This document shows, one piece after another, positions 1 to 64,000 of a DNA stretch of 64,000 nucleotides. Positions within the stretch are counted from its first letter, which is position 1; every line of letters begins with the position of its first letter. The notes beneath the pieces were generated by a model. That model ran no database searches. It had not been told where the DNA came from and worked only from the letters and a program-made list of their open reading frames with translations. The stretch is from a virus (lineage: Duplodnaviria > Caudoviricetes). The stretch covers positions 96,001-160,000 of the IMG/VR virus record IMGVR_UViG_3300014204_000112. The stretch is one strand, 5' to 3'. Both the position numbers and the translations under genes were made by a program.

Positions 1-1079
1 TTGAGGAATACTCGATAGATTTCCTTGAAGTTCGGGTTCGATTCGATTATTTGAGTCACTCTTGCATCGTTCACCAATCCGAAATTAACGTTGAAGTCAT
101 CTCGTTGTAGGAATTCAGGTATTTGAATGTCAAGGTCACGATACTTTTCTCCGAACTCCTTTATGAATTCTAAGTAAATGTGATTGACCAAGGAAATGTA
201 CTTTTCTTCGTATGTTTCTCCTGCGACCTTGATTCCTCTAAGTTCGCTGAGCGAGTACTGTTCAATGAAGTTCATTAGGTCGATCACGATGATCCAGATG
301 TAGTCATCGCTTTTCTTTTGGTTCTTGTCGCTGGCCCTTGCCTTAGCGTTAGCTTGAAAAGCTGGGTCGACCAGTTTCGCTAGGAATACTGGATCCTCAG
401 TTTTCTTACCTTCCTCGTAGAACCTGAAAACGATTCCCTCAATGTCCTTGTCCAAAGAATCACGAAGGAATGTTGCTTCCATTTTCGGATTAAGGACTGA
501 CATGATGTACTTCGTGAACGAAACTGTCTTGAACTTTTCGACAAGTTCGTCGAATGGAGTGTAAACGAATTCCTGAATTTTCTTCTTCTGTTCGTCCGTA
601 AGTTTTCCCTGGAAAATGATTGGCGGTCTTTCGATTCCCAATAGGTCAGCCCATTTGTTCAATTCGTCCCTGCTCTGAACTGTTTCGGAAATATTTCCTC
701 CAGCGTTCAAAATGTGGATGTAACTTAGAATGAGCTTGTTCTTTGGTAACCTATCGTACGCTATCACCTGAGCTTTCTTGTCAGCAAAGTACTCCATCCC
801 GAACATGTACTGAACTGGAATCTTTTCGATAGTTTCCGGCGAGAGACTTTCGAAGTACTGAACTGCCGGTTCGAAATAACGACTTAGAACTCTATCGATG
901 TACGAGAGCTCGCCGTTACGTTTGAAGTACTGGAATTTTGATGAGTTAGGATCAAGTTTCACGCCAAAGAAGGCTCCGTCCATCTTCTCATTAATGATGA
1001 CGGATTTATTAAGGAGATTCTCTATGAATGCCTTACCTTGCTTGTCTAAAACGTCCTTTAAGTGCGATAGTCCTGGCAT
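1..1079 (-). CDS. ATP-dependent RNA ligase-like nucleotidyltransferase (3' end runs off window)
   Basis: Not in ORF track. Manual translation MPGLSHLKDVLDKQGK...NEKMDGAFFG (KxDG motif I)...FGMEYF...DIEGIVFRF (motif IV)...FLAKLVD (motif V). Confidence 0.7.
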   Translation of the reverse strand, partial: MPGLSHLKDVLDKQGKAFIENLLNKSVIINEKMDGAFFGVKLDPNSSKFQYFKRNGELSYIDRVLSRYFEPAVQYFESLSPETIEKIPVQYMFGMEYFADKKAQVIAYDRLPKNKLILSYIHILNAGGNISETVQSRDELNKWADLLGIERPPIIFQGKLTDEQKKKIQEFVYTPFDELVEKFKTVSFTKYIMSVLNPKMEATFLRDSLDKDIEGIVFRFYEEGKKTEDPVFLAKLVDPAFQANAKARASDKNQKKSDDYIWIIVIDLMNFIEQYSLSELRGIKVAGETYEEKYISLVNHIYLEFIKEFGEKYRDLDIQIPEFLQRDDFNVNFGLVNDARVTQIIESNPNFKEIYRVFL

Positions 1080-1091
1080 AATCTTTATTTT

Positions 1092-1646
1092 TTAGTCTAA
1101 CGGACCGAATTTTCCGCTGCTCATTGCCTGGCCGAAATCACGTTTTCCATGAGAATCGAGGCTGATACTTATGTGAGTTATCTTTTCTCCAATCTCAGGA
1201 TTTGCTTCCAAGTACGAAATCAGTTCTTCAGGTTTGATGTCTTGCGATGTTGTGCTTCCACCCTCTGCTGCCAGGAGTTTTTCAATTTCGTTGTACCTTA
1301 ATTCTCGTCCACTTGCTTGCCAAATGTAGAAAGTCACTTCCTTCTGATTGCCTTCCTTGTAATAGCTCTTGTAGAATTCGTCTATCTTCAAGAGCTCGTC
1401 GGAAATCTGCTCGAACGCCTGTTCGGGTCCAACTTCCTTAATGATTCCTGGCCGATCGGAAATGATTGTTGCAACATGCGAAGCATGCCCGTGAATGTCC
1501 GCTGGATAGTGGATAGTTTGCAATTTTGGACAGAGACCGATGATAGTTTGCAAGTCTGCTAAAAACTCAGTTGCAGGTTTTCCCTTGAATGGGGTTTCTA
1601 TCGATTCGTTGATCTCGGAAAAGTTCTTTACGAATTTCTTAAGCAT
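1092..1646 (-). CDS. hypothetical protein
   Basis: 184 aa ORF; TAAATA motif upstream. Confidence 0.7.
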   Translation of the reverse strand: MLKKFVKNFSEINESIETPFKGKPATEFLADLQTIIGLCPKLQTIHYPADIHGHASHVATIISDRPGIIKEVGPEQAFEQISDELLKIDEFYKSYYKEGNQKEVTFYIWQASGRELRYNEIEKLLAAEGGSTTSQDIKPEELISYLEANPEIGEKITHISISLDSHGKRDFGQAMSSGKFGPLD

Positions 1647-1665
1647 TACCGTTTGACAATTTTTG

Positions 1666-2325
1666 TTATTTATTAGGCGGAATACCTAAAAGCCTATAAC
1701 ATTCGGCTGTGAATGCCACATCCGAGTCATCGTTGAATCTCTGTGTGGTCTCGTTAAAAGTGTTTGTGATGAAACTTAAGCTGTTGTTTCGATGCTGATT
1801 CGATAAGAATTCCACTCCGAAATCGAGAAAATGCCCGAGCTGATGGTACTCTTCTTCGGTTGAATGAGCTCCATCGAACATGTCCTTTCCGCGATTGTCG
1901 TTAGTTTGCCGATCTACCGCGATGACGATTGTCTTGCAATTCTGATAAAGTTCGGAACTGAGGAGCGCTCGGTACTCGTCTCTTGCGCGATTCGGAGTCA
2001 ATCGATTTCGCAATACTGCCCATGCATAAGCTGAGATGATTGCCCTGTCGAAGATCCAAGTATGTCCTTGGTACTGAGGGCGTAGGTTCATTTCCATGAT
2101 GGACATGATGTTTCCCAAGCTAAAATAATGTAGGGCCGGAGTTGCATCGAGATCTTGCAATCCCAACGTTTTTATGTGGTTTGCGAAATAGAACTTGTAG
2201 TACTCAACTCCGAAGAATACTGGATCCAACGGATACTGTTTCTGTTGTTCTTTTAACTTCGCTAGGAAGTTCTCGATGAGATAAGTTTTGCCACATGAGC
2301 GTGGACCTTCTACGAATAGTATCAT
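1666..2325 (-). CDS. P-loop nucleotide/polynucleotide kinase (dNMP-kinase-like)
   Basis: N-terminal EGPRSCGKT Walker A; IFDR motif. Confidence 0.7.
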   Translation of the reverse strand: MILFVEGPRSCGKTYLIENFLAKLKEQQKQYPLDPVFFGVEYYKFYFANHIKTLGLQDLDATPALHYFSLGNIMSIMEMNLRPQYQGHTWIFDRAIISAYAWAVLRNRLTPNRARDEYRALLSSELYQNCKTIVIAVDRQTNDNRGKDMFDGAHSTEEEYHQLGHFLDFGVEFLSNQHRNNSLSFITNTFNETTQRFNDDSDVAFTAECYRLLGIPPNK

Positions 2326-2858
2326 GTCAAACGAATTCTTTCTGGTTTTCCGAGGTGCCGTATGATTTCGATTGCGGGCAGTGGCAGCTCGAAGATCTTT
2401 GTCTTGTCCACGAAAAATATTGTAACTTGCAATTTTGAACCGCTAAGGACCGTAGCGTACTTTGTTAGTTCGGATATTGAGTCCTCGTAAATGGTAACGC
2501 TTTCGATGGTAGGGTTTTCGGAAAGGATTTGCTTCAGAACGTCCGCTTTATCTCCGTCCCTTTCGCAGAAGAACACTTCCGTGAAGTTGCAACCCTGTTC
2601 GGAAAGCAATCGTAATACTTGTTCCTTGTTCACCAATTTTCGGTGAGTGATCAAGTAATTCGGATTTCCGTTCAATCTGGTCTTTTCGACAACGTTCTCG
2701 ATTGCCGGAATGTGAAAGTCCGGAGATAATGACCTTTCCGAATCGTACCACTCGTACATGGTCTTGCCTTTCGGCTCTAACGAGGCGAAGTTCTGAGTTC
2801 TGAACATCGTGTCGTCAAAATCGAATATGTTAATGTGTTTTGGGTTGTTCATCTTCAA
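2322..2858 (-). CDS. HAD phosphatase, Swiss-Army-Knife RNA-repair-like
   Basis: IFDFDDTMF motif I, LITHR motif II, IYEDS motif IV. Confidence 0.65.
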   Translation of the reverse strand: MKMNNPKHINIFDFDDTMFRTQNFASLEPKGKTMYEWYDSERSLSPDFHIPAIENVVEKTRLNGNPNYLITHRKLVNKEQVLRLLSEQGCNFTEVFFCERDGDKADVLKQILSENPTIESVTIYEDSISELTKYATVLSGSKLQVTIFFVDKTKIFELPLPAIEIIRHLGKPERIRLT

Positions 2859-3201
2859 GCAGATATGTTGTTTCTGGTGTTACTACTGTTATTCGTTCCT
2901 GAAATAGCTGAACTCTCAAAATTTCTCCGAGAGCTAAGGCCTTCTTTAGAATCTGCTCTTCTGTTCTTGGAAATCTCGAATAGTTAATATATCCAACAAT
3001 CACTCTAGGTTCCCAACCATTTATGTATCGAAATTCAGTTGGAGTGATTGACACGCAATCTCCTAGACCTCTATCGTCCAATGTATTGACGAACTTGTTG
3101 CAGATTTCTCGAACTTTCTCTATTGGGTGAATGTATTCACCGTATCCAGATCGAAGGCCGACCCAAATTTGAAGATTGAACGATTTCTCAGTTCTCATCA
3201 T
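2830..3201 (-). CDS. hypothetical protein
   Basis: 123 aa ORF overlapping the downstream gene. Confidence 0.65.
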   Translation of the reverse strand: MMRTEKSFNLQIWVGLRSGYGEYIHPIEKVREICNKFVNTLDDRGLGDCVSITPTEFRYINGWEPRVIVGYINYSRFPRTEEQILKKALALGEILRVQLFQERITVVTPETTYLLEDEQPKTH

Positions 3202-3263
3202 TATAGTTTACTTCTTCTACTGATAAATAACATAGTAGTTTAACAATATCACACAAATTTCGC

Positions 3264-3734
3264 ATGGACAGATCGCTAAGACGCTCACGAGAATACGATG
3301 GCAATAGGTATCACCTTATCAGGGACTGCGTTCAGCAGCAAAAGCCTTTCGCCATATACAATTTTACGTCAATGAAGCAGTACAACGAGTTCCTGAACGA
3401 TCTGGACACGTTCGAAAAGCTCAATTACGTGATCCAAACGATCACTTCGCTGTCCAAGATCGAACAGAGAATTCGAATGGTGTACCCAAGCATCTTCGTT
3501 ACTAACGAGGGAACCGCAGTATCGCTCGACGAGTTCAAGGAAATCATCAAAGGTTCGTTAGCTCACTACAATTTAGACTCGATTGTATGCCTGTACGACG
3601 GAGCAGTCTCAGTTTTCTATCGTAACGGTGACCACCACACCATCGGTAACACCATTTACGGAAGTAACCAGATCAACGAATTCCAAAGCGATTTTTATCA
3701 GATAGAAAGCATCTATTACACCTTCCTGACGTAA
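3264..3734 (+). CDS. hypothetical protein
   Basis: 156 aa ORF after GATAAATA motif. Confidence 0.7.
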   Translation: MDRSLRRSREYDGNRYHLIRDCVQQQKPFAIYNFTSMKQYNEFLNDLDTFEKLNYVIQTITSLSKIEQRIRMVYPSIFVTNEGTAVSLDEFKEIIKGSLAHYNLDSIVCLYDGAVSVFYRNGDHHTIGNTIYGSNQINEFQSDFYQIESIYYTFLT

Positions 3735-3766
3735 AACTTCCACTTAGTTTTAGGTAAAATACTAAG

Positions 3767-4207
3767 ATGGAAGAGGAAAAACCAAAAAGAACGTTAGCTG
3801 AGGTCTTTCGTGACAAGCGAGAGTCATTCTCAGGAGAAATACAGACTGGGATTAAGCTTTTGAGCAACATCAAGAACATTCCGGATGTCCAGGTCACATT
3901 TTTGAGCATGAGACAGCGGCTTCTTGAAGAAAATCACACCCTCTTGGAGCATTTCACTCAGTTGAAGAAGCGGTATCGTGAAAAGAAGGGAGAAGAGTGG
4001 GCTGACGCATCAAAAATCGGGCAAATTCGTTACCAGTCGACCGAAAAGGCGACAATTGTTGACGGAAAGACCGCAGAATTACGAGAAAGGCTAGAACAGT
4101 TAGAAAATCAGATAAAATTCTACTCGGAGTCCATCACGACGGTGGATTCGGTTCTCTGGGGCATAAAAGACCGTATTGCCGCACAGAAAATCCTCGACGG
4201 CAGTTAA
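3767..4207 (+). CDS. UvsY-like recombination mediator (putative)
   Basis: 146 aa helical protein directly upstream of UvsW; C-terminal WGIKDRI resembles the UvsY end. Confidence 0.5.
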   Translation: MEEEKPKRTLAEVFRDKRESFSGEIQTGIKLLSNIKNIPDVQVTFLSMRQRLLEENHTLLEHFTQLKKRYREKKGEEWADASKIGQIRYQSTEKATIVDGKTAELRERLEQLENQIKFYSESITTVDSVLWGIKDRIAAQKILDGS

Positions 4208-4222
4208 AATCATCGACTATGC

Positions 4223-5812
4223 TTGCTAATATTTGACGTAGCTGCGGACAAGCAGCACCTTCAGTTGGTACATCACGATACTCGTGGTGAATTAAAGGAT
4301 CTGCAGCTTTATTTCAAGAAAAGGCAACAGGGTTACTTCCACAACATACTTTACAAGCGTAAGTTATGGGACGGTTACGATAAGTTCATCGATGATCAAC
4401 ACCGAATAGGCATTGGGCTATGGAGAGAAGTCTATTACTTCGGCGAGAAGTACGATTACGAGGTAGAAATTCGTGGTCTCGATGGTCTTCTCAACTTAGA
4501 ATTCACCAAGGACAAATCCGATAAGTTCGCATCCGTCATGCTCGACGGAACCAACCCGCAAATAGAAGCTTACGATTACCAGCTAGAAGCGCTCCATCGT
4601 GGACTAAAGTACAAGTTCTGTGCTCAGGAATTGGCCACCTCAGCAGGTAAGACTCTCATCTTCTTCCTTTACCTTTCGTTCCTAAAGCGAAAAGGAATCA
4701 TATCGAAAGATAAGAAGGCAATCCTTATCGTTCCGAAAGTTTCGTTGGTGAATCAGACAGCTGATGCTTTCGAAACGGAATACCAAACAGGATTGGTCAA
4801 TTGGAATATTCATAGGATCGGAGGTAAGAACGAATTCTCGGAAAAGAAATTCGCCGAATGCGATTTGGTCATCACGACTTACCAGAGCGTAATCTTAGAC
4901 GACGGGACTCCACCGAAGAGAGGAAAGAAGAAAATAGAACGACGTACTAAGCCAGAGTTCTTCAAGAACTTCAGCGTAATTTGCATAGACGAAGCTCATA
5001 CTAGCCGAGGAGATTCGATTCGAAACATTCTTTTGGCCAGCACGAATGCTGAGTACAAGCTCGGACTTTCTGGAACCATTCAGATCGAAGAACAGTTCTC
5101 GGACTTCTTCAAGATTCAAGAATACCTTGGGCCTTTGAGCATGAAGGTTAGGGCAAAGTTCCTAATGGACAACGATTATTCTGCGGACGTTCATGTAAAG
5201 ATGCTGAAGCTGAAGTACCCAAAGGACGAAGTGTTCGTTCAGAAGTACGCCGAGTTGAAAGCAATGGAAGTCAGGCCTCCAGGAAAGGTGATGTACGATA
5301 TGGAAAAAGAATTCATTATCTCGTACGAGCCAAGAATCAATTTCATCGCTAAGATGTGTGAGACTTTACCAGGAAACAAGCTTGTCCTTTTCATCAATGT
5401 CAAGGACAAGTACGGCCAGAGAATTCAAGATAAAATTCGCGAGACCAACGAAAAAGTTTACTACATCGATGGTGGAGTGAACGATGACGATCGAAGGGAT
5501 TACCGGGAAATCCTAGAAGCCAATACTGGCATAGTGTTGGTTGCTTCGTTCGGAACCTTTTCCACAGGTATCAACTTGAAAAACGTCAACTACATCATAT
5601 TCGCAGAAAGTTACAAGTCAGAAATCACGGTTCGCCAATCGATCGGTAGGGGAATGCGTAAGCTAAAAGGAAAGTACAAGATCACTATTTTGGATCTGGT
5701 CGACGATCTCGACGGTTACATAGTCAAGCACGGAAAGATCCGGGAAAAGATCTACAAGGAACAGGAATTCACGACATCTAAGCACGAATACGACCTGACT
5801 CCATTCAGATAA
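4223..5812 (+). CDS. uvsW: UvsW-like SF2 DNA helicase
   Basis: ATSAGKT, IDEAH, GLSGT, FSTGINLKN, QSIGRGMR motifs. Confidence 0.9.
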   Translation: MLIFDVAADKQHLQLVHHDTRGELKDLQLYFKKRQQGYFHNILYKRKLWDGYDKFIDDQHRIGIGLWREVYYFGEKYDYEVEIRGLDGLLNLEFTKDKSDKFASVMLDGTNPQIEAYDYQLEALHRGLKYKFCAQELATSAGKTLIFFLYLSFLKRKGIISKDKKAILIVPKVSLVNQTADAFETEYQTGLVNWNIHRIGGKNEFSEKKFAECDLVITTYQSVILDDGTPPKRGKKKIERRTKPEFFKNFSVICIDEAHTSRGDSIRNILLASTNAEYKLGLSGTIQIEEQFSDFFKIQEYLGPLSMKVRAKFLMDNDYSADVHVKMLKLKYPKDEVFVQKYAELKAMEVRPPGKVMYDMEKEFIISYEPRINFIAKMCETLPGNKLVLFINVKDKYGQRIQDKIRETNEKVYYIDGGVNDDDRRDYREILEANTGIVLVASFGTFSTGINLKNVNYIIFAESYKSEITVRQSIGRGMRKLKGKYKITILDLVDDLDGYIVKHGKIREKIYKEQEFTTSKHEYDLTPFR

Positions 5813-5813
5813 G

Positions 5814-6194
5814 TTAGCCCTTATGCTTGCTTATTTCTATAGCCTGTAATTGTTTCATGGCTTTTTCCTTACTTAGGTGAGTGCCTAATACCTTTTTTCC
5901 GGACTTATCTAAAACGACCCACTTGTTACCGCGCTTACGAACCATTTCGTTCATAACGAAACTATCGAATGATTCGACTATTTGCTGAGCCGGAACCGAC
6001 TGAGTTTGCTGAATCGGTTGGTTAGCGACAGCTTGAACAGGAGGTTGAGTACGTTTCAAAAGATCTGAAACTTTCGTTCGTATCAGGTCGAGCTTTTGCA
6101 TTTCTTCCTGAGTGAAGGTCTTTTCATTGAGATCTTCTTCGATTAACGAAACGTATGCTAAGAACGAATCAAGTTGGGTGTTGTCCATTATCAA
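5814..6194 (-). CDS. hypothetical protein
   Basis: C-terminal KWVVLDKSGKKVLGTHLSKEKAMKQLQAIEISK module common in large phages. Confidence 0.65.
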   Translation of the reverse strand: MIMDNTQLDSFLAYVSLIEEDLNEKTFTQEEMQKLDLIRTKVSDLLKRTQPPVQAVANQPIQQTQSVPAQQIVESFDSFVMNEMVRKRGNKWVVLDKSGKKVLGTHLSKEKAMKQLQAIEISKHKG

Positions 6195-6790
6195 ATTGAT
6201 ATTTTTGATGCTATCACTATCCCTAGGATAAGTTTAGTGTAAATCAGTTGAAATTGATAGTAAGTTAAGATGATCTGGTACTCTTCTCTGTCTAGGCCGA
6301 CTAATCCCTTACCTAATGCTAGCTTTACCAGCTTGTTGATGACTTCGGTCAATTGAGCATGGCTTCTAACTAGGCCGCTTAGTATTTCACCAGACGTTGA
6401 ATAGCTTAGTCGAGTACGATTGTCCTGGATTTTGGAAGACCATTCTTCTGCGAAATTGACTCCATCCCTCTTCGTGAGAAGGTCCGTGGAATTGATCGCT
6501 TCGTCAATCACCTTAGTTGTATGATCGAGAGCCGTGATCTTTTCTGCTATCTCGTTAAGCCAGTTCAACTCCTGTTCGAATATCATGATGGTCATTGAAC
6601 TTTGGTCGGTCTCGTAAACGAACTTAAGTAATTTAGGATCAACTGTTTGAGTAGGATAAGGCGAATCATCAGCAGCCATTGGTTTGAACAGATCGCCTGC
6701 TTCAACTTGAAATTCATTGAACGGGAAGTTTTCAAGGAAGGGGTACTTTCTCTGCACTACGTACGCCTGTTTACTCACAGAAGTGATCAT
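6191..6790 (-). CDS. hypothetical protein
   Basis: 199 aa ORF after TAAATA motif. Confidence 0.7.
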   Translation of the reverse strand: MITSVSKQAYVVQRKYPFLENFPFNEFQVEAGDLFKPMAADDSPYPTQTVDPKLLKFVYETDQSSMTIMIFEQELNWLNEIAEKITALDHTTKVIDEAINSTDLLTKRDGVNFAEEWSSKIQDNRTRLSYSTSGEILSGLVRSHAQLTEVINKLVKLALGKGLVGLDREEYQIILTYYQFQLIYTKLILGIVIASKISI

Positions 6791-6861
6791 TTGGTCAGTC
6801 TTTTTTTCTTATTTATTTAGTACATTAAAACTTAAATTGGATTCACTTATACAATACCAGT

Positions 6862-8361
6862 ATGAATCAAACGTTAGAACAACAGATAAAGTCATTGGAT
6901 TTGAAGCAGAACGCTATCAAGATTCTCATCAACTCCTTCTACGGTGCGTTCGGCAACCGGTATTTTTACTTCCATAATAACGACATAGCTCAGTCAATCA
7001 CCTTACAGGGACAGGACCTCATCAAGTTCTCGATCAAGGCAATCAATCATTACTTCATGAACATGTGGCATGTCGATACCGAACTTCACGAAAAGCTCGG
7101 CATTCTCGGTCGTCCAATTTCCAAGATCGAAAAGGAAGCAGCAATCTACACGGACACTGACTCCGTTTACTCGTGCATCGAGTATGCAATCAATTCGATT
7201 CAAAACGACCTTCAATTAACTGACGAACAGGCTTTTCAGTTCTGTTTGGACATCAATGCTTACAGGCTCCACGGTTACTTTGAACGCTGTTTCGAAAAGT
7301 ACGCTCAGCACTTTAACACGAAGAATCGTCAGAATTTCGAGCTAGAAAACATATCTCGTGCAGGAATTTGGGTCGCAAAGAAAAAATACGTTCTCGAAGT
7401 TGTATCGAAAGGAACCAAGCTTCTTCCGAAACCGTACCTAATGATCAAGGGACTCGAAGCTGTTCAATCCTCATATCCTATTTGGGCACGTCAGAACTTG
7501 CAGAAAATTTACTGGATCCTTCTGGCAAAGGGATACGATCTCGATCTCGAAAGGGATCTCATTCCAGTAATGAAGGAAATGAAAGCCGAGATGGAGACAA
7601 TGCCCATCGATGAAATCGCTTTCAACTTCTCAGTTCGGGTTTACGAGGAACACCTACGAAGCTTACTACCATTGGTGATGGAAAAAGGAATGCCGATTTA
7701 TGGTCGTGCCTCTGCCTACCACAATCACGTAATACAGAAAACGAACAACCTGAAATATCCGTTCATTCGTAGCGGTTCCAAGATAAAGTTCTACTATGCA
7801 GCACATAATGAATACGATTTCGACGTGTTCGCATATGCACCTGGAGCCTTTCCTGAATTCGCAATGCCGATCGATCGTGAACACCAATTCTTCCGCCTAA
7901 TCGTGGAACCGATCAACAAATTGTTACTCGCAATAGGTTTCAGCGAACTTAGTTCGAAGCTTGCACGACACGTAGAAGTAATAAAATCAAGAAGCAGAAC
8001 TAAAGCTTTCACTGATGACGAGATCTATCCTCTGTACGTTGTGAACTCCGAAACTCTTGATTTCACGCCAATTCCCGAAAGCGTTCAGCATTTAGTTGGC
8101 CATCCGGAAATTGACATTCCGCCCGAGTTATTCCCTACCTTCATATCTTCGATTTCAATGTACGGTCTCTCGACCGTGATCGTTCCAAAACATGAACTTC
8201 AAAAGTACCGTGAACGTATCGCAAAGAAAAAAGGAATGACGATAACCGATCCATTCGAAATACCATACGAACTTTCTGGCATTATATCGACAAGATCGAA
8301 ACGAAAAACAAGAAACGCTCAAGCCGAGAATCGACTTCTGGACGAAACGAGGTCTGAGTGA
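6862..8361 (+). CDS. family B DNA polymerase, C-terminal subunit (split gp43B-like)
   Basis: KILINSFYGAFGN (motif B), ITLQGQ, YTDTDS (motif C), KKKY; no exonuclease domain or motif A. Confidence 0.85.
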   Translation: MNQTLEQQIKSLDLKQNAIKILINSFYGAFGNRYFYFHNNDIAQSITLQGQDLIKFSIKAINHYFMNMWHVDTELHEKLGILGRPISKIEKEAAIYTDTDSVYSCIEYAINSIQNDLQLTDEQAFQFCLDINAYRLHGYFERCFEKYAQHFNTKNRQNFELENISRAGIWVAKKKYVLEVVSKGTKLLPKPYLMIKGLEAVQSSYPIWARQNLQKIYWILLAKGYDLDLERDLIPVMKEMKAEMETMPIDEIAFNFSVRVYEEHLRSLLPLVMEKGMPIYGRASAYHNHVIQKTNNLKYPFIRSGSKIKFYYAAHNEYDFDVFAYAPGAFPEFAMPIDREHQFFRLIVEPINKLLLAIGFSELSSKLARHVEVIKSRSRTKAFTDDEIYPLYVVNSETLDFTPIPESVQHLVGHPEIDIPPELFPTFISSISMYGLSTVIVPKHELQKYRERIAKKKGMTITDPFEIPYELSGIISTRSKRKTRNAQAENRLLDETRSE

Positions 8362-8377
8362 ACAAGAAAACAATATT

Positions 8378-8653
8378 ATGAGTACTCAACATGAAATAGC
8401 CATCGATGTGATAAATGACCACATCTTTAGTAGTGAACCGTTTTCGTATGAGGAAGTTACAGAAGAGATAGTGGAAAAGGGCGGTATTCTCCGAGTTTCA
8501 ATTGGGGTTACAATTGGAATGTATTTGAAGAAATTAGTAATGCTGAAGGTCATTTCATTTGATCCCAATACTTCAACATTTAAAGCCACTAAACCTGAGC
8601 ATATTTTAGCTTGCAAAGGGCCAAGAACAAAGAAGCAAACACGGCGGGTATAA
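8378..8653 (+). CDS. hypothetical protein (AT-rich)
   Basis: 91 aa ORF. Confidence 0.5.
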   Translation: MSTQHEIAIDVINDHIFSSEPFSYEEVTEEIVEKGGILRVSIGVTIGMYLKKLVMLKVISFDPNTSTFKATKPEHILACKGPRTKKQTRRV

Positions 8654-8755
8654 CTACAAAAGCTGCGTACAACAGAGCCATGAAGATCTTGCAAAAGAAA
8701 CTGACCAATGCCGTACACTCAGGAAGAGATACAAGAACAGGTAGAATTGTAATAA

Positions 8756-9877
8756 ATGCAAAGAGAAGAAGTCGTACAGTTCATTAGGGTCGTTCTCGCC
8801 AAACGATTTCACGATAGTTTTGAGAAGCAGAAGATAGACGATTCTAACGATCGTAAATTGAACTTCGCTTGTCCTATCTGCGGCGACTCGCATAAAAAGG
8901 CTTCAAAGAAACGAGGAAATCTCTATTTCGATACGGAAGCTTACAAGTGCTTCAACAACGGGTGCATGGCATACATGTCTCTCGGAGAGTTCGTAGCAAA
9001 AATGAGTCGCGAACTCGGCATCATGCTTCCGAGCTTCGTTGCTGAGATCGATTACAAGCCCACAAAAATAAAGAGGACTGAAAATCCATTCCTTCGATTC
9101 ATGACATCCGACACCAGCGAATTCATCACCATTTCCGAAGTCATCAATCGTTTCAACTTAGTTCGTTTGGACCAGACAGAAGAGCATACGAATGCATTGT
9201 CCTACATCAAGGGCAGGAACCTTCACCTCATAGACGATTACGGGGACTTCTTGTACACTGACAATTCTGACAATAAGATACTTATCTTCAACTTCGACCG
9301 GCGATCTGGGAAGCTCCTGGGATTCTCAATGAGGAGCCTCGACCCTAAGGCTGAACGCAAGTACATTATCAAATCGTACACGGACCTGGCAAACATATTC
9401 CTTCAGCGAGAAATCGACAAGGATCTCGTCGACGATGCGAACTACTTGAACAATTACTTCAACATTCTCAATGTGGATTTCAGCAAGCCGATATGCTTGA
9501 CCGAAGGTCAGTTCGATTCGATGTTCGTACGCAATTGCATAGCGACTACTGGCGTAACTAAAGCCAGAAGCATACTTCCATCCTTGGGAGCAAAGGCCGG
9601 AATTCGAATCCTATTCGATAAGGATAGGGGCGGAAAGGACGAAATGATGAACTTGATAAAGCAAGGTTACTCCGTTCTGTTATGGAATAAGATACTATCC
9701 TACCTTAAGAAGGTGTGCCAGACTGATTCGGAACTCATCCAGATAACCGAGATTAAGGACATCAATGATCTTTTCAATTTCCTTAAGGCTAGAAAGGCCG
9801 ATTACTCTATCAAGGAATTCAACGATTGGCTAGAACATTACTTCAGCGACAGCGTGTTCGACATCGCGTACCTTTAA
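8756..9877 (+). CDS. DNA primase (T4 gp61-like)
   Basis: CPICGDS...KCFNNGC zinc finger; TEGQFDS and FDKD TOPRIM motifs; KDIND. Confidence 0.85.
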   Translation: MQREEVVQFIRVVLAKRFHDSFEKQKIDDSNDRKLNFACPICGDSHKKASKKRGNLYFDTEAYKCFNNGCMAYMSLGEFVAKMSRELGIMLPSFVAEIDYKPTKIKRTENPFLRFMTSDTSEFITISEVINRFNLVRLDQTEEHTNALSYIKGRNLHLIDDYGDFLYTDNSDNKILIFNFDRRSGKLLGFSMRSLDPKAERKYIIKSYTDLANIFLQREIDKDLVDDANYLNNYFNILNVDFSKPICLTEGQFDSMFVRNCIATTGVTKARSILPSLGAKAGIRILFDKDRGGKDEMMNLIKQGYSVLLWNKILSYLKKVCQTDSELIQITEIKDINDLFNFLKARKADYSIKEFNDWLEHYFSDSVFDIAYL

Positions 9878-9916
9878 TTCCAAAGGTGATCATATAAATA
9901 ATCAAAATGATCACCT

Positions 9917-10579
9917 TTGGAATTTATGGTAAAGCTAACAACGGACATAAGTAAGTCCATTATTTCTGAATACTCAGAAAATACTTCCATTACTTTACGA
10001 GAATTAAGTTCAAAATACGGAATTCATCATGTTACTATTTCCGCATTTTTGAAGAAAAATGGTATTGCCATTAGGCGAACTGGCGCTAGAATAGGCCATC
10101 CTGTAAAAGAATCAACACGTCAGCTTTTTTCTAAATTGCATGCTGGTAATACATATACAGTAGGTCGTAAACAAACAAATTCCACCAAATTAAAAATTAT
10201 TGCTACTATGTGGAAGGTCGATTACTCGGCTCTTTTACAGTATCCAAATGCAAATAAAGTTAAGTTGATAATTCAGTGGATGAATTCAAGTAGAAATATG
10301 CTAAATTTCGAAATTTCAACCAGACTCACTTTTTTAGATCACTTTTATAAGGATGAATCTTTTAATAGAATTTGGGATATTTGGATCAAAAACGGTAAAA
10401 AGCAAGAATACAAACCAAGTATAGATCATAAAATTCCATACACTCGAGGTGGAACATGTGATTTTGCAAATCTGCAAATAATTACCTGGTTTGAAAATAG
10501 AGCAAAAGGTAATATGACAGAGTCTGAATGGGAGATTTTTAAGAAGGTAAATAACCTAAAATGCGATCTTTTTATATGA
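9917..10579 (+). CDS. HNH homing endonuclease
   Basis: SIDHKIPYTRGG...NLQIITWFENRAK; AT-rich; own TATAAATA promoter in a hairpin loop. Confidence 0.8.
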   Translation: MEFMVKLTTDISKSIISEYSENTSITLRELSSKYGIHHVTISAFLKKNGIAIRRTGARIGHPVKESTRQLFSKLHAGNTYTVGRKQTNSTKLKIIATMWKVDYSALLQYPNANKVKLIIQWMNSSRNMLNFEISTRLTFLDHFYKDESFNRIWDIWIKNGKKQEYKPSIDHKIPYTRGGTCDFANLQIITWFENRAKGNMTESEWEIFKKVNNLKCDLFI

Positions 10580-11088
10580 AGACTCGAGAATCAAATGGAA
10601 TTAAAGACTTTCTAAAACCGAGAAATGGAGAAAAGCGGCCAAGACAAGGATATTTCAAACCAGTAAACACGGAAAAATACATGGGAGATATTTCTCGAAT
10701 TATTTTTAGAAGTTCATGGGAATTCAAGTTCTTGAAGTGGTGCGATCTCAACCCAACCATCCTACGATACTCTTCCGAACCAATCGGAATCATTTACTAC
10801 AATCCATTGGACAAACGACCCCATCGATATTACGTCGATTTTTTCGTTATCACCAAGGATCAGGATGGTGTTGAACAGAAGTGGCTTATCGAGGTGAAAC
10901 CGAACAAGTACATCGTTCCGCCAAAAGCCCCGGACAGAATGACCGACAAACAGACTGCGAATTACGTTTGGGCAGCAAAACAGTACATAATGAATCAGGC
11001 GAAATTCGAAGCTGCTAAAGCTTTCGCTGAGCAGAAGGGAGTTAAATTCGGGATCATTACTGAAAACTTTCTGTTCAAATCCATATAA
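10576..11088 (+). CDS. head completion nuclease (T4 gp4-like, TnsA fold)
   Basis: KYMGD..IIFRSSWE, YSSEP, YYVDF, IEVKP, NQAKFEAA. Confidence 0.85.
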   Translation: MKTRESNGIKDFLKPRNGEKRPRQGYFKPVNTEKYMGDISRIIFRSSWEFKFLKWCDLNPTILRYSSEPIGIIYYNPLDKRPHRYYVDFFVITKDQDGVEQKWLIEVKPNKYIVPPKAPDRMTDKQTANYVWAAKQYIMNQAKFEAAKAFAEQKGVKFGIITENFLFKSI

Positions 11089-11096
11089 AAGAAGTA

Positions 11097-11744
11097 ATGA
11101 AACTCAAAGTAATAAAGGACTTCATAGATCTCGACCAAATAGAACCATTTCCATACGAGGGGACCTCTTACTATTTCGATACGGAGAGAGTTCCGGTTAA
11201 TTTTGCCAGGTTACTCCCAGGGTATTTTTACACGTTCGTTTCGATTGCAAATGCAGTCGAGGATGAGCTGCTTAGTTTGGACGAATATCAAATTGGCCCA
11301 AAATCAAAGAAGCCGTATTTTGATCGTCGCCCAATATTTTTATCCCTTGGTCAGGAAGGGCCGATGGAAGTTGGGCTGAACGTTAAGTTGATGCCTTTCA
11401 AACTCAGAAGGTGGTTTCTTCAAAGGTACTTGAAGCACATCTATCCAACCATGGTAAAGCTAGTGGATGAATCTGGCGATTTAGCAACGCTGAATTCTCG
11501 CATTAGAATGCAAGAAACTGCATCTCTTTATGGGATCAACCGACAATTCGTTAGGGCCATATCCGAACAGACAGGCCTTAAATTAGAATTCCTGGTTGAT
11601 AAATATACAAGAGGTGAAATGGGGAATCCGTTAGCCCTAATCGATTGGGACCAAATTATTAAAATGGGTCGGTGCAATTACATTCACGACAAATCGATAC
11701 TGTCTAAGACCCCAATTTCGTACTTCTTGACAAAATTTACATGA
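11097..11744 (+). CDS. DNA end protector-like (T4 gp2-like)
   Basis: YFDRRP and GLNVKLMP resemble gp2 motifs; adjacent to gp4-like gene. Confidence 0.45.
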   Translation: MKLKVIKDFIDLDQIEPFPYEGTSYYFDTERVPVNFARLLPGYFYTFVSIANAVEDELLSLDEYQIGPKSKKPYFDRRPIFLSLGQEGPMEVGLNVKLMPFKLRRWFLQRYLKHIYPTMVKLVDESGDLATLNSRIRMQETASLYGINRQFVRAISEQTGLKLEFLVDKYTRGEMGNPLALIDWDQIIKMGRCNYIHDKSILSKTPISYFLTKFT

Positions 11745-11750
11745 TAATAC

Positions 11751-13445
11751 ATGGCAGGATTTTTAGAAGGTAACCCAATGAAATCTCTCAGGTCCAGATT
11801 AACGGAACTGAGCAGGTTCGGCCTTAAATACGACGACTTACTTATTAAGAACTCGCAGGCAATCGGTTTTATCGAAAGCCAATTGGGCGGTTCCGGCGGT
11901 GGTTTTGCTACCGACGATTTAATGAGGGCAACGGTCGCCCTAGCGGACACAACTTCCGCCTTGAAGACCAAAGCGATCGCATTCTTTCAAATGGACTACG
12001 TTTCCAAGCGTGAAAGATTGAGGGACATCGCATCCAGCGGAGAAATCGAATTCGTTCTTGAAACAATTACTGACGACGCTATCGTCTACGATCCTGACAA
12101 CCGTTTCTGTTATGCAAACGACCTCATCGGGGAAATGCAATACTTGGGAGACAACAAAAAGAATCGTCTCGAGTACCAGGAACGAATCGTCAATGCTTAC
12201 AATTCAGCTTTTTCCAAAATTTACAGTCGCTGGGGATTCGATCAGGGAATTTCAGCATGGCAGTATTTCTATCAGTGGCTGATTGAAGGACACCTAACAT
12301 TCGAAATCATTTACGACGATGTATTGAAGCCAACTGAAATCATTGGTTTCAAGGAACTTGACCCAGCCAGCCTCTATCCTGAATTGAAAAAGGATAATGA
12401 AGGCAAGATGGTCCTCATGTGGTCCCAGCGTGATCCTCTTACGAAGCAAATAAGAACATTAGCCGACTCACAGATCATTTACATATCGTACTCGAATCAC
12501 ATGAGGACGAAACGTGTAAGCTTTGTTGAACGTTTGGTGAGATCCTTCAACATGCTGAGGATCATTGAGCACTCGAAGGTCATTTGGCACACAATGCATG
12601 CTCCTATTCGTCTCGTTACTACTGTTCCTATTGGAACCAAGTCAATGCAGAAAGCTAAGGAGGACGTTCGTGAATTCACGAACACTCTGAAGGAAGATAT
12701 TTACTTCGATGGAGAATCTGGAGAACTGAAAGTTGATGGTAAGCCAAACATTCTGTTCTACAAGAACTATGTGGTTCCAGTAAACGATCAGCAACAGCAA
12801 GTAAAGATCGAATCTCTCGAATATGCAGGTCCAAATCTTTCAGGTTCGGAACTTCTCAAGTACTTCCATGAAAAACTGAAGATGGATTCGAAAATTCCTA
12901 ACTCCAGGTACACTGAGGGTGGCGGAACGTTCACTTTATCAACTGAAGGTATTTCCAGGGAAGAAATTCGTTACAACAAGTTCATTTTACGTTTGAGATC
13001 AGCTTACAAGGAACTTATCACCAAACCTCTGTACTTGCAGATGTGCATGGACGTCAAGGAACTTCGCAACGACCCAAAATTCAAGAACTCCATTGGCGTA
13101 ACTTGGTACGATGATAACGTATTCGAGGAAATCAAGAACCAGGATCTCTTGAACAAGAGAATCGCAGCAATCAATGCTCTGAAGGCAATCACGAACGACG
13201 AAAATCGTCCGTACTTCTCGTCAGACTTCCTCGTACGGGAATACTTGAAGTTAAGCGATCAGGTAATTCAGAAGAACGCAGACTACTTGGCAAAATCAAA
13301 GGGCAAAACATCGGAAGGTCAACCAGCTGAGGTTGAAGTTCCTGCTGGTGGTCCTCCTCCTGCAGCACCACCTCCTGCTGAAAATCCAGAAGAAGGTGGA
13401 GGTGAAACTAAGAGTGAAATGGGAACTCCTGAAGGAGGTCTATAA
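11751..13445 (+). CDS. portal protein (T4 gp20-like)
   Basis: 564 aa; WLIEGHL, ELDPASL, KIPNSR, ISREEIRYNKFILRLR, YDDNVFEEIK. Confidence 0.85.
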   Translation: MAGFLEGNPMKSLRSRLTELSRFGLKYDDLLIKNSQAIGFIESQLGGSGGGFATDDLMRATVALADTTSALKTKAIAFFQMDYVSKRERLRDIASSGEIEFVLETITDDAIVYDPDNRFCYANDLIGEMQYLGDNKKNRLEYQERIVNAYNSAFSKIYSRWGFDQGISAWQYFYQWLIEGHLTFEIIYDDVLKPTEIIGFKELDPASLYPELKKDNEGKMVLMWSQRDPLTKQIRTLADSQIIYISYSNHMRTKRVSFVERLVRSFNMLRIIEHSKVIWHTMHAPIRLVTTVPIGTKSMQKAKEDVREFTNTLKEDIYFDGESGELKVDGKPNILFYKNYVVPVNDQQQQVKIESLEYAGPNLSGSELLKYFHEKLKMDSKIPNSRYTEGGGTFTLSTEGISREEIRYNKFILRLRSAYKELITKPLYLQMCMDVKELRNDPKFKNSIGVTWYDDNVFEEIKNQDLLNKRIAAINALKAITNDENRPYFSSDFLVREYLKLSDQVIQKNADYLAKSKGKTSEGQPAEVEVPAGGPPPAAPPPAENPEEGGGETKSEMGTPEGGL

Positions 13446-13571
13446 TGGGAGCAAAGAAACAAGGCAAAAAAGGCAGGACGAGATATTCGTTCTGCCATTT
13501 TTATGAGTACTATCTTAATAAGTTGGGTAAATTCAAGCAGCCTAATCACGTGGTGAAGGCTGATCCGGATC

Positions 13572-13946
13572 TTAATCCTCGTATAGGGCTGCAAACGACC
13601 GTCGACCGTTGATGGAAATGTCCAATCCCAACCCTACCTTATACAAATCGGAAACATCGTCAAGATTGAAAGCAGTTGGAACTATTTCGAACTGTTTTGC
13701 GAGCATAACATAGTCCTGAATCTGTTCAGCGGCTTCCTTTTCCAATAAATTCAATGGGTATCCTTCGAATTCGAATAAGTATTTCGTAGCATCGAGGCCG
13801 AACGAAGGTTCTCCCAAAACTTCTCCTTTTTTCGTGAGGATAGTCATTCTAACTTGCGTGATCGTATTCTCGATGTCATTTCTTGACTCGAAAACTTCCG
13901 GTATGTAGTTCGGATCGTCCGTTGCTCTGAAATAAAAGTCAGTCAT
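13572..13946 (-). CDS. gp25-like baseplate wedge protein
   Basis: ILTKKGEVLGEPSFG...YLFE motif. Confidence 0.75.
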   Translation of the reverse strand: MTDFYFRATDDPNYIPEVFESRNDIENTITQVRMTILTKKGEVLGEPSFGLDATKYLFEFEGYPLNLLEKEAAEQIQDYVMLAKQFEIVPTAFNLDDVSDLYKVGLGLDISINGRRSFAALYED

Positions 13947-13947
13947 G

Positions 13948-14679
13948 TTAGAAGTGGACTAAGTAAAGCCAGTCTGGAGTATTTTCTCCCTTCATCATTT
14001 CAAGAACTGCCGCGAATTCAGCATCAGCTTTAGTAACGAAGGTATTGTAATTCGGTCTTATGCCGCCTGGCAGATTGTAATCGAAACTGGTAAGAAGTTC
14101 GCCAAGACGAGTCTTTGCTTTGGCCCTTACGTACCTCTGGAACATTTCGTCCTCATAAAGGTACTGCTCTTCGATCTTTTTTGCTACTTGCATTACCATT
14201 TTAGTTGGGGTTCTGCCAGTTATGGAAACGCATTTCGTATTCTTGTTGTAATCGAACGCTACTGTGTCGAGAATGAAGTTCTTGGTGATGTCAAGGAAGG
14301 AGAACAGAACTGTCCTGTACACCAGGGATTCGCCAATGAACGGCGTCAAGAAAACTTCGGATCCAATGAACTTGTTTTCTGCGAAATCACGGTCAATCGT
14401 TCCGAATATGGAATTTCCCTTAGGTTCCTTCACTTCGTGAACAAACTGAACGCAATCAGGCATCCTTATCGTCCTTGACTGTTTGAACCTATTGTTGGCG
14501 AGTAATTCGTTTGGAATCAAAAGGTATCGAGGCTCAACTGCATGCCTCCAGTTATCGTAGAAGTATCGTTCTGCGTTTATAATGACTCGCTCTATTTCCG
14601 CGTCCGGAATCGAATACGGGAGAGCCTTTGCCAACGTAAGTTCATTCTTGATGTCGATTAAGAGTTCGGCTCTTGTCAT
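13948..14679 (-). CDS. neck protein (gp13-like, putative)
   Basis: YVRAKAK..LG...LPGGI C-terminal signature. Confidence 0.55.
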   Translation of the reverse strand: MTRAELLIDIKNELTLAKALPYSIPDAEIERVIINAERYFYDNWRHAVEPRYLLIPNELLANNRFKQSRTIRMPDCVQFVHEVKEPKGNSIFGTIDRDFAENKFIGSEVFLTPFIGESLVYRTVLFSFLDITKNFILDTVAFDYNKNTKCVSITGRTPTKMVMQVAKKIEEQYLYEDEMFQRYVRAKAKTRLGELLTSFDYNLPGGIRPNYNTFVTKADAEFAAVLEMMKGENTPDWLYLVHF

Positions 14680-14695
14680 TATTCGTAGTTAATTT

Positions 14696-15160
14696 TTATG
14701 CTGTCGCTCCGGCCGGATTCATTGGTTGGCCTGCTGGATTTCCGCCTATTCCTGGAGAATTCTGTGCAGCTTGAGCTGCAGTAGGAGCGGCTGTGGTCGT
14801 TTGAGTTGTTGCTTTTGATTGCTCTGCTGCTAGCTGTTGTTCCAGCTGATTTTCTTGTAATTGCAGGTCACTATAAGCTTTCTGAGCTTGAGTCAGAGCT
14901 TCTAACGCTTGCTGAATCTTAGGTTTAAGCGCGTTCAATTGTGTCTGAATAGAATTTGCGTCCTCATTGATTGGATTATCGACTGTTGCAGAATAATCCG
15001 GAACATTTGTCGTAAGAGTAGTTAGATCAGCTTTCTTTACTTGATCAACGAACTTTTCTTTCTTCTGTGGATCGACGTTGTCCCCCTTCAATGCAGTCTT
15101 TGGATCCTGTAGGGTATCTGTTTTTGAAAACTGGTCGAAGTTCATTACTTTATCTGCCAT
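14696..15160 (-). CDS. hypothetical coiled-coil protein
   Basis: 154 aa; TAAATA upstream. Confidence 0.65.
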   Translation of the reverse strand: MADKVMNFDQFSKTDTLQDPKTALKGDNVDPQKKEKFVDQVKKADLTTLTTNVPDYSATVDNPINEDANSIQTQLNALKPKIQQALEALTQAQKAYSDLQLQENQLEQQLAAEQSKATTQTTTAAPTAAQAAQNSPGIGGNPAGQPMNPAGATA

Positions 15161-15178
15161 TTGGTTCGATACTTTTTG

Positions 15179-15928
15179 TTATTTATTAGACTCTCCTTGG
15201 AGGTACTCATTGAACGATTTGACATGTTTCTTTTTGGTCAGTTCGCCAGGGTTCCTTCTGAATTGAGTCACGTTGTTCGAAGGGTTAAGGTCCCATCTCG
15301 AATAAGGAGCCGAATTAGTCCATTGATTTGGGATTGCTCCGAGGTTGGTGCTGATTGGGGTCGGAGACACGTTAGGACCTGTGCTCTGATCGAAAGATGC
15401 AGCAGGCACCGAATACGTTCCGCTAGCTTCTTCCGAAACTATCTTCCACATTTTTTCTTTGTCCACCTGTCTCGGTAAACCAGCAAAGAATTTTTCCTTA
15501 TCCATGTTCTTAATAAATTTTCGCATGTCGGTACCAGACACACCCTCAGGTCTCTTCGTGGTAATACGGTTGATTTTGCCTATATTTCCAGCGAATCGTT
15601 CAACCGTGTCAAACCTATTCATATCCGAGTCTAATGAATAAATGTTCAGAACGCAGTCCTTAGCATCATCTTTCTTTCCAAGCAAGTCAATGAATCCGTA
15701 AGCCGTTTTTACTGGAGAACCCTTGGCCAAGTCGATCGATACTGACTTATCGTCTGAGAAGTACTCCTTCAACATCTGTACGGCCATAGCACCGGTCACT
15801 CCATCCATTTCTATTGGAGAAATGAACACGTGTGTTTCATCATTATGACCAGCTATCTTTTTGATGGCTTCATAATGACCTACATGAGGTGGCTTGAACT
15901 TTCCAGTGATGATTCCGACTTTCTTCAT
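15179..15928 (-). CDS. HIGH-family nucleotidyltransferase (cytidylyltransferase-like)
   Basis: GKFKPPHVGH and VSGTDMR motifs. Confidence 0.75.
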   Translation of the reverse strand: MKKVGIITGKFKPPHVGHYEAIKKIAGHNDETHVFISPIEMDGVTGAMAVQMLKEYFSDDKSVSIDLAKGSPVKTAYGFIDLLGKKDDAKDCVLNIYSLDSDMNRFDTVERFAGNIGKINRITTKRPEGVSGTDMRKFIKNMDKEKFFAGLPRQVDKEKMWKIVSEEASGTYSVPAASFDQSTGPNVSPTPISTNLGAIPNQWTNSAPYSRWDLNPSNNVTQFRRNPGELTKKKHVKSFNEYLQGESNK

Positions 15929-15934
15929 CGACGA

Positions 15935-16456
15935 TTAGACTTTTAAGTTCTGTGAAGCACGGATCAAGCACTCTGCCATGTAATGCGTGCATTCCTTCAG
16001 GAACGTTTCGTAGGTCTGATTAGGATCTTCCGACGTCTCGTAGAGGTGAGCTTCCTTGATGAGAATTTCGTTACAGATTTGCTTGATTGCATTCTTTGCA
16101 TTCTCGGATAAAGTGTCCGGGTGATCTGAACAACCTTCGCAAGGCTGAGTCATTTCTTCTGGTTCCTTAAGCATATCCTCTTCGTTCACTTCTTCAGTAT
16201 TATCCTCCTGCTCTTGATCTTCATCTTCTCTGATAGGAGTTTCAGCTACGTGCGATTGAAAGTCCTGAAAGCTTTCGAAAACTTTGTGCTTTTCGAGTTC
16301 AGTTGTCATTTCTTGTTCATTATTTTGATTTTCATCTGCTGAATCCTCACCAGAAATCCGTTCCTCTGTAAGAGTAGCATTGTCTTCATCCGTTATTTCA
16401 GGACCGAACTTCTTTAATACGAATTCAGGGAGTTTGAATTTTCCGAATTTCCCCAT
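15935..16456 (-). CDS. hypothetical acidic protein
   Basis: 173 aa; TAAATA upstream. Confidence 0.65.
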   Translation of the reverse strand: MGKFGKFKLPEFVLKKFGPEITDEDNATLTEERISGEDSADENQNNEQEMTTELEKHKVFESFQDFQSHVAETPIREDEDQEQEDNTEEVNEEDMLKEPEEMTQPCEGCSDHPDTLSENAKNAIKQICNEILIKEAHLYETSEDPNQTYETFLKECTHYMAECLIRASQNLKV

Positions 16457-16556
16457 ATACTTCAGCTATTTACGGTTATTTATCCGAAGAAATTACCTTC
16501 TTCCGGATAAAATCCGTATAGCCTCGGTCATGTTGGTTAGCGGGTTGTTATGTGGC

Positions 16557-16790
16557 ATTAAGGGAGCATCGGTAATTCTAACCAGTGGGTTACTTCCTCA
16601 ATATTTCTACCACTTTCAGTCAACCAAAAAAACTGACCTTTATCTCGGTAGTCTAAACCATCTTCTAAATCATTCATTTCACAAACGTGCCATCTTCGTA
16701 TATCATACATTCCTTTATCAATTCCACTTACAAGTACATATTTACCATATTCAGGTAAATCTCTATATGTTTCAATTTTTTTGGTGTCAT
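16557..16790 (-). pseudogene. DUF551-like small gene with two apparent 1-nt deletions, inside a gene cassette
   Basis: Fragments LPEYGKYVLVSG... and ...VTHWLELPMLP* lie in different frames, with breaks at A-runs. Confidence 0.5.
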
Positions 16791-16800
16791 AATAATTTTA

Positions 16801-16925
16801 GCCACATAACAACGTGTATAAAACGTTGCCTTTCGTGGTCTTTTTTTAGTTTATACTAAATTTATAATTTTGTTCATTCTATTAAGTTCTATGTTGGCAA
16901 CGTTTCATACACGCAGCCGTTATAC
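16801..16925 (+). repeat. attC-like integron cassette recombination site
   Basis: CACATAAC...CGTGTATAAAACGTTGCC / GGCAACGTTTCATACACG...GTTATAC imperfect inverted repeat. Confidence 0.6.
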
Positions 16926-17138
16926 AACATTTATAAAATCCTCTATCCTTTGATTAACCCTCTTTAACTTTGAGTGATTTTCATCATTGTGATAAATCAA
17001 TTTTTTTCTACAATATTTTTCGTAGTTGCGTCCTCGTTCAGAGTTCATCCATTTTTCTTTTTGTAATAATCGTTCTTCGAGAATTGATTTTATTTGTTTT
17101 AAATCACTCAAAGTCATCGTTTCAATGTTTAATTCCAT
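16920..17138 (-). CDS. hypothetical cassette-borne protein (MELNIETMTL...)
   Basis: AT-rich ORF bounded by complementary GTTATACAAC / GTTGTATAAC cores. Confidence 0.6.
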   Translation of the reverse strand: MELNIETMTLSDLKQIKSILEERLLQKEKWMNSERGRNYEKYCRKKLIYHNDENHSKLKRVNQRIEDFINVV

Positions 17139-17149
17139 ATAAATAAAAC

Positions 17150-17245
17150 GTTGTATAACAAGGCATATATGTAATACCCTATTAAGGTTTGTACTATATT
17201 TTAAAGTTTCTGCATCAGGTACTGTATATATACCGACCGTTATAA
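17150..17245 (+). repeat. attC-like integron cassette recombination site
   Basis: TGTATAAC...GGCATATATGTAATACC / GGTACTGTATATATACC...GTTATAA. Confidence 0.6.
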
Positions 17246-17268
17246 GCAAGGCGGGAAGTTTTTCATAT

Positions 17269-19245
17269 TTACTTTATTGATAGGCAGTCCTCTTTCGCCT
17301 TTTTCGTGATCACCAGGTGATCTCCTTCTTTGACCGTATTGTCTACATAGGCCTCGGCTATGAGGTCTTCCAGGTGTGACTGAATGACTCGTTGTAATGG
17401 TCGAGCTCCGAACTTTTCATCGAAACCCTTTTCGATAAGGAACTCTTTTGCTTTGTCCGTGATTTCGACGAAGTAACCGTTCTCTTCAACTCTTTCCTTC
17501 AGGCTTGCAAGTTCGATGTCAATGATCTTTCCGATGTCGTCTTTCGTGAGAGAGTTGAACGTGATGATGTCATCGATACGATTGATGAATTCTGGGGCGA
17601 ATTGCTTGCTTACTGCCTTTCTTAGAACTTCGTTTGCAAGTTGCTTTTGCCTTTCTACTTGGTCGGCAGTTGCGAAACCTATTCCAGTTCCAAAATCTTG
17701 CAAAGTTTTGATACCAACATTCGATGTCATAATGATCACTGTGTTCTTGAAGTCGACAGTTTTACCCAAACCGTCAGTCAAACGACCATCATCGAGAACT
17801 TGGAGTAGCATGTTGAATATGGATGGATCAGCTTTCTCAATTTCGTCGAGAAGGACCACTGAATATGGTTTGCGTCTTACTTTTTCGGTCAACTGGCCTC
17901 CGCTTTCGTATCCAACGTATCCCGGAGGAGCTCCAGTGATTCGACTGCCTGAGAATTTTTCGCTATATTCGGACATGTCAATGCGGATCAGAGCATCTTC
18001 TGAGTTGAATAGGAACTTTGCTAACTGTTTTGCTAGCTCGCTCTTACCTACACCGCTTGGTCCAATGAAAAGGAACGTACCGATGGGCTTTTTCTTTGAT
18101 TTTAAGCCTGCACGTGAACGTTTTATCGCTCTCGTTAGCTTATGGATGGCATCGTCCTGACCGACTATGAATTTTCTTAGGGATTCTTCCATTCCAGCCA
18201 ACTTTTGTATGTCAGTTCCAGTCATTTTGCTGACTGGGATGCCAGTAATGTTCGAAACTAGCTTAGCAATATCGTCTTCGTTCACTGCAAGGCGATTCGC
18301 TTTAAGAGTTTTTTCCCATTCTCTTTTTGCTTCCGCTATTTCTTCGGCAACCGCTAATGCTCTATCACGTAATTTCGCCGCAGCTTCATACTGCTGTGAA
18401 TTGACAGCATCGTTCTTTTGTTTGATGATTCCTGCTAGCTTTTCTTCGAGATTTTTGATGTTTGCGGGAACAACCACACCGCTTATGTGAACTGTCGCTC
18501 CAGCTTCGTCCATCAGGTCGATTGCTTTGTCCGGAAGCCACCGATCTTGAATGTATCGTTCACTGTACTTGACGCAAGCGTCCAATGCATCGACTGTGTA
18601 CCTCACGGAGTGATGGTCTTCGTACTTTTCTTTGATATTCTCGAGGATTTCTCGAGTTTCTTCCGATGTCGGAGGATTTATGATGATCTGTTGGAACCTA
18701 CGGCTTAAAGCGCCATCCTTTTCGATGGAATTACGAAATTCGTCGATAGTTGTAGCTCCAATGCACTGAATTTCACCACGAGCTAATGCAGGCTTGAGAA
18801 TATTGGCAGCATCGAGCGATCCGCTAGCTGCTCCGGCTCCAACTAGAGCATGAACTTCGTCAATGAACAGAATCATGTTCCTATTGTTCTGAACTTCCTG
18901 AATTATCTGTTCCATGCGCTGTTCGAACTCACCGCGATACTTAGTCCCGGCAACGAGGTTGGCAAGTTCGAGAGCAATGATTCTTTTTCCCAATAGAACC
19001 CTTGGACAGGTCCGGTTAGTGATCATTGCTGCTAAACCCTCCACTATCGCAGTCTTACCTACTCCAGGTTCGCCAATTAGTAATGGATTGTTCTTTTTGC
19101 GTCTCGAAAGTATCTGACTACACCTTTTTATCTCGGCAATTCGCCCAACAACTGGGTCAAGCTTACCGTCGAGTGCAAGTTGAGTCAAATCCTTACCAAA
19201 TGCGTCTACTAGTGGAGTTTTAGTATTTTGCGCTATCTTTACCAT
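17269..19245 (-). CDS. ClpC-like AAA+ chaperone lacking the N-terminal Clp repeat domain
   Basis: GEPGVGKT and GPSGVGKS Walker A; RRKKNNP; YEAAAKLRD UVR motif; FGARPL. Confidence 0.9.
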   Translation of the reverse strand: MVKIAQNTKTPLVDAFGKDLTQLALDGKLDPVVGRIAEIKRCSQILSRRKKNNPLLIGEPGVGKTAIVEGLAAMITNRTCPRVLLGKRIIALELANLVAGTKYRGEFEQRMEQIIQEVQNNRNMILFIDEVHALVGAGAASGSLDAANILKPALARGEIQCIGATTIDEFRNSIEKDGALSRRFQQIIINPPTSEETREILENIKEKYEDHHSVRYTVDALDACVKYSERYIQDRWLPDKAIDLMDEAGATVHISGVVVPANIKNLEEKLAGIIKQKNDAVNSQQYEAAAKLRDRALAVAEEIAEAKREWEKTLKANRLAVNEDDIAKLVSNITGIPVSKMTGTDIQKLAGMEESLRKFIVGQDDAIHKLTRAIKRSRAGLKSKKKPIGTFLFIGPSGVGKSELAKQLAKFLFNSEDALIRIDMSEYSEKFSGSRITGAPPGYVGYESGGQLTEKVRRKPYSVVLLDEIEKADPSIFNMLLQVLDDGRLTDGLGKTVDFKNTVIIMTSNVGIKTLQDFGTGIGFATADQVERQKQLANEVLRKAVSKQFAPEFINRIDDIITFNSLTKDDIGKIIDIELASLKERVEENGYFVEITDKAKEFLIEKGFDEKFGARPLQRVIQSHLEDLIAEAYVDNTVKEGDHLVITKKAKEDCLSIK

Positions 19246-19447
19246 TTATTTCCTTTTACAATTTTCGAAATGCCATCTGTACATGCCATTAGTTTTTCCA
19301 GAAACTCCGCAGTATGGGCAAGTTACCATCTATTCGTTGTCCTCTACGATACGGAGGTGAAGTAACTACAAGTTGAACAGATTTATCATCAATCTGTTTC
19401 ATCATTTCAATAGTATCTCCACAATATATTTTATTGATTTCTAACAT
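19246..19447 (-). pseudogene. deletion scar: N-terminus of an amino-DNA methyltransferase joined to a homing-endonuclease C-terminal zinc finger
   Basis: 19447-19289 [11 protein letters not shown]...VVTSPPY; 19329-19246 [21 protein letters not shown]. Confidence 0.65.
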
Positions 19448-19463
19448 TCTACTATTTTATCTC

Positions 19464-19763
19464 CTATTCTAACGTATATCTTATTTCTTTAGGAGCATTA
19501 ATAATCTTTATTGATTTTCTATCTACTCCCCTCATCAACTGTTCTGCCATATCTTCAATAAGAAGATTAATAAATAAATCATCAAAGTTAGGCATCATAT
19601 TATAAACTATATTATCACCTTCTTTTGTAACATATTTCCATCCTCCAAAATGATCATTATCCTTTATTAATATGATTTCCCCGTCAAATTTGACGATGAG
19701 ACCATGTTCTTCACCAACCATACTAAAATGGTCTTGGATGTATTTTTTTAATTCCCTTTTCAT
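19464..19763 (-). CDS. hypothetical protein (AT-rich)
   Basis: 99 aa ORF. Confidence 0.55.
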   Translation of the reverse strand: MKRELKKYIQDHFSMVGEEHGLIVKFDGEIILIKDNDHFGGWKYVTKEGDNIVYNMMPNFDDLFINLLIEDMAEQLMRGVDRKSIKIINAPKEIRYTLE

Positions 19764-19875
19764 TTTACAACTATATTTTTTATATTATCGTATTTCTTAT
19801 CAGCTATATTCCTATTCTTAAATCTTGGATCAAAAGTAACTTCTATTCCGTTATTAATTCACCAACTCTTCACGA

Positions 19876-20508
19876 CTAATCCCACCACCCTTTCAGACCG
19901 CTCCCGTCAAACCATTTATACCAAAGATTCTCAGCTTTTTTCTCTTCATCGGTCATATCTTTGATATACTCAGAATAATCATCGTAGTCTTGACCTTCGA
20001 GGATTCTGAACAGTTCTTTCCAAGTATCTTTTTCGATTTTACGAGATAATTCAAAAAGGGCCTTATTTTTGACTTTTTCTTCTTCAGTTTCATCGTCGAG
20101 AAGAGCTACCATTCCTTTTTCGTCTGGTTCTCCGAAATTCCAACGACTTACGAGCTCGTATCCCAACTCCTTTTCTGCAAGTTCAATAAAGTCATCCTCG
20201 ATGTGATGTTCGAGAATTTCGATTGCCCTATGCATTTTTTCAATCTTTTTGTTGCGAGATTCTTCGATTTCGTAACCGTAAAATTCCAAGTAGTTTGCAT
20301 TACGCTCCAGGTTTTTCTTGAGCATACGAAGTGCACCATTGCTGTCGAACTTGTAGTTATTCCAGAGTTCTTTCCTGAATTGCCAAACGTTAGTGCAGAA
20401 ACGCGGAATATCGTACCTGCACAGGTCGATAAGCTTCCAGTACCACCGATTGTGGATCCGGAGCTTCCTGAGGCTCTTTGTAAATGTGTCCGCAAATACG
20501 ATATTCAT
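19876..20508 (-). CDS. hypothetical protein
   Basis: 210 aa ending GWWD. Confidence 0.7.
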   Translation of the reverse strand: MNIVFADTFTKSLRKLRIHNRWYWKLIDLCRYDIPRFCTNVWQFRKELWNNYKFDSNGALRMLKKNLERNANYLEFYGYEIEESRNKKIEKMHRAIEILEHHIEDDFIELAEKELGYELVSRWNFGEPDEKGMVALLDDETEEEKVKNKALFELSRKIEKDTWKELFRILEGQDYDDYSEYIKDMTDEEKKAENLWYKWFDGSGLKGWWD

Positions 20509-20525
20509 GATTAGTCATCTTTTTA

Positions 20526-20975
20526 TTATTTACCTTCGGCATCGATGGCGTGCCGATCTTCGGCTATTCCACGTAAGAAGGCACGAATGTTCATCTTAGT
20601 TTCATGTTTCAATTTTCTTCTGAACCTATGTGCTTCTCTGTCAACTATTTCGTTCATCAGTGCATACGCTGCTTGATAGAACCATTGCGAATGAAAGCCT
20701 CTATGGTTGTCAACGTAAACCATGTAATCTTTCGAGTCGCTTTTGATCGTGATTATGAGGTCCTTTAGAACTATGAGCGTTTCATTGTCAACCCTGTCGT
20801 ACCGAATTGCTTCAGGATGCTTCTTAGCTTCGCCAACGACGAGATCAAAAATTTCTTTTTGCTCGAAATTCAAGGTTTTCATGGCGGATTTCTCCAACAT
20901 GTGTCTACGCTTGATACGTGTTTTAACGTTCATGCGTTTTACTTTGTATTGCAATTTTTTTAGCATTTTGTGCAT
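20526..20975 (-). CDS. hypothetical protein
   Basis: 149 aa; GGTATAAT -10 element upstream. Confidence 0.7.
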   Translation of the reverse strand: MHKMLKKLQYKVKRMNVKTRIKRRHMLEKSAMKTLNFEQKEIFDLVVGEAKKHPEAIRYDRVDNETLIVLKDLIITIKSDSKDYMVYVDNHRGFHSQWFYQAAYALMNEIVDREAHRFRRKLKHETKMNIRAFLRGIAEDRHAIDAEGK

Positions 20976-21004
20976 GATATTGCTTTGTACTATTATACCA
21001 AAAA

Positions 21005-21379
21005 TTACGCCTTATGGAAAAAATTGTGTAAATCATTTTCAGTAACAACAGTCTTCTTTGGCAGTTCGAATTCAACGAACGACTCTCTAACTCTCATGCT
21101 TTCAACGTGCTTCCATAAGCTCGGAATGTCATAGCAGATTGGATTTTTATCGATGTCCCATGCTTGAACTTCCTTTGAATCAGAATTTCTCTCGTAGAGA
21201 TACCAATCAATCCATTCGGCTGCGTCCCTGCCATAATATACATTGAACAGCAAGCTTACTGCTCCAACCCATCCGTCCTCGTAATGCATTAAATCAACAC
21301 CAAGTTCGGACAAATCAAAGCTCTTTTTGCTTTGCTTTTCTAGCGTAGTTATTAACAGTTCAAATACTTCAAGTTTCAT
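21005..21379 (-). CDS. hypothetical protein
   Basis: 124 aa; WIDWYLYE. Confidence 0.7.
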   Translation of the reverse strand: MKLEVFELLITTLEKQSKKSFDLSELGVDLMHYEDGWVGAVSLLFNVYYGRDAAEWIDWYLYERNSDSKEVQAWDIDKNPICYDIPSLWKHVESMRVRESFVEFELPKKTVVTENDLHNFFHKA

Positions 21380-21579
21380 CCTAATTCGATTTTAGGTGTA
21401 TTGTCTAATTTTTCAAGAAAGTCCTCAAGCCCAGTTTCGATTCCTGCAGCTATGAGAAGCTGTAAGTCAGCAGGTCCATTGATCTGCTTGTTTTGCTGAG
21501 CGATAGCTAATGCTTGGACTATGCTTCCGGCATATTCATTTGCTAATGCAGGTAAGTCAATGTTATCTGGTTTTTTCAT
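21376..21579 (-). CDS. hypothetical protein
   Basis: 67 aa, overlaps both neighbours. Confidence 0.55.
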   Translation of the reverse strand: MKKPDNIDLPALANEYAGSIVQALAIAQQNKQINGPADLQLLIAAGIETGLEDFLEKLDNTPKIELG

Positions 21580-22087
21580 TCAGTATGCCAATTATTTTAT
21601 CAACGTTATCGCGTAGTCGTTCGATCGTAGCCGACCAATCGCCTATCAGCCAAATGTGATTTTCCTTCGTGATGTAAGGGTATTCAGTTGTCATTTCTTC
21701 GAAATACGGACCGATGTTCATATCATCAATCGCTACCCATGTTTCAACTTCGTCAGCATGCTCTTCGAGCCAGTCCCTTATCTGGTAAGCTCTGTCGTAT
21801 GGCTGAGCTGAACTAAGTTTAGCTTTTCGCTCGTGAGTAGCTCCAATTATCACGTTAGGAATGTTGTAGAACTCGAAGAACAGTCCAAGTTCCTCAAGCG
21901 TGTAGTGCTTCTTCCAATCTGAACTGATGACTACCTTTGCATCCGTACGTTTGATTATTTCTGACAAAGCGTCACAATCTTCCTTTTCCCATGAGTAAGG
22001 GAGCTTGAGGTTCTCATTTATCCTAGGTCCTCTTTCCCAAAAGCCGTAAGCGAGTGGACCGTCTATGTCTACAAATATTACTTTCAT
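21563..22087 (-). CDS. HAD domain protein (Swiss-Army-Knife RNA repair type)
   Basis: FVDIDGPL, VISSDWK, WVAIDD. Confidence 0.75.
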   Translation of the reverse strand: MKVIFVDIDGPLAYGFWERGPRINENLKLPYSWEKEDCDALSEIIKRTDAKVVISSDWKKHYTLEELGLFFEFYNIPNVIIGATHERKAKLSSAQPYDRAYQIRDWLEEHADEVETWVAIDDMNIGPYFEEMTTEYPYITKENHIWLIGDWSATIERLRDNVDKIIGILNEKTR

Positions 22088-22299
22088 TAGTCTATCAGAT
22101 CATGTAATTTTATGACGAACATTGAATAGAGGTTTCTCCTGACCGTCTGCATGGTAGGGTGCTTCTCGCGAGTCAATTTCGCTAGGAACAATTCAGCAAG
22201 CTTGTCAGCGCCTACTAACTGTTGTGGATCATCGCATGTCATGATGACTTTCTTTACCCAACGGTATATGTCCTTGTTCGATTTACCTTTTGCTGCCAT
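22087..22299 (-). CDS. hypothetical protein
   Basis: 70 aa, tightly packed. Confidence 0.55.
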   Translation of the reverse strand: MAAKGKSNKDIYRWVKKVIMTCDDPQQLVGADKLAELFLAKLTREKHPTMQTVRRNLYSMFVIKLHDLID

Positions 22300-22300
22300 T

Positions 22301-22702
22301 TTACTTTACCTCAATGTTAGTTCGTCCATCATTCCAGTACTCGGGACCTCCGTAGTACACAAAAATTTCTTCACCGGCCTTTATGTCTCGATTAGCAAAG
22401 AACTTAAACGTTCGACGGATTTCATCAGAAACCCAATACGCTGAAGCATTGTTGCTATGATTGTACATTGACCCTGCACCCAATACGACAACCTGTTTTG
22501 TTTCAGGAGTCATTGGTCCGTTGGGATAGTTAAATCGATAGTCCTGTAAAAGTGGATTGCTTTCGAACGGTTTCAAGCACAAGTCCAGAAATGGGCATTC
22601 TTCTATCAATTCGCCTGCACTTATATCGTCTATTGCGAACACTCCGAACCTGTGAATTGGGCTTAAAGCTACCTTTATCTTTCGACTTACGAACAGTTCC
22701 AT
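22301..22702 (-). CDS. SET-domain methyltransferase
   Basis: SPIHRFGVFA, MYNHS, RDIKAGEEIFVYY. Confidence 0.85.
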   Translation of the reverse strand: MELFVSRKIKVALSPIHRFGVFAIDDISAGELIEECPFLDLCLKPFESNPLLQDYRFNYPNGPMTPETKQVVVLGAGSMYNHSNNASAYWVSDEIRRTFKFFANRDIKAGEEIFVYYGGPEYWNDGRTNIEVK

Positions 22703-22924
22703 TTAGCTGATGAACTCGATTATTTTTCGATCGAGATCTCCTGCTACTGTGTGAGCTCCGTACTTAGAACAGAAATGCGTGATCAGAGCTCCTCCGTTGA
22801 ATTCGAGATACTGAACGCTCGTCTGATCCTGGTACTCTTTCATCCATCGGTAAGCGTGCATTCGTATGCATTCCTCGTAAATCAGATCTTCAGTGTATAC
22901 TTTTGGTTCCGGTTTCATTGACAT
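22703..22924 (-). CDS. hypothetical protein
   Basis: 73 aa. Confidence 0.5.
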   Translation of the reverse strand: MSMKPEPKVYTEDLIYEECIRMHAYRWMKEYQDQTSVQYLEFNGGALITHFCSKYGAHTVAGDLDRKIIEFIS

Positions 22925-23300
22925 AAGCTAAATGTATTTTTCCTGAGTGATCGCATGGATCCTCTCCTTTTGTTCTGGAGTCAATATGTGACGGATGCCC
23001 CATAATGCAACGAGGTCCTTTGCGAGTTCCTCATCGTAATACGTGCTTCCTTTGTCTTCGTTGATAGTAATAAGGATTCCAGCTTCCTTCACAGTAGTAT
23101 GACTCATATCGATTTAAGAATTTTTTTCATATCGATATTATACTACTGAACTGGTTGTTTGGGTTTAGCTTTGACCTGTGATTTTTTAGGTCTCGGAGGT
23201 TTCTTTTTCGGGTTCTTACCGAATATGTACGGATCGCCCATCTGTGTGATTGCAGCTTGCTGCATGAATTGGGTGAAATTTTCGACGATCCGTCCCATTG

Positions 23301-23768
23301 TTATTTCAATTGTTGACCGAATACCATAGCTAAAATGATTCCGGCTAATGCAGTGAAGATGATCCAAAGGACTCTAGTCACCGTGGTTTTGAAGGAAAGG
23401 ATTTCCTTGTGCTCATCAAGCATTTTCTGGTATTCCTTTTCTTCAGCTTCTTTTTTTGTTTTGAAGGCTTGAAGATCGTGATGTTCAGTAATTAGTTTTT
23501 GAAAATCCTTTTCTTCCGCTTCTGATTTCTTTCTGAATTCGGTGTTCTTATTGACCCGGACAACGATTCCATCCTCAGGGTCAAGTAGCTGACGTTTTAT
23601 GGCACGCAGGTCCTCTTTCATGTCTTCCTGAGTCGAATCAATGTTGGTGATCTTTTCTTGGATCGCCTTCAATTCTCCATTTGGAAGCTGTTTCTTTATT
23701 ATTTCTAAAGCATCAAGGATCTCATTCATCAAGAGATTAACATCGCCATCGCTGCGAGAACCTGCCAT
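23301..23768 (-). CDS. coiled-coil protein with C-terminal transmembrane helix
   Basis: VLWIIFTALAGIILAMVF hydrophobic tail. Confidence 0.65.
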   Translation of the reverse strand: MAGSRSDGDVNLLMNEILDALEIIKKQLPNGELKAIQEKITNIDSTQEDMKEDLRAIKRQLLDPEDGIVVRVNKNTEFRKKSEAEEKDFQKLITEHHDLQAFKTKKEAEEKEYQKMLDEHKEILSFKTTVTRVLWIIFTALAGIILAMVFGQQLK

Positions 23769-23803
23769 TTTCTAACCGAATTTTTTAGTAAAAGTGAGTG
23801 TGC

Positions 23804-24088
23804 TTAGTCTACTGCTGGAGTTTCCTCAGGTTTCTCTCCATCTTCTGGTTCTGCTGGGGTTCCAGCGGCTGCATCAGTATCGTCGAGAACAGTAACGTCA
23901 TCTCCGCCTTCCGTTTCGGTAGCAGGCATTTCCATTTCTGGAGTTGCAGGTTCAGCTGGCATATCTCCACCAGGAGCGGCCATTCCGCCAGATTGAGCTG
24001 CGCAGAATTCTTCGAAATTTAAGATTTTGGTTGAACCTCCAAGATTAGCACCGTCCATGTTAGGTATGTTCATGTTATTGCTGTCCAT
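23804..24088 (-). CDS. hypothetical acidic low-complexity protein
   Basis: 94 aa; TAAATA upstream. Confidence 0.6.
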   Translation of the reverse strand: MDSNNMNIPNMDGANLGGSTKILNFEEFCAAQSGGMAAPGGDMPAEPATPEMEMPATETEGGDDVTVLDDTDAAAGTPAEPEDGEKPEETPAVD

Positions 24089-24161
24089 ATTCGTTAACGT
24101 AATTTGGAGTTATTTATCCTGAAGGAGTGGAACAATTTGAGCCTCGCTCTCCCAAATTGTA

Positions 24162-25085
24162 TTAGGCGGTCAATTTAGTCGAACAGATAGGGCAGGCTTT
24201 CCAGTGGCTTTTCACTTTAGCGCCGCAGTTCGGACATTTTCTACGAACCTCTCCGACCTCGATCGGTTTCGTACTTTCCGGAAGAATCCGGTAAGAATAA
24301 GTATTACAAGCCCACGAATTGAAAGATCCGTAAGTGTCGACCAATTGCTGGTCTGACTTACCTCCCTGTTCTATCCTGCCGGTCTCCAATGATGATTTTG
24401 AAAGTTTACTTCTGACTTTCGGTCCTCGTGGTGAGTCATCTGAAAAACTGTCGCAAAAGTTCAAAGAATCCTGGGAAACATTGTTGCTGCAAGATAAGCT
24501 AGCATTGTTCATGTAATTGCTTACATTCAGGTCGCCAGTCATGCTTGCATTGGCATTGTTTGTGGTGAAAGAGCTTCCTGAGCCAGACACTCCTCCTGTG
24601 TTCGTGGTACCGAAGAAATAGTCATTACGATACAGAGGTTGAGGTGGGCTGATTGTGATCGTTCTTGCTCCGTAAATCCACTGTGTCGTATGACAACCTG
24701 GGTAAACGACCTGTTCATCAAAGAATTCGATCTTCACGAGTCCATTCAGCTGGGCTGCTTCGACTGCTTCGACGGAATTTTCGATTTCGTAGGTGTTGAA
24801 TAGGAACTTGTGATCAACATCAAGAAACCTTTCGAGATATACTCTCTGTCCAGGATTCACGACGATTCCACCACTGGAGACGTTAACTCCATTGATCATG
24901 ATTTTTGCAAGAACTCTTGTTGTTTTGGGGTTCCACAATTCGATCTCGAACGTTGATCCGTTCTTGAGGTAAACATTTGAATCGTAGAGTCTGAGGCGAT
25001 TTCTGTTCACTGTAATGTGAGCAATTGGCCAATTATTGACATTGGAGCGACCCACGTTTAGGGTGCTCGATTGATTTTGGTACAT
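24162..25085 (-). CDS. hypothetical protein with C-terminal zinc ribbon
   Basis: YLERFLD..KFLF; CPNCG...CPICS. Confidence 0.75.
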   Translation of the reverse strand: MYQNQSSTLNVGRSNVNNWPIAHITVNRNRLRLYDSNVYLKNGSTFEIELWNPKTTRVLAKIMINGVNVSSGGIVVNPGQRVYLERFLDVDHKFLFNTYEIENSVEAVEAAQLNGLVKIEFFDEQVVYPGCHTTQWIYGARTITISPPQPLYRNDYFFGTTNTGGVSGSGSSFTTNNANASMTGDLNVSNYMNNASLSCSNNVSQDSLNFCDSFSDDSPRGPKVRSKLSKSSLETGRIEQGGKSDQQLVDTYGSFNSWACNTYSYRILPESTKPIEVGEVRRKCPNCGAKVKSHWKACPICSTKLTA

Positions 25086-25290
25086 AGCTTTGGTGCATTA
25101 TTTTTGCTCATCTCATTGTGACCGTAGTCGATCACTCGAGGGCCCGCAGGCTCGAGACGAACAGAAGAGCGAGGCTCTATGTTCCGATACTATTTATACC
25201 AATTCTTGAAATTTAGTTTTGAAAACTCCTCGTCCAATTTTCCAGTGGAATGACCTTGTCTCAAAAGCGTTGTCCAGTCACCTATACATG

Positions 25291-25521
25291 TCAATCTTGC
25301 TTACCGCTGATCTGGAGAACAGAGTCCATCGGTACTGACCTTCTAGCGAGGAGGTATTGTAAAGCTTTTCGTATCACGGCAGCAATGTATGAACGACCAT
25401 CGTACTTACACTGGTCCCACAACGAAAGATCGTCGTAAAAACAGAATGGGCCATTGATACCTCTCAGCATCTGGCTGAGCTCGTGGCGATCAGCCGGTTT
25501 GTGTCCTTTGAATACTACCAT
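25291..25521 (-). CDS. hypothetical protein
   Basis: 76 aa; 3' end may be disrupted. Confidence 0.35.
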   Translation of the reverse strand: MVVFKGHKPADRHELSQMLRGINGPFCFYDDLSLWDQCKYDGRSYIAAVIRKALQYLLARRSVPMDSVLQISGKQD

Positions 25522-25533
25522 GATGGTTTTTGT

Positions 25534-26010
25534 TTATACTGTACCACTTTTCAAAGTGCCCCGTACTTTCATGATCGCTTTTCCGAGTAAGTTAAGACCT
25601 GGCCATTTGCTTGGTTCCACTCTGATCGCATGATCTGCGTCCATGCCGATTCCCCAGATGCTGTCTACGGGACTCGCTTCTACTATGATTGATTCTCCAG
25701 TATCCATCAGAGCTTCCTTCAACTCGGGATTCTGGGTGAATTTTAGCATGTTACCTTCGTACACGATCCTTTCCTTGTTCTCATCCCATAATTGAGCATT
25801 GAACCCTTGAATTTCACGTCCCAGTTGTTTCTGAACTCGCGGATTGTTCGTTTGCATTATTCTAGCGGCAGTGTTCGGATCTCCCATTAGCATTGCTTTC
25901 TGGTACATCATGTACTGCTCAGCAGTGCAGAAAGTCTTTCCGTTTTCTGTGAATTCGCTCTTGTACCATTGCGAGAACGGACCGTTCCAAAAGAAGTGAT
26001 ATGTTGCCAT
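25534..26010 (-). CDS. NADAR (YbiA-like) family protein
   Basis: FSQWY, AEQYMMYQKA, KFTQN, EASPVDSIWGIG, GLNLLG. Confidence 0.9.
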   Translation of the reverse strand: MATYHFFWNGPFSQWYKSEFTENGKTFCTAEQYMMYQKAMLMGDPNTAARIMQTNNPRVQKQLGREIQGFNAQLWDENKERIVYEGNMLKFTQNPELKEALMDTGESIIVEASPVDSIWGIGMDADHAIRVEPSKWPGLNLLGKAIMKVRGTLKSGTV

Positions 26011-26011
26011 G

Positions 26012-26491
26012 TTAGGTGTGGTCTAGGTGAAATTTTACTGCATCGAGCATTGCGTCTAATGAATCGTGAACGTACTCGCCATTGTCCAACGATGTTTGTA
26101 TCTTAACGTCCATATTACGAGGATAATTTGGGTCAGTTCCAACGAATATCCTGCGTTCTGACCAAGTTTTTCTTTTTTCTCCAAGTCTACCCCATCTTCC
26201 ATATTCAAATAGAGTGATGGGATTAGTGGATCCTTCTGCGAACCAAAACATAATGATGCCAGCTAATGCAAGGTGATGATGCTCCCAAGTTATCTGTTCC
26301 ATCGTGAGTTTTGGCTCATTGATGTCGAAGTACGGTCTCCTTGGGCTCATGATGATAAGCTGTGGAACCTCTATCACCTTTTTTATTGCTATTGCTTGCC
26401 AATCCGGACAATTGCTTATCCCACCAGCAAGAAACAGAGTTCTTTTCGATCTGTCCTTTAAGTAATCCGGTGCTATGAGTATTTCTGCCAT
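26012..26491 (-). CDS. nucleoside 2-deoxyribosyltransferase-like protein
   Basis: FLAGGI..CPDWQ, SPRR, QITWE, PITLFEYG. Confidence 0.8.
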   Translation of the reverse strand: MAEILIAPDYLKDRSKRTLFLAGGISNCPDWQAIAIKKVIEVPQLIIMSPRRPYFDINEPKLTMEQITWEHHHLALAGIIMFWFAEGSTNPITLFEYGRWGRLGEKRKTWSERRIFVGTDPNYPRNMDVKIQTSLDNGEYVHDSLDAMLDAVKFHLDHT

Positions 26492-26492
26492 G

Positions 26493-26963
26493 TTAGTAGT
26501 ATGCGACTATATCCGTGGATCCAAAATGAACCCGAGCTTTTACGTTTATTTTTGCATCCTCTGGATGTGAATCCCAGTAATGATACGAGTACTCTCTGTT
26601 TTGATACTTGACGATTGCGTCTCTGCTATGTTCGCCAGTCTCGAAATTGGTCAAGTGAGCGAACACTCTTTCCATCAATGGCAACGCGAAACCTGGTTGA
26701 TCGTGTTGAGCAGCAATTCGTTCTTCACGCACAGCTTTTTCGTGGTCCAATAATTCTTTTAACGTTACTTCCGTTGTAGGAAGCCACTTGATCTCCGTTT
26801 TCTTTTCAATCGGAGCTAAAGCTTCGATTATTGCTTTTTTGCATTCGGGGCAGTACTCTTTATCCTGATATTCTTTCGGAATGCCTATTGCGTTATAACT
26901 GCCAGACCATTGGAACACGTACTGTGCTCCGCAATTTACACAATAATGAATTGCAATTCTCAT
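26493..26963 (-). CDS. hypothetical zinc-binding protein
   Basis: CVNC...CPEC. Confidence 0.65.
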   Translation of the reverse strand: MRIAIHYCVNCGAQYVFQWSGSYNAIGIPKEYQDKEYCPECKKAIIEALAPIEKKTEIKWLPTTEVTLKELLDHEKAVREERIAAQHDQPGFALPLMERVFAHLTNFETGEHSRDAIVKYQNREYSYHYWDSHPEDAKINVKARVHFGSTDIVAYY

Positions 26964-27007
26964 GCTTCACGTATTTTGAAGTTATTATACCAAAAGTGAG
27001 ATGAAAG

Positions 27008-27568
27008 TTAACGGATGTTCTCCATATCCTCGAACTTGGACAGAATGACATCGACATCGTCCTTCAATCCTGGAGAAACATCGACCATTTTGCTACCTAA
27101 ACTAACTGCACCGTGCCAAATGACGTCGAACTCTTTCGTTCGAGCTACACTAGGATCCTGTTTTTGAAGGTTGATGATGTCAACCAGTACAGTTTGTAAC
27201 AGCTCTTCAGCTGCACGCAAATTGATGGCTTTAGGATCTTCTTCCAAGAATCCGAGATATTCTGTCATCTTTTCTGCCATTTCTTGAAGTTCAGGATGGG
27301 CATCGACAGATGGAGTCGTGCTCTGCGGAGCGCTCGATTTCTTTAATGAGAATTTTGGAACCTTTACTATTACTCCTTCCGATCCGGTCAATTGAATTTT
27401 TGCGAAATCACCGTTAAGTTCTACGACTTGACCTTTTCCCCTGTAAGATTCAACGTAATCACCTTCTTCTATTTCTGGATTATCTGCGTTCTTTGCAAAT
27501 TCGGCTTCTGGATTTTCCATGAATTGATTTACGTCGAATTCTTCGAAAATCATCGTGTGTTTGCGCAT
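27008..27568 (-). CDS. hypothetical protein
   Basis: 186 aa; TATAAATA upstream. Confidence 0.7.
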   Translation of the reverse strand: MRKHTMIFEEFDVNQFMENPEAEFAKNADNPEIEEGDYVESYRGKGQVVELNGDFAKIQLTGSEGVIVKVPKFSLKKSSAPQSTTPSVDAHPELQEMAEKMTEYLGFLEEDPKAINLRAAEELLQTVLVDIINLQKQDPSVARTKEFDVIWHGAVSLGSKMVDVSPGLKDDVDVILSKFEDMENIR

Positions 27569-27586
27569 GATGATGGAGTATTTTGA

Positions 27587-27715
27587 TTATTTATACTCCA
27601 CCTTCACTCTGGACCTGAATTCTATTGGAAATTGATCTCCTGCTGCTTGGAATAGGTCGGCGAAGCATCCATCGACTAAATAAGTTACAGCCCAATCGTC
27701 CGGAGTCCTTACTGA
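27587..27715 (-). pseudogene. orphaned alternative C-terminus of the DinG-like helicase
   Basis: Translates SVRTPDDWAVTYLVDGCFADLF..., paralleling the helicase end SIRHKDDWAVTYLVDGCFSDLF. Confidence 0.8.
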
Positions 27716-27725
27716 CCACATAATC

Positions 27726-28493
27726 TCAATGTTCTAAATATTTCCAATTGCTAAATTTTGAACTTAATAATCTATATCTAATTGTCGTTACGGCTAACAT
27801 CAGTTGGTTAGAGGCATCGTGCAAACTTTCATAGATGATTTCGTCTATTTGAATTCTTTTTTTATTTGGTCCCGGCCGATTTTTGCTAGCTTTTCCAATA
27901 TTGCATTTATGTTCTTCAGTAAATGGTTTTTTAGACTTTCCCTTAAGCCTATCGGAAATTGTCTTCCTGCCAATTTCGCTCTTACTGTATTCTATCAGTT
28001 TTTTAGTAGCTATAGACCTACCGTTGCGTTCTTTTTCGGTATACCCATCAGTCTGCCATCTTTCACTTTTAGTTTTTGCTGCCTTTTTGCCACTTAGCAA
28101 TCTGCGTGATTTATCAATTCGAAAATTAATATCTCTCATGAGTTGACAAAATTCAGGTGATCGTTTTTTGCCAGTATTTGAGAGTTTTCGTTTTTCAATT
28201 ATTTGCATTCGATTTGGATGATTAGTTAATGTATCACCGCCTGTTCCACCACTTGCTATATTATAACCATTTACTTGAGAATTTAAGTTTTTAATCCAAA
28301 ATTTTTCTCTTTCACATAGGCTCTTTTTATTATTACATGTTTCTAAGACTTCCTTTTTAAAATTTTCCAATCCGTATTTTTTAATAGCTAATTTTATAAT
28401 CTTACCAGAACCGAAATAATTCGCTCTATCTTTTTCATCCTTACCTATGTAAAATTTTCCAGTTATTAAATTCGTAATTTTATAGATTTGCAT
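27726..28493 (-). CDS. GIY-YIG homing endonuclease with NUMOD repeats
   Basis: QIYKITNL...FYIG, YFGSG, GYNIASGG. Confidence 0.9.
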   Translation of the reverse strand: MQIYKITNLITGKFYIGKDEKDRANYFGSGKIIKLAIKKYGLENFKKEVLETCNNKKSLCEREKFWIKNLNSQVNGYNIASGGTGGDTLTNHPNRMQIIEKRKLSNTGKKRSPEFCQLMRDINFRIDKSRRLLSGKKAAKTKSERWQTDGYTEKERNGRSIATKKLIEYSKSEIGRKTISDRLKGKSKKPFTEEHKCNIGKASKNRPGPNKKRIQIDEIIYESLHDASNQLMLAVTTIRYRLLSSKFSNWKYLEH

Positions 28494-28531
28494 GTGAGTT
28501 TGTTTTTATTTATATAACTCACATAATGGTT

Positions 28532-30274
28532 TTACTTACGTACCATAGTTAATCTATTTTTAATTAAATCATCGTTGTGCAAGTCAGACTCACGAAATAA
28601 ATCCGAAAAGCAACCGTCGACCAAGTAAGTGACAGCCCAATCATCTTTATGTCTAATACTACGACCTAGTCCCTGCAGTACGGAAATTTGTGTCTTCCAG
28701 GTGTACCACTTTTGCGAGAACTTGAGCTTTGCAGCTACATACTTGTCACCGAGATGGGGGTACGGAACTTTCATGAACACCTGGAAGCGAGAAAGTTCGT
28801 CGATTAGGTTCAAACCTTCGAGCAAGGAAGGACCCATGAGGACCAGTCCCTGTTTCTTCTTCATTTTCTTCAGCATCGTGTCCTTCTCTTCCGATCCTTT
28901 GTACAGCAGGACCCTCTTGCTCACATTTTTGGGTAAAGCCTTCCACAATTTCTGGCCAAGCTCATAAGAACCAGTGTGAATTATTCCGGAATCCTCTGGG
29001 TGTGAGTTAAGTATGTTCACGAGGGTGTTTACTCCCCATTCGAAGTTATCCTCTAGGAATCTGGCAGACATTTTCTTGCCTGGATAGTAAATGATTGGCG
29101 AATTCTCCCAATTGAAATGAGAATCCATCTTGAAGTACTTAGCATTCTTTATTCCGTGATTGCGCATGAAGTCTGCTGGATTGCCCATCGTTGCAGTCAT
29201 TAACAACTTGAAACCGAATTGATTGAAGAAGTGTTTTCCCAAGAGGTAGTACTCATCGATGCAGTTAAAAACTATGCTCGTATCGTTCGGGTTTTTCACC
29301 ATCTTCTCGACTCCGACCTTGTCAATGATCTCGCAGTAATCTTCGAGCTTGCAGTGAACGTCCTTGCACCAGTCAGTGAGATTGAACACGACAAGCCAAT
29401 CCTTAGGCACGTCTCGTCCTTCGAATTCCCTTCCTGCTACTTCGCGAATGTCTGCGGTTGCTCCGACTACTCTCTCGTAAATCTTAGTGATTTCTTTCAG
29501 TTTTTCTAGCAGAACTCGGTTATCTTCTTCAGCGTACACATCATCGACTAAAGCTGTGAGCCTTTCGATGTCAATTCGTGGAAGTCTCAAGCCGATGTCG
29601 AACATGTCGCTTATCAGCTTCTCAACTTTCTTGTAGACTTCTCTTGAAACTATTGGGCTGAAATGACTTTGGGCGATGTCGAGTATCTTGTGAGCTTCAT
29701 CGCATACGACGAAGTCCCTCTTTGCAAATGGTGGCTGCTTGCCGTTCTCTACTTGTTTCTTGTCAACGTAATTCCTTTGAATGAGAGCGTACGGATAGGT
29801 CAGTAAAGCGAGAGGAGATCTGATTGCTTTTCTTCTTGCCATCAAGTAACCGCAGTGCTTGAAACAGGTCAAGGATTCGGCAGCATCGTAGGAAATTCCC
29901 TTGCTCTTGCAGTCTCCAACTGAGAACTTCTCGCCGTTGACCGCACAGTTGTAATTGTCAACGCCCTTTATGTTTCCCCAGTTCCATAACTGCATTTTCT
30001 TGAAGTCATTGACGTACTGCTGGTGGAGAACTAAATCTGACGCTAGAATGTAACCTCGTTTACTGTGATTTGTTAACACGCCTGCGACTATCATAGCGAT
30101 CCAACTTTTTCCACTCCCAGTAGGAGCATCCAATAAATAAATTCCATTTGGATTTTCAAAATAAGATTGAAGTATATCAATGATAATTTCCATTTGTTGT
30201 GGTCTAAATTTAAAATTAGAACCTAACTGCGTTTCTGTGAATTTCAATATTTCCTTTTCGAAATCAATTTCCAT
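28532..30274 (-). CDS. DinG/Rad3-like SF2 helicase
   Basis: APTGSGKS, four Cys of an Fe-S region, CDEAH, MTAT, KVPYP, QGLGRSIR. Confidence 0.85.
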   Translation of the reverse strand: MEIDFEKEILKFTETQLGSNFKFRPQQMEIIIDILQSYFENPNGIYLLDAPTGSGKSWIAMIVAGVLTNHSKRGYILASDLVLHQQYVNDFKKMQLWNWGNIKGVDNYNCAVNGEKFSVGDCKSKGISYDAAESLTCFKHCGYLMARRKAIRSPLALLTYPYALIQRNYVDKKQVENGKQPPFAKRDFVVCDEAHKILDIAQSHFSPIVSREVYKKVEKLISDMFDIGLRLPRIDIERLTALVDDVYAEEDNRVLLEKLKEITKIYERVVGATADIREVAGREFEGRDVPKDWLVVFNLTDWCKDVHCKLEDYCEIIDKVGVEKMVKNPNDTSIVFNCIDEYYLLGKHFFNQFGFKLLMTATMGNPADFMRNHGIKNAKYFKMDSHFNWENSPIIYYPGKKMSARFLEDNFEWGVNTLVNILNSHPEDSGIIHTGSYELGQKLWKALPKNVSKRVLLYKGSEEKDTMLKKMKKKQGLVLMGPSLLEGLNLIDELSRFQVFMKVPYPHLGDKYVAAKLKFSQKWYTWKTQISVLQGLGRSIRHKDDWAVTYLVDGCFSDLFRESDLHNDDLIKNRLTMVRK

Positions 30275-31202
30275 AGCTTAAAAACTTTAAACATTTTTCA
30301 ATACACATCGAAGGTTCTTTTAAATAATCGCTCTCCCAAATCGTTAATATCTTATACCCCAATCTATTAGCAACTCGACGCTTTATTATGTCTTTTTTCC
30401 AAAGATCATTAGCCGACAATCCATTACGAACTATCGTATTTTTTGAAAATTTCTTCGGATTGGCGTGCCAGTAATCTCCATTATACTCTATTATTTTTTT
30501 ATGTTCTATATCGCATAAATCAAAATAGTAATACTGTACGCCATCAAATATCTTCAATTGGTTTTTTCCGAACAACAGAGGCTTTCCTAGTTTTTCTTGT
30601 AAAGTTTCAGCCAATTGCAATTCTGAAGAAGACGTTACTTTCCAAACTTTTGTTTTTGGAGATTTAGAAAATTTTCCAGCACGGTACTGGGTTTCCATTT
30701 TTGTGCTCCAACTCGCATTAGTTTTCTCATATCGTTCCGTTCCAACTTTTTCCCCGTATTTTTCAATGTATTTTCGTTTAAGACGAGTACTTTGCCTTTC
30801 TTTTAAGGCTGAGATTGCATCTGTTTCAGAATATCCCTTGTCCAAGAAATACTGGATAGTTGTATTAGATTTGTGATTTTTTACTTTTTTCTCTTGTACT
30901 ACTTGAAATTCTCTAACCTTATTAATGGCTTCGATATTAGAATAACCTCTAGCTTTCCAAAATTCAACGGTCACTGGAAATTTTATTAGATTTCCACACA
31001 ATTTAGAGCACGTTTTATGAGGATACCCGAATCTAACGAATGGCGTTTCGTTTCCACACACAACGCATATTCCTTCGTTAGGAATTTTCAAATATTCATC
31101 GTAATACTCCTTAGTGGTTATTTTGTGTGTGTATTTAATGTGTTTTGATAAACCGTTGACGGTTGTAAAATTCCTATTGCATAATTTACATGAAGTTTCC
31201 AT
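30264..31202 (-). CDS. Vsr/DUF559-like putative homing endonuclease with zinc fingers
   Basis: C2H2 N-terminus; IIEYNGDYWHANP, GYKILTIWE. Confidence 0.8.
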   Translation of the reverse strand: METSCKLCNRNFTTVNGLSKHIKYTHKITTKEYYDEYLKIPNEGICVVCGNETPFVRFGYPHKTCSKLCGNLIKFPVTVEFWKARGYSNIEAINKVREFQVVQEKKVKNHKSNTTIQYFLDKGYSETDAISALKERQSTRLKRKYIEKYGEKVGTERYEKTNASWSTKMETQYRAGKFSKSPKTKVWKVTSSSELQLAETLQEKLGKPLLFGKNQLKIFDGVQYYYFDLCDIEHKKIIEYNGDYWHANPKKFSKNTIVRNGLSANDLWKKDIIKRRVANRLGYKILTIWESDYLKEPSMCIEKCLKFLSYGN

Positions 31203-31297
31203 GCTTCTTTATTTTTTATCTATACAACAGGTTAAGGAAAAAATTTCCACTTCCAGTAAATGCATTTAGAAATTTACACAAGTGATTCGAAGAAAGG

Positions 31298-31642
31298 TTA
31301 CAAGGGTCCCAATGAATTGGTGGGAAATTCGTAGCATGGAGTTTCTTTTTCCACCAACGTGCAGGCAGTTCCGGTAGGGCTTATGACGCCGTGGCAGTAA
31401 CCGTAGTACTCATAAACTATTTGACCTGCAAAGAAATCACGTGGAAGCCATGGACATTCTTCTTTGGTCACATCCCGAATAAGCAGGCGGGCGGATTCAA
31501 GGGTGGATGATGTATCTGATTCCTTGGATAGTTCCTTTATCTGGGCTGATAGTTCGTCAGACATATCGTGTGCCGGCGGGTTTCCATTTACTGATGGCCA
31601 AGGGTACGTAGGCTTCATCGTTGGGTTGTTTGGATCGTTCAT
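31298..31642 (-). CDS. hypothetical protein
   Basis: 114 aa; TAAATA upstream. Confidence 0.6.
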   Translation of the reverse strand: MNDPNNPTMKPTYPWPSVNGNPPAHDMSDELSAQIKELSKESDTSSTLESARLLIRDVTKEECPWLPRDFFAGQIVYEYYGYCHGVISPTGTACTLVEKETPCYEFPTNSLGPL

Positions 31643-31662
31643 GGTGTTATTTATTTGGGTTG

Positions 31663-31742
31663 TGCCCAGAACAGGAATCGAACCTGCACTCTTTCGAACT
31701 GGTTCCTAAAACCAGCGTGTCTACCAATTTCACCATCTGGGC
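31663..31742 (-). tRNA. tRNA-Leu(UAG)
   Basis: Cloverleaf; CTGGT-TTTAGGA-ACCAG. Confidence 0.85.
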
Positions 31743-31775
31743 AAAAAACAAGCGGAGATTGCTCTCCACTTGTCT
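31743..31775 (-). terminator. intrinsic terminator after VWA gene
   Basis: ACAAGTGGAG/CTCCGCTTGT hairpin plus U tract. Confidence 0.6.
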
Positions 31776-31792
31776 GTAGTTCCAGTTAAGGA

Positions 31793-33955
31793 TTAAACAA
31801 GTTCGGCTTTTTCGGTCATCTCGAACGTGAAGTCTAGAGGAGTACCGTCAAGCACCAGGCTGAGAGTGTTTTCGTCGAACGATTTGAATTCGGTGAACCA
31901 CTTTTTGGAAAGGATCAGCGAGAACTTGATCTTTGCGATTTCCTTCAGAACATTGCGGCGTGCTTTGTTCAAGTCGTCGGATTTCTTTGTGATGTAGTTC
32001 TGCAGAACCTTTGTCTGCTCTTCAGCCGGCAAGGTAGTGAAGATAGGAGACTGAAGCTGCTGGTTGTACTCGTCGATTGCTACGGCGAGAAGTTCTTCCG
32101 ACACTTTCAGCGGGGTACCTTTTGCAATCTTGGCGATGACATCCTCGACCTTCGGTAAGGAAGAGAGGCCTTTCACCTTGGTGAAGAGGTTGACCGACAT
32201 GTAGAAGTCAGTTGATTCATCAGCGGTGGTCTTCGGCGAGAAACCGTTGTAGTCAGTGATACCGTTTGCTTTCAGCCATTCAGCTGCTTCGGCACCGTAG
32301 GTTTCTGCATAGGATTTGCTTTCTTTCGGGAAGAGAGCTTTACGGTAGTAATCGTAAACTTTTTTCTTTCCCTGGAGTTTCAGAAGTTCCCATTCCTGAC
32401 GGGCCAGATCGTTTGCCGAGATGGCTTTGATCATTGACCGGTTGATGAGAGGCAGGCTGCCAAGGTCGAGGATGATGTAGTCTTCTTCGATTTCAGCTTT
32501 GATGCCTTTGCTCAGGAGCAGGTTGTACAAGTTCTCGGTGTAATTGACCGGGAGTTCGATGATGTTAAGGATACCGTCCTTGATGAGGGTGAATGCCCTG
32601 AATTTGAAGGAAGGAACCTCAGTGATGTTGTGCTCGTTGACAGGGAGTTCCACCTTACCGTAGATACGGCAAAGTACCGAAAGGTTTGCACGGTGTTCGT
32701 TCCATACGAGGCTGGTGAGAGAGTAACCACGGTTGGGGTCGGTGTCGATGAATTTTGCATCTATCTGTTCCGGTTCGCCGCTTTCGTTTACAGCGATTTC
32801 GCGCTTACGACCGATACGGTTGTAATTGAATCGATCGTGGCTAGGATAGAACTTGTTGTCCATCTCGCCGAGATCGTTGATGAGGTCCATGACGCAATAT
32901 GCATTGTCGTCGACTGGCTGGATTGGGGCAGTTCCCTCAGGGAAGCGCTTTGCAACGTTTGCAACGCATTCGTTCATTGCGGCTTTGAAGGCATTCAGCT
33001 TCTGCTTACCGAAAGCGTTTGCGAGCATGCGGTAGTGGTACGGGTCCTGCAGAACGTAGAACAGCTTTTCAGCGTCTTCGTTCATGAGTTTGTCCGAAAG
33101 GACGTAGACTGCTGCGTACATCGAAGCGATGTCGAATCCACCGGCATCCGTGCCGAGAGGTTTCGTTGAGAAGTAATAGATCGTGTCAACATCCTCGCTG
33201 ACCAGGATCTTTCCGTCCTCGATTGTGTAAAGGATTACACCTCCCATAGGGGTTACCGAGTAAGCGAAATCGTAGAGGTCATTGTGAACATCAACGGTAA
33301 TTTTCTTTCCTCCGAACTGGCCGGTGGAAATTTTCTTGTCGAACATCGGCTCGTAATCGTCGAAATTACTGCAGCTGATTTTTTCACCGCCGATAAGACC
33401 GGCCATTTCGGTGAGGCGTTTGGAGTCGGCATAGTAACCGTACTCAACAAAGGTTGTGGCAGCGAAATCGCTTTCCATTCCCTTGAGAGTCTTTACTACT
33501 TCCGGCCACGGACAGTCATTGTTGTAACCGTCGGTAAGGAAGATGAGCGAATTAACGCTGTTCGGCCTGTTTTTCTGGATGCGGCTGACTGCTTCTTTAG
33601 CCAACTGCAACGGTTTCAGGAACGCGGTAAGGCCTACCGGTTTCAACCACTGGTCAATAGCTTTGTGAAGGGCATCGAGAGTCTTGAGAGACTTTACTTC
33701 GACTTCCTCAACGAGGATACCGGCCTGGCTGCTTCCAGAGAACCAAATAATTGTAATCGTGTCTCCCGGGTTCATGATGTGGGAGAGCTTGTTCTTAAGC
33801 TGAGTACGAATGAACTGTAACTGGCTATACATTGAGCCGGAGACGTCAACGATCAATACGTGATTGGTCGGTTTGGTCACATTTACAGCAACTCGCCTGT
33901 CGCTAACTTGCTGAGAAATCAGGTGAAACCCCTGATCGATTTTTGTGTACTGCAT
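31793..33955 (-). CDS. VWA-domain protein
   Basis: DVSGSM MIDAS, IFLTDG. Confidence 0.85.
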   Translation of the reverse strand: MQYTKIDQGFHLISQQVSDRRVAVNVTKPTNHVLIVDVSGSMYSQLQFIRTQLKNKLSHIMNPGDTITIIWFSGSSQAGILVEEVEVKSLKTLDALHKAIDQWLKPVGLTAFLKPLQLAKEAVSRIQKNRPNSVNSLIFLTDGYNNDCPWPEVVKTLKGMESDFAATTFVEYGYYADSKRLTEMAGLIGGEKISCSNFDDYEPMFDKKISTGQFGGKKITVDVHNDLYDFAYSVTPMGGVILYTIEDGKILVSEDVDTIYYFSTKPLGTDAGGFDIASMYAAVYVLSDKLMNEDAEKLFYVLQDPYHYRMLANAFGKQKLNAFKAAMNECVANVAKRFPEGTAPIQPVDDNAYCVMDLINDLGEMDNKFYPSHDRFNYNRIGRKREIAVNESGEPEQIDAKFIDTDPNRGYSLTSLVWNEHRANLSVLCRIYGKVELPVNEHNITEVPSFKFRAFTLIKDGILNIIELPVNYTENLYNLLLSKGIKAEIEEDYIILDLGSLPLINRSMIKAISANDLARQEWELLKLQGKKKVYDYYRKALFPKESKSYAETYGAEAAEWLKANGITDYNGFSPKTTADESTDFYMSVNLFTKVKGLSSLPKVEDVIAKIAKGTPLKVSEELLAVAIDEYNQQLQSPIFTTLPAEEQTKVLQNYITKKSDDLNKARRNVLKEIAKIKFSLILSKKWFTEFKSFDENTLSLVLDGTPLDFTFEMTEKAELV

Positions 33956-33981
33956 AAGAATTAGATTTTTAGGTTATTATA

Positions 33982-34287
33982 CTACTTAGAATGATTAAGG
34001 TTCACGGAAGGTGAATATATGAGGTTAATAGTTTCCCCGGAAATGCGCACTTCCAGGACGCTCCCGTAACCATCGTCTGGCGGTGGTTGGCAGTCGTCCT
34101 GGAAGTGCTTGATTACTGGTCCATCGTCCTCGATCGAACTTAGTGGCGGAGGTATAAGAGGTTCGGTTCTTTCGAGGACCTTTATAATAGCATACCCTTC
34201 CATCAGTTGAATGATCGGTTCTTCGAACATTCCCATTACTGAACCTTCGGTCTTGGCATGCGTTTTGAAGTATGCTTTTGCGTTCAT
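33982..34287 (-). CDS. hypothetical protein
   Basis: 101 aa. Confidence 0.5.
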   Translation of the reverse strand: MNAKAYFKTHAKTEGSVMGMFEEPIIQLMEGYAIIKVLERTEPLIPPPLSSIEDDGPVIKHFQDDCQPPPDDGYGSVLEVRISGETINLIYSPSVNLNHSK

Positions 34288-34592
34288 CAGTCTGCTATCT
34301 GAAGTCCCTTGTAGTTAGTTTCCCACTCGGCATAAGGAATCCATTTTACCGGTCGTTGGATTTTCCTTTTCTTTTCGAGTCGATCTTTTTCTTCTTCCTC
34401 GTTCAGGACTCCAATGAGGATGTTTCCATTTTCGTCCTTAGCGATGGCTATCATTCCGCAGCCTTCACACAAAACTGCGGTGTAGTGTCCGGGTTCCATG
34501 TCATCGGCTATTTTTTGAATGTCAATGTCCGGCGGTAACTCAGTACCCCACATTTCAATTGCGCATTTTGTACAGAAATCTGCCATTTTCAT
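34287..34592 (-). CDS. hypothetical protein
   Basis: MADFCTKC...LCEGCG. Confidence 0.65.
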   Translation of the reverse strand: MKMADFCTKCAIEMWGTELPPDIDIQKIADDMEPGHYTAVLCEGCGMIAIAKDENGNILIGVLNEEEEKDRLEKKRKIQRPVKWIPYAEWETNYKGLQIAD

Positions 34593-34601
34593 AAAGTTAT
34601 T

Positions 34602-34850
34602 TTAGGGTCGGCCAATTGACCATTGTAATTTGTCTGGCCACTGCCAATCGAAGGCAGTCAATCGAGAAGGTTCATTGATACATATTTCGTAAGATAAAAC
34701 TCCGTCAGTTTGCATCACTTCGCATACGAAACGAACGTGTCCATGAATCCAGAAAATGTTTTTTACTGCGATTTTGACGTAAGTTCCCGGTCTTCGATCT
34801 TCTTGGAATGTTTTTTGGCATAGCACTGAATGTATCAGTAATCGTCGCAA
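34602..34850 (-). CDS. hypothetical protein
   Basis: 82 aa. Confidence 0.45.
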   Translation of the reverse strand: MRRLLIHSVLCQKTFQEDRRPGTYVKIAVKNIFWIHGHVRFVCEVMQTDGVLSYEICINEPSRLTAFDWQWPDKLQWSIGRP

Positions 34851-35148
34851 TGTGCATGTCCAGGTTTAGCTTTGGTTATGAAAATACAATCAACATATCG
34901 AACCACGTTGTATTTCTTTTTCGATTGCCATTATCGTATGGTGTCGCCGATACTATACTTACCCACCGAATCTATGAATTCGACCTGCATGCCATTGCTA
35001 CTGGAATACAAGTAGTCGATCATTCCTGGCTTGAATTTAATATCTTGGCGACGACCCTTAGAAATAATAATGTACGGTTTCTCCGGGTTCTTTTGCTGTA
35101 ATATTTCTGCGCAACTCGATAGAGCGACGATAAGTAATAAAAGGCTGG

Positions 35149-35658
35149 CTAATTTTTGTATTGTCTCATTATTTCTCTAGAATATCCGTTTATGACAGGT
35201 TTTCCGGTGTTATAGTACCCAAGAGCTACGTCCCAACGTCCGGATATTTTGTAAAGGTACTGCATTATCTTCATTGAGGTTTCCACGTTGAACTCCAGAT
35301 CGGTCAGGAGTTCCTTTGACGTGACTTTCCTTTTCCAGATGAATGTCGCAGTTGGCGCTTGTATCTGCATCGCTCCGTACGCTAAAGCGCTTGACGTGAG
35401 TTTCGGATCGTACGACCAGTGGAATGGACCACGGTACTCACTTTCGCTCTTCGCTATTCCGTATGCAATTTGAAATGGGACTCCGTATTTTTCTGAGTAC
35501 TTAATGAGATAATCGTATAGTCTGACGCACGGAGGTCCCTGTTCAACTTTGATTTCGGAATGGTCGATGAAATCTCCCTTATCCTTGAAGTGTTCGTAGG
35601 ACCAAACTGCTCCCAAAAACGCGACAAGGATGAGCAGTATTGTCATCCTTATCCGCAT
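35149..35658 (-). CDS. lytic transglycosylase (SLT) with N-terminal signal/anchor
   Basis: IAKSES catalytic Glu, AYGAMQI, ALGYYNTG. Confidence 0.85.
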   Translation of the reverse strand: MRIRMTILLILVAFLGAVWSYEHFKDKGDFIDHSEIKVEQGPPCVRLYDYLIKYSEKYGVPFQIAYGIAKSESEYRGPFHWSYDPKLTSSALAYGAMQIQAPTATFIWKRKVTSKELLTDLEFNVETSMKIMQYLYKISGRWDVALGYYNTGKPVINGYSREIMRQYKN

Positions 35659-35660
35659 GA

Positions 35661-36047
35661 TTACTTAACAACTTTGGTTATTATTGGTACAGGAGCAGGG
35701 TTAACTACTTGATTGTACTTGGTTTGGGCATACATGTTGAAGATTGCCAAGCCTACCGAATCCTGGTAAACTGTGTAGTCTCCGGTTGCCCGATTGAGGA
35801 GAAGGAGTTCATTCCTTTCGCTGATTGCGATAGAAGTGGTTTGGATCGTTCTGATCTCCTTCATTGGAGAACGATGAGCAGTTTTGTCGATGAAGACGAA
35901 GTAGTAATAGCCGATGAAAAAGCCGGCGACAAGGGCAACTGCAATGAGTAGAATGTTCCCGAGGTGTTTAAAAAAGGTAACGGTTTTTTTCCACCAATCC
36001 TTAACCACAACAACTTCGTGGTCGATCAATTCTTTAGCACTTTCCAT
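35661..36047 (-). CDS. membrane protein upstream of SLT
   Basis: Single transmembrane helix. Confidence 0.65.
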   Translation of the reverse strand: MESAKELIDHEVVVVKDWWKKTVTFFKHLGNILLIAVALVAGFFIGYYYFVFIDKTAHRSPMKEIRTIQTTSIAISERNELLLLNRATGDYTVYQDSVGLAIFNMYAQTKYNQVVNPAPVPIITKVVK

Positions 36048-36372
36048 TTCTAATCTTTTTAAGCGTTTCCTCTGGAAGCATTTGGATTGCGACTTCGACG
36101 ATTGTCCTGAAGTCTTCAGGTTTCAACACTAAGAGCTTGATTTCGAACTCAGTAGTGTTGAAATTCTGTCCAGGTTTCTTTGTCAAAGCAGACCGATTCT
36201 GGTTCAGGATCTGCGAAGACAATTCGCCCACCATGTGGCGAACTATTATGTTTTCGGTTACCTGCAGGTCATCATGTACTATCATCTTGCATTTGTGGAG
36301 TGATTGACCCAATTTGAATTGACGAAATAACGTCATCATTTCGCTAGCGTAAGAATCATGTTCAAAGTCCAT
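36034..36372 (-). CDS. hypothetical protein
   Basis: 112 aa. Confidence 0.6.
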   Translation of the reverse strand: MDFEHDSYASEMMTLFRQFKLGQSLHKCKMIVHDDLQVTENIIVRHMVGELSSQILNQNRSALTKKPGQNFNTTEFEIKLLVLKPEDFRTIVEVAIQMLPEETLKKIRNGKC

Positions 36373-36464
36373 TAGTTTCGTGGTTTAGAAGGATTATTAT
36401 ACTCAAAAAACGGCAAAACGGTCTAGCTAAGTACGACATGATAATTACTTTATGCTATTTATCG

Positions 36465-38333
36465 TTACTTTGCAAGGAACTCCTGCCTAAAGACCAATCG
36501 CTTGCTCGAACTCTCTTCAAGTTCTATCAAGTACCTGGTTCCCTTTGTTAATGTCGCGTCCCAGATGTAGAAAAATTGGGTGGTGAATATCTGCCAAGGA
36601 AATTCGAAAACTAAATTTCCATCCTGATCGAACATTTTCACGATGACAGTAGGATCGAATTTTTTATCTCGAATGAACGAATTCTTGGTGAGGATGACAT
36701 CCTTTCCGTCGTACTTCACCAATAGATCTTCCTGATCGAGAACGGTCTGAGAGTACAGCTTATCAATCTGTTGCCAATCGTGCGGAGTCTTGTAACCATG
36801 GAATATGTAAACGTCCCTGTCAGTTTTTGGAACTCTAGCTAGAATTGAAATATCTGTGTAATTGTAACTGTAGTTCGATATTCGGTTCAAATCTATCGTG
36901 GAACCTTCCTCTATGTCAACCACAGGAAGGGATTTTTCTAACTTGTACTTCGATAGGATGACGTTCAGCGTGTCCTCGTCGTGAAACTTGAATATGCATC
37001 GACGCTTTGAGTCCTTGTGCTGGTAATAAATGTCCATTTGCTCTTGAAAAAACCATGCTGATCTCGCATCGTACATCATTACATTGCACTTACGCCTTGG
37101 AAAGACAGTGATGTCAACACCGATCTCTTCTCCCAACGAATGCAGAGAACTGATGAGTTCGCCACCATCGTGCGCATAAATGACATCGTGAACGTGAGAA
37201 TTTACCAAAGGATAATGTTCCAGGTCCTTAAAGTACTTAGCTACTCCGTCGATGTTTGCAGTCGCGTAAATATCAGTATCGAGAAAGATGAATTTTTTGT
37301 CAGGGTATGCTTTTATGGAATCGAGATTTATTAGGCCCTTTGACGTTATCGTCATGAAGCTTCTCTTGCGTTCGTCCATCCAATCTCCTTCAGTTCCGAT
37401 GTCGATCCTACGAATTATGAACTGATCGGACAGAGTATGTTCGAACTTTGATGTGTAATTCACGGTGTAGAGCAAGCACTTACGCTTTGAAAATTTGGAA
37501 AGTGATTGAATGAAAGTCTTGACGATAGGTTCGTAAGATTCGGTGAAGTACGTGACCCATAAAAAGTCGTCTTCGTACTCGAATTTCCTGCTAGCAACTA
37601 TTGTGTTGCCTTTTCTCTCGAACTTGGTGAGATCCTTTCGATAGAAATGATGGAGCAATTTTTCCTTGCCTTCAATGTACAATTTTCCGCCTGACCAAGT
37701 TGCATCGAAAAGAATTTTCCAGCTTTCCGAATTCATATTTCCTGCTCCAAATATGATCTTGTACGATATTCCCAATTTTCGAAGGAGTTCTGTGAACTTG
37801 CGTTCGTCGTACTCGGCATACTCTTCCACTTTCATTGTCTCGTAAAACACAGGATCTTTGACGTAAGCTTGAGTCACCCTAGGAATGTTTCGTATGAAAG
37901 TCAATGGACCAGAAAGCCTATTGTAAATGTGTCCGTCCTCGCCAAAAGAAATAGCATCGAAATTATTGAAGTACGGAAGCACCCAGGAAATAACATCGCC
38001 CAATAGCGTATCGATGTCGTACCAACCTATGTACTCGTAACCGACCAGGTACTCAGAAAAAATGTCACCATACGCGGGCTTAACGTCACAGAACTTGTAA
38101 TTGTTCTTAATGACGAGTTCTTTGCCGGTCTTATCGAGCAATCTCTTTTGGATCGCTTCAACCGACATCGGTATGAACTTAACGTTTGGCGAATTGAATT
38201 TCGCGTCAACTTCTTGATCGGTGAATACGTAGAAATCTATGTTCTGGTTGACGCAGGTATCGTAATGATACTGAAAGTAATCTGGTAACTTTCCAAGCCA
38301 TACTTGGATGAGAGCTATCGGTTTTTTGACCAT
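36465..38333 (-). CDS. two-domain glycosyltransferase-like protein (DUF6625-like plus GT-A)
   Basis: WLGKLPDYF, YKFCDVKPAYG, YDID and second LDTD DxD motif, HDEDTLN. Confidence 0.7.
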   Translation of the reverse strand: MVKKPIALIQVWLGKLPDYFQYHYDTCVNQNIDFYVFTDQEVDAKFNSPNVKFIPMSVEAIQKRLLDKTGKELVIKNNYKFCDVKPAYGDIFSEYLVGYEYIGWYDIDTLLGDVISWVLPYFNNFDAISFGEDGHIYNRLSGPLTFIRNIPRVTQAYVKDPVFYETMKVEEYAEYDERKFTELLRKLGISYKIIFGAGNMNSESWKILFDATWSGGKLYIEGKEKLLHHFYRKDLTKFERKGNTIVASRKFEYEDDFLWVTYFTESYEPIVKTFIQSLSKFSKRKCLLYTVNYTSKFEHTLSDQFIIRRIDIGTEGDWMDERKRSFMTITSKGLINLDSIKAYPDKKFIFLDTDIYATANIDGVAKYFKDLEHYPLVNSHVHDVIYAHDGGELISSLHSLGEEIGVDITVFPRRKCNVMMYDARSAWFFQEQMDIYYQHKDSKRRCIFKFHDEDTLNVILSKYKLEKSLPVVDIEEGSTIDLNRISNYSYNYTDISILARVPKTDRDVYIFHGYKTPHDWQQIDKLYSQTVLDQEDLLVKYDGKDVILTKNSFIRDKKFDPTVIVKMFDQDGNLVFEFPWQIFTTQFFYIWDATLTKGTRYLIELEESSSKRLVFRQEFLAK

Positions 38334-38513
38334 CCGGCTAACTTTTTCTTCTTATACTATGGACAGAAACAAAAGTTAGTCGGCTGATCAAATTTACCGG
38401 ATGATTATGCAATGTTGGTTGCCGAAAGAGTTACTGCAACTGGAACAGCTGTGTAAGTAGGAGTGGTGAAAGTGTAAGGTCAGCCACCGAACCTGGGTGA
38501 TAAAAAAAATTTG

Positions 38514-38586
38514 AGAGTCCTGTGGGGCTCGAACCCACGACCACGGTTTTAGAGACCGCTGCTCTAACCACTAAAGCTAAGGACTC
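38514..38586 (-). tRNA. amber suppressor tRNA (anticodon CUA)
   Basis: GAGTCCT/AGGACTC acceptor; GCGGT-CTCTAAA-ACCGT; GTTCGAG T loop. Confidence 0.85.
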
Positions 38587-38593
38587 GTTAGCC

Positions 38594-38998
38594 TTATTTT
38601 ACTTCAACCTTCTTTAGAAAGGCCAAGCAGGTCCGATATGCGGATTCCAGTCCGGCCCTGTCGTCGAGAAGGATGCTGTAGAAAATCTTTGGACTTGAAG
38701 AATGAAAGAAATGTGGATTTTGATTGATCGCATTAAATGGGATCAGGTTCTCCCTGAGATAATCCTCAATGAAGCTATATCTTTCTTTAGCCGTTCCTGT
38801 CCAAACCACCAGGCTTATTCCTTTCACCTTCGAGAGACGCCGGATCAGATCAATCACTCGGTAATAAGTTTCTCCCTTTTTGTGATAGTCATAGACGGTA
38901 TTGTCGAAGTCAAAAGCTACGACCAAGCCACCATGTTCTTTGTATTCCCTGAGCAATCTCTCGAGAACTACTTCTTGGTGCAAATATGGATCTTTCAT
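38594..38998 (-). CDS. HAD-like hydrolase
   Basis: VAFDFDNTV, VWT, ILLDDRAGL; likely start MKDPY. Confidence 0.7.
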   Translation of the reverse strand: MKDPYLHQEVVLERLLREYKEHGGLVVAFDFDNTVYDYHKKGETYYRVIDLIRRLSKVKGISLVVWTGTAKERYSFIEDYLRENLIPFNAINQNPHFFHSSSPKIFYSILLDDRAGLESAYRTCLAFLKKVEVK

Positions 38999-39015
38999 TG
39001 TTCTGGTTTTTTTGA

Positions 39016-39056
39016 GAAAAAAAATGGTCTCCCGCTCACAGGAGCGGGAGACCATT
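39016..39056 (-). terminator. intrinsic terminator
   Basis: AATGGTCTCCCGCT/AGCGGGAGACCATT hairpin plus U tract. Confidence 0.7.
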
Positions 39057-39278
39057 GAAGAGTTTTTTATCAGTTAGGCAAGCGATGGAAGTTGTTTCAT
39101 CATTGAGATCCGGTTCTTTGAAAACCGTGTAGTCCAAGTCTTTGTAGTGAATTTTAGTCTTCCATTTGTGTAGTGCTTCCGCGTCTCCGATGTTTAAGTA
39201 GACTAATGTTTGATTCATCCAATCATTGTTCGGATGGTCAAGCATCCATTGAGCGACTGCGTGTCCGGTCTGTACGGC
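39036..39278 (-). pseudogene. peptidyl-tRNA hydrolase (PTH2-like), N-terminally truncated
   Basis: AVQTGHAVAQWML...FKEPDLNDETTSIA preceded by an in-frame TAA. Confidence 0.55.
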
Positions 39279-39350
39279 TTACGCAGCATAATAAAAGTAC
39301 CTCAGTCATTTGATAGTATTTATCTATGGCTAAGGTACATTTTATTCCAG

Positions 39351-39423
39351 TAGCGGGAGTGAGATTCGAACTCACGTCATCGGCTTATGAGACCGATCTG
39401 GAACCGCTCCAGTCCATCCCGCG
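39351..39423 (-). tRNA. tRNA-Met(CAU), initiator-like
   Basis: TCGGT-CTCATAA-GCCGA; 1:72 mismatch. Confidence 0.8.
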
Positions 39424-39459
39424 ATATGAATTATTTATACTGCGAATCATATAATAGTT

Positions 39460-39930
39460 TTATATGATACGCTTCTCTCTTTTGTAGCGGTCTTTTTGTT
39501 TTTTCGATAACTTTTCTTTAGTTTCGTTCGATAGTTTATGACCTTTAAGACTGTTAGATACTGATAATCGATGGGTGTCTGATAATTTTCTACCTCTCAT
39601 TGAGTTAGAAAACTTTTCTATAGTTTCTTTGGTATGAGTTTTTCCCTTAAAGTGAGGGCCTCCTTCTCCACCAATTCCCTTATTATACGAGTTTTTATCA
39701 GCAACCAATTCCTCAGTTATTAGTTCCCTTTCTTTTAAGTTCATTTCATGCTCATTATCAAAGACGAAAAGGACTTCCTTTGTAAAAGAAGCCCTTCCGT
39801 ATTTTTTAATGGCAGCCTTAATTGCTGATCCTGAGCCTAAATAATCGTCGTTTGGATTTTCAGTCTGATGTTTTCCTAAATAGTACTTACCGTTAACTAT
39901 ATTTAACGTGCGATAAATTGTATAAACCAT
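39460..39930 (-). CDS. GIY-YIG homing endonuclease (Seg-like, NUMOD3)
   Basis: TIYRTLN...YYLGKH, YLGSG, SYNKGIGGEGG. Confidence 0.85.
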   Translation of the reverse strand: MVYTIYRTLNIVNGKYYLGKHQTENPNDDYLGSGSAIKAAIKKYGRASFTKEVLFVFDNEHEMNLKERELITEELVADKNSYNKGIGGEGGPHFKGKTHTKETIEKFSNSMRGRKLSDTHRLSVSNSLKGHKLSNETKEKLSKKQKDRYKREKRII

Positions 39931-39947
39931 TATCTGTTTACTTTTAT

Positions 39948-40412
39948 TTATCTTTTGCTAATGAGTGACTTACTAGCTGCTACTTCGTGAGATGAAATTA
40001 TGCCTTTGAATGCATCATCCTCTTTTTTGATTGCGTCGAACGCGAAAATTTTATCTATATGCACCGTTCCGTCCTCGTTCGCCCTTCCTGATGCTCGTGG
40101 CCGGAAAACCACTTGATCAAGCATTTCCTGTAGAGAATCTCCAGCTTTCGTCTTCAGTAGAGTTACGTCTCCAAAAACTTTAGCATTTTCGATTCTTACG
40201 TTCTTTACTGAGTGAGAAGCTTTTGACAACGAGATATCAAAGTACTCTGGATAACCAATCTCTCCGAATCCAACGCCAGTTCTATTCACTTTTTCGTTGT
40301 ACTCATTGATCTTCTCTCTCAAGTTCTCATTGTTCAGGTAAGTTCGGTCGTTCAGATTTTTCTCACCCAAGTACATGAGGGTCTTCGTGATAGTCGGTAA
40401 TGTTTCGTCCAT
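39948..40412 (-). CDS. prohead protease (gp21)-like paralog
   Basis: NLNDRTY, GEIGYP, ASHSV, FRPRASG. Confidence 0.55.
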   Translation of the reverse strand: MDETLPTITKTLMYLGEKNLNDRTYLNNENLREKINEYNEKVNRTGVGFGEIGYPEYFDISLSKASHSVKNVRIENAKVFGDVTLLKTKAGDSLQEMLDQVVFRPRASGRANEDGTVHIDKIFAFDAIKKEDDAFKGIISSHEVAASKSLISKR

Positions 40413-40444
40413 GTTTAAATTATATTCATAGCACGAAAAAAGTT

Positions 40445-40741
40445 TTACGAGTATCGGATTGTATCAACGACTTCATGAATTTGAGAGATAGCGATAACGT
40501 TCTGTTTTTCCAATTCAACAATGATCTTTTCAAGAATTTCCCAAGTATCGTCAATGAAGATGAAAATGTCGTACGAATACTGTTTTTCAGTACCTGCGAA
40601 TATTATTGGAGTTCCTGATCGTGATCTGCGAAATTGGCAAAAAATCACTCTTGATTTCTTTCCTTTTTTGATAGCTGCTATCCTGCGCTTAAGTTCGACC
40701 GCTTTTTTGTGCTCGTCTTTGAAATAATCTTTCTCTTCCAT
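40445..40741 (-). CDS. hypothetical protein
   Basis: 98 aa. Confidence 0.55.
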   Translation of the reverse strand: MEEKDYFKDEHKKAVELKRRIAAIKKGKKSRVIFCQFRRSRSGTPIIFAGTEKQYSYDIFIFIDDTWEILEKIIVELEKQNVIAISQIHEVVDTIRYS

Positions 40742-40758
40742 TTTGATTTTTTTTAAGG

Positions 40759-41148
40759 TTAACTGTATCTTGTGCTAATTAAGTTCAGTTGCTTGTCCCT
40801 AGTCTCTACCTTCCTGTCCTTGTAGTACAGGATGATTAGCGGCTCGATTTTTTGGTTTTTATTCACTATTGTTTTTGCAATTATTGCTAGACCAACGATT
40901 CCTGTGTAGTAATTCGAAGTCAATAGGTCTAATTTCAAATTGCGAATTTCGACTCTATCGTTATCATACCACATTGCTATGGTTTCGTGTCCGCATACTG
41001 CATTGACCATTCCTGTAAAGTAATTGCTTGCAATCAAATCACCGTTATCGGCCCTTACTTCCAATTTCGCTGCGTCCAAGTACAGAACTTGTGAAATCGA
41101 TACGATTGATAAAAAGACGAATGCTAATGCTAACAGTACTCGTTTCAT
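40759..41148 (-). CDS. secreted protein with three internal repeats
   Basis: Signal peptide; repeated (K/R)xExR...L..S.Y. Confidence 0.6.
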   Translation of the reverse strand: MKRVLLALAFVFLSIVSISQVLYLDAAKLEVRADNGDLIASNYFTGMVNAVCGHETIAMWYDNDRVEIRNLKLDLLTSNYYTGIVGLAIIAKTIVNKNQKIEPLIILYYKDRKVETRDKQLNLISTRYS

Positions 41149-41178
41149 GATTCTTAAATTACGGTTAATGTACCAAAA

Positions 41179-42351
41179 TTAGAACACCAGGGACGTTCTG
41201 AAATTACGGTGAACTGCTTCGGAGTCGGAGATCATTATGATGATGTCCTGATTGACTACTACCGGATCTCTTTCCGACGCTTTTTCTTCGGACGCTTTGT
41301 TAGCGGCAGCCGAACCTCTAGGCCTGCGTATTCTTTTTTTCTTTGCAAGTTCGAGATCAACGCCAAGCAGTTGAGCCTGGTAATGATTGAGGCCTTCTGA
41401 ATCGATTTTCACCTTGATGATGCGGTCGCCGAGGATGTCAATGATCTCTCCGATGTACTCGCTGTTAATGTAGAAGCTGTAACCTTCTTCGAATTCACAG
41501 TGAGGGCGGACTTTCACTGCTGTGAATATCGGCATAGCGGAAGTTTGCACTCCAGTATTTTCGTCGATGAGGAAAATATCGAACTTTTCAGAGATCTTAC
41601 GAACGTTGAACACGTCAGCAAAAGAATCGGGCTTCTGATTGTGAACGTTCACTTCTTGGCAGATCGTTTTCACGATGTCAACAGTGATCATTTCTAGAAG
41701 CGATATGAAACGAATGATGTCGTCAGTGTACTCCTTGCGAACCAGGCAATCGTTCACGATTTCCATGATTGCAGTAGTGCTGAGATCCTTGAAGGTTTTC
41801 AAGTAACGAATACGACCTGGCCTCTGTATGAGGTTCTCGTTGATGTACAACGAGTTGGTGGTCAGTATGAAAACTCTCTTGTGTTCTGAGTTCATTGCCC
41901 CGTCCATGATGGAAAGCAGGGTGTGATTTTCCTCGAAGATCTTTTCGTACTCGTCGATGAAGATGGTGATGTCTTGCGGAATGCTGTTTAGATAGTCCGC
42001 TCCGCCCTCAATGTACTTGCCCACAATGATGACCGGCAGATTGAGCTCGTTGCACATTACTTTGGCCGTGACGGTCTTTCCGGTTCCACGAGTTCCATTC
42101 ATGAGGATGCCGAGGTTTCCTGGAACTTCTGCAAACGTTCGTTTCACTCGCTGGATGAGATTTTCCTCGAGATCGTAAACTTTGTAATCGAAGGCGAATG
42201 AATCTGCGACTCTTGAAAGGTACATGTTACCCAGAGGATCGACTTCAAGCGTGAATACTTCGTTCGGCAGAATCTTGTGACTTACTCCAAAACTTCTAAG
42301 CCAGAATGTCTGATCGTTCTGAGCCCAAATCTTTCTTGATCTTTCTTCCAT
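41179..42351 (-). CDS. AAA+ ATPase
   Basis: GTRGTGKT, IFIDEYEK, LTTN, RPGRIRY. Confidence 0.85.
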   Translation of the reverse strand: MEERSRKIWAQNDQTFWLRSFGVSHKILPNEVFTLEVDPLGNMYLSRVADSFAFDYKVYDLEENLIQRVKRTFAEVPGNLGILMNGTRGTGKTVTAKVMCNELNLPVIIVGKYIEGGADYLNSIPQDITIFIDEYEKIFEENHTLLSIMDGAMNSEHKRVFILTTNSLYINENLIQRPGRIRYLKTFKDLSTTAIMEIVNDCLVRKEYTDDIIRFISLLEMITVDIVKTICQEVNVHNQKPDSFADVFNVRKISEKFDIFLIDENTGVQTSAMPIFTAVKVRPHCEFEEGYSFYINSEYIGEIIDILGDRIIKVKIDSEGLNHYQAQLLGVDLELAKKKRIRRPRGSAAANKASEEKASERDPVVVNQDIIIMISDSEAVHRNFRTSLVF

Positions 42352-42368
42352 TACTGTGATTTTATAGA

Positions 42369-42806
42369 TTAACGATTTGTGTGACCTGGAATGAATACAC
42401 CTCTACCAAGGTCGATGAATTGCAAGGTCTTTCCTGCGAAGGCAAGACCACGTACTTCGTCCGTGAACGATCCAGCGTATTCCGTTGAATGCGTTTTTAT
42501 CCAGCGCTTGTTCATGTGTTCGGCTCGATTGATCTTGATGTCTGGTGTATGATCAAGAACCGTTTCGTAAACAGTGATTGGCGTTCCATTCACAGATACT
42601 GCTTCGCCGACGTATTTCAGGTCGTCAATGTCAATATCGATTCCGGTTTCTTCCATCGTCTCGCGAACGCATGCTGCCTTTTTTGAAGTGTCTTCGGCGT
42701 CCACCTTTCCTCCTGCCAAGCACCAACCGAACGGATTCTTCGCTCTTAGTAAGAAGAGAGTTTCGCCCTTTTCGTTGATGATCCTGTTTACTACTGCGGT
42801 TTTCAT
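42369..42806 (-). CDS. NUDIX hydrolase
   Basis: GGKVD...ACVRETMEETG Nudix box. Confidence 0.85.
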   Translation of the reverse strand: MKTAVVNRIINEKGETLFLLRAKNPFGWCLAGGKVDAEDTSKKAACVRETMEETGIDIDIDDLKYVGEAVSVNGTPITVYETVLDHTPDIKINRAEHMNKRWIKTHSTEYAGSFTDEVRGLAFAGKTLQFIDLGRGVFIPGHTNR

Positions 42807-43036
42807 TTTGGTTCGGTTATTTCAATTTTGTAATCTACTTGAGTAGAAAAGTGTAAAATGGTTTTTTCGATTATTCGCTGACAGATAATAGCATCATTGA
42901 CTGCTGAATCTTCTAAGCCAAGCATCAAAATGATGCTATTATCCATCAGCGAATAGTTTCTAACGTCCTTGTACGAATCGCAAAGGTAATACTCGCCACT
43001 ACTGGTGGACTGTCGTTTGTATATTTTGACTGTCAT
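42803..43036 (-). CDS. hypothetical protein
   Basis: 77 aa. Confidence 0.5.
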   Translation of the reverse strand: MTVKIYKRQSTSSGEYYLCDSYKDVRNYSLMDNSIILMLGLEDSAVNDAIICQRIIEKTILHFSTQVDYKIEITEPK

Positions 43037-43057
43037 GATTGTTAGATTATGTGATTA

Positions 43058-43399
43058 CTATACCACAAACGGTTGGTAATCGGTTTCCGTAACTCCACGA
43101 AGTTCTGCCAACATGTTCTGAGCTCCATTGTAGTTCCATGAGTGAATGATTACGATAGGCGGAGGGTTCTTCATTTTAGCAATGTGCTGAGCTACTTCGT
43201 AACCCGTGTTCTCACCGCTCTGTTGGTAAACCTTTCCTCCGAGATCATGGTCCAAGCTGGCCAAGTCGAACTTGATCTTTTTTAAGAGATCGATAGCTTC
43301 CTTGGCAGTTTCAGCTATGTGCAAGTCATGATTTGTTGCCCATCGTTTCTTTATAGCTTCGATGCGATTGTGATCATCGTCCAGGAAAAGTATTTTCAT
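43058..43399 (-). CDS. cyclic-phosphate-processing receiver domain protein
   Basis: ILFLDDD..R, SLDHDLG, TGYEV, IHSWN. Confidence 0.75.
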   Translation of the reverse strand: MKILFLDDDHNRIEAIKKRWATNHDLHIAETAKEAIDLLKKIKFDLASLDHDLGGKVYQQSGENTGYEVAQHIAKMKNPPPIVIIHSWNYNGAQNMLAELRGVTETDYQPFVV

Positions 43400-43413
43400 T
43401 GCTTCTTCTTATT

Positions 43414-44093
43414 TTATTGTAACAGGTCTATCTTACCCTTTTGTACGTCCTTCCATCTGCACTGCTTGTTGGTAGAGTGATCCACCACCATTCCATCGAC
43501 TATTCTGTACGTCCTCTTCCTCAATCCCCTACCACTATCTCCGATCTGATCGTTACGGTGATTTCTAATTCTTTCGTCGTGCTTGCTAGTTGCAATCGAC
43601 TTCAGTTTCTCCTCTAACAATTTGTAAGCGAGTTCCTCGTTCTTATTTTGATCTCGAGTTTTTTCGCACCTTATTTGAATGTCAGTTGGAATGTGAGTTA
43701 GTCGAACGCAGCTAGAAACTTTATTGACATTCTGGCCACCCTTCCGCGACTGCGTGTGTATTGCTTATTGATACTATTCATGTCAAGTTTGAATGAAACC
43801 TGGTCATCGGGATTCATTATAGCAACCGTTACGAAACTTGTCTGTATTCTTCCGTTCTTCTCGGTTGGTGGGACTCGTATGAAGCACTGGGAACCGCTTT
43901 CGTTTGAGAAGAACTTGCCTGCGTCATAGCCTTGTATTCATATCGACATGAACCCATCCCTGAGTTCAGTTACTCTTCAATTGTAAGCTTGGTTCTTGCA
44001 CGCTCTGACGTAAATGTTAGTCAGGTCTTCCACTAAAAGTTTTGAGTCATTGCCTCCCTCTGAAGCTCTGATCTCGAGTTTAATCTGTTTCAT
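43414..44093 (-). CDS. prfA: class I peptide chain release factor, RF1-type; two in-frame UGA and one -1 frame break
   Basis: LEIRASEGG, RVPPTEKNGRIQTS (PxT), GGQNVNKVSSCVRLTHIPT, RDQNKN, KRTY; TGA at 43977-79 and 43938-40; frame break near 43741. Confidence 0.85.
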
Positions 44094-44123
44094 TTGTTTG
44101 GCTTTTTTTAATCGCATAAAAAA

Positions 44124-44251
44124 CCGGAGAACATTGGAAAGAGTTGTTTTTGTTGCAAAAAGCGGATTCAAACCGCTGACATATTGTCCCCAAAACAATT
44201 GCCCTATCAGCTGGGCGATTTTCGCGAAGTAACTCTTGACCTTGCTACCGG
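44124..44251 (-). ncRNA. Y-RNA-like #1: conserved helix extending the acceptor stem of a tRNA(UGG)-like body
   Basis: UAGCAA..AGAGUUACUUCG / AACUCU..UUCU; D, anticodon and T arms in normal order. Confidence 0.7.
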
Positions 44252-44268
44252 ATTTCTTAAATTCAATT

Positions 44269-44469
44269 TCAAACCATGAGTTTGAAAATTCGCAGGTGAT
44301 TCAACAACTGCTCGTTACCCATCCATTCTGCATACCCATCAGCTTTTTGATAAGCTTCGTGAATGTTCAGGGCTTTCACGTAAAAGTGTAGAACTTCACC
44401 GCTCGTAAGGGTGATGTCTACCAGCCAATACTTGAGAGGCTGTTTCGGTTTTTCAGTTTGTGTTTTCAT
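44269..44469 (-). CDS. hypothetical protein
   Basis: 66 aa between two Y-like RNAs. Confidence 0.55.
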   Translation of the reverse strand: MKTQTEKPKQPLKYWLVDITLTSGEVLHFYVKALNIHEAYQKADGYAEWMGNEQLLNHLRIFKLMV

Positions 44470-44529
44470 ATTGTCAGAACGATCTGACTCTACGAACTGT
44501 TGATTCTCTTCATGGTTTTTAATAAGTTT

Positions 44530-44657
44530 TTGGGAGAATGGGACAAGGGCTTTACGCCTCTCGGCGTTCGGCCGGACTTGAACCGGCGATCCATTGTGTT
44601 GCGAACAATTGCTTAAACCAACTAAGCTACGAAGTATCCCTACGCGTTGCTACCCAA
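44530..44657 (-). ncRNA. Y-RNA-like #2: helix on the acceptor side of a tRNA-like body
   Basis: UAGCAA..AGGGAUACUUCG / CCCU..AUUCUC (covarying); GGUUCAAGUCC T arm. Confidence 0.7.
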
Positions 44658-44812
44658 ATATTTTTAATGTCTTCAAAGAACAAAGAAACCGTCGACTACT
44701 TTTCGAGGGAGGTACTTCATCTAATTTCCCTGTGTCCCCCTAGTATAAACCTCCGATTGATTCGGTAACGCATTTCTGCGCCTACGCATAGCGACGACCC
44801 GTTAGGGTGCAT

Positions 44813-45085
44813 TTAAGACACCTCGATTTCAGCCAGCCATTTTTTAGCCCAACCTTTAACCTTCTGAATGTCGCTATACGTTTGCATGTCAACCAATTTC
44901 AAGTACCTCATAGCGTTGCACCTAAAATGATTATCATTATCAAGCCAAATATTTATAGCTCCATTGTCTCCAGCAGCGGTTACCGCTAATTCGGTTGTAA
45001 TTTTTTTTACTTGAAAAGCCTTATTAATAAAAATGGCTTTAGTCTCTTTTCTGTTTGTCCCTTCTAAATTATTAAGTGTTACCAT
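44813..45085 (-). CDS. hypothetical cassette-like protein
   Basis: AT-rich; bounded by GTTAGGGTGCA / TGCACCTAA and ~40-nt imperfect direct repeats. Confidence 0.6.
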   Translation of the reverse strand: MVTLNNLEGTNRKETKAIFINKAFQVKKITTELAVTAAGDNGAINIWLDNDNHFRCNAMRYLKLVDMQTYSDIQKVKGWAKKWLAEIEVS

Positions 45086-45224
45086 AATTATGAACCTCCA
45101 ATTGATTCAGTAATGCATTATTGCACCTAAGCTACTTACCGTCTCACCTTTTCGGTTCAACAGCAATCCCGTTGTTTATCTTACTCCCACCTCGTCAGCG
45201 GTTTCAAAGAATTATTTATTTTTG

Positions 45225-45332
45225 AGGAGTGGCCAGAATTGAACTAGCAATCCGATTCAGCTTTTCCGAAGCCTTACTAACTTACCTAGGCTTTTAGCAG
45301 GTCCTTCGGGACTGTTTCGGCCCTTTTACTCC
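45225..45332 (-). ncRNA. atypical tRNA-like RNA
   Basis: GGAGT/ACTCC closing stem; GCTAG-TTCAATT-CTGGC T arm; non-tRNA interior. Confidence 0.4.
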
Positions 45333-45337
45333 ATGCG

Positions 45338-45370
45338 AAAAAAACGAGGCCGGCCTGGAACCGGCCTCGG
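45338..45370 (-). terminator. intrinsic terminator after TROVE gene
   Basis: CGAGGCCGG/CCGGCCTCG hairpin plus U7. Confidence 0.75.
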
Positions 45371-45380
45371 TTAGTGAGTG

Positions 45381-47009
45381 TTAGATTACGATCTTACGTA
45401 CCTTGTCCAGGTGGTATGTAGGATTGAATTCGACGTTGGCGATGTCGTCGAACATCGAGAAGCCGTAACCGTAGTAGAAACGGACCTTGTCACCGATCAG
45501 CTGAGTTGTGCCGTAGGATGCCAAGTCTACAGAGTAGACGTATGGGTTTCCGACGTTCCTCAGGTAGTTCGTGTACGAAGAGTACGTGTTTCCACGGTTG
45601 CATTCGTTGTCAGAGAGGATGAACACCCTGTCGTACGCCTTTCCGGAACGTGCTGCCAGATCCCAAGCGGTGCTTAGGTTGGTTCCACCAAGGTTAGCAT
45701 TGAACGACCTTGCGATCGAGAATACGTCCTGGTTTGCGTTCCATGGGGTGAAGTGAGCGCTCGATCCGAACTGAATAACGTCAGCATTGGTTGCCTTCGC
45801 GATTGTTGCTCCGATCAAGGATGCCTTGTCAGCACATGACGTTGAGTACTGAGTCTTCCTGTTAGGGTCGACCATCTTCGTGGTCATGGATCCGGACCTG
45901 TCGATGATAACGAGGTTCCTTCCTGGCAATGCTTCCGCAAGGTTTGGAACGGATGCTTCGTAACCGATCAACAGTGCCTGTGCGATCTTCCTTCCGTCCA
46001 TCTTCGAGCCGAATTCTGCGAGCAGAATTTCGCCGGCCATGTCGATCTGGTAAGGCATGATCTTTGCCTGCCTGATAAGGTTTGGGTCCGACAGAACTGC
46101 GCACAGCTTGTCAATCGTTGCACGATCGGAGACCGTGTTCAGAATGCTCCTGATGTTACGCAGAGCTGCAAGAGTACCGAGCTTACCTTCGGTCAACAGA
46201 GCTCCCCAGTTTTCAGCCTTAGCTTCCTTGAGGATTTCTGCACCTTCAGCCTTGGTGATCTTACCTGCCTTTACGGCCTTTGCAACTTCCTGACCTGCGT
46301 CAGAGTTAGCAACTTCCCAGGTGTCGGCGGATACAGCCAAGCCCTTGATAACGGCATCGATTGCAGATACCCTTTCGCCCTTGAATTCAACGAATGCCCT
46401 CGACTGCTTTGGGTCAGGGTGAACGAGGTTGATAACGTCGATCAATGCTGACTTGTACTTCAGGATCGAGTATGCGTCGAGCCTTTCGATTGCATCAGCA
46501 AAACCCTTCTTCATAGAGTTGGTTGCCTTCGTCTTGTTCATAACCGAGAAACAGGCGATGATTTCGGCCATGTCGTCCGGACGGAAAATGGTTCCACCAG
46601 ACTGGTTCTTCTTGTTCCACAGTGAGTAGAACCTCTTCGCCCATTCGAGACCAGCGCAGTAAGGAGCGAGGTAGCTTGCTGCGAGGTGGTTGATCGACCT
46701 CATACCTTCACCAACGCAACGTGAGTACACGATGCACTGTGCGGTTAGGTAAGGATCTTCCTTTGCACAGGCAGTAACGATTCCCTTGAGTTCCCTCATG
46801 GTTTCATTTTCTGACCTGTAGAACTGGTTTTCCAGCTTCAAGGTGTTGAGCATTGTGATCAGTCTCAACCACTTGTCGATCGCATAAGCCGCGTGGCCCG
46901 AACGATTGACAGTGTTAGGCGTAGGAACTGCGTTAGCAGCTACTAACTTCGCCTTAGGTGCCGTCTTGGCAAGCTTAGTACGAAGATTTGCGTTTCTGAA
47001 CTTTGTCAT
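45381..47009 (-). CDS. Ro60/Rsr-like TROVE-domain RNA-binding protein with C-terminal vWA domain
   Basis: TVNRSGHAAY, FYRSE, GMRS, RPDD, LVHP, AALRNIR, IDRSGSM, GGT, ILSDNE, VDLASYG. Confidence 0.85.
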   Translation of the reverse strand: MTKFRNANLRTKLAKTAPKAKLVAANAVPTPNTVNRSGHAAYAIDKWLRLITMLNTLKLENQFYRSENETMRELKGIVTACAKEDPYLTAQCIVYSRCVGEGMRSINHLAASYLAPYCAGLEWAKRFYSLWNKKNQSGGTIFRPDDMAEIIACFSVMNKTKATNSMKKGFADAIERLDAYSILKYKSALIDVINLVHPDPKQSRAFVEFKGERVSAIDAVIKGLAVSADTWEVANSDAGQEVAKAVKAGKITKAEGAEILKEAKAENWGALLTEGKLGTLAALRNIRSILNTVSDRATIDKLCAVLSDPNLIRQAKIMPYQIDMAGEILLAEFGSKMDGRKIAQALLIGYEASVPNLAEALPGRNLVIIDRSGSMTTKMVDPNRKTQYSTSCADKASLIGATIAKATNADVIQFGSSAHFTPWNANQDVFSIARSFNANLGGTNLSTAWDLAARSGKAYDRVFILSDNECNRGNTYSSYTNYLRNVGNPYVYSVDLASYGTTQLIGDKVRFYYGYGFSMFDDIANVEFNPTYHLDKVRKIVI

Positions 47010-47051
47010 TTCAGTATCGGTTTTTTTAGTTGTTTTACTTTACTCTTTTTA

Positions 47052-47612
47052 CTACTCATTGGTCTCTTCGCGCGAAAATATTCCAATATCTTTTTTCCTA
47101 CGGTGCTTTGCACTTTCGGACATTTTTGCTTTAGTTTCAGGCGAATGGGTTCTTCCTGTCCAATCGCACGGTTTTATTTTTCCTTCTTTATGCAAGCGTT
47201 TGAAAATATCGGAATTTCTGTCTTTTACTTCTTTTCTAAATTCCGGATCTTCTTTTAATTTTTTTGATCTAGCAAATCCGCCTGCTACTGCTCCTTTTTT
47301 ACAACCTTTCGGCGAAATAAATCCGCCGCCGCCGCCATTAACCAAATTCATACATAATCGGTCAGTTAGAAGCTCTTCATTTACCAATTGGTGTTCTCTG
47401 TCTTTCAGTTGTTCCAAATTGGGTAAAAATTCTAAGATTTCCTTAGTATGATTTTCCAATCCGTACTTATTGATAGAGTACTTTAGTTTTCTACCGCTTC
47501 CCATGTAACCATCATGTATATTTGAGGTTGCATGCATTCCTATGTAATACTTTTCAGTTACTTTACAAGTAATTTTGTAAATGTAAAAGATTGAATTAGG
47601 TTTTCTTGGCAT
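47052..47612 (-). CDS. GIY-YIG homing endonuclease
   Basis: YIYKITC...YYIGMH, YMGSG; paralog of 54664 and 55779. Confidence 0.9.
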   Translation of the reverse strand: MPRKPNSIFYIYKITCKVTEKYYIGMHATSNIHDGYMGSGRKLKYSINKYGLENHTKEILEFLPNLEQLKDREHQLVNEELLTDRLCMNLVNGGGGGFISPKGCKKGAVAGGFARSKKLKEDPEFRKEVKDRNSDIFKRLHKEGKIKPCDWTGRTHSPETKAKMSESAKHRRKKDIGIFSREETNE

Positions 47613-47667
47613 TTGTGTTCCATATTTTGGATTATTTATCCATCATTAGGTACACAAAATACCAGTG

Positions 47668-47742
47668 AGGCAAGGATGGGATTCGAACCCATGACTTTAC
47701 TGTTTTGCAGACAGTCCCCTTTGACCACTCGAGCACCTTGCC
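47668..47742 (-). tRNA. tRNA-Cys(GCA)
   Basis: ACTGT-CTGCAAA-ACAGT. Confidence 0.85.
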
Positions 47743-47755
47743 GTGCTTTACTCAG

Positions 47756-47829
47756 TATCCGCGGAGGGACTCGAACCCCCAACCCTTTGATCCGTAGTCA
47801 AAAGCTCTATCCAATTGAGCTACGCGGAC
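47756..47829 (-). tRNA. tRNA-Arg(ACG)
   Basis: TTTGA-CTACGGA-TCAAA. Confidence 0.85.
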
Positions 47830-47845
47830 ATGTATTCTTTATTAG

Positions 47846-47917
47846 TAGCCAGCAAGCGAATCGAACGCTTATCTCAAGTTCCGGAAACTTGCGTTCTATC
47901 CGTTGAACTAGTCGGCC
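47846..47917 (-). tRNA. tRNA-Arg(CCG)
   Basis: CAAGT-TTCCGGA-ACTTG. Confidence 0.8.
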
Positions 47918-47935
47918 ATATCATCTTGGGAAATG

Positions 47936-48011
47936 TGGTGGGATCGGAGGGAATCGAACCCTCAACCCCCTGATTAAGAGTCAGGTGCTCTGCCTGTTAA
48001 GCTACGAACCC
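47936..48011 (-). tRNA. tRNA-Lys(CUU)
   Basis: CCTGA-CTCTTAA-TCAGG; CCA encoded. Confidence 0.85.
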
Positions 48012-48019
48012 ATATTTAT

Positions 48020-48095
48020 TGGTGACCCAGGAAGGACTCGAACCTTCGACCCACAGCTTAGAAGGCTGTTGCTCTATCCACTGAGCTACAAGGCC
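48020..48095 (-). tRNA. tRNA-Arg(UCU)
   Basis: ACAGC-CTTCTAA-GCTGT; CCA encoded. Confidence 0.85.
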
Positions 48096-48106
48096 GGATT
48101 TTTTCG

Positions 48107-48181
48107 TGGTAGCCCAACCGAGAATCGAACTCGGATCTAAAGTTTAGGAAACTTCTATTCTATCCGTTGAACTATCAGGCC
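48107..48181 (-). tRNA. tRNA-Arg(CCU)
   Basis: GAAGT-TTCCTAA-ACTTT; CCA encoded. Confidence 0.85.
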
Positions 48182-48241
48182 ATATTTCTCGTTTACCTGG
48201 ATGATCCAGGCGGGATTATCTTGTGATAGTCACTGTAACTA

Positions 48242-48538
48242 TCATTCGATTACCTTCTGCCATTTGGCTAACTTCGTTTCGATCATTGATTTTATCTGAT
48301 CTTTCGACATTCCGATTCGAGTCATGAATGCAAGTATTACCAGTAGGACGTCGACTGCTTCTTCTCCAACATCTTCGATGCTCTTGTTCTTGTACTCGCA
48401 ACCGCATGCTTTTTCGTACGATAGAAGAGCTTCGGCAACTTCGCCGGATTCTTCCATCAGCTTCAGAAGCAACTGCGATGCAGTCTTGCCCTCTTTGGTT
48501 CTTGACACTTCCATTATTTTGTCGATCAATTCTTCCAT
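48242..48538 (-). CDS. MazG-like nucleotide pyrophosphohydrolase
   Basis: KLMEESGEVAEA, EEAVDV, KLAKW. Confidence 0.8.
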   Translation of the reverse strand: MEELIDKIMEVSRTKEGKTASQLLLKLMEESGEVAEALLSYEKACGCEYKNKSIEDVGEEAVDVLLVILAFMTRIGMSKDQIKSMIETKLAKWQKVIE

Positions 48539-48567
48539 GTTAACGATTTTTGATCTATTATACTGAG

Positions 48568-48606
48568 CGGAGGATGAGAGGCTCGAACTCTCGCGGCTTT
48601 TACACC
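48568..48606 (-). pseudogene. 3' half remnant of a Ser-type tRNA
   Basis: Variable arm, T arm and acceptor 3' strand only. Confidence 0.5.
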
Positions 48607-48618
48607 ATTTACTTTTTG

Positions 48619-48707
48619 CGGCAGAGAGAGGATTCGAACCTCCGGGCCAGTTTTCACCGACCGACAGTTTAGCAAACTGCTACCTTAAACCTCTCGGTCA
48701 CTCTACC
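48619..48707 (-). tRNA. tRNA-Ser(GCU)
   Basis: GCAGT-TTGCTAA-ACTGT; long variable arm. Confidence 0.85.
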
Positions 48708-49356
48708 GTATAATATGTTTATCGATTAAAACTAGTTTATCCCATATTTCTAAATTACCAGTAAATTGACTCCATTTACTGCGGTCAAGTTCTGTAATAT
48801 ATCCTTTAACCTCAATAAACGTATTTGTCTCTAACAAATAAAAATCTGGGCAATATGTTCTGTTTTTACCAGTTGAATCTGTATAATCAAATCGTTTTTT
48901 ATTTCGTATCCATTTAACATTATGACTATCCAAAAATTTGGCAACCGCTAATTCCCATGAACCATCTAACTTAACAACTCCAGCAATAGGACTAACGTAA
49001 TCAATTTTAACTGTTCTGCCGGCTTTTGATTCCCAACCATTTGCATATCGTCGTTTCATTTCTTCACTGCGTTGTTCGCAGAAAATAGACGACATTTGTC
49101 GACCTGCTATTTTGCTAGATAATAATTTTTTAGTTTCAGGCTTATGGTGTCTACCTTTCCAAGTAGATCCATCATTTAATTTTTTAAAATGACTTGTTCG
49201 TATCCCACTATCATATTGTTCTTTGAGTTTAATTGTTATTTTTTCTCCAATTTTAGACTTAACGTCAGAACACAACTGATAATTTGGCATGCAGCAAACC
49301 TTTCCATTTTTCAATGTAAATTTTGCTTCTTCTTTTTGACAATACGAACACAGCAT
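48703..49356 (-). CDS. PD-(D/E)xK putative homing endonuclease
   Basis: GSWEL, YCPDFYL, FIEVKGY. Confidence 0.8.
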   Translation of the reverse strand: MLCSYCQKEEAKFTLKNGKVCCMPNYQLCSDVKSKIGEKITIKLKEQYDSGIRTSHFKKLNDGSTWKGRHHKPETKKLLSSKIAGRQMSSIFCEQRSEEMKRRYANGWESKAGRTVKIDYVSPIAGVVKLDGSWELAVAKFLDSHNVKWIRNKKRFDYTDSTGKNRTYCPDFYLLETNTFIEVKGYITELDRSKWSQFTGNLEIWDKLVLIDKHIIR

Positions 49357-49392
49357 ACGTTTTTATTTATTTATACTGGCCCCATAAGTAAA

Positions 49393-49550
49393 AAAGCAAA
49401 GAATGTTTCAAACAGCGTTTTTCTAATAGCGCTCTAGCCGTTGAGCTATCTGGGCATGGTCTTAAAAATTAGAGCCCAGAGCCGGATTCGAACCGACAAC
49501 CTCTCTCTTGGAATGAGAATCGAAGTAACTGTTCAGATTACTATTGCTTT
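49393..49550 (-). ncRNA. Y-RNA-like #3: YrlA topology (T arm, loop-closed acceptor stem, D arm; helix at anticodon position)
   Basis: UAGUAA..ACAGUUACUUCG; GGUUCGAAUCC precedes UCUGGGC/GCCCAGA and UAGCUCAACGGCUAGAGC. Confidence 0.8.
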
Positions 49551-50229
49551 ATTTTTTAATTTCGTATTGTTTTAATTCCGCTTCTCTCCAGATTTCCAAC
49601 TCATTATTTTTCAATACCTCAGTCCATTTGAGAAGATCAGTATCTTTTACATATCCTTTAGTTTCAACATAATAGAAGGATCCGTCATTTCTAAAAACCT
49701 TAAAATCCAAAAGATAGCTGTGAGATTTCCCATCCAAGCCAATATATTGAATTCGATCGTTAGTGTATTCCCAATCAAATATTGTTTTCTGTTCTTTCCA
49801 TCTGTCTAAGATTTTACATGCTCGCAATTCGTATGTACCTTGAATTTTGATGTCCTTGTAAACAAACCATTTTGTTTTTCCACCATATACCATTTTTCCA
49901 GAAGAGTACAGAGATTTTATCGCTTTGGACAAATTTAGTTTACGTTCGTCGCTAAATGAACAATGTGTATTTGTATAGATTTGTTGACAAGTTCGCGAAC
50001 AAAATTGAGATTGCCGTTTGGTCCACGGTCTAGAAAATTCATTTTTGCAATTTTTACAAATGATAATCAAGGATGGATGACCAGATCCCTTTAATTTGGT
50101 TGAAACTTTTTTGTTTATTAATTCTCTTTTTTCTTTTGAACTAAATCCACGTGAGCATTTTATTGAACAAAAACGACCACTTCCAAATGAACCATTGTGC
50201 TCTGTGCCACAATATTCGCAAGATTTCAT
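49549..50229 (-). CDS. PD-(D/E)xK putative homing endonuclease with zinc fingers
   Basis: GSGRFCS, QGTYEL, YLLDF, YVETKGY. Confidence 0.8.
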   Translation of the reverse strand: MKSCEYCGTEHNGSFGSGRFCSIKCSRGFSSKEKRELINKKVSTKLKGSGHPSLIIICKNCKNEFSRPWTKRQSQFCSRTCQQIYTNTHCSFSDERKLNLSKAIKSLYSSGKMVYGGKTKWFVYKDIKIQGTYELRACKILDRWKEQKTIFDWEYTNDRIQYIGLDGKSHSYLLDFKVFRNDGSFYYVETKGYVKDTDLLKWTEVLKNNELEIWREAELKQYEIKK

Positions 50230-50293
50230 AAGATTTTATTTTTTTTTCTTATTTATCTTCGAACCTTCGACTTTTTGAGCCATCTAAAATGTG

Positions 50294-50367
50294 GGTGTCT
50301 AACCAGATTCGAACTGGTACTAAAAGTGCCACAAACTTTCGTGCTAACCATTAACACTATAAACACC
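50294..50367 (-). tRNA. tRNA-His(GUG)
   Basis: AAAGT-TTGTGGC-ACTTT. Confidence 0.85.
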
Positions 50368-50438
50368 ATGTAAAAAAATGCTTCTCGGATTACCTTACGG
50401 CATGTGTCCCGATAGTTCTGTATGCACGAAGCATTGTG

Positions 50439-50520
50439 TACCCAATGAGGGACTCGAACCCTCACGCCTTTCGACACTGGTTCCTAAAACCAGCGCGTCT
50501 ACCAGTTCCGCCAAATGGGC
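50439..50520 (-). tRNA. tRNA-Leu(UAG)
   Basis: CTGGT-TTTAGGA-ACCAG. Confidence 0.85.
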
Positions 50521-50525
50521 ATGTG

Positions 50526-50609
50526 TACTCATAGTCGGACTCGAACCGACACGTCCATACGAACACTGCGCCCTGAACGCAGCGCGTCTACCAGTTCCGC
50601 CATACGAGC
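50526..50609 (-). tRNA. tRNA-Leu(CAG)
   Basis: CTGCG-TTCAGGG-CGCAG. Confidence 0.85.
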
Positions 50610-50614
50610 ATTTG

Positions 50615-50697
50615 TACCCGAGAGGGGACTTGAACCACTACGTCAAATTGACACATGGCCCTCAACCATGCGCGTCTACCAGTTCCGCCACCCGGGC
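50615..50697 (-). tRNA. tRNA-Leu(GAG)
   Basis: CATGG-TTGAGGG-CCATG. Confidence 0.85.
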
Positions 50698-50980
50698 AGG
50701 TGATTCGGTTTCGAGGAGAGCCTCCTACTCTCTTCCATCACCGTTATTACGAACGGTTAAAATGTCTCGAAGAGCTTTTCACATGCGCACCGTACTTCCA
50801 CTTTTTACATTTCCATACTTGTTATGCTACAGCTCCATTGAACATTAAAGGATAGCGTCCCATGCAACTCGAAACCCCCATCGTAGGTTTTTACTCTAAA
50901 GCTCGCAGAAGCTAGAGAGCCGTTAATTACTTTGGGATTTTGTTTGGATCTGCGGTCCAAACAACTTTACTTTTATCGTG

Positions 50981-51065
50981 CGGAAAATGAAGGATTCGAA
51001 CCTCCGGACCCTTGCGGATCAACTGTTTTCGAGGCAGCCCCGATCGACCACTCCGGCAATTTTCC
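50981..51065 (-). tRNA. tRNA-Ser(CGA)
   Basis: GCTGC-CTCGAAA-ACAGT. Confidence 0.8.
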
Positions 51066-51072
51066 ATGTACT

Positions 51073-51160
51073 TGGCGGAAGAGGAGGGATTCGAACCCCC
51101 GGACCCTTTCAGATCTCCAGTTTTCAAGGCTGGCGCAATCGACCGCTCTACCACTCTTCC
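51073..51160 (-). tRNA. tRNA-Ser(UGA)
   Basis: CCAGC-CTTGAAA-ACTGG; CCA encoded. Confidence 0.85.
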
Positions 51161-51176
51161 GAATTTTTTGTTTTGG

Positions 51177-51250
51177 TGGCAGTCCCGCCAGGATTCGAAC
51201 CTAGACCAAGAGAACCAAAATCTCTTGTACTGCCGTTACACTACGAGACC
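51177..51250 (-). tRNA. tRNA-Gln(UUG)
   Basis: AGAGA-TTTTGGT-TCTCT. Confidence 0.85.
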
Positions 51251-51274
51251 GTGTAACTTACTGTTGCTTTCTTT

Positions 51275-51724
51275 TCATGACTTCTTTCTTTTTGTATTTT
51301 TACCTGAAAAATTTGAAGTTTGGCTATGACAATTTGGGCATAGCAATTGTAAATTTTTTAATCGATGATTTTTAGAATTTCCATCTTTGTGATGTAGTTG
51401 GAGGTTAATTTCTCTGCCATTCCAGTTTGTTAGACCACATTCTTCGCATTCATCTTTTTTTATTTCTTCTTCTATTAACCTACGTTTTAGGTTTTTAGTT
51501 TGATAAGATGAATGTAGTCCATCTAAAATTTCAGAAATCGGTATTTTACCTATACCATCGATTTTTGGTTTTTTAGTGCCCTTTCCTCCTTGATTCTTTT
51601 TTAGAGGTACTGCAAAATCATTAGAGAGTTTCCATAATTGGTATCTATTGATCTTTAATAATTTAGCAGCTTCTGTTGAAGTTGGGGTTTGATGAATTGC
51701 GGCGATAAATTCAGATCTTTCCAT
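51275..51724 (-). CDS. HNH homing endonuclease
   Basis: CEECG, LQLHHKDG, NLQLLCPNCHSQT. Confidence 0.9.
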   Translation of the reverse strand: MERSEFIAAIHQTPTSTEAAKLLKINRYQLWKLSNDFAVPLKKNQGGKGTKKPKIDGIGKIPISEILDGLHSSYQTKNLKRRLIEEEIKKDECEECGLTNWNGREINLQLHHKDGNSKNHRLKNLQLLCPNCHSQTSNFSGKNTKRKKS

Positions 51725-51784
51725 TGCAAGAGTTTGTTTTTATTTATTTGCAACACTCTCACATTTTCAACACATGTTGATTAG

Positions 51785-51855
51785 TTGTTCCGGAAGGAGT
51801 CGAACCTTCGTCTAATGATCCAGAGTCATTGATGTTACCATTGCACCACGGAACA
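51785..51855 (-). tRNA. tRNA-Gln(CUG)
   Basis: AATGA-CTCTGGA-TCATT. Confidence 0.85.
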
Positions 51856-51957
51856 GTGTATTGGAGCAGATTGCGAGGTCGTTAGCCACGCTCCCTCGGC
51901 TTGGTGCCGCTATGCCACACGGTTGATCAGTTTCCGTATACACCCTTTCTGCATGTG

Positions 51958-52028
51958 AGCGGATGACCAGAATTGAACTGGCGTCCGAAGCTTGGCAAGC
52001 TCCTACATTACCACTATGCTACACCCGC
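51958..52028 (-). tRNA. tRNA-Gly(GCC)
   Basis: GGAGC-TTGCCAA-GCTTC. Confidence 0.85.
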
Positions 52029-52645
52029 GATTTGATAAATTTTGTTAGAACGTCATCAAACTCTTTGCCGTCTGACCATGGTATTCTAATTACTGTAATT
52101 CCAATGGATTTTAGATAAGCGTCTCTATTTTTATCTTTCTCTTGTATTTTAGAAAATCGATGCGTTCCACCGTCTATTTCCAAATCGATTTTATCTTTTT
52201 CGAAATAAAAATCAAGAAAATACATTGTCTTTTTGCCGGTAACAGTAATTGGATATTCTTTAACAAAGTCTATGCAATTAGCGTCTTTCAATTTTCTTTC
52301 AGTATATTCTTCTGGATAACTTTGAAGATTTTTTCGAGTTTTCCAAGTTGCGTGAATTCCGTTATCAAACGCTTTTTTTGCAGATTCGCTCATTTTTAAT
52401 TTAGCTTCTTCTGTGTGAGTTTTACCTTTCATCCATGGAGAACGGCCGCTCATTAACTTTGAGGAACGCTGTAAGCTATCGTTAGTGTCCTTTGATAAAC
52501 CTTTATTCCATACAACTCTTCCATTTTTGTAACCTCGGTTTGGATCATGCGATTTACCATCTCCGTGATTTTTCCAAATATGCGTTCCTAACCCGTATCT
52601 AGAATAAGCTTTACCACAATATGGACAATTTTCGGTTTTAAGCAT
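52019..52645 (-). CDS. DUF559/Vsr-like putative homing endonuclease (NUMOD3)
   Basis: SYPE, YFLDF, LEIDGGTH, RDAYL. Confidence 0.8.
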   Translation of the reverse strand: MLKTENCPYCGKAYSRYGLGTHIWKNHGDGKSHDPNRGYKNGRVVWNKGLSKDTNDSLQRSSKLMSGRSPWMKGKTHTEEAKLKMSESAKKAFDNGIHATWKTRKNLQSYPEEYTERKLKDANCIDFVKEYPITVTGKKTMYFLDFYFEKDKIDLEIDGGTHRFSKIQEKDKNRDAYLKSIGITVIRIPWSDGKEFDDVLTKFIKSRV

Positions 52646-52689
52646 GGCGTTTTATTTTATTTATACAACGCCATGCTCTACCAGTTTAG

Positions 52690-52882
52690 TTAATCGTTTC
52701 GTAATTGGACTTCTGTTTCTCATCTAACATTTATCTTAGCCTCAACCCGACTATCATTGAATTGCTGACCTTCTAAGTCTGTTTGAGTTGCACCAATGTC
52801 GTATAACGTCTTTCGACTTCAACAACCAGCAAAGGTGGCACCAATTTCCTCAGTTTCCCGCGTTAGATACTTTCGCCTAATG
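52690..52882 (-). ncRNA. rnpB: minimal RNase P RNA (catalytic domain only)
   Basis: GAGGAAAUUGG and ACAGAAGUCCAAUUAC form a covaried P4; P2 AUCUAAC/GUUAGAU; AGAUAAAU J18/2; P6 GCUG/CAGC. Confidence 0.7.
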
Positions 52883-52885
52883 TTC

Positions 52886-52961
52886 TGGAGCTAAAGTCGA
52901 GATTCGAACTCGAGACCTTCTCAATACCAATGAGATGCTCTACCTACTGAGCTACTTCAGC
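52886..52961 (-). tRNA. tRNA-Thr(GGU)
   Basis: TCTCA-TTGGTAT-TGAGA; CCA encoded. Confidence 0.85.
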
Positions 52962-52967
52962 GTTGTG

Positions 52968-53049
52968 TACCCATAGTCGGAATCGAACCGACACTCCTTT
53001 CGAAACTGCGTTTTAAGTGCAGCGCGTCTACCTGTTCCGCCATCGGGGC
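52968..53049 (-). tRNA. tRNA-Leu(UAA)
   Basis: CTGCA-CTTAAAA-CGCAG. Confidence 0.85.
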
Positions 53050-53056
53050 ATTTGCG

Positions 53057-53143
53057 CGGAGAGAACAGGGCTCGAACCTGCACCGCGACGATGTCGCGGA
53101 ACGGCTTTCCAAGCCGCTGCAGTACCATTATGCTTACCTCTCC
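53057..53143 (-). tRNA. tRNA-Ser(GGA)
   Basis: GCGGC-TTGGAAA-GCCGT. Confidence 0.85.
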
Positions 53144-53149
53144 GAATTT

Positions 53150-53235
53150 TCCGGCTGCATTGCCTGCTATGCTACCTCCACTGATCATTTAAGCTAGCTA
53201 CATGGTACATGGACTTGAACCATGCTACACCGGCT
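53150..53235 (-). ncRNA. circularly permuted tRNA-like RNA
   Basis: T arm CATGG-TTCAAGT-CCATG precedes D arm TAGCATAGCAGGCAATGC; ends pair as CCGG/CCGG. Confidence 0.5.
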
Positions 53236-53238
53236 TCG

Positions 53239-53313
53239 TAGCGATGATCGGAATTGAACCGATGACCTTTGGGTTATGAAACCAACGCTCTTGACCGACT
53301 GAGCTACATCGCC
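53239..53313 (-). tRNA. tRNA-Met/Ile2(CAU)
   Basis: TTGGT-TTCATAA-CCCAA. Confidence 0.8.
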
Positions 53314-53963
53314 ATTAAATCAATTACCGTAAACTCATCATTTGAAATTCTTTTAATTTCTGAGTATTTAAGAATTTTCAAATTTTTAACAGCTTTCCAT
53401 TTTGCTAAATCTCTATCCGATTCTCTTGAATATCCTTTTATCTCAATGTATACATCGTATTCTGGTAAGTAAAAATCCGGAAAATACGTTCTATTTCCAT
53501 TCCACTCATACGAAAAACCAGTTACATTATTTGTCCATTTGATAGATACTAAATCTAACCATTTGGCAAAGAGTAGTTCCCAAGATCCTTTAAATTTAGT
53601 TCCGTTATAGTCGTAAATCTTACATCTACCTGAAACACTAGATGCTGAATATCTTTCAGGATGTCTTAATATTGCAGCCTTTATTTTATTGGACTGCTCT
53701 TTACGAGCATCGGGATTTTTCCATTTAATTAGATTTCGTTCTCGAGTTTTATTTCCTATTCGTTTTCTTCCTTCTAATTCTTTAGCGGATGGAACGTATT
53801 CAATATTTAATTTTTTAGCTTTTGTGTATTGATTATTGCGACCAATTTTACCAAATGATGGATGATCTTCTTTTTTCTTATTTGGATTTTTGATACATAA
53901 TCTTTCGTGCGAAAACCATCCCAATTGTTTGCATAATTTTCCGCAATACTGGCATTCATGCAT
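53304..53963 (-). CDS. PD-(D/E)xK putative homing endonuclease
   Basis: KGSWEL, YFPDFYL, YIEIKGY. Confidence 0.8.
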   Translation of the reverse strand: MHECQYCGKLCKQLGWFSHERLCIKNPNKKKEDHPSFGKIGRNNQYTKAKKLNIEYVPSAKELEGRKRIGNKTRERNLIKWKNPDARKEQSNKIKAAILRHPERYSASSVSGRCKIYDYNGTKFKGSWELLFAKWLDLVSIKWTNNVTGFSYEWNGNRTYFPDFYLPEYDVYIEIKGYSRESDRDLAKWKAVKNLKILKYSEIKRISNDEFTVIDLMAM

Positions 53964-54035
53964 AATAAGTAGGTTTTATTTTATTTATATGTGCATGAAT
54001 TCAAGCGCTATGCCAAGATAATAAATTGTTAATAG

Positions 54036-54121
54036 TAGCGGGAGTGGGACTTGAACCCACGTTCTCTTTCGAGTTAGGGCTTATGAGACCCCGCTGGTGG
54101 CCACCTCCAGTCGACCCCGCA
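54036..54121 (-). tRNA. tRNA-Met(CAU) with long variable arm
   Basis: GGGGT-CTCATAA-GCCCT followed by a CTC-GAAA-GAG arm. Confidence 0.7.
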
Positions 54122-54280
54122 ATGTTCCTTGAATAACTTTGGTCAACCACTCGCTACCCACCATTTTGTTAAAGTACGCATTGGTTATACCGCCCTGTTC
54201 AGATTTTACTGCATGAGGACTCCCAAGTTCACGTACTATTAACTCCGTGCCAAAGCCTTGTCCGTTGTAAGTCATTCGTG

Positions 54281-54353
54281 TGGAGAAAGACGGATTCGAA
54301 CCGCCGACGCAAAGATCTTCAGTCTTTCGCTCTACCATCTGAGCTATATCTCC
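54281..54353 (-). tRNA. tRNA-Phe(GAA)
   Basis: AAAGA-CTGAAGA-TCTTT. Confidence 0.85.
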
Positions 54354-54504
54354 AGGTTATTAGGAAGCGACCTCGATTTTCTCGATTCGACTCGAGCTGA
54401 TGCATTGCTTGACCACAGCTCCGCACATTCACGGTCAAATGAATGCGGCTTATAGGTCCGAGGCGTAAGCGCCAACTACCTTCTACCGACTTCCTAATTT
54501 CGTT

Positions 54505-54582
54505 TGGTGCTCCCTACAGGATTCGAACCTATGACATCTTGCTTGTAAGGCAAGCGCTCTGAACCGACTGAGCTAAGAGAGC
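54505..54582 (-). tRNA. tRNA-Val(UAC)
   Basis: CTTGC-CTTACAA-GCAAG; CCA encoded. Confidence 0.85.
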
Positions 54583-54591
54583 AAGTTAGTG

Positions 54592-54665
54592 TGATCGTAG
54601 CGGGAGTTGAACCTGCGACCTTTACCATGTCAAGGTAACACTCTAACCAACTGAGCTATACGATC
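54592..54665 (-). tRNA. tRNA-Val(GAC)
   Basis: TTACC-TTGACAT-GGTAA. Confidence 0.85.
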
Positions 54666-55293
54666 ATTTTCGACCAGCGTGCCAACCGTTTTGCAAGTAT
54701 TGTTCTAGCTGATCACTTTTTATTTTTTTAGTACTACAATCGTTAGATACCCATACTGTTCCAAATTGAGAATTGTTTGAACCTTTCTGTTTAATAGAAT
54801 TCATTGATCCGATTTTATCTTTAGTTTCAGCAGTATGATTTTTTCCTACAAAAGTATCGTACTTAATTTTTCCTTTAGTGTGAGACTTTTGCAATCTAAC
54901 TGAACTTCGTTTGCTTTGGTCTTCTCTGTATTCTGGATCTTTCCACTTTTTCAACAACCAATCAGTTGCTCCTTTGTGCAATTTTATTTCATGATCAGAA
55001 TTACATAATCCTCCACCTCCACCTGGTTGTAAATTCATGCACATCTTGTCATTCAGGAGATCTTCGTTTATTAGTTGATATTCTCTATTCTTTAATGCTT
55101 CTCTGTTCTCCAGGAACTCCAGAATCTCTTTGGTGTGATTTTGTTTGCCGTATTTATGAATAGAATACCTCAATCTTCTACCGCTTCCCATATACCCATC
55201 ATTTAAGTTCGAAGTCGAATGCATTCCGATGTAGTATCTACCGGTTACATTACATGTGATCTTGTAAATGTAGTGAATTTGTTTTTTTGGCAT
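54664..55293 (-). CDS. GIY-YIG homing endonuclease
   Basis: YIYKITC...YYIGMH, YMGSG. Confidence 0.9.
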   Translation of the reverse strand: MPKKQIHYIYKITCNVTGRYYIGMHSTSNLNDGYMGSGRRLRYSIHKYGKQNHTKEILEFLENREALKNREYQLINEDLLNDKMCMNLQPGGGGGLCNSDHEIKLHKGATDWLLKKWKDPEYREDQSKRSSVRLQKSHTKGKIKYDTFVGKNHTAETKDKIGSMNSIKQKGSNNSQFGTVWVSNDCSTKKIKSDQLEQYLQNGWHAGRK

Positions 55294-55349
55294 TTTTGTA
55301 CTGAGCTTTTTGTTATTTATATGAGCTCAAGTACAAAAATGACCAGAGG

Positions 55350-55424
55350 TACCGCATAGGGGATTCGAACCCCTGAATCTCCAGGATGAAAACCTGACGT
55401 CCTAACCAGCTAGACGAATGCGGC
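55350..55424 (-). tRNA. tRNA-Glu(UUC)
   Basis: TCAGG-TTTTCAT-CCTGG. Confidence 0.85.
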
Positions 55425-55429
55425 ATGTT

Positions 55430-55543
55430 TGGAGGTAAGCGCTAGATTCGAACTAGCCACACAGCAGATTGCTCTGCCTCATTATCCGAAGGACTTCGAC
55501 CCTATGCATCAAATCGAAGCTCTTAATTCTGTGATAGCTTACC
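55430..55543 (-). ncRNA. atypical tRNA-like RNA with CCA end
   Basis: GGTAAGC/GCTTACC-TCCA acceptor; GCTAG-TTCGAAT-CTAGC T arm; non-canonical interior. Confidence 0.55.
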
Positions 55544-55556
55544 GTGTGTCTTCCAG

Positions 55557-55630
55557 TACTCCGGGGTGGGATTGAACCACCGACCTTGATCTTATAAGAA
55601 TCCTGCTACTAACCGCTGAGCTACCGGAGC
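55557..55630 (-). tRNA. tRNA-Ile(UAU)
   Basis: GGATT-CTTATAA-GATCA. Confidence 0.8.
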
Positions 55631-55639
55631 AAATAAGTT

Positions 55640-55710
55640 GGAGAGAAAATCGGTAGAGTTGTTTGTTGTAAAACCAAAATTTACGAAGTAACTCTTTCCT
55701 TTACTACTCC
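55640..55710 (-). ncRNA. Y-RNA-like #4: helix only, no tRNA domain
   Basis: GGAGUAGUAA..AGAGUUACUUCG / AACUCUACCGAUUUUCUCUCC. Confidence 0.7.
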
Positions 55711-55713
55711 TAG

Positions 55714-55788
55714 TGGATACATGTGGGCTTCGAACCCACGACCTCCTGATTGCAAAACAGGCGCTCTTGCCATCTGAGCTAATGACCC
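55714..55788 (-). tRNA. tRNA-Ala(UGC)
   Basis: CCTGT-TTTGCAA-TCAGG. Confidence 0.8.
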
Positions 55789-56417
55789 AAATTTCTACCT
55801 TTTATCCAACCAGTTGGAATCAGTTCGTTTTTTTGTATTTTCTTATTTACTGTTCCATTAGTAATCCACTGAGTTCCGTATTGCGAATTATTAGAACCCA
55901 GTTGACTGGTTGAATTCTTTAATCCTATTACTTTTTTTGTTTTATCAGTATGCTGCTTTCCTAAAAAATTATCAGTTTTTATTTTACCAGTTTCCCATGC
56001 ATGCTTCATATTTGCACTAGAAATATTATGATACTTTTTTCTAAAGGATTCATCGATTTGCATACGATTCGAAAAAGCAGTATTTCCAGCAGTCCCACAT
56101 TTTTTCATGTGATTAACATTACAAAATCCGCCGCTTCCGCCAGGTTTCAAATTCATACACAGTGGATCATCTAGTAACTCAATATTTACGAGTTGAGTTT
56201 CTCTATTGATCAAAGATTCTTTAGTCTCTAGGAACTCCAGAATCTCCTTAGTGTGATTCTCTCTGCCATGCTTAAGAACTGAATATCTTAATTGTTTGCC
56301 GCTTCCGAAATATCCATCTTCTAAATTTGAAGCTGAATGCATTCCGATGTAATATCTACCAGTTACATTGCATGTGATCTTGTAAATGTAAAAGATTGAT
56401 TTAGGTTTTCTTGGCAT
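55779..56417 (-). CDS. GIY-YIG homing endonuclease
   Basis: YIYKITC...YYIGMH, YFGSG. Confidence 0.9.
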   Translation of the reverse strand: MPRKPKSIFYIYKITCNVTGRYYIGMHSASNLEDGYFGSGKQLRYSVLKHGRENHTKEILEFLETKESLINRETQLVNIELLDDPLCMNLKPGGSGGFCNVNHMKKCGTAGNTAFSNRMQIDESFRKKYHNISSANMKHAWETGKIKTDNFLGKQHTDKTKKVIGLKNSTSQLGSNNSQYGTQWITNGTVNKKIQKNELIPTGWIKGRNLGH

Positions 56418-56473
56418 CTGCCGTACATTATTTTAGATTATTTATCTAAGACAAGGTACAAAAAATGCCGGGG

Positions 56474-56547
56474 TGGAGATTACGAGATTCGAACTCGTGA
56501 CATCCTGCTTGCAGGGCAGGCGCTCTGGCCATCTGAGCTAAATCCCC
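56474..56547 (-). tRNA. tRNA-Ala(UGC)
   Basis: CCTGC-CCTGCAA-GCAGG; G3:U70. Confidence 0.85.
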
Positions 56548-56549
56548 AT

Positions 56550-56659
56550 AAGTAGAGAAAGTCGGAAGAGATAACAGGCGGTTTCGACACCGCGACTTTT
56601 GTTTAAGAGACAAATACTGGACTCCCAGCTCGAAGTAACTCTTTCCATTACTACTACTT
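56550..56659 (-). ncRNA. Y-RNA-like #5: helix in place of the acceptor stem, Lys(CUU)-like anticodon arm
   Basis: UAGUAA..AGAGUUACUUCG / CUCUUCCGACUUUCUC; UUUGU-CUCUUAA-ACAAA. Confidence 0.7.
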
Positions 56660-56661
56660 TG

Positions 56662-56738
56662 TAGGGTAGGTGGGCTATGACCCCACGTGCTCTTAATCCC
56701 AAATCAAGCGAGATAAACCAGACTCCTCTACTACCCTG
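56662..56738 (-). tRNA. tRNA-Pro(UGG)
   Basis: CTTGA-TTTGGGA-TTAAG. Confidence 0.8.
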
Positions 56739-57381
56739 TGATGTTATTTTTTAAGAATGTTTTTATTTGAGATTCCATAAGTTTGAAATTTCGGTGTTTC
56801 CATTGTATTCTTACAATTTTCCAACCTTCCTTTTTTATTATGTTATCTCGATTTACATCATATTCTTTTCTTTCCTCATGTTGTTTTCCATCTATTTCTA
56901 AAATTACTTTTTTATCAATGAATGCAAAATCAGCAAAAAATCTATTTACTTTATGATCTCTTATGTATTTTATTTGTTCTTTATTAAGAAGATCTATTGT
57001 AAATTGTTCAGCCCAAGACGGTTTCTTATTTAATCGTGAAGGATAACCATTATGTCTACCTTCTTTTGCTAATTGTTTTTGTGTATATGAAGAAGAACAA
57101 TTCCGCGAACAGAATTTATTAGTATTTGTTATTAACACTTCTTTTTCTTTTCCGCATACTAAACACGACATTATTTTTCTATCAATTAAATGAAGACCTT
57201 TTCTATTAGTTGACGTTCCTTTCAAAAATGATGGTTTTCCTAATAACGATTTACTAACCTTTTCGTTAATTTCTTTCCGTTTTTCTTTTGTACTAAATCC
57301 TCTAGAACATTTAGAAGAACAAAATCTGCCACTTCCATATTGACCATCATGTGGATTACCACAATTTTCGCAAAGTTTCAT
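56731..57381 (-). CDS. DUF559/Vsr-like putative homing endonuclease with zinc fingers
   Basis: GSGRFCS, SWAE, FADF, LEIDGKQH. Confidence 0.8.
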   Translation of the reverse strand: MKLCENCGNPHDGQYGSGRFCSSKCSRGFSTKEKRKEINEKVSKSLLGKPSFLKGTSTNRKGLHLIDRKIMSCLVCGKEKEVLITNTNKFCSRNCSSSYTQKQLAKEGRHNGYPSRLNKKPSWAEQFTIDLLNKEQIKYIRDHKVNRFFADFAFIDKKVILEIDGKQHEERKEYDVNRDNIIKKEGWKIVRIQWKHRNFKLMESQIKTFLKNNITG

Positions 57382-57433
57382 AAGTTCGTTTATTGTTATT
57401 TATATTCGAACCTATCCACTTTTTTGATCCCGG

Positions 57434-57507
57434 TAGGCAGGGGTGGACTTGAACCACCGGCCTCTTCCTTATCAGAGAAGCGCTCTAACCAACTGAGCTA
57501 CATGCCC
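57434..57507 (-). tRNA. tRNA-Ile(GAU)
   Basis: CTTCT-CTGATAA-GGAAG. Confidence 0.85.
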
Positions 57508-57848
57508 GTATATGAAGCAACGATTTTCCATGTCAGTAGGACGTTGCCAACCTATCCAGCTTACGATCTGGCTCGCCGTTTGACCTTGCGGTCAGGGAAA
57601 GCGAGGAACTACGACCCGGTGGCCTGCCGGTACATCGAGCCTTTAGACGGATTCGAACCGCCGACTCCTCAACTACACCGTATGGTCTTGATTCGTGTAC
57701 ACTCCTCTTGATTTTCAGGTTCGTCTACCTCGAATCTCCTGGTTATCCATTCAAGTTGTCTTACGTACGACGCATTGAACCTTTCGCCAAAATTTCCAAG
57801 GTCCGGTCCTAATCCGGACGCTCTAAGCCGCTGAGCTAAGGGGATATT

Positions 57849-58442
57849 TTATTTGTTAAAATTTATTTCGATGAATCTTTTTGTTTGAGTATTAGAAATG
57901 TTCCAACTTTTTGATAATTTCGTAATCCAACCGAATTTCTTTTCTATTGAATCATACTCATTTTTTCTTCTATTAAATTCGTCAGTTTTCATTTTTCCAG
58001 CTTCGCTTATCAATCTTTTAGATTCAGAAGTATGTCGTTTTCCTTTGAACGATGCAGCACCCAATCTTTTTCTTTTTGATAATGGAATTGGCCAACCCTT
58101 GTGTTTTCCTTCAATAACGTTTTTCTTTATTGATTCTCTTCTCTCTGGTCTGCTCCAAGCGTATTCCCAACCACCTTCTCCTCCAAGCTTGAGATTGTAA
58201 GTATCTTCTCTGTTAATAAAGAATTCATTTACTAGTTCTTTTTCTTTTTCTAGAGCTTCATTTTTCGTTGGAAAAACGTAAAGAATTTCTTTTCTGAAAT
58301 TTTGAATCCCATATTTTTTAATTGCCGCTTTTAACAATTTTCCAGAACCAAAATACTCGTCATTCAAATTTTTAGTTGAATGATAACCGATGTAAATTTT
58401 AGAATTTAAGCAATTTGTTATTTTGTAAATAGCGTAATACAT
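57849..58442 (-). CDS. GIY-YIG homing endonuclease (Seg-like)
   Basis: AIYKITN...IYIGYH, YFGSG, TYNLKLGGEGG. Confidence 0.9.
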   Translation of the reverse strand: MYYAIYKITNCLNSKIYIGYHSTKNLNDEYFGSGKLLKAAIKKYGIQNFRKEILYVFPTKNEALEKEKELVNEFFINREDTYNLKLGGEGGWEYAWSRPERRESIKKNVIEGKHKGWPIPLSKRKRLGAASFKGKRHTSESKRLISEAGKMKTDEFNRRKNEYDSIEKKFGWITKLSKSWNISNTQTKRFIEINFNK

Positions 58443-58487
58443 TAACCGTAGTTTTGATTTTATTTATATGAATCTGCGGTTAATTTG

Positions 58488-58560
58488 AGCTTCCTGTAGG
58501 CTACGACCCCACGACCCTCTGAGTACAAATCAGATGCTCTACCAACTGAGCTAAGGAAGC
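58488..58560 (-). tRNA. tRNA-Thr(UGU)
   Basis: TCTGA-TTTGTAC-TCAGA. Confidence 0.85.
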
Positions 58561-58570
58561 ATTTTTTGAG

Positions 58571-58643
58571 AGCCTCATACCCGATTCAAACGGGTGACCT
58601 ACTGAGTACGAATCAGTTGCTCTATCTGCTGAGCTAAAGAGGC
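58571..58643 (-). tRNA. tRNA-Thr(CGU)
   Basis: ACTGA-TTCGTAC-TCAGT. Confidence 0.85.
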
Positions 58644-58644
58644 A

Positions 58645-59079
58645 TTATAAATCTTTGGCTGTTACGAATTCCTGTGAACTGATTCGGTTAGGACCTCCAT
58701 CGACGAAGTACGTAAGATTATTTCCAGTTCGTATTGCCCATAGTATCAACCAATTAAGAACAGCTGAATCCATTTTAGAAACTGCTTCTATAGCTTGATA
58801 ATGTTCAATCTTGCCAGTTTTCTTCGTCACTAGAACGTTGGACAAGCTCGGTTTCATCCACATTGGAAAGTCATCATTCGTTAACCATTCGCACTTGTAA
58901 GTTATGCAAGGATCGATCGGTCTATTCTCGTAAATCGTGCAACCTTTTCCGATTTCTACAAAGTGACAAGGTTTTCCTCGATAGAATCTTTCTCCATGAG
59001 CTACTCCGTGTAACCAACCTTCACAACATTTCGTGCAATCTCCACAAGTTCTTTTTGGAACATTAACAGTTTTTTCCAT
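58645..59079 (-). CDS. Cys-cluster protein (YkgJ-like)
   Basis: RTCGDCTKCC, GCTIYENRP..C..YKCEWL; likely start MEKTV. Confidence 0.7.
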   Translation of the reverse strand: MEKTVNVPKRTCGDCTKCCEGWLHGVAHGERFYRGKPCHFVEIGKGCTIYENRPIDPCITYKCEWLTNDDFPMWMKPSLSNVLVTKKTGKIEHYQAIEAVSKMDSAVLNWLILWAIRTGNNLTYFVDGGPNRISSQEFVTAKDL

Positions 59080-59126
59080 TCTAGTAGTTTTACTTATTAT
59101 ACAGAAGGACCGTAACAAGTTTTATT

Positions 59127-59202
59127 TGGCACCCGCGGAAGGACTTGAACCCTCAACCCTCGGTTTTGGAGACCGGTACTCTACCAATTGAGCTACACGG
59201 AT
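59127..59202 (-). tRNA. tRNA-Trp(CCA)
   Basis: CCGGT-CTCCAAA-ACCGA; CCA end encoded. Confidence 0.85.
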
Positions 59203-59207
59203 AAGTT

Positions 59208-59316
59208 TGATTTGAGAATGGTAAAAAGAGTTTTTTACTAAGCAAGGTTTGGTGCTTGGTGTTGGATTCGAACCAACGATAACCATCGATGTATCTCTTT
59301 TTTTTGCTACAAATCA
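59208..59316 (-). ncRNA. Y-RNA-like #6: helix plus T arm and loop-closed acceptor only
   Basis: UAGCAA..AGAGAUACAUCG / ACUCUUUUUACCAUUCUC; GUUGG-UUCGAAU-CCAAC. Confidence 0.65.
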
Positions 59317-59317
59317 G

Positions 59318-59394
59318 CGGGCCCAAACGGATTCGAACCGTCCTGAATCTTCTGAGTGACAGTCAGACAGCCACACCTAGCAGCCCCTGAGCCC
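59318..59394 (-). tRNA. tRNA-Asp(GUC)
   Basis: TCTGA-CTGTCAC-TCAGA. Confidence 0.85.
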
Positions 59395-59922
59395 ATGTTC
59401 TTTTTCTTCAATATTCTGTAGTTTCCAAACTTCAAACTGAATATTTTGTTCAGATAATGCTTTCCATTTACACTTATCGATTTCAGTTTCAAATCCTTTA
59501 ACTTCAATGTAATAGGTAGATCCATTAATATTGATGACTTTGAAATCCAATAGATAATTATGAACTTCGTTATCTGGACCTATGTATTGTATTCGGTCAT
59601 TTGTGTATTCCCAATCTCTTATTAAGTAGTTGGCCTTCCAATTATCAAGAATTTTACAAACTCGTAATTCAAAGGATCCCTGTACCTTGATTGATTTATA
59701 TTGATACCATTTAGAAGTTCCACCAGCTACATAATTATGACCTAACCTATAAGCTTGTTTATGAACTTCTGACCAATTTACTTTATTATGGTTTGACCAA
59801 CTTCCTCGTAATTTACTAGAACAGCTAACTGAGCAACATTTTTGATTTCTTTTATTCCAGTGAACTGAGAATTTAGTCAAACAATATTTACAAATTAACT
59901 GCACATCTTCGTGTTTTGTCAT
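59377..59922 (-). CDS. PD-(D/E)xK putative homing endonuclease
   Basis: QGSFEL, DWEYTNDRIQY, YLLDF, YIEVKGF; paralog of 49549. Confidence 0.8.
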   Translation of the reverse strand: MTKHEDVQLICKYCLTKFSVHWNKRNQKCCSVSCSSKLRGSWSNHNKVNWSEVHKQAYRLGHNYVAGGTSKWYQYKSIKVQGSFELRVCKILDNWKANYLIRDWEYTNDRIQYIGPDNEVHNYLLDFKVININGSTYYIEVKGFETEIDKCKWKALSEQNIQFEVWKLQNIEEKEHGLRGC

Positions 59923-59968
59923 GGCACTTTATTTATACGCGCCTCGTCTTTCGCCGTGAAGTTAAATG

Positions 59969-60044
59969 TGGTAGGCTCGAAGGGACTTGAACCCTTGACT
60001 CCCGCCTTAAAAGGGCGGTACTCTACCAACTGAGTTACGAACCC
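59969..60044 (-). tRNA. tRNA-Lys(UUU)
   Basis: CCGCC-CTTTTAA-GGCGG; CCA encoded. Confidence 0.85.
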
Positions 60045-60460
60045 GTAATCGCTTCTCGAATCTTTTGTTTATGTTCATCCGATTTAGCTTTACCCCTATT
60101 TCCTTTACCACCGTTTGACGAACGTTTTCTCAAAAGTTCTTTAGCTTTAACTTTGCCATGTTTATCAATCATTCGTTGATAGATTGATGGCGCTCCATTT
60201 TCGTATTCGTCAATTTTATTATCTGACTTAGTCCCCCAATACATGTGATTAGGATTACTACATTTTGGATTGTTACAGCCGTGGCAAACAACGATGCTAT
60301 TTCCATTGACTGGCATTGTCGTATCGTAGTGGTATGCAACCAGAGCAACTAACTGAGTAGAGTATTTCAATCCACGTTCGTGGCAAGGTTCCTCTAACTT
60401 TAGCATTTGTTTTCTTTGTGCTCTAGTGTTTTCGATTACAAAATTTTCAACTGATTTCAT
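60035..60460 (-). CDS. HNH endonuclease (NUMOD3 tail)
   Basis: VCHGCNNPKCSNPNHMYWGTKSDN. Confidence 0.8.
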   Translation of the reverse strand: MKSVENFVIENTRAQRKQMLKLEEPCHERGLKYSTQLVALVAYHYDTTMPVNGNSIVVCHGCNNPKCSNPNHMYWGTKSDNKIDEYENGAPSIYQRMIDKHGKVKAKELLRKRSSNGGKGNRGKAKSDEHKQKIREAITGS

Positions 60461-60541
60461 GTTTTAGTTTATATATCTAGAGCAATCTCTTAAAAGTACA
60501 GCACTCTAGCGATAATTGGTCTTTGTTCAATAAATAACGGC

Positions 60542-60739
60542 ATGGTTAATGAACGTTATTTTATGTGCTCCAAGTGCGGAACAGTCGTCGACTCGTTCGG
60601 CAAAGCAGTGGATGCAAAGAAACTAGAAATAGACATAAAATCTTTAAGAAGTACCACTTGTAAGATTTGTCTTGACTATCAAATCTGGGAAAACAATACT
60701 TACTTTTCGAGGACTGATCGGGACTCGAACCCGAGATAA
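60542..60739 (+). CDS. small zinc-ribbon protein, antisense to the array
   Basis: CSKC...CKIC; TAAATA upstream on + strand. Confidence 0.45.
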   Translation: MVNERYFMCSKCGTVVDSFGKAVDAKKLEIDIKSLRSTTCKICLDYQIWENNTYFSRTDRDSNPR

Positions 60740-60779
60740 CCAACTGGATGGGGCGCGCACCAACCACCACGTTCAGCCC
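60710..60779 (-). ncRNA. tRNA-like RNA lacking a canonical anticodon arm
   Basis: GGGCTGA/TCAGTCC acceptor; TCGGG-TTCGAGT-CCCGA T arm. Confidence 0.45.
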
Positions 60780-60790
60780 ATAAATACAAA

Positions 60791-60925
60791 CAAGAACACT
60801 GGATAGAGGAATTTGATTGATGTCAATTTTACAGATTGATGACTTAGACCGCTCGTCCAACGACCCGAAAGCCGTACGGGATTCGAACCCGTGATCGAAG
60901 TAACTCTATGACCTTACTATGCTTG
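60791..60925 (-). ncRNA. Y-RNA-like #7: permuted tRNA-Tyr(GUA)-like body opened at the variable arm
   Basis: AGAGUUACUUCG, T arm, acceptor closed by a UUCG-containing loop, D arm, UCAAU-CUGUAAA-AUUGA, then CUCUAUCCAGUGUUCU. Confidence 0.75.
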
Positions 60926-61409
60926 ATTTCTTATTTACAATGTTTTTTGCTCCGAACGTATGTGTTTGTGAATGACAGTTTGGACACAAAATTCTCAGAT
61001 TTTGAAGTCTGTGATTTCGGTTATTTCCGTCAATATGATCGACTTGTAATGATAAAGGTAGACCGTTCCATTCTGCTGGAGTTCCGCATTCTTCACATCG
61101 ATCCTCTTTATAACCTTCCAGTATCAATCGTCTTTTTAATTTCGATGTCGGATATTCTGGGTGTTTTCCTTCAAGAATGTCTAGCAATTTGAATGCTACT
61201 CCTCCGGTTCTTTTCATTTTTCGTAACTTGACTTCAATTTGTATTCCTAACAAATTGCAATATTTGGTTAGGGTTACTCTACTGATTCCAGTTACTTCTG
61301 AAAGTTCCAAAACAGAGCTAACGTTCTTGGCATTTTCATTGATTTTGTCTACGATTTCTTGGTTTAGCCGCATTGCTTTATTTTTATTTATATGCGGTCT
61401 GTTTACCAA
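60906..61409 (-). CDS. HNH homing endonuclease
   Basis: CEECG, LQVDHIDG, NLRILCPNCHSQT. Confidence 0.9.
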   Translation of the reverse strand: MVNRPHINKNKAMRLNQEIVDKINENAKNVSSVLELSEVTGISRVTLTKYCNLLGIQIEVKLRKMKRTGGVAFKLLDILEGKHPEYPTSKLKRRLILEGYKEDRCEECGTPAEWNGLPLSLQVDHIDGNNRNHRLQNLRILCPNCHSQTHTFGAKNIVNKKSSIVRS

Positions 61410-61426
61410 AACCTCTGTAAACTACG

Positions 61427-61508
61427 TGGGATGTGATGGAGTCGAACCACCCGAGCTTTCACAACAGATTTACAGTCTGCCCCGCTACCATCTACGGAAT
61501 AACATCCC
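61427..61508 (-). tRNA. tRNA-Tyr(GUA)
   Basis: GCAGA-CTGTAAA-TCTGT. Confidence 0.85.
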
Positions 61509-61549
61509 ATTGTCCCTCTATTTTTGATTTCCTGGAGGGTGCGGAAGGT

Positions 61550-61670
61550 GCGGGAAGGTGAGATTCGAACTCACGAGATCAAATTGACAGTTTGATTGTT
61601 TCCGATGCAACTCTTATCATTGCTATCCTTTCAGAAGAAATTCGACAGAGCGTTTTGAATTTCTTCCCCG
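61550..61670 (-). ncRNA. Y-RNA-like #8: tRNA(GUC)-like with helix replacing the D arm
   Basis: CUCUGUCGAAUUUCUUC-loop-GAUAGCAAUGAUAAGAGUUGCAUCG; AUCAAA-CUGUCAA-UUUGAU; T arm. Confidence 0.75.
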
Positions 61671-61706
61671 AGTGTACCTGTTTTTACTGTACAGGAGAAC
61701 AGTGTA

Positions 61707-61826
61707 GGAGGGGGAAGTTGGATTTGAACCAACGATCAAATTTTCAAGGTTTGATTGTGCCGATGAAACTCTTATCATTGCTATCATCGCTGAAGAAAGT
61801 CGACAGAGTCGTTTTTACTTTCCCCC
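61707..61826 (-). ncRNA. Y-RNA-like #9: tRNA(UGA)-like with helix replacing the D arm
   Basis: Same architecture as #8; anticodon loop CUUGAAA. Confidence 0.75.
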
Positions 61827-61842
61827 ATGTTTTATTAAGTAT

Positions 61843-61967
61843 TGGCGAGGGAGGCTGGATTTGAACCAACATAATCAAGTTTTCAATTTGACTGTTACCG
61901 ATGCAACTCTATTCATTGCTATCATTGCTGAAGAAAGTCGGATAGAGCATTGTGTATATGCTCCCTC
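61843..61967 (-). ncRNA. Y-RNA-like #10: tRNA(GAA)-like with helix replacing the D arm and CCA end
   Basis: GAGGGAG/CUCCCUC-GCCA acceptor; anticodon loop UUGAAAA. Confidence 0.75.
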
Positions 61968-61975
61968 ATGTATTT

Positions 61976-62764
61976 TTATAGGTTCCAAGATTTTCCTTTG
62001 TACTCCCGATTCACTCTTCGGTATGAAGAGATGATCCCTTGTGAATGAAGATCGTAACCGTTGAGTATTCTTATATTCATTGGAAATTGGTCCCATTTTG
62101 CGAAATCTTTATCTGTAGGATATCCTTTAATTTCGATGTAAACATTATCCTCTAAAAGATAAAAATCTGGCGTGTAATACCTTTTTTTTCCATCAAAGAA
62201 GTATTCGAATTTTTCAGTAGGTCTTCGCCACTTGATCGAATTTGCATCCAACCATTTAGCATATTCAACTTCCCATATTCCTTGAAATTTTTTTCCAGCA
62301 TATTCATGAGTTCTAGACTTAGAAAAGGATAAATGCCAATTATCATTTTTAACGTTTTCTTTTATTGTATTAGCAATAGTATTTCGATGATCTATTGATA
62401 AATGTTTTCCTTTAAAAAAAGGTATGAATGCACCGGATTTAAGGTTAGTATTAAAAGTATCTGACCCTTTTTTAACTCTAGCATCGGTTTCTTTGGTTAA
62501 TCCGTGATTCCATGAAGGTTTACCACCAAGATTATTATTTTTCCAATTAATTCCATCTTCATGATTTCTCCAAATGTGAGAAATGATTCCTAATTTAGAA
62601 TAAACTTTACCACAGTATGGGCATTTATAAGTTCCATCATTTTGTAAATAATTAATGCTCTTTAATCTAATTTTCTTAGTTCCACAAGATTTTTCATGTT
62701 TAGATATATTACTTAAACTTATCTTAATGCCGCATTTTTTACAGTTAGTAGTGTGTCGGTTCAT
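61976..62764 (-). CDS. PD-(D/E)xK putative homing endonuclease with zinc fingers
   Basis: CPYCGK, QGIWEV, YTPDFYL, YIEIKGY. Confidence 0.8.
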   Translation of the reverse strand: MNRHTTNCKKCGIKISLSNISKHEKSCGTKKIRLKSINYLQNDGTYKCPYCGKVYSKLGIISHIWRNHEDGINWKNNNLGGKPSWNHGLTKETDARVKKGSDTFNTNLKSGAFIPFFKGKHLSIDHRNTIANTIKENVKNDNWHLSFSKSRTHEYAGKKFQGIWEVEYAKWLDANSIKWRRPTEKFEYFFDGKKRYYTPDFYLLEDNVYIEIKGYPTDKDFAKWDQFPMNIRILNGYDLHSQGIISSYRRVNREYKGKSWNL

Positions 62765-62815
62765 TGCATTTGACCTTTATTTCTATTTATAATAGTCATA
62801 TGCAATTATTGTTAG

Positions 62816-62886
62816 CGGGTCCTCCTGGGCTCGAACCAGGGATCGAAAATTAACAGTTTCCCGTGATACCTCTTCACCAAAGACCC
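62816..62886 (-). tRNA. tRNA-Asn(GUU)
   Basis: GGAAA-CTGTTAA-TTTTC. Confidence 0.8.
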
Positions 62887-63062
62887 AATGTATTGAACGT
62901 GTCGACCACCCAACAAGGCCGATGTTATGGTGCAATTTGAAGCGCCGCACCTGGATTAGGGATTTCAGAGGTTGTTACTTGTGCTCAGCCTACGGGCCAC
63001 TCACTTTCTTTATGCATGTCTTGCATCGATTTCGCAACTTGAACCATCGTTCAATTTTTTAT

Positions 63063-63138
63063 TGGAGCGAGAGACGGGGATCGAACCCGCTGCATCCAGC
63101 TTGGAAGGCTGGCACTCAACCAAATGAGCTTCTCTCGC
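63063..63138 (-). tRNA. tRNA-Gly(UCC)
   Basis: CCAGC-CTTCCAA-GCTGG; CCA encoded. Confidence 0.85.
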
Positions 63139-63341
63139 AATTATGGTAAGGGGATTCTCACGAAGGCCCTTACCTTGTCCGGAGGATGGTCGCCTCCAGA
63201 CGTTATGCCAATATTTCCCAAGATGTCAAAGAACATCGTAACTGTAGCGATGTCCTGCTACTCTGTTACTGTGTGAATGAAGTTGGACTCGACCAACGTG
63301 TATTCTCTAATTCACTCGTATTTCAAAAGAACTGATGCCGT

Positions 63342-63379
63342 AAAACGAAAAAACCCGGACTTTTTGAAGGTCCGGGTTT
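63342..63379 (-). terminator. attenuator terminator at the head of the tRNA array
   Basis: AAACCCGGAC/GTCCGGGTTT 10-bp stem followed by TTTCGTTTT. Confidence 0.8.
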
Positions 63380-63410
63380 TCCCTAGATTTCGTGATATGT
63401 TATTTCACCT

Positions 63411-63536
63411 TCACTCTAACCTATGTAAACCCAGACCCATTCTTTCGTCGCATGACGGATTCCATGTGCCAATAAATCCCACGAGGGCTATTGGTTGGGA
63501 ACTACGATACGACTTATGTAAGTTCTGGTTTTTCAT
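63411..63536 (-). CDS. 41-aa leader peptide MKNQNLHKSYRSSQPIALVGFIGTWNPSCDERMGLGLHRLE
   Basis: Below the ORF-track cutoff; GATAAATA motif and A-rich spacer upstream; contains antiterminator strand 63427-63438. Confidence 0.75.
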   Translation of the reverse strand: MKNQNLHKSYRSSQPIALVGFIGTWNPSCDERMGLGLHRLE

Positions 63537-63557
63537 TGGTTTTTGTGTTTGTTCAGG

Positions 63558-63568
63558 TTTATTTATCA
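63558..63568 (-). promoter_or_regulatory. TAAATA (T4 late-like) promoter motif, one of more than 20 copies in the window
   Basis: (T/G)ATAAATA typically 10-40 nt upstream of starts, e.g. near 3222, 9893, 16476, 24110, 27587, 47632, 55313. Confidence 0.6.
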
Positions 63569-63722
63569 CGATACTTCAAAAAGTTTTCGCTTTAGTTTTG
63601 ATATTTTACCACTTTTTTTCTGGGTTGGTCGATTTTTTTTCTTGGGCCACCAAATTTATTTAAGTCGTATGGCGGTAAGTAATCGTCTCCCGTTGGAGTG
63701 GATGTTGTGTTGTACTCTTCAT

Positions 63723-63977
63723 TTACTTTTCGGTTTTCACCGGAATTAAACTCTCTTGCAACTTTACCAAATTGGCATAGAACATTGGCCTGTTGAAAAT
63801 AAAAAGAGCCGTTTCGTATGCCGTGTGCATGGCCAGGTAAGCGTAATGAATGATGATCAAAATCAGAGCTACTATTGCTCCTGCGATCTTTGCGGCTCCC
63901 TTGAACTCCTTCATCATATTCTTCATTCTCTTCCAGTGGATGCCTTCTTTCTTGTAAACTACACCTAAGTAAGTCAT
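63723..63977 (-). CDS. hypothetical membrane protein
   Basis: IAGAIVALILIII hydrophobic segment. Confidence 0.55.
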   Translation of the reverse strand: MTYLGVVYKKEGIHWKRMKNMMKEFKGAAKIAGAIVALILIIIHYAYLAMHTAYETALFIFNRPMFYANLVKLQESLIPVKTEK

Positions 63978-64000
63978 GTTATTTTGATTTGATATTGCAA

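What the first reader, a model, noticed from the sequence alone, without database searches (positions are those of the whole stretch)
61550..61967. Tandem trio of tRNAs whose D arm is replaced by a ~60-nt Y-like hairpin
Seen: three ~120-nt units keep a free acceptor stem, T arm and anticodon arm but carry different anticodon loops (GUC, UGA, GAA) on near-identical scaffolds; #10 encodes CCA. The two helix strands are in reverse order relative to the other copies and are closed by a loop. Inference: duplication followed by anticodon diversification suggests selection on anticodon identity, and these RNAs might be aminoacylated.
Basis: partly seen in the sequence, partly recalled or inferred. 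Interest (0 to 1): 0.75.

Follow-up and report, generated by a model that had tools for sequence, protein, structure and literature searches.

The report
Inside-out Y-RNA/tRNA hybrids in phage
Three tandem small RNA genes in a large phage's tRNA cluster are tRNA-shaped RNAs with normal free ends whose D arm is replaced by the hairpin that marks the likely RNA partners of the phage's own Ro60 protein, a new wiring of the known Ro60/Y-RNA tRNA-mimic system.

Summary
On the minus strand at 61547-61967 lie three units of about 120 nt. Each has a 7-bp acceptor stem with free ends, an anticodon-type arm and a T arm. In place of a D arm there is an A-rich linker plus a 42-43-nt hairpin capped by a GNRA tetraloop. 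Unit A encodes GCCA.

Fifteen distinct homologues come from phage contigs, and most of those large enough to judge encode a Ro60-like protein. They give 95.7% paired cells and compensatory changes at 22 of 32 pairs.

The hairpin and the UUNCNUCG motif after it are the same module that closes the other Y-RNA-like elements of this phage. That module clusters beside Ro60 genes, always on the Ro60 strand. In three distant lineages a unit of this type lies 240-600 nt upstream of Ro60. The units match a circular permutation of the phage's YrlA-like RNA.

Best reading: Y-RNA-type Ro60 partners built in native tRNA topology. Ro60 binding, processing and charging are untested inferences.

The loops copy real tRNA loops (Asp, Ser, Phe-like here; Tyr, Met, Trp, His elsewhere), but unit B's loop has 9 nt.

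This scan has noted related Ro60 "handles" on phage tRNAs in other genomes. This wiring, with the handle at the D-arm site, was not among them or in the papers I searched.

The parts
61843..61967 (-). Unit A: whole tRNA/Y hybrid. Acceptor 5' strand is 61961-61967 (GAGGGAG), acceptor 3' strand is 61847-61853 (CUCCCUC), followed by G73-CCA at 61843-61846.
   Evidence: Model R1 scores it 129.1 bits.
61906..61948 (-). Unit A Y-type hairpin. GCAA tetraloop at 61925-61928. Followed by the motif UUGCAUCGG at 61898-61906.
   Evidence: Hairpin pairs covary.
61873..61893 (-). Unit A anticodon-type arm. Loop UUGAAAA at 61880-61886, triplet GAA at 61882-61884. The loop-closing pair is an A.C mismatch.
61854..61870 (-). 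Unit A T arm: GUUGG-UUCAAAU-CCAGC.
   Evidence: All five T-stem pairs covary.
61706..61826 (-). Unit B: whole hybrid. Acceptor strands at 61820-61826 (GGGGGAA) and 61710-61716 (UUCCCCC). Tail is UCCU, so no CCA is encoded.
   Evidence: R1 scores it 113.3 bits.
61768..61809 (-). Unit B Y-type hairpin. GCGA tetraloop at 61787-61790. Followed by UUUCAUCGG at 61760-61768.
61735..61755 (-). Unit B anticodon-type arm. 6-bp stem AUCAAA/UUUGAU with a 9-nt loop CCUUGAAAA at 61741-61749. The inner 7 nt, CUUGAAA, equal the loop of the phage's tRNA-Ser(UGA).
61717..61733 (-). Unit B T arm: GUUGG-UUCAAAU-CCAAC.
61547..61669 (-). Unit C: whole hybrid. Acceptor strands at 61663-61669 (GGGGAAG) and 61551-61557 (CUUCCCG). 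The 3' strand has one C fewer than the orthologues' CUUCCCC, which leaves a G1xG72 mismatch or a bulge. Tail is CACC.
   Evidence: R1 scores it 129.3 bits.
61610..61651 (-). Unit C Y-type hairpin. GAAA tetraloop at 61629-61632. Followed by UUGCAUCGG at 61602-61610.
61578..61596 (-). Unit C anticodon-type arm. 6-bp stem with 7-nt loop CUGUCAA at 61584-61590 and triplet GUC at 61586-61588. The same loop occurs in the orthologues in L002 and L017.
61558..61574 (-). Unit C T arm: GUGAG-UUCGAAU-CUCAC.
61677..61695 (-). Spacer hairpin CCUGU-ACAGUAAAA-ACAGG between units B and C. In relatives the stem changes in a compensatory way (CUCUC/GAGAG, GUACC/GGUAC) while the loop ACNGUAAAA is kept.
45381..47009 (-). 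Ro60-like (TROVE + vWA) protein gene, 542 aa. It is the presumed protein partner.
   Evidence: Pfam TROVE, VWA_2 and vWA_Ro60. Near-full-length match to Thermus phage phiLo Ro60 (9KOP/9L5Y), E 8e-9. phrog_850, E 4e-30.
49402..49526 (-). YrlA-like RNA of the same phage, in ordinary Y topology: closed acceptor hairpin, with the Y stem formed by the two ends. The trio corresponds to a circular permutation of it.
   Evidence: Rfam YrlA 31.9 bits, below the gathering score of 69. Permutation alignment.

Best explanation
The three units are genes for small structured RNAs of the Ro60/Y-RNA kind, built in native tRNA topology.

Shown: each folds into an acceptor stem with free 5' and 3' ends, an anticodon-type arm and a T arm. 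The D arm is replaced by an A-rich linker and a GNRA-capped hairpin. That hairpin, with the UUNCNUCG motif after it, is the same module that closes the phage's other Y-RNA-like elements. The module is tied to Ro60 genes across a family of large phages. The linear order of a unit equals that of the phage's YrlA-like RNA opened at its acceptor loop and closed at its Y stem, minus the D arm.

Inferred: the units are cut out of the tRNA-array transcript like tRNAs, by RNase P at the 5' end and by trimming, and where needed host CCA addition, at the 3' end. The invariant part of the hairpin (UUUCU/AGYAA with a bulged U, plus UUNCNUCG) docks the phage Ro60. The tRNA-like body, with its free acceptor end and a loop that copies a real anticodon loop, engages a tRNA-recognising factor and so tethers Ro60 to it, as Y RNAs tether Ro60 to effectors. 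The GG of UCGG probably substitutes for G18-G19 in the contact with the T loop.
For: Structure:
- On 15 distinct units, 95.7% of cells are paired, against at most 50% when the partners are slid.
- 22 of 32 pairs carry changes on both sides, and 0 of 500 shuffles reach any measure.
- Compensatory changes occur at 4 of 7 acceptor-stem pairs, all 5 T-stem pairs, 6 of 7 pairs at the hairpin base and all 3 pairs under the tetraloop.
- RNAalifold finds the same helices on its own.
- The tRNA-like fold lies within about 0-3.5 kcal/mol of the MFE in ten of twelve units.
- The GNRA cap is present in all eleven close units and in the four divergent ones: GCAA in D1 and D2, GAAA in L177 and GCAA in L178.

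Link to Y RNA:
- The hairpin strands match the terminal-stem strands of the six other elements in the window.
- One of those elements is a full-length but sub-threshold YrlA match.
- The permuted YrlA-like RNA aligns to the units with scores of 77-87. The native order scores 59-61.5, which equals the shuffled mean of about 60 (sd 6).

Link to Ro60:
- The window encodes a Ro60 homologue.
- The motif ASRG-WUAC-WUCG occurs 56 times on the Ro60 strand and 0 times on the opposite strand in 424 kb around 28 Ro60 genes. It occurs 5 times in 1.07 Mb of control loci.
- In 17 of the 28 loci a copy lies 95-806 nt after the Ro60 stop.
- Units of this permuted type lie 240 nt (L167-169), 430 nt (L177, Ro60 37% identical) and 600 nt (L178) upstream of Ro60.
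- Every contig of 18 kb or more that holds a full-length unit also encodes Ro60.

tRNA-like ends:
- N-CCA is encoded in 8 of 15 units (winA, L001u1, L002u1, L017u1, L017u2, L008u1, D1, D2; not in L177 or L178), against 10 of 42 ordinary tRNAs of the array.
- The 5' flanks (CAU|G) resemble those of the array's tRNAs.

Precedent in print:
- Y RNAs lie next to Ro60 in bacteria and phages, and M. smegmatis YrlA is cut by RNase P and receives CCA (PMC4201824).
- YrlA is described as a circularly permuted tRNA without a free CCA end or an anticodon loop (bioRxiv 10.1101/312249).
- Phage phiLo Ro60 binds phage Y-like RNAs and host PNPase (PMC12135203).
Against: - There are no expression, processing or binding data.
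- In this window the trio lies 14.5 kb from the Ro60 gene.
- The CGA(A) motif used in print to recognise Ro60 sites sits in the hairpin's internal loop in these three units. It is not kept in the divergent units (GCCG, GGUA, GGC), and it lies on the strand opposite to the one in published Y RNAs (PMC4201824).
- Rfam's YrlA model does not match the trio at all.
- Unit C has a defective acceptor stem, and for it an alternative helix is the MFE.
- The set of homologues is small and comes from related phages. The alignments used for counting were fitted to the model.
Confidence: 0.55

Rival explanations
1. They are working tRNAs. They are charged and used in translation (Asp, Phe, Ser or others), and the hairpin is only an unusual substitute for the D arm or an added Ro60 handle.
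For: - 7-bp acceptor stem, T loop UUCRAAU, and encoded CCA in unit A and in 8 of 15 family members.
- Loops equal or nearly equal to those of the phage's own tRNAs.
- In four of five lineages with clean 7-nt loops, the discriminator base matches the cognate phage tRNA: Asp G73, Tyr A73, Met A73, Trp G73.
- From general knowledge, tRNAs without a D arm do work in some mitochondria.
Against: - Unit B and four relatives have 8-9-nt loops.
- Unit A has G73 where the phage's tRNA-Phe has A73.
- No long variable arm is present for Ser or Tyr.
- Three lineages have lost the T-loop consensus but keep the hairpin.
- Canonical tRNAs with the same three anticodons sit in the same array.
- What is most conserved is the hairpin, not the tRNA body.
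Confidence: 0.12
2. They are decoys or sponges for host enzymes that read anticodon loops, such as anticodon nucleases of anti-phage defence systems or tRNA-modifying enzymes. Ro60 may or may not serve as a protective or recruiting partner.
For: - The loops copy real anticodon loops while the rest of the body departs from tRNA.
- Half of the distinct 7-nt loops are of the U-G-U-N type (GUC, GUA twice, GUG).
- Copy number and loop type differ between close relatives next to homing-endonuclease genes, as expected for arms-race cargo.
- Phage tRNAs are known to counter tRNA-cleaving defences (PMC11555353, PMC13096335).
- A Ro60-like phage protein counters the Ppl defence (PMC11482910).
Against: - No nuclease or defence system is identified, and the host is unknown.
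- The most widespread loop motif (UUGAAA) is conserved rather than diversifying.
- Decoy function does not explain the conserved acceptor end or the encoded CCA.
Confidence: 0.15
3. The hairpin module binds some other phage or host protein, or is purely architectural, and its closeness to Ro60 genes only reflects shared residence in the tRNA gene cluster.
For: - Ro60 genes in these phages sit inside tRNA arrays, so anything in the arrays is 'near Ro60'.
- The published CGAA signature is not conserved in the module.
- This scan has reported tRNA-mimic RNAs paired with a different protein (DUF7873) elsewhere (unchecked note).
Against: - The module sits at a preferred place 95-806 nt after the Ro60 stop in 17 of 28 loci, and always on the Ro60 strand.
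- Permuted units lie directly upstream of Ro60 even where Ro60 is only 37% identical.
- One module-bearing element is a YrlA-like RNA.
Confidence: 0.1
4. They are decaying duplicates of tRNA or Y-RNA genes with no function, or the conservation reflects an overlapping protein-coding frame.
For: - Unit C has lost one base of its acceptor 3' strand.
- Some relatives have degenerate T loops.
- Mechanical ORFs of 44-90 aa overlap the region.
Against: - Compensatory changes occur at 22 of 32 pairs over phages whose Ro60 is only 37% identical.
- The GNRA cap is retained in all units.
- Units differ in length by numbers of bases that are not multiples of three (125, 121 and 123 nt). Variation falls in stems as paired changes, which is not the pattern of a coding frame.
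Confidence: 0.03

Closest known systems
YrlA (Y RNA-like A, Rfam RF02553) with bacterial or phage Ro60/Rsr (Chen et al. 2014, PMC4201824; Wang et al. 2018, bioRxiv 10.1101/312249)
   Same: Both are small RNAs that combine a Ro60-type stem module with a tRNA-like body carrying a canonical T loop. Both are genomically linked to a Ro60 gene. The same phage has a YrlA-like element that bears the same module.
   Different: In YrlA the 5' and 3' ends form the Ro60 stem, the acceptor stem is a closed hairpin, and there is no free CCA end and no anticodon loop. In the trio the acceptor stem has the free ends (CCA encoded in unit A), an anticodon-type arm is present, the Ro60-type stem is an internal GNRA-capped hairpin, and the D arm is missing. 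The Rfam model gives no match to the trio.
[quoted passage not shown]
   Same: A Y RNA with a 7-bp acceptor stem that ends up with a free, CCA-tailed acceptor end while still carrying the Ro60 stem.
   Different: There the free end arises by cleavage and gives a two-piece RNA. Here the topology is written into the gene as a single chain.
Phage Ro60 systems: Thermus phage phiLo Ro60 with Yrl1/Yrl2 (PMC12135203) and Bas63 gp130 (PMC11482910)
   Same: A phage-encoded Ro60 homologue with phage-encoded partner RNAs. The window's protein matches phiLo Ro60 over nearly its whole length. The Bas63 paper suggests that some 'tRNA genes' next to its Ro60-like gene may be Y RNAs.
   Different: The phiLo Yrls are ordinary stem-bulge-stem Y RNAs. 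The Bas63 paper shows no structures. Neither describes a handle in the D-arm position or tandem copies with different anticodon-type loops.
Ordinary tRNA (Rfam RF00005) and tRNAs that lack a D arm
   Same: Acceptor stem, T arm, anticodon-type loop with U33 and A37, encoded CCA in some, and placement inside a tRNA gene array.
   Different: No D stem, a variable region of only 1-3 nt, and a 6-bp anticodon stem. The units fall below the Rfam threshold (23.9 and 18.0 against 29 bits) and ARAGORN does not call them.
T4 RNA C and RNA D, small stable RNAs from the T4 tRNA region with unknown roles (PMC3014915)
   Same: Non-tRNA small RNA genes embedded in a phage tRNA cluster.
   Different: No sequence or structural comparison was made here, and I know of no Ro60 gene in T4 (from memory, not checked here). 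This is only a positional analogy.

Membership tests
Y RNA / YrlA (RF02553) | Reaches the Rfam gathering score for YrlA | tested here: not met
   No YrlA match to 61300-62100 even at E<=10. The related element at 49402-49526 scores 31.9 bits against a threshold of 69.
Y RNA / YrlA (RF02553) | Encoded next to a Ro60/Rsr gene | tested here: met
   A Ro60 homologue lies in the window at 45381-47009. The trio itself is 14.5 kb away, but homologous units lie 240-600 nt upstream of Ro60 in L167-169, L177 and L178. The shared module is enriched beside Ro60 genes.
Y RNA / YrlA (RF02553) | Ro60-binding stem formed by the RNA's 5' and 3' ends, with a GNCGAA/CGAA motif on the 5' strand | tested here: not met
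   The stem is an internal hairpin closed by GNRA. CGA(A/C) lies in the internal loop on the strand that corresponds to the 3' strand of the other elements, and it is not kept in the divergent units.
Y RNA / YrlA (RF02553) | tRNA-like domain with T arm and D arm, and an acceptor stem closed by a loop | tested here: not met
   The T arm is present. The D stem is absent. The acceptor stem is open with free ends.
Y RNA / YrlA (RF02553) | Physically bound by Ro60 | not testable with these tools
   No RNA-protein prediction or experimental data are available.
tRNA (RF00005) | Four-arm cloverleaf recognised by tRNA models | tested here: not met
   Rfam tRNA gives 23.9 bits (unit C) and 18.0 bits (unit A) against a threshold of 29, and nothing for unit B. 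ARAGORN calls none. There is no D stem.
tRNA (RF00005) | 7-bp acceptor stem, discriminator base and 3' CCA | tested here: met
   Units A and B have perfect 7-bp stems. Unit C has 6 bp plus a mismatch. CCA is encoded in A only, but most of the array's ordinary tRNAs (32 of 42) also lack an encoded CCA.
tRNA (RF00005) | 7-nt anticodon loop with U33 and a purine at position 37 | tested here: inconclusive
   Met in unit C (CUGUCAA) and unit A (UUGAAAA, with an A.C closing mismatch). Not met in unit B (9-nt CCUUGAAAA).
tRNA (RF00005) | Aminoacylation by a synthetase | not testable with these tools
   Only partial agreement of the discriminator bases with the cognate phage tRNAs.
Intron-containing tRNA | Removing the insert leaves a complete cloverleaf, and the insert has intron features (group I core or bulge-helix-bulge) | tested here: not met
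   After removing the hairpin, only A-rich linker and UUGCAUCGG remain, with no D stem. Rfam finds no intron or ribozyme family.

The most novel reading that the evidence does not exclude
The units are chargeable or anticodon-specific 'handled tRNAs': single-chain RNAs that carry a docking hairpin for phage Ro60 on a body with a real acceptor end and a real anticodon loop. Ro60, and whatever nuclease it recruits, would then be delivered in an anticodon-specific way to synthetases, ribosomes or host anticodon nucleases. This would be a Ro60-based counter-defence or tRNA-surveillance particle whose specificity is set by swapping the loop between tandem copies.
Probability: 0.2. Interest if true: 0.85.

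Novelty: new variant of a known kind. Interest (0 to 1): 0.62.

Why it matters
What the tRNA-like half of bacterial and phage Y RNAs does is an open question. Known YrlA RNAs lack both the CCA end and the anticodon loop, so they give no hint about which tRNA-binding partner they engage.

This family keeps both features and mounts the Ro60-type module as an internal hairpin. It exists as tandem copies that differ mainly in the anticodon-type loop. That makes several tests direct: does Ro60 bind the hairpin, are the RNAs cut by RNase P, CCA-tailed or charged, and does loop identity matter.

The family also shows that "tRNA counts" of large phages omit or mislabel a class of Ro60-linked RNAs. A Ro60-like phage protein has been linked to escape from a bacterial defence (PMC11482910), so these RNAs may matter for counter-defence too.

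Tried and rejected
- blastn of 61400-62000 against 50,697 phage records matched only the neighbouring tRNA-Tyr.
- TRF found no long-period array because the units are too diverged.
- The loose pattern TTTCTTCN6GATAGCAA in viral contigs returned mostly chance hits. I used those loci only as control loci.
- The promoter and terminator scan was at background level.
- I looked for linker-to-UUGCAUCGG pairing and for pairing between the internal-loop UCGR and the UCGG motif. Neither was consistent across units, so I dropped both (by eye).
- I rejected an intron reading: no cloverleaf is left after excision.
- I rejected a ribozyme reading (hammerhead, HDV-like and others): no Rfam match at E<=10 and no core motifs.
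- I rejected a coding reading (see rival explanations).
- No CCA-adding enzyme (PF01743) or RtcB (PF01139) gene is in the 214-kb record, which is 83% complete. A self-contained phage repair or tailing pathway is therefore not supported.
- Pfam scans of neighbouring ORFs gave homing endonucleases, a helicase, vWA and AAA proteins, and nothing related to tRNA.
Full report
CONTEXT. The window is bases 96001-160000 of a 213,922-bp viral contig. Its minus strand carries 42 ARAGORN-called tRNA genes between 31.6 and 63.1 kb. The finding lies between a homing-endonuclease-like ORF (61976-62764) and tRNA-Tyr (61426-61508), with an HNH endonuclease ORF beyond that (60906-61409).

THE OBSERVATION. Read on the minus strand, 61547-61967 holds three units: A 61843-61967, B 61706-61826 and C 61547-61669.
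- Each starts with a purine-rich 7-mer that pairs with the 7 nt after a T arm. The pairs are GAGGGAG/CUCCCUC, GGGGGAA/UUCCCCC and GGGGAAG/CUUCCC-G.
- Each has a T loop UUCRAAU and a 6-bp anticodon-type stem.
- The loops are CUGUCAA (C), UUGAAAA (A) and CCUUGAAAA (B, 9 nt).
- Unit A ends in G-CCA.
- Between the acceptor strand and the anticodon arm there is no D stem. Instead there is a 10-12-nt A-rich linker, then a 42-43-nt hairpin, then UUGCAUCGG.
- The hairpin reads (G/A)CUCU - GUC - GAN - UUUCU - UCN - GNRA - NGA - U - AGCAA - U - GAU - A - AGAG(U). That is four short helices separated by a one-base bulge, a 3x1 internal loop and a bulged U, closed by GCAA, GCGA or GAAA.
- Rfam's tRNA model sees only sub-threshold matches (23.9 and 18.0 bits against 29) and ARAGORN sees nothing.
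The only qualifications are that unit B's loop is 9 nt and that the stretch GUU-GCAUCGGN-AAC can be read as a vestigial 3-bp D arm.

IS IT MORE THAN CHANCE? The 19-nt core occurs three times against 0.01 expected.
- Pattern scans and a covariance model (R1) found homologous units only in related phage contigs: two each in L001, L002 (G001), L017 and L008 (G002).
- Single, more diverged units occur in G005/G006/G011 (D1), G013/G014 (D2), L177 and L178.
- On the 15 distinct units, 95.7% of cells form standard pairs, against at most 50% when partners are slid by 1-3 columns.
- 22 of 32 pairs carry compensatory changes, and no shuffle of 500 reaches any measure (smaller sets).
- Compensation occurs in every helix: acceptor 4 of 7 pairs, T stem 5 of 5, anticodon stem 4 of 6, hairpin base 6 of 7 (for example CUCU/AGAG to CACU/AGUG and CUAA/UUAG), and the three pairs under the tetraloop (UCN/NGA to CUG/CAG).
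- RNAalifold, run without my structure, recovers the acceptor, hairpin base, capped tip, anticodon and T helices.
- Caveats: the alignments were fitted to the model, and the phages are related.
- The invariant parts are the UUUCU/AGYAA helix with its Y.U mismatch, the bulged U, and UUNCNUCG. This pattern, with covarying stems around a fixed core, is what a protein-recognition site looks like.

WHAT THE HAIRPIN IS. Six other elements on the same strand (about 44124, 44530, 49393, 55640, 56550, 59208) carry the same two strands. There they form the terminal stem: (G)UAGYAA-N-NNN-A-ASAG-UUACUUCG at the 5' end and CUSU-NNN-...-UUUCU-(C)UAC at the 3' end.
- The element at 49402-49526 is a full-length, sub-threshold match to Rfam YrlA: 31.9 bits, E 1.9e-5 in a local search.
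- I cut that RNA open at its acceptor loop and closed its Y stem. The permuted sequence aligns with units A-C at scores of 77-87. The native order gives 59-61.5, which equals shuffled sequence (mean about 60, sd 6, maximum 80).
- Even the linker is shared: GAAAAACG|CUGU in that element and AAAACG|CUCU in the units.
- So the trio is the circular permutation of the phage's YrlA-like RNA, minus the D arm. Published work describes YrlA as a circularly permuted tRNA with a closed acceptor stem, no free CCA and no anticodon loop (bioRxiv 10.1101/312249). These units are the un-permuted form.

LINK TO Ro60. ORF 45381-47009 (minus strand, 542 aa) has TROVE, VWA_2 and Ro60-vWA signatures. It matches the Thermus phage phiLo Ro60 structure over residues 38-520 (E 8e-9) and phrog_850.
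- Twenty-eight viral loci encode relatives at 37-99% identity.
- In their 424 kb, the motif ASRG-WUAC-WUCG (the end of the module) occurs 56 times on the Ro60 strand and never on the other. It occurs 5 times in 1.07 Mb of unrelated viral loci.
- In 17 of the 28 loci a copy lies 95-806 nt after the Ro60 stop. In the window it occurs 8 times, all on the minus strand, against 0.18 expected.
- Units of the permuted type sit 240 nt upstream of Ro60 in L167-169, about 430 nt upstream in L177 and about 600 nt upstream in L178. In L177 and L178 Ro60 is only 37% identical.
- Adjacency to Ro60 is the criterion by which bacterial and phage Y RNAs were first identified (PMC4201824).
- Binding itself is inferred. 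The published CGAA signature is present in the internal loop of units A-C but not in the divergent units, and it lies on the other strand relative to published Y RNAs.

THE ANTICODON-TYPE LOOPS. Family loops are:
- CUGUCAA (C type, in three contigs), UUGAAAA (A), UUCCAAA, CUCAUAA, CUGUAAA, CAGUAAA, UUUGAAA and AUGUGAA.
- 8-9-nt versions around CUUGAAA in five units, including B.
- Seven of the eight 7-nt loops have U33 and all have A37-A38.
- Several are identical to the loops of the phage's own tRNAs: Ser CUUGAAA, Tyr CUGUAAA, Met CUCAUAA. Asp differs by one base.
- GUA is retained between D1 and D2 although their stems differ.
- Several facts argue against ordinary decoding: the 8-9-nt loops, the recurrence of UUGAAA in distant lineages, the loss of the T-loop consensus in three lineages (L001u1, D1, L015), G73 in unit A where tRNA-Phe has A73, the lack of long variable arms, and the presence of canonical Asp, Phe and Ser(UGA) tRNAs in the same array.
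- GG in UCGG is absent in the three lineages with degenerate T loops and present in 10 of the 11 close-relative units with a canonical T loop. Three more distant units with a canonical T loop (D2, L177, L178) also lack it. This is weak evidence for an elbow contact.

ENDS AND PROCESSING. N-CCA is encoded in 8 of 15 units, against 10 of 42 ordinary tRNAs. The 5' flanks resemble those of the array's tRNAs. The record holds no CCA-adding enzyme or RtcB gene, so host enzymes would be needed. A 12-bp acceptor/T-stem stack is the known minimal substrate for RNase P and CCA addition (general knowledge), and M. smegmatis YrlA shows both reactions (PMC4201824).

AN UNEXPLAINED FEATURE. In every unit the 3' part of the acceptor 5' strand plus the first linker bases can pair with ...UUUCUUC of the hairpin, over 6-10 bp.
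- Each unit's own partner gives longer helices than foreign partners (permutation p about 0.007).
- That fold is the MFE for unit C and L001u2, but is 0.5-10 kcal/mol worse than the tRNA-like fold in the other ten units.
- It may be a co-transcriptional intermediate or a switch. It may also explain why the acceptor 5' strand stays all-purine.

VERDICT. These are real, conserved, structured RNA genes. The best reading is a Y-RNA-type partner of phage Ro60 in native tRNA topology (confidence 0.55).
- The rivals are true tRNAs, anticodon-nuclease decoys, and a different protein partner.
- Phage Ro60 with Y RNAs and the tRNA mimicry of Y RNAs are both known (PMC4201824, PMC12135203, PMC7824862). 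A preprint has guessed that some phage "tRNA genes" next to a Ro60-like gene are Y RNAs (PMC11482910).
- This scan has reported Ro60-type handles on phage tRNAs in other genomes.
- I found no description of a handle in the D-arm position with free CCA ends, or of tandem copies that differ in the loop. I therefore class it as a new variant of a known kind.

Noticed in passing
window 61652-61669 with 61633-61642 (unit C); the same regions in all units: The 3' part of the acceptor 5' strand plus the start of the linker is complementary to ...UUUCUUC of the hairpin (6-10 bp in every unit). Linker and internal-loop bases change together between lineages: AAAUUC/GAAUUU, AAAAC/GUUUU, AAAGU/ACUUU, AAUG/CGUU. 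This fold excludes both the acceptor stem and the upper hairpin, so it could be a switch or a folding intermediate.
   Followed up: partly
window 61677-61695 (minus strand): A small hairpin between units B and C has a conserved loop ACNGUAAAA. Its stem changes in a compensatory way in relatives (CCUGU/ACAGG, CUCUC/GAGAG, GUACC/GGUAC). Its function is unknown; it may be a processing signal.
   Followed up: partly
window 44124-44250, 44530-44655, 49393-49545, 55640-55715, 56550-56660, 59208-59310, about 60896 (all minus strand): Other elements carry the same Y-type module as their terminal stem, wrapped around tRNA-like bodies. Two lie just downstream of the Ro60 gene. ARAGORN calls one of them tRNA-Pro (44152-44226). 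An eighth motif copy at 60896-60907 and one at 17469-17480 were not examined.
   Followed up: partly
window 52710-52867 (minus strand): Partial, sub-threshold match to archaeal RNase P RNA (29.3 bits against 84; model positions 12-268 squeezed into 158 nt) inside the tRNA array. It may be another structured RNA or may be chance.
   Followed up: no
window 38513-38586 (minus strand): A tRNA with anticodon CUA (amber suppressor type; ARAGORN labels it Pyl). This hints that the phage may read TAG as sense in some genes.
   Followed up: no
window 60035-60460, 60906-61409, 61976-62764, 47052-47612 (minus strand): HNH, GIY-YIG and endonuclease-I-like homing endonuclease ORFs are interspersed in the array. 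Close relatives (Ro60 99% identical) carry two units instead of three with mosaic halves, which suggests endonuclease-driven reshuffling of these RNA genes.
   Followed up: partly
L178:9257-9402; L184:1501-1625; L179:1501-1621; window 61584-61590: Four of the eight distinct 7-nt loops are of the G-U-N type (GUC, GUA twice, GUG). These are the anticodons of the queuosine-family tRNAs. This may point to the partner that reads the loop.
   Followed up: no

Follow-up and report, generated by a model that had tools for sequence, protein, structure and literature searches.

A probable ribosome-dependent leader-peptide attenuator, conserved ahead of the tRNA array of a large phage

It is an old question what large phages gain from tens of tRNA genes and what controls these genes; codon compensation and escape from tRNA-cleaving defences have been proposed (PMC10264068, PMC11555353). 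The window studied here, i.e. the whole stretch of 64,000 nucleotides that was analysed, is part of a 213,922-bp viral contig (the same phage is also present on a 292,920-bp contig) and carries 42 tRNA genes on the minus strand, from 63138 to 31662 (ARAGORN). Genes for PRPP synthase, NAMPT, a 470-aa membrane protein, a 230-aa protein and an 84-aa protein lie upstream on the same strand, and the 590-nt gap between the 84-aa gene and the first tRNA gene holds a small module for which a sequence-only reading had made a specific proposal: a translated leader ORF competes with an intrinsic terminator ahead of the array and, through its unusually varied codons, acts as a universal sensor of tRNA depletion. 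The locus raises the question whether such an attenuator heads the array and what it would sense. With moderate confidence, based on the comparison of five lineages, we read the module as a ribosome-dependent leader-peptide transcription attenuator. Its features in the window are as follows.

63603 to 63632, minus strand: candidate sigma-70-like promoter P1 (TCGACC, 18 nt, TG-n-TAAAAT), from a promoter scan
63560 to 63567, minus strand: promoter-like motif GATAAATA, 23 nt ahead of the leader ATG
63519 to 63541, minus strand: segment 1, the start-codon region, which can pair with segment 2; predicted anti-antiterminator hiding the AUG
63411 to 63536, minus strand: leader ORF, 41 sense codons plus TGA, with all 20 amino acids; open at 41-47 codons in five lineages
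63427 to 63438, minus strand: segment 2, the antiterminator strand GGGUCUGGGUUU, codons 33-37, which pairs with the terminator 5' arm
63342 to 63383, minus strand: intrinsic terminator, with 5' arm 63383-63370 (segment 3), loop 63369-63361, 3' arm 63360-63347 (segment 4) and U-run
63218 to 63232, minus strand: conserved box TCTTTGACATCTTGG between terminator and tRNA-Gly, a possible second promoter or RNA signal
63063 to 63138, minus strand: tRNA-Gly(TCC), the first gene of the array, in first position also in relatives

To find relatives, the 230-aa and 84-aa proteins next to the module were searched against 5.8 billion metagenomic proteins and the contigs of the matches were fetched; four further metagenomic lineages proved to have the same gene order. 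The sequences were grouped into the window type (L007, L008, L013 and L014/L018), L020, L022 and L009-L012; L021 and L023 were excluded, their sequences stopping short of the leader region, and searches with DNA patterns recovered window-type copies only (L013, L014, L018 and L019). The leader module stands directly upstream of tRNA-Gly and the array in five lineages in which the flanking 230-aa protein is only 45-73% identical, and each relative keeps the order of leader module, box TCTTTGACATCTTG(G), covarying hairpin, tRNA-Gly (or a decayed copy) and array. The gene upstream of the module has the opposite orientation in L014 and L020, which indicates that the module stays with the head of the array and starts a transcription unit of its own. 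Distant homologues of the 470-aa protein (P0009, P0011 and P0013) have neither a tRNA array nor the module at their locus, which is neutral for this reading. No close phage was found in GenBank or IMG/VR: a DNA search of 50,697 phage records gave tRNA-Gly matches only, tblastn with the NAMPT gene gave nothing closer than 49%, and IMG/VR scans with the 230-aa, NAMPT and 470-aa proteins found no syntenic relatives. Compared across the lineages, the module is a real conserved element, and the comparison documents its conservation, its coding signature, both of its alternative helices and its linkage to the array.

The ORF lies where it had been proposed, at 63536-63411 on the minus strand, with the proposed length, and it stays open in all lineages at 41, 43 or 47 codons. 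From one conserved nucleotide block to the next, spacer lengths change by 18, 3 and 3 nt, and every indel is a multiple of three. The ratio pN/pS is 0.07-0.64 and below 1 in 15 of 15 pairs; between the window and L022 there are 9.5 synonymous changes over 25.7 sites and 13.5 non-synonymous changes over 97.3 sites. The phage does not use Shine-Dalgarno sequences (GGAG-like words precede 2.6% of 193 long ORFs, fewer than in the background), and positions -18 to -11 before its starts are about 55% A, as in Bacteroidota-type translation. Scored over the upstream 22 nt with a weight matrix of true starts, the leader start falls at the 64th percentile of genuine starts, a level reached by 1.2% of internal ATGs, and across lineages the leader starts range from the 50th to the 93rd percentile. 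Frame, pN/pS and start context together point to a short leader ORF that is probably translated, as a leader-peptide attenuator would have.

The same data bear on another explanation, in which the region would yield a structured non-coding RNA, either a small RNA or the start of the tRNA precursor, and the open frame would be incidental. The window-type lineages do conserve the DNA of the region far better than that of the neighbouring protein genes, several hairpins are predicted, and the z-score of the fold is -4.0. Against this, the frame survives at least three indels, there is an excess of synonymous changes, the start context resembles that of genes, and Rfam gave no match at gathering score, the best being Thr_leader at 21.5 bits versus 55 over the terminator only. 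We consider a non-coding RNA very improbable.

Between the ORF and the tRNA genes there is an intrinsic terminator, as had been claimed, with a 14-bp hairpin, a 9-nt loop and a U-run (about -21 kcal/mol). Its 11 core pairs are paired in 8/8 sequences (100% of cells), and 3 pairs are changed on both sides. The pairing proposed for the antiterminator, GGGTCTGGGTTT (63438-63427) with AAACCCGGACCT (63379-63368), was confirmed at 12 pairs including two G-U. The longest unbroken complement to the hairpin 5' strand GGGAAAACCCGGAC, a strand that ends two bases before the 12-bp arm of the original proposal, is 10 bp in the window (shuffle P = 0.0014); in three lineages it measures 10-12 bp and occupies a matching place in the ORF (shuffle P = 0.001-0.002 each), and in all lineages segment 2 ends 13-16 nt before the stop codon. 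The three strands, given as terminator 5' arm, segment 2 and terminator 3' arm, are AAACCCGGACC, GGUCUGGGUUU and GUCCGGGUUU in the window, AAACCCGAGC, GCUCGGGUUU and GCUCGGGUUU in L020, and AAACCCGGGCC, GGCUCGGGUUU and GCUCGGGUUU in L022. Most tellingly, segment 2 changes along with the 5' arm: with the arm as CCCGGACC (window), CCCGAGCC (L020) and CCCGGGCC (L022), segment 2 has GGUCUGGG, GCUCGGG and GGCUCGGG, respectively. Helix 2:3 has three pairs changed on both sides, with compensatory changes in L020 and L022; controls in which the partner is shifted by one to three columns have 0-1 such pairs. The peptide encoded over segment 2 varies among lineages (MGLGL, ICSGL, MGSGL, NYRVN) and the pairing is kept, which indicates that the constraint acts on the RNA.

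Predicted energies agree with a switch between two folds. The antiterminator fold and the terminator come to -27.2 and -21.1 in the window, -21.7 and -18.9 in L020, and -28.1 and -23.2 in L022, and in every lineage segment 2 pairs with the 5' arm in folds made before the 3' arm exists. In the masked folding that had been suggested as a check, helix 2:3 survives masking up to about codon 29 and is abolished from codon 34. A mutually exclusive antiterminator that a ribosome could mask is present, in weak form (6 bp) in L010: in L010/L012 the antiterminator is limited to CCGGGU:GCCCGG, its register shifted by one base (shuffle P = 0.36), and the antiterminator fold, at -16.7, is weaker than the terminator at -18.0. 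In L014/L018 a synonymous CTG>CTA change in the middle of segment 2 replaces a G-C pair of helix 2:3 with an A-C mismatch. Duplexes of segments 1 and 2 have energies of -12.0 (window), -15.2 (L022), -6.4 (L020) and -3.5 (L010); the full-length minimum free energy fold contains helix 1:2 plus the terminator in the window, L014 and L022, and helix 1:2 is weak in L020 and L010. A long-range helix of TCGTGATA with TATCACGA was also predicted and was rejected: it has no compensatory change and lies upstream of the likely start site at the NATAAATA motif. The search among relatives that had been put forward as a further check thus recovered both the module and covarying antiterminator pairs, with covariation in three lineages. 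The core of the original proposal, a translated leader ORF that competes with a terminator before the array, is strongly supported by the five-lineage comparison, through the coding signature, the covariation of terminator and antiterminator, and the constant linkage to the array head.

The promoter motif that had been noted ahead of the leader is GATAAATA at 63567-63560. Genome-wide enrichment of ATAAATA before starts supports it: of its 75 copies, 45 fall in the 40 nt that precede an ORF start, most often at 17-24 nt. The motif is kept in four lineages, and the L010 version is AATATATA; the NATAAATA promoter-like motif is real. Further upstream, a TAnAAT hexamer with a TTGGCC/TTAGCC/TCGACC-like hexamer 17-19 nt ahead of it is found in the window, L010 and L022, and TAnAAT by itself recurs across all lineages; P1 is a putative promoter on these grounds. 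Nine strong terminators occur on the minus strand genome-wide, and no credible terminator was found on that strand from 63342 to 45369, i.e. over about 18 kb past the leader. The NATAAATA motifs found inside the array, ahead of endonuclease genes, could provide a second feed for downstream tRNAs that would bypass the gate, and we do not claim that the leader alone gates the whole array.

All lineages have the TCTTTGACATCTTGG box, at 45-75 nt upstream of tRNA-Gly, with 14-15 invariant nt that include a TTGACA. The box occurs as a single copy in the genome, has no conserved -10 element, and its TTGACA was not called in the sigma-70 scan. The box could be a promoter that bypasses the gate, and a promoter at this place, after the terminator, would mean that the attenuator merely adds to a basal tRNA supply. 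The terminator loop TCAAAAAG and a box in the 5' untranslated region, AAAACTTTT, are likewise invariant; they are complementary over 10 nt in the window, which hints at further contacts. Neither conserved box recurs elsewhere in the genome, which rules them out as a general promoter class.

An alternative would give the ORF no regulatory role: it would be a stand-alone small-protein gene beside the array, the tRNAs would be transcribed from the TCTTTGACA box and internal promoters, and the complementarity would serve folding or stability of the mRNA 3' end or a similar function. The peptide is under purifying selection with a conserved motif (YRS, FIG, W-x-PSC), the promoter spacing is that of an ordinary gene, a strong terminator stands behind the ORF, the conserved box is present between the terminator and tRNA-Gly, and the L010 lineage retains the ORF with little antiterminator, all as expected of such a gene. 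What this explanation accounts for poorly is that segment 2 and the terminator 5' arm covary in three lineages and that the alternative fold equals or exceeds the terminator in stability, since a competitor is useless to a plain terminator. The peptide is unconserved over segment 2, where pairing is conserved, the module tracks the array head and not the upstream genes, and the peptide has no family match. A plain small-protein gene is accordingly judged unlikely.

The leader-peptide attenuator that we favor would work as follows. One or two promoters (the NATAAATA motif and the sigma-70-like -10 element further up) would start a leader transcript that opens with the translated 41-codon ORF. 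Helix 1:2 would be formed by the start-codon region and codons 33-37, helix 2:3, the antiterminator, by codons 33-37 and the terminator 5' arm, and helix 3:4 would be the terminator. An unhindered ribosome reaching the end of the ORF would cover segment 2 during synthesis of segments 3 and 4 by the polymerase; the terminator could then form, and transcription would end some 200 nt short of tRNA-Gly. If held up in about the first 30 codons, a ribosome would instead cover segment 1 and leave segment 2 free to form helix 2:3, and the polymerase would continue into the tRNA genes. Slow decoding would thus probably lead to more transcription of the tRNA genes. It counts against the model that a ribosome footprint at the stop codon would reach only the last few bases of segment 2, so that much would depend on timing. 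That the ribosome throws the switch, in which direction the system responds and what purpose this serves are all inferred. The leader has no codon run and offers 19-20 amino-acid types per lineage, so the likeliest signal is a general slowing of decoding, or loss of one among many tRNAs, and not shortage of a single amino acid.

The conserved residues of the peptide are MK, H, YRS, FIG and W-x-PSC, and they cluster at codons 21-29, directly upstream of segment 2, between variable N- and C-terminal parts. A profile of the peptide searched against 5.8 billion proteins found only the 47-aa L010-type form, already within the query, and PHROGs gave no match, so that no family was found. A further leader variant (N5K, S9A, A17S, V19E, CGT>CGC) occurs in a DNA sequencing run from wastewater and in a single metatranscriptome contig of 151 nt that spans only part of the ORF; it was not counted as expression because the contigs show neither ends nor strand and DNA carry-over is possible.

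The position of the conserved residues, just before segment 2 and with freely varying flanks, would suit a real attenuator that does not read codons or the tRNA set. Such a leader would act by nascent-peptide arrest at FIG-x-W-x-PSC in answer to a ligand or factor, TnaC-like or antibiotic-sensing, or would respond to a trans-acting protein or RNA, for which the invariant, complementary loop and 5' box described above could also speak. On the other hand, no known arrest motif is recognisable, and Pfam-independent searches gave no match. The conserved codons also lie within predicted stems, and RNA constraints may account for part of their conservation. Furthermore, a ribosome stalled with codon 29-30 in its P site would start to cover segment 2 and would favour termination, a less obvious logic ahead of tRNA genes. 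We hold an attenuator of this kind to be improbable, and retain translation speed as the likely input.

Among known systems, the amino-acid leaders trpL, hisL, leuL, thrL and pheL and the multivalent ilvGMEDA leader have a short translated ORF whose 3' part contains the antiterminator strand, and helices 1:2, 2:3 and 3:4 ending in an intrinsic terminator, such that a lagging ribosome leads to read-through (PMC1183508, PMC3082878). The phage leader shares this layout, with an ORF that is probably translated, a helix 1:2 that is predicted in the window, L014 and L022, and read-through as the predicted outcome. Unlike these leaders, the phage leader has no run of codons for a single amino acid, with 19-20 types each present once or a few times; it precedes tRNAs and not enzymes, is phage-borne and makes no use of a Shine-Dalgarno sequence. 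The absence of a run of any codon places it outside the classical amino-acid attenuator subtype, although the mechanism can still match. In the bmrB leader of Bacillus subtilis bmrCD and other antibiotic-responsive leaders, which also have no codon run, generally slow elongation determines the choice between terminator and antiterminator (PMC4191407), as we propose here. These leaders answer ribosome-targeting drugs and induce bacterial resistance genes, whereas the phage output would be a viral tRNA supply. By analogy, the phage leader seems nearest in logic to general slow-translation sensors such as bmrB (PMC4191407). T-box riboswitches likewise let the state of the tRNA pool decide between terminator and antiterminator ahead of translation-related genes, as the phage leader would do; a T-box, however, binds uncharged tRNA directly and needs no ORF, whereas the phage switch is spanned by the leader ORF. 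Rfam T-box models gave no match in the leader region and, with the ORF spanning the switch, a T-box was ruled out.

Leader-peptide control of tRNA genes was not found in the literature, in phages or elsewhere, and the statement that no equivalent has been described agrees with these searches, which returned no published case. An attenuator at the array head would link tRNA transcription to decoding speed in a simple feedback model, and would extend attenuation to tRNA genes, to a virus and to a host group that translates without Shine-Dalgarno sequences. The leader would also be a compact natural sensor of decoding speed.

The composition of the leader is unusual in the window. As had been claimed, all 20 amino acids are reached by codon 31, and there are 31 different codons among the first 32 and 35 among all 41. 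Throughout the genome, 22 of 130,450 stop-free 32-codon windows contain 20 amino acids and 28 contain at least 31 different codons, and among 976 ATG-ORFs the leader alone has such a composition in its first 32 codons; the cut at 32 codons was chosen post hoc. Taken over all 41 codons, with windows from long ORFs of the phage as background, 20 types have P = 0.003 and at least 35 codons have P = 0.0005; in the comparison that had been suggested, the codon diversity of the window leader is rare. By our mapping of codons to array anticodons, the first 32 leader codons call on about 29 different phage tRNA species.

The boldest part of the sequence-only reading treated the leader as a decoding test, in which a stall at any codon, whether by starvation or by a host tRNA nuclease, opens the 42-tRNA array. 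This fared unevenly. Every lineage has 19-20 amino-acid types, as the claim would have it; three variants each lack one type (Trp in L008, Ala in L020, Asp in L012), and the codon diversity of L010, the most distant lineage, is ordinary (32/47, P = 0.18), that of L020 being moderate (P = 0.03). Single codons respond weakly to partial shortage. In addition, the conserved motif (YRS, FIG, W-x-PSC) would be superfluous for a pure codon sampler and counts against the claim. Amino acids that occur once are not better conserved in the lineage peptides than the others: 3/8 of them vary, versus 5/24. The background P for 20 types across lineages is 0.003-0.008; the shared core already gives 12-18 types, and we estimate the chance of keeping the rest at about 0.1-0.5 per lineage. 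The statistics depend for the most part on a single family-level observation, made post hoc and with P about 0.003, and are suggestive. A universal sensor of tRNA depletion as a deliberate design is suggested by the sequences in the same measure, and the any-codon decoding test, which would include all amino acids and most phage isoacceptors, is offered as a tentative and rather doubtful extension of the attenuator. If it were true, the phage could replenish tRNAs on demand without any protein synthesis, and a link to counter-defence against anticodon nucleases would be plausible as an inference in the light of published work (PMC10264068, PMC11555353).

Along the leader, the types are complete by codon 33 in L022 and by codon 37 in L010, and L020 reaches its 19 types by codon 33. 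Types that are lost often reappear elsewhere (Val from 19 to 33, Asp from 30 to 32), in numbers too small to count, and some types shift yet persist: Val stands at codon 19, 33 or 30, and Glu at codon 31, 20, 9 or 37.

In front of the first gene of the tRNA array, tRNA-Gly(TCC), there is a short conserved box:

Window 63218-63232, minus strand: box TCTTTGACATCTTG(G), 14-15 nt, invariant across lineages.

The box occurs once in the genome and is also present in metagenomic relatives of the window type (L007, L008, L013 and L014) and of other lineages (L010, L012, L020 and L022), where it always lies 45-75 nt upstream of tRNA-Gly(TCC). One or two hairpins, covarying from lineage to lineage, lie on its 3' side, and no conserved -10 element was found with it in the lineages compared. 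Promoter, binding site and processing signal are all possible roles for the box. The tRNA-Gly itself is intact in L012 (9462-9537), with a different gene set behind it, while in the nearly identical L010 (9462-9535) the T-arm region of this first tRNA is disrupted and the gene is not called by ARAGORN.

Between the leader terminator and the TTGACA box there is an additional structured stretch of approximately 130 nt (window 63240-63340, minus strand) containing nested inverted repeats, e.g., GTGAAT...ATTCAC and GTTGG...CCAAC. This stretch is found in the window, L007, L008 and L013, and is missing at the same place in L014, L020 and L010; in L022 its place is occupied by a tRNA-like fragment. 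The loop of the leader terminator, CTTCAAAAAG (window 63360-63369, minus strand), matches the reverse complement of the 5'UTR box CTTTTTGAAG (63574-63583, minus strand) exactly, and outside the window type this complementarity falls to 5 (+4) bp, while AAAACTTTT and TCAAAAAG are unchanged across all lineages. The loop is A-rich and 9-14 nt long, which is unusual compared with the 3-5 nt loops of the other strong terminators in the genome.

Upstream of the leader on the same strand, two further coding features were recorded:

Window 63659-63721, minus strand: 20-codon mini-ORF (MKSTTQHPLQRETITYRHTT), beginning directly after the stop codon of the 84-aa gene.
L002 1775-3187 (genome 160775-162187), minus strand: 470-aa multi-pass membrane protein, just upstream.

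Both the window and L007 carry the complete mini-ORF; it starts with GTG in L013, is reduced to its 3' part in L014, and is deleted in L008 and L010. The 470-aa protein, in which no Pfam domain was found, has 271 relatives in a library of 1.84 billion proteins; the genes behind it usually encode proteins of ~212-236 aa and 80-90 aa, and the three therefore constitute a conserved three-gene set.

Across the whole genome, Shine-Dalgarno sites are not used: GGAG-like words are depleted before start codons, and an A-rich tract is found at -18 to -11 of the phage's starts; these start signals point to a Bacteroidota-like host. The metagenome runs carrying the window stretch or the corresponding part of a relative are of groundwater, landfill, wastewater, sludge and lake origin. 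Since more than 5,000 stop-free 32-codon windows genome-wide contain just 3-5 amino acid types, the phage genome includes, at some place, a long region of low complexity or tandem repeats. One further tRNA is of the amber-suppressor type:

Window 38513-38586, minus strand: tRNA with anticodon CTA ("Pyl" according to ARAGORN).

TAG may be decoded as a sense codon in some phage genes.
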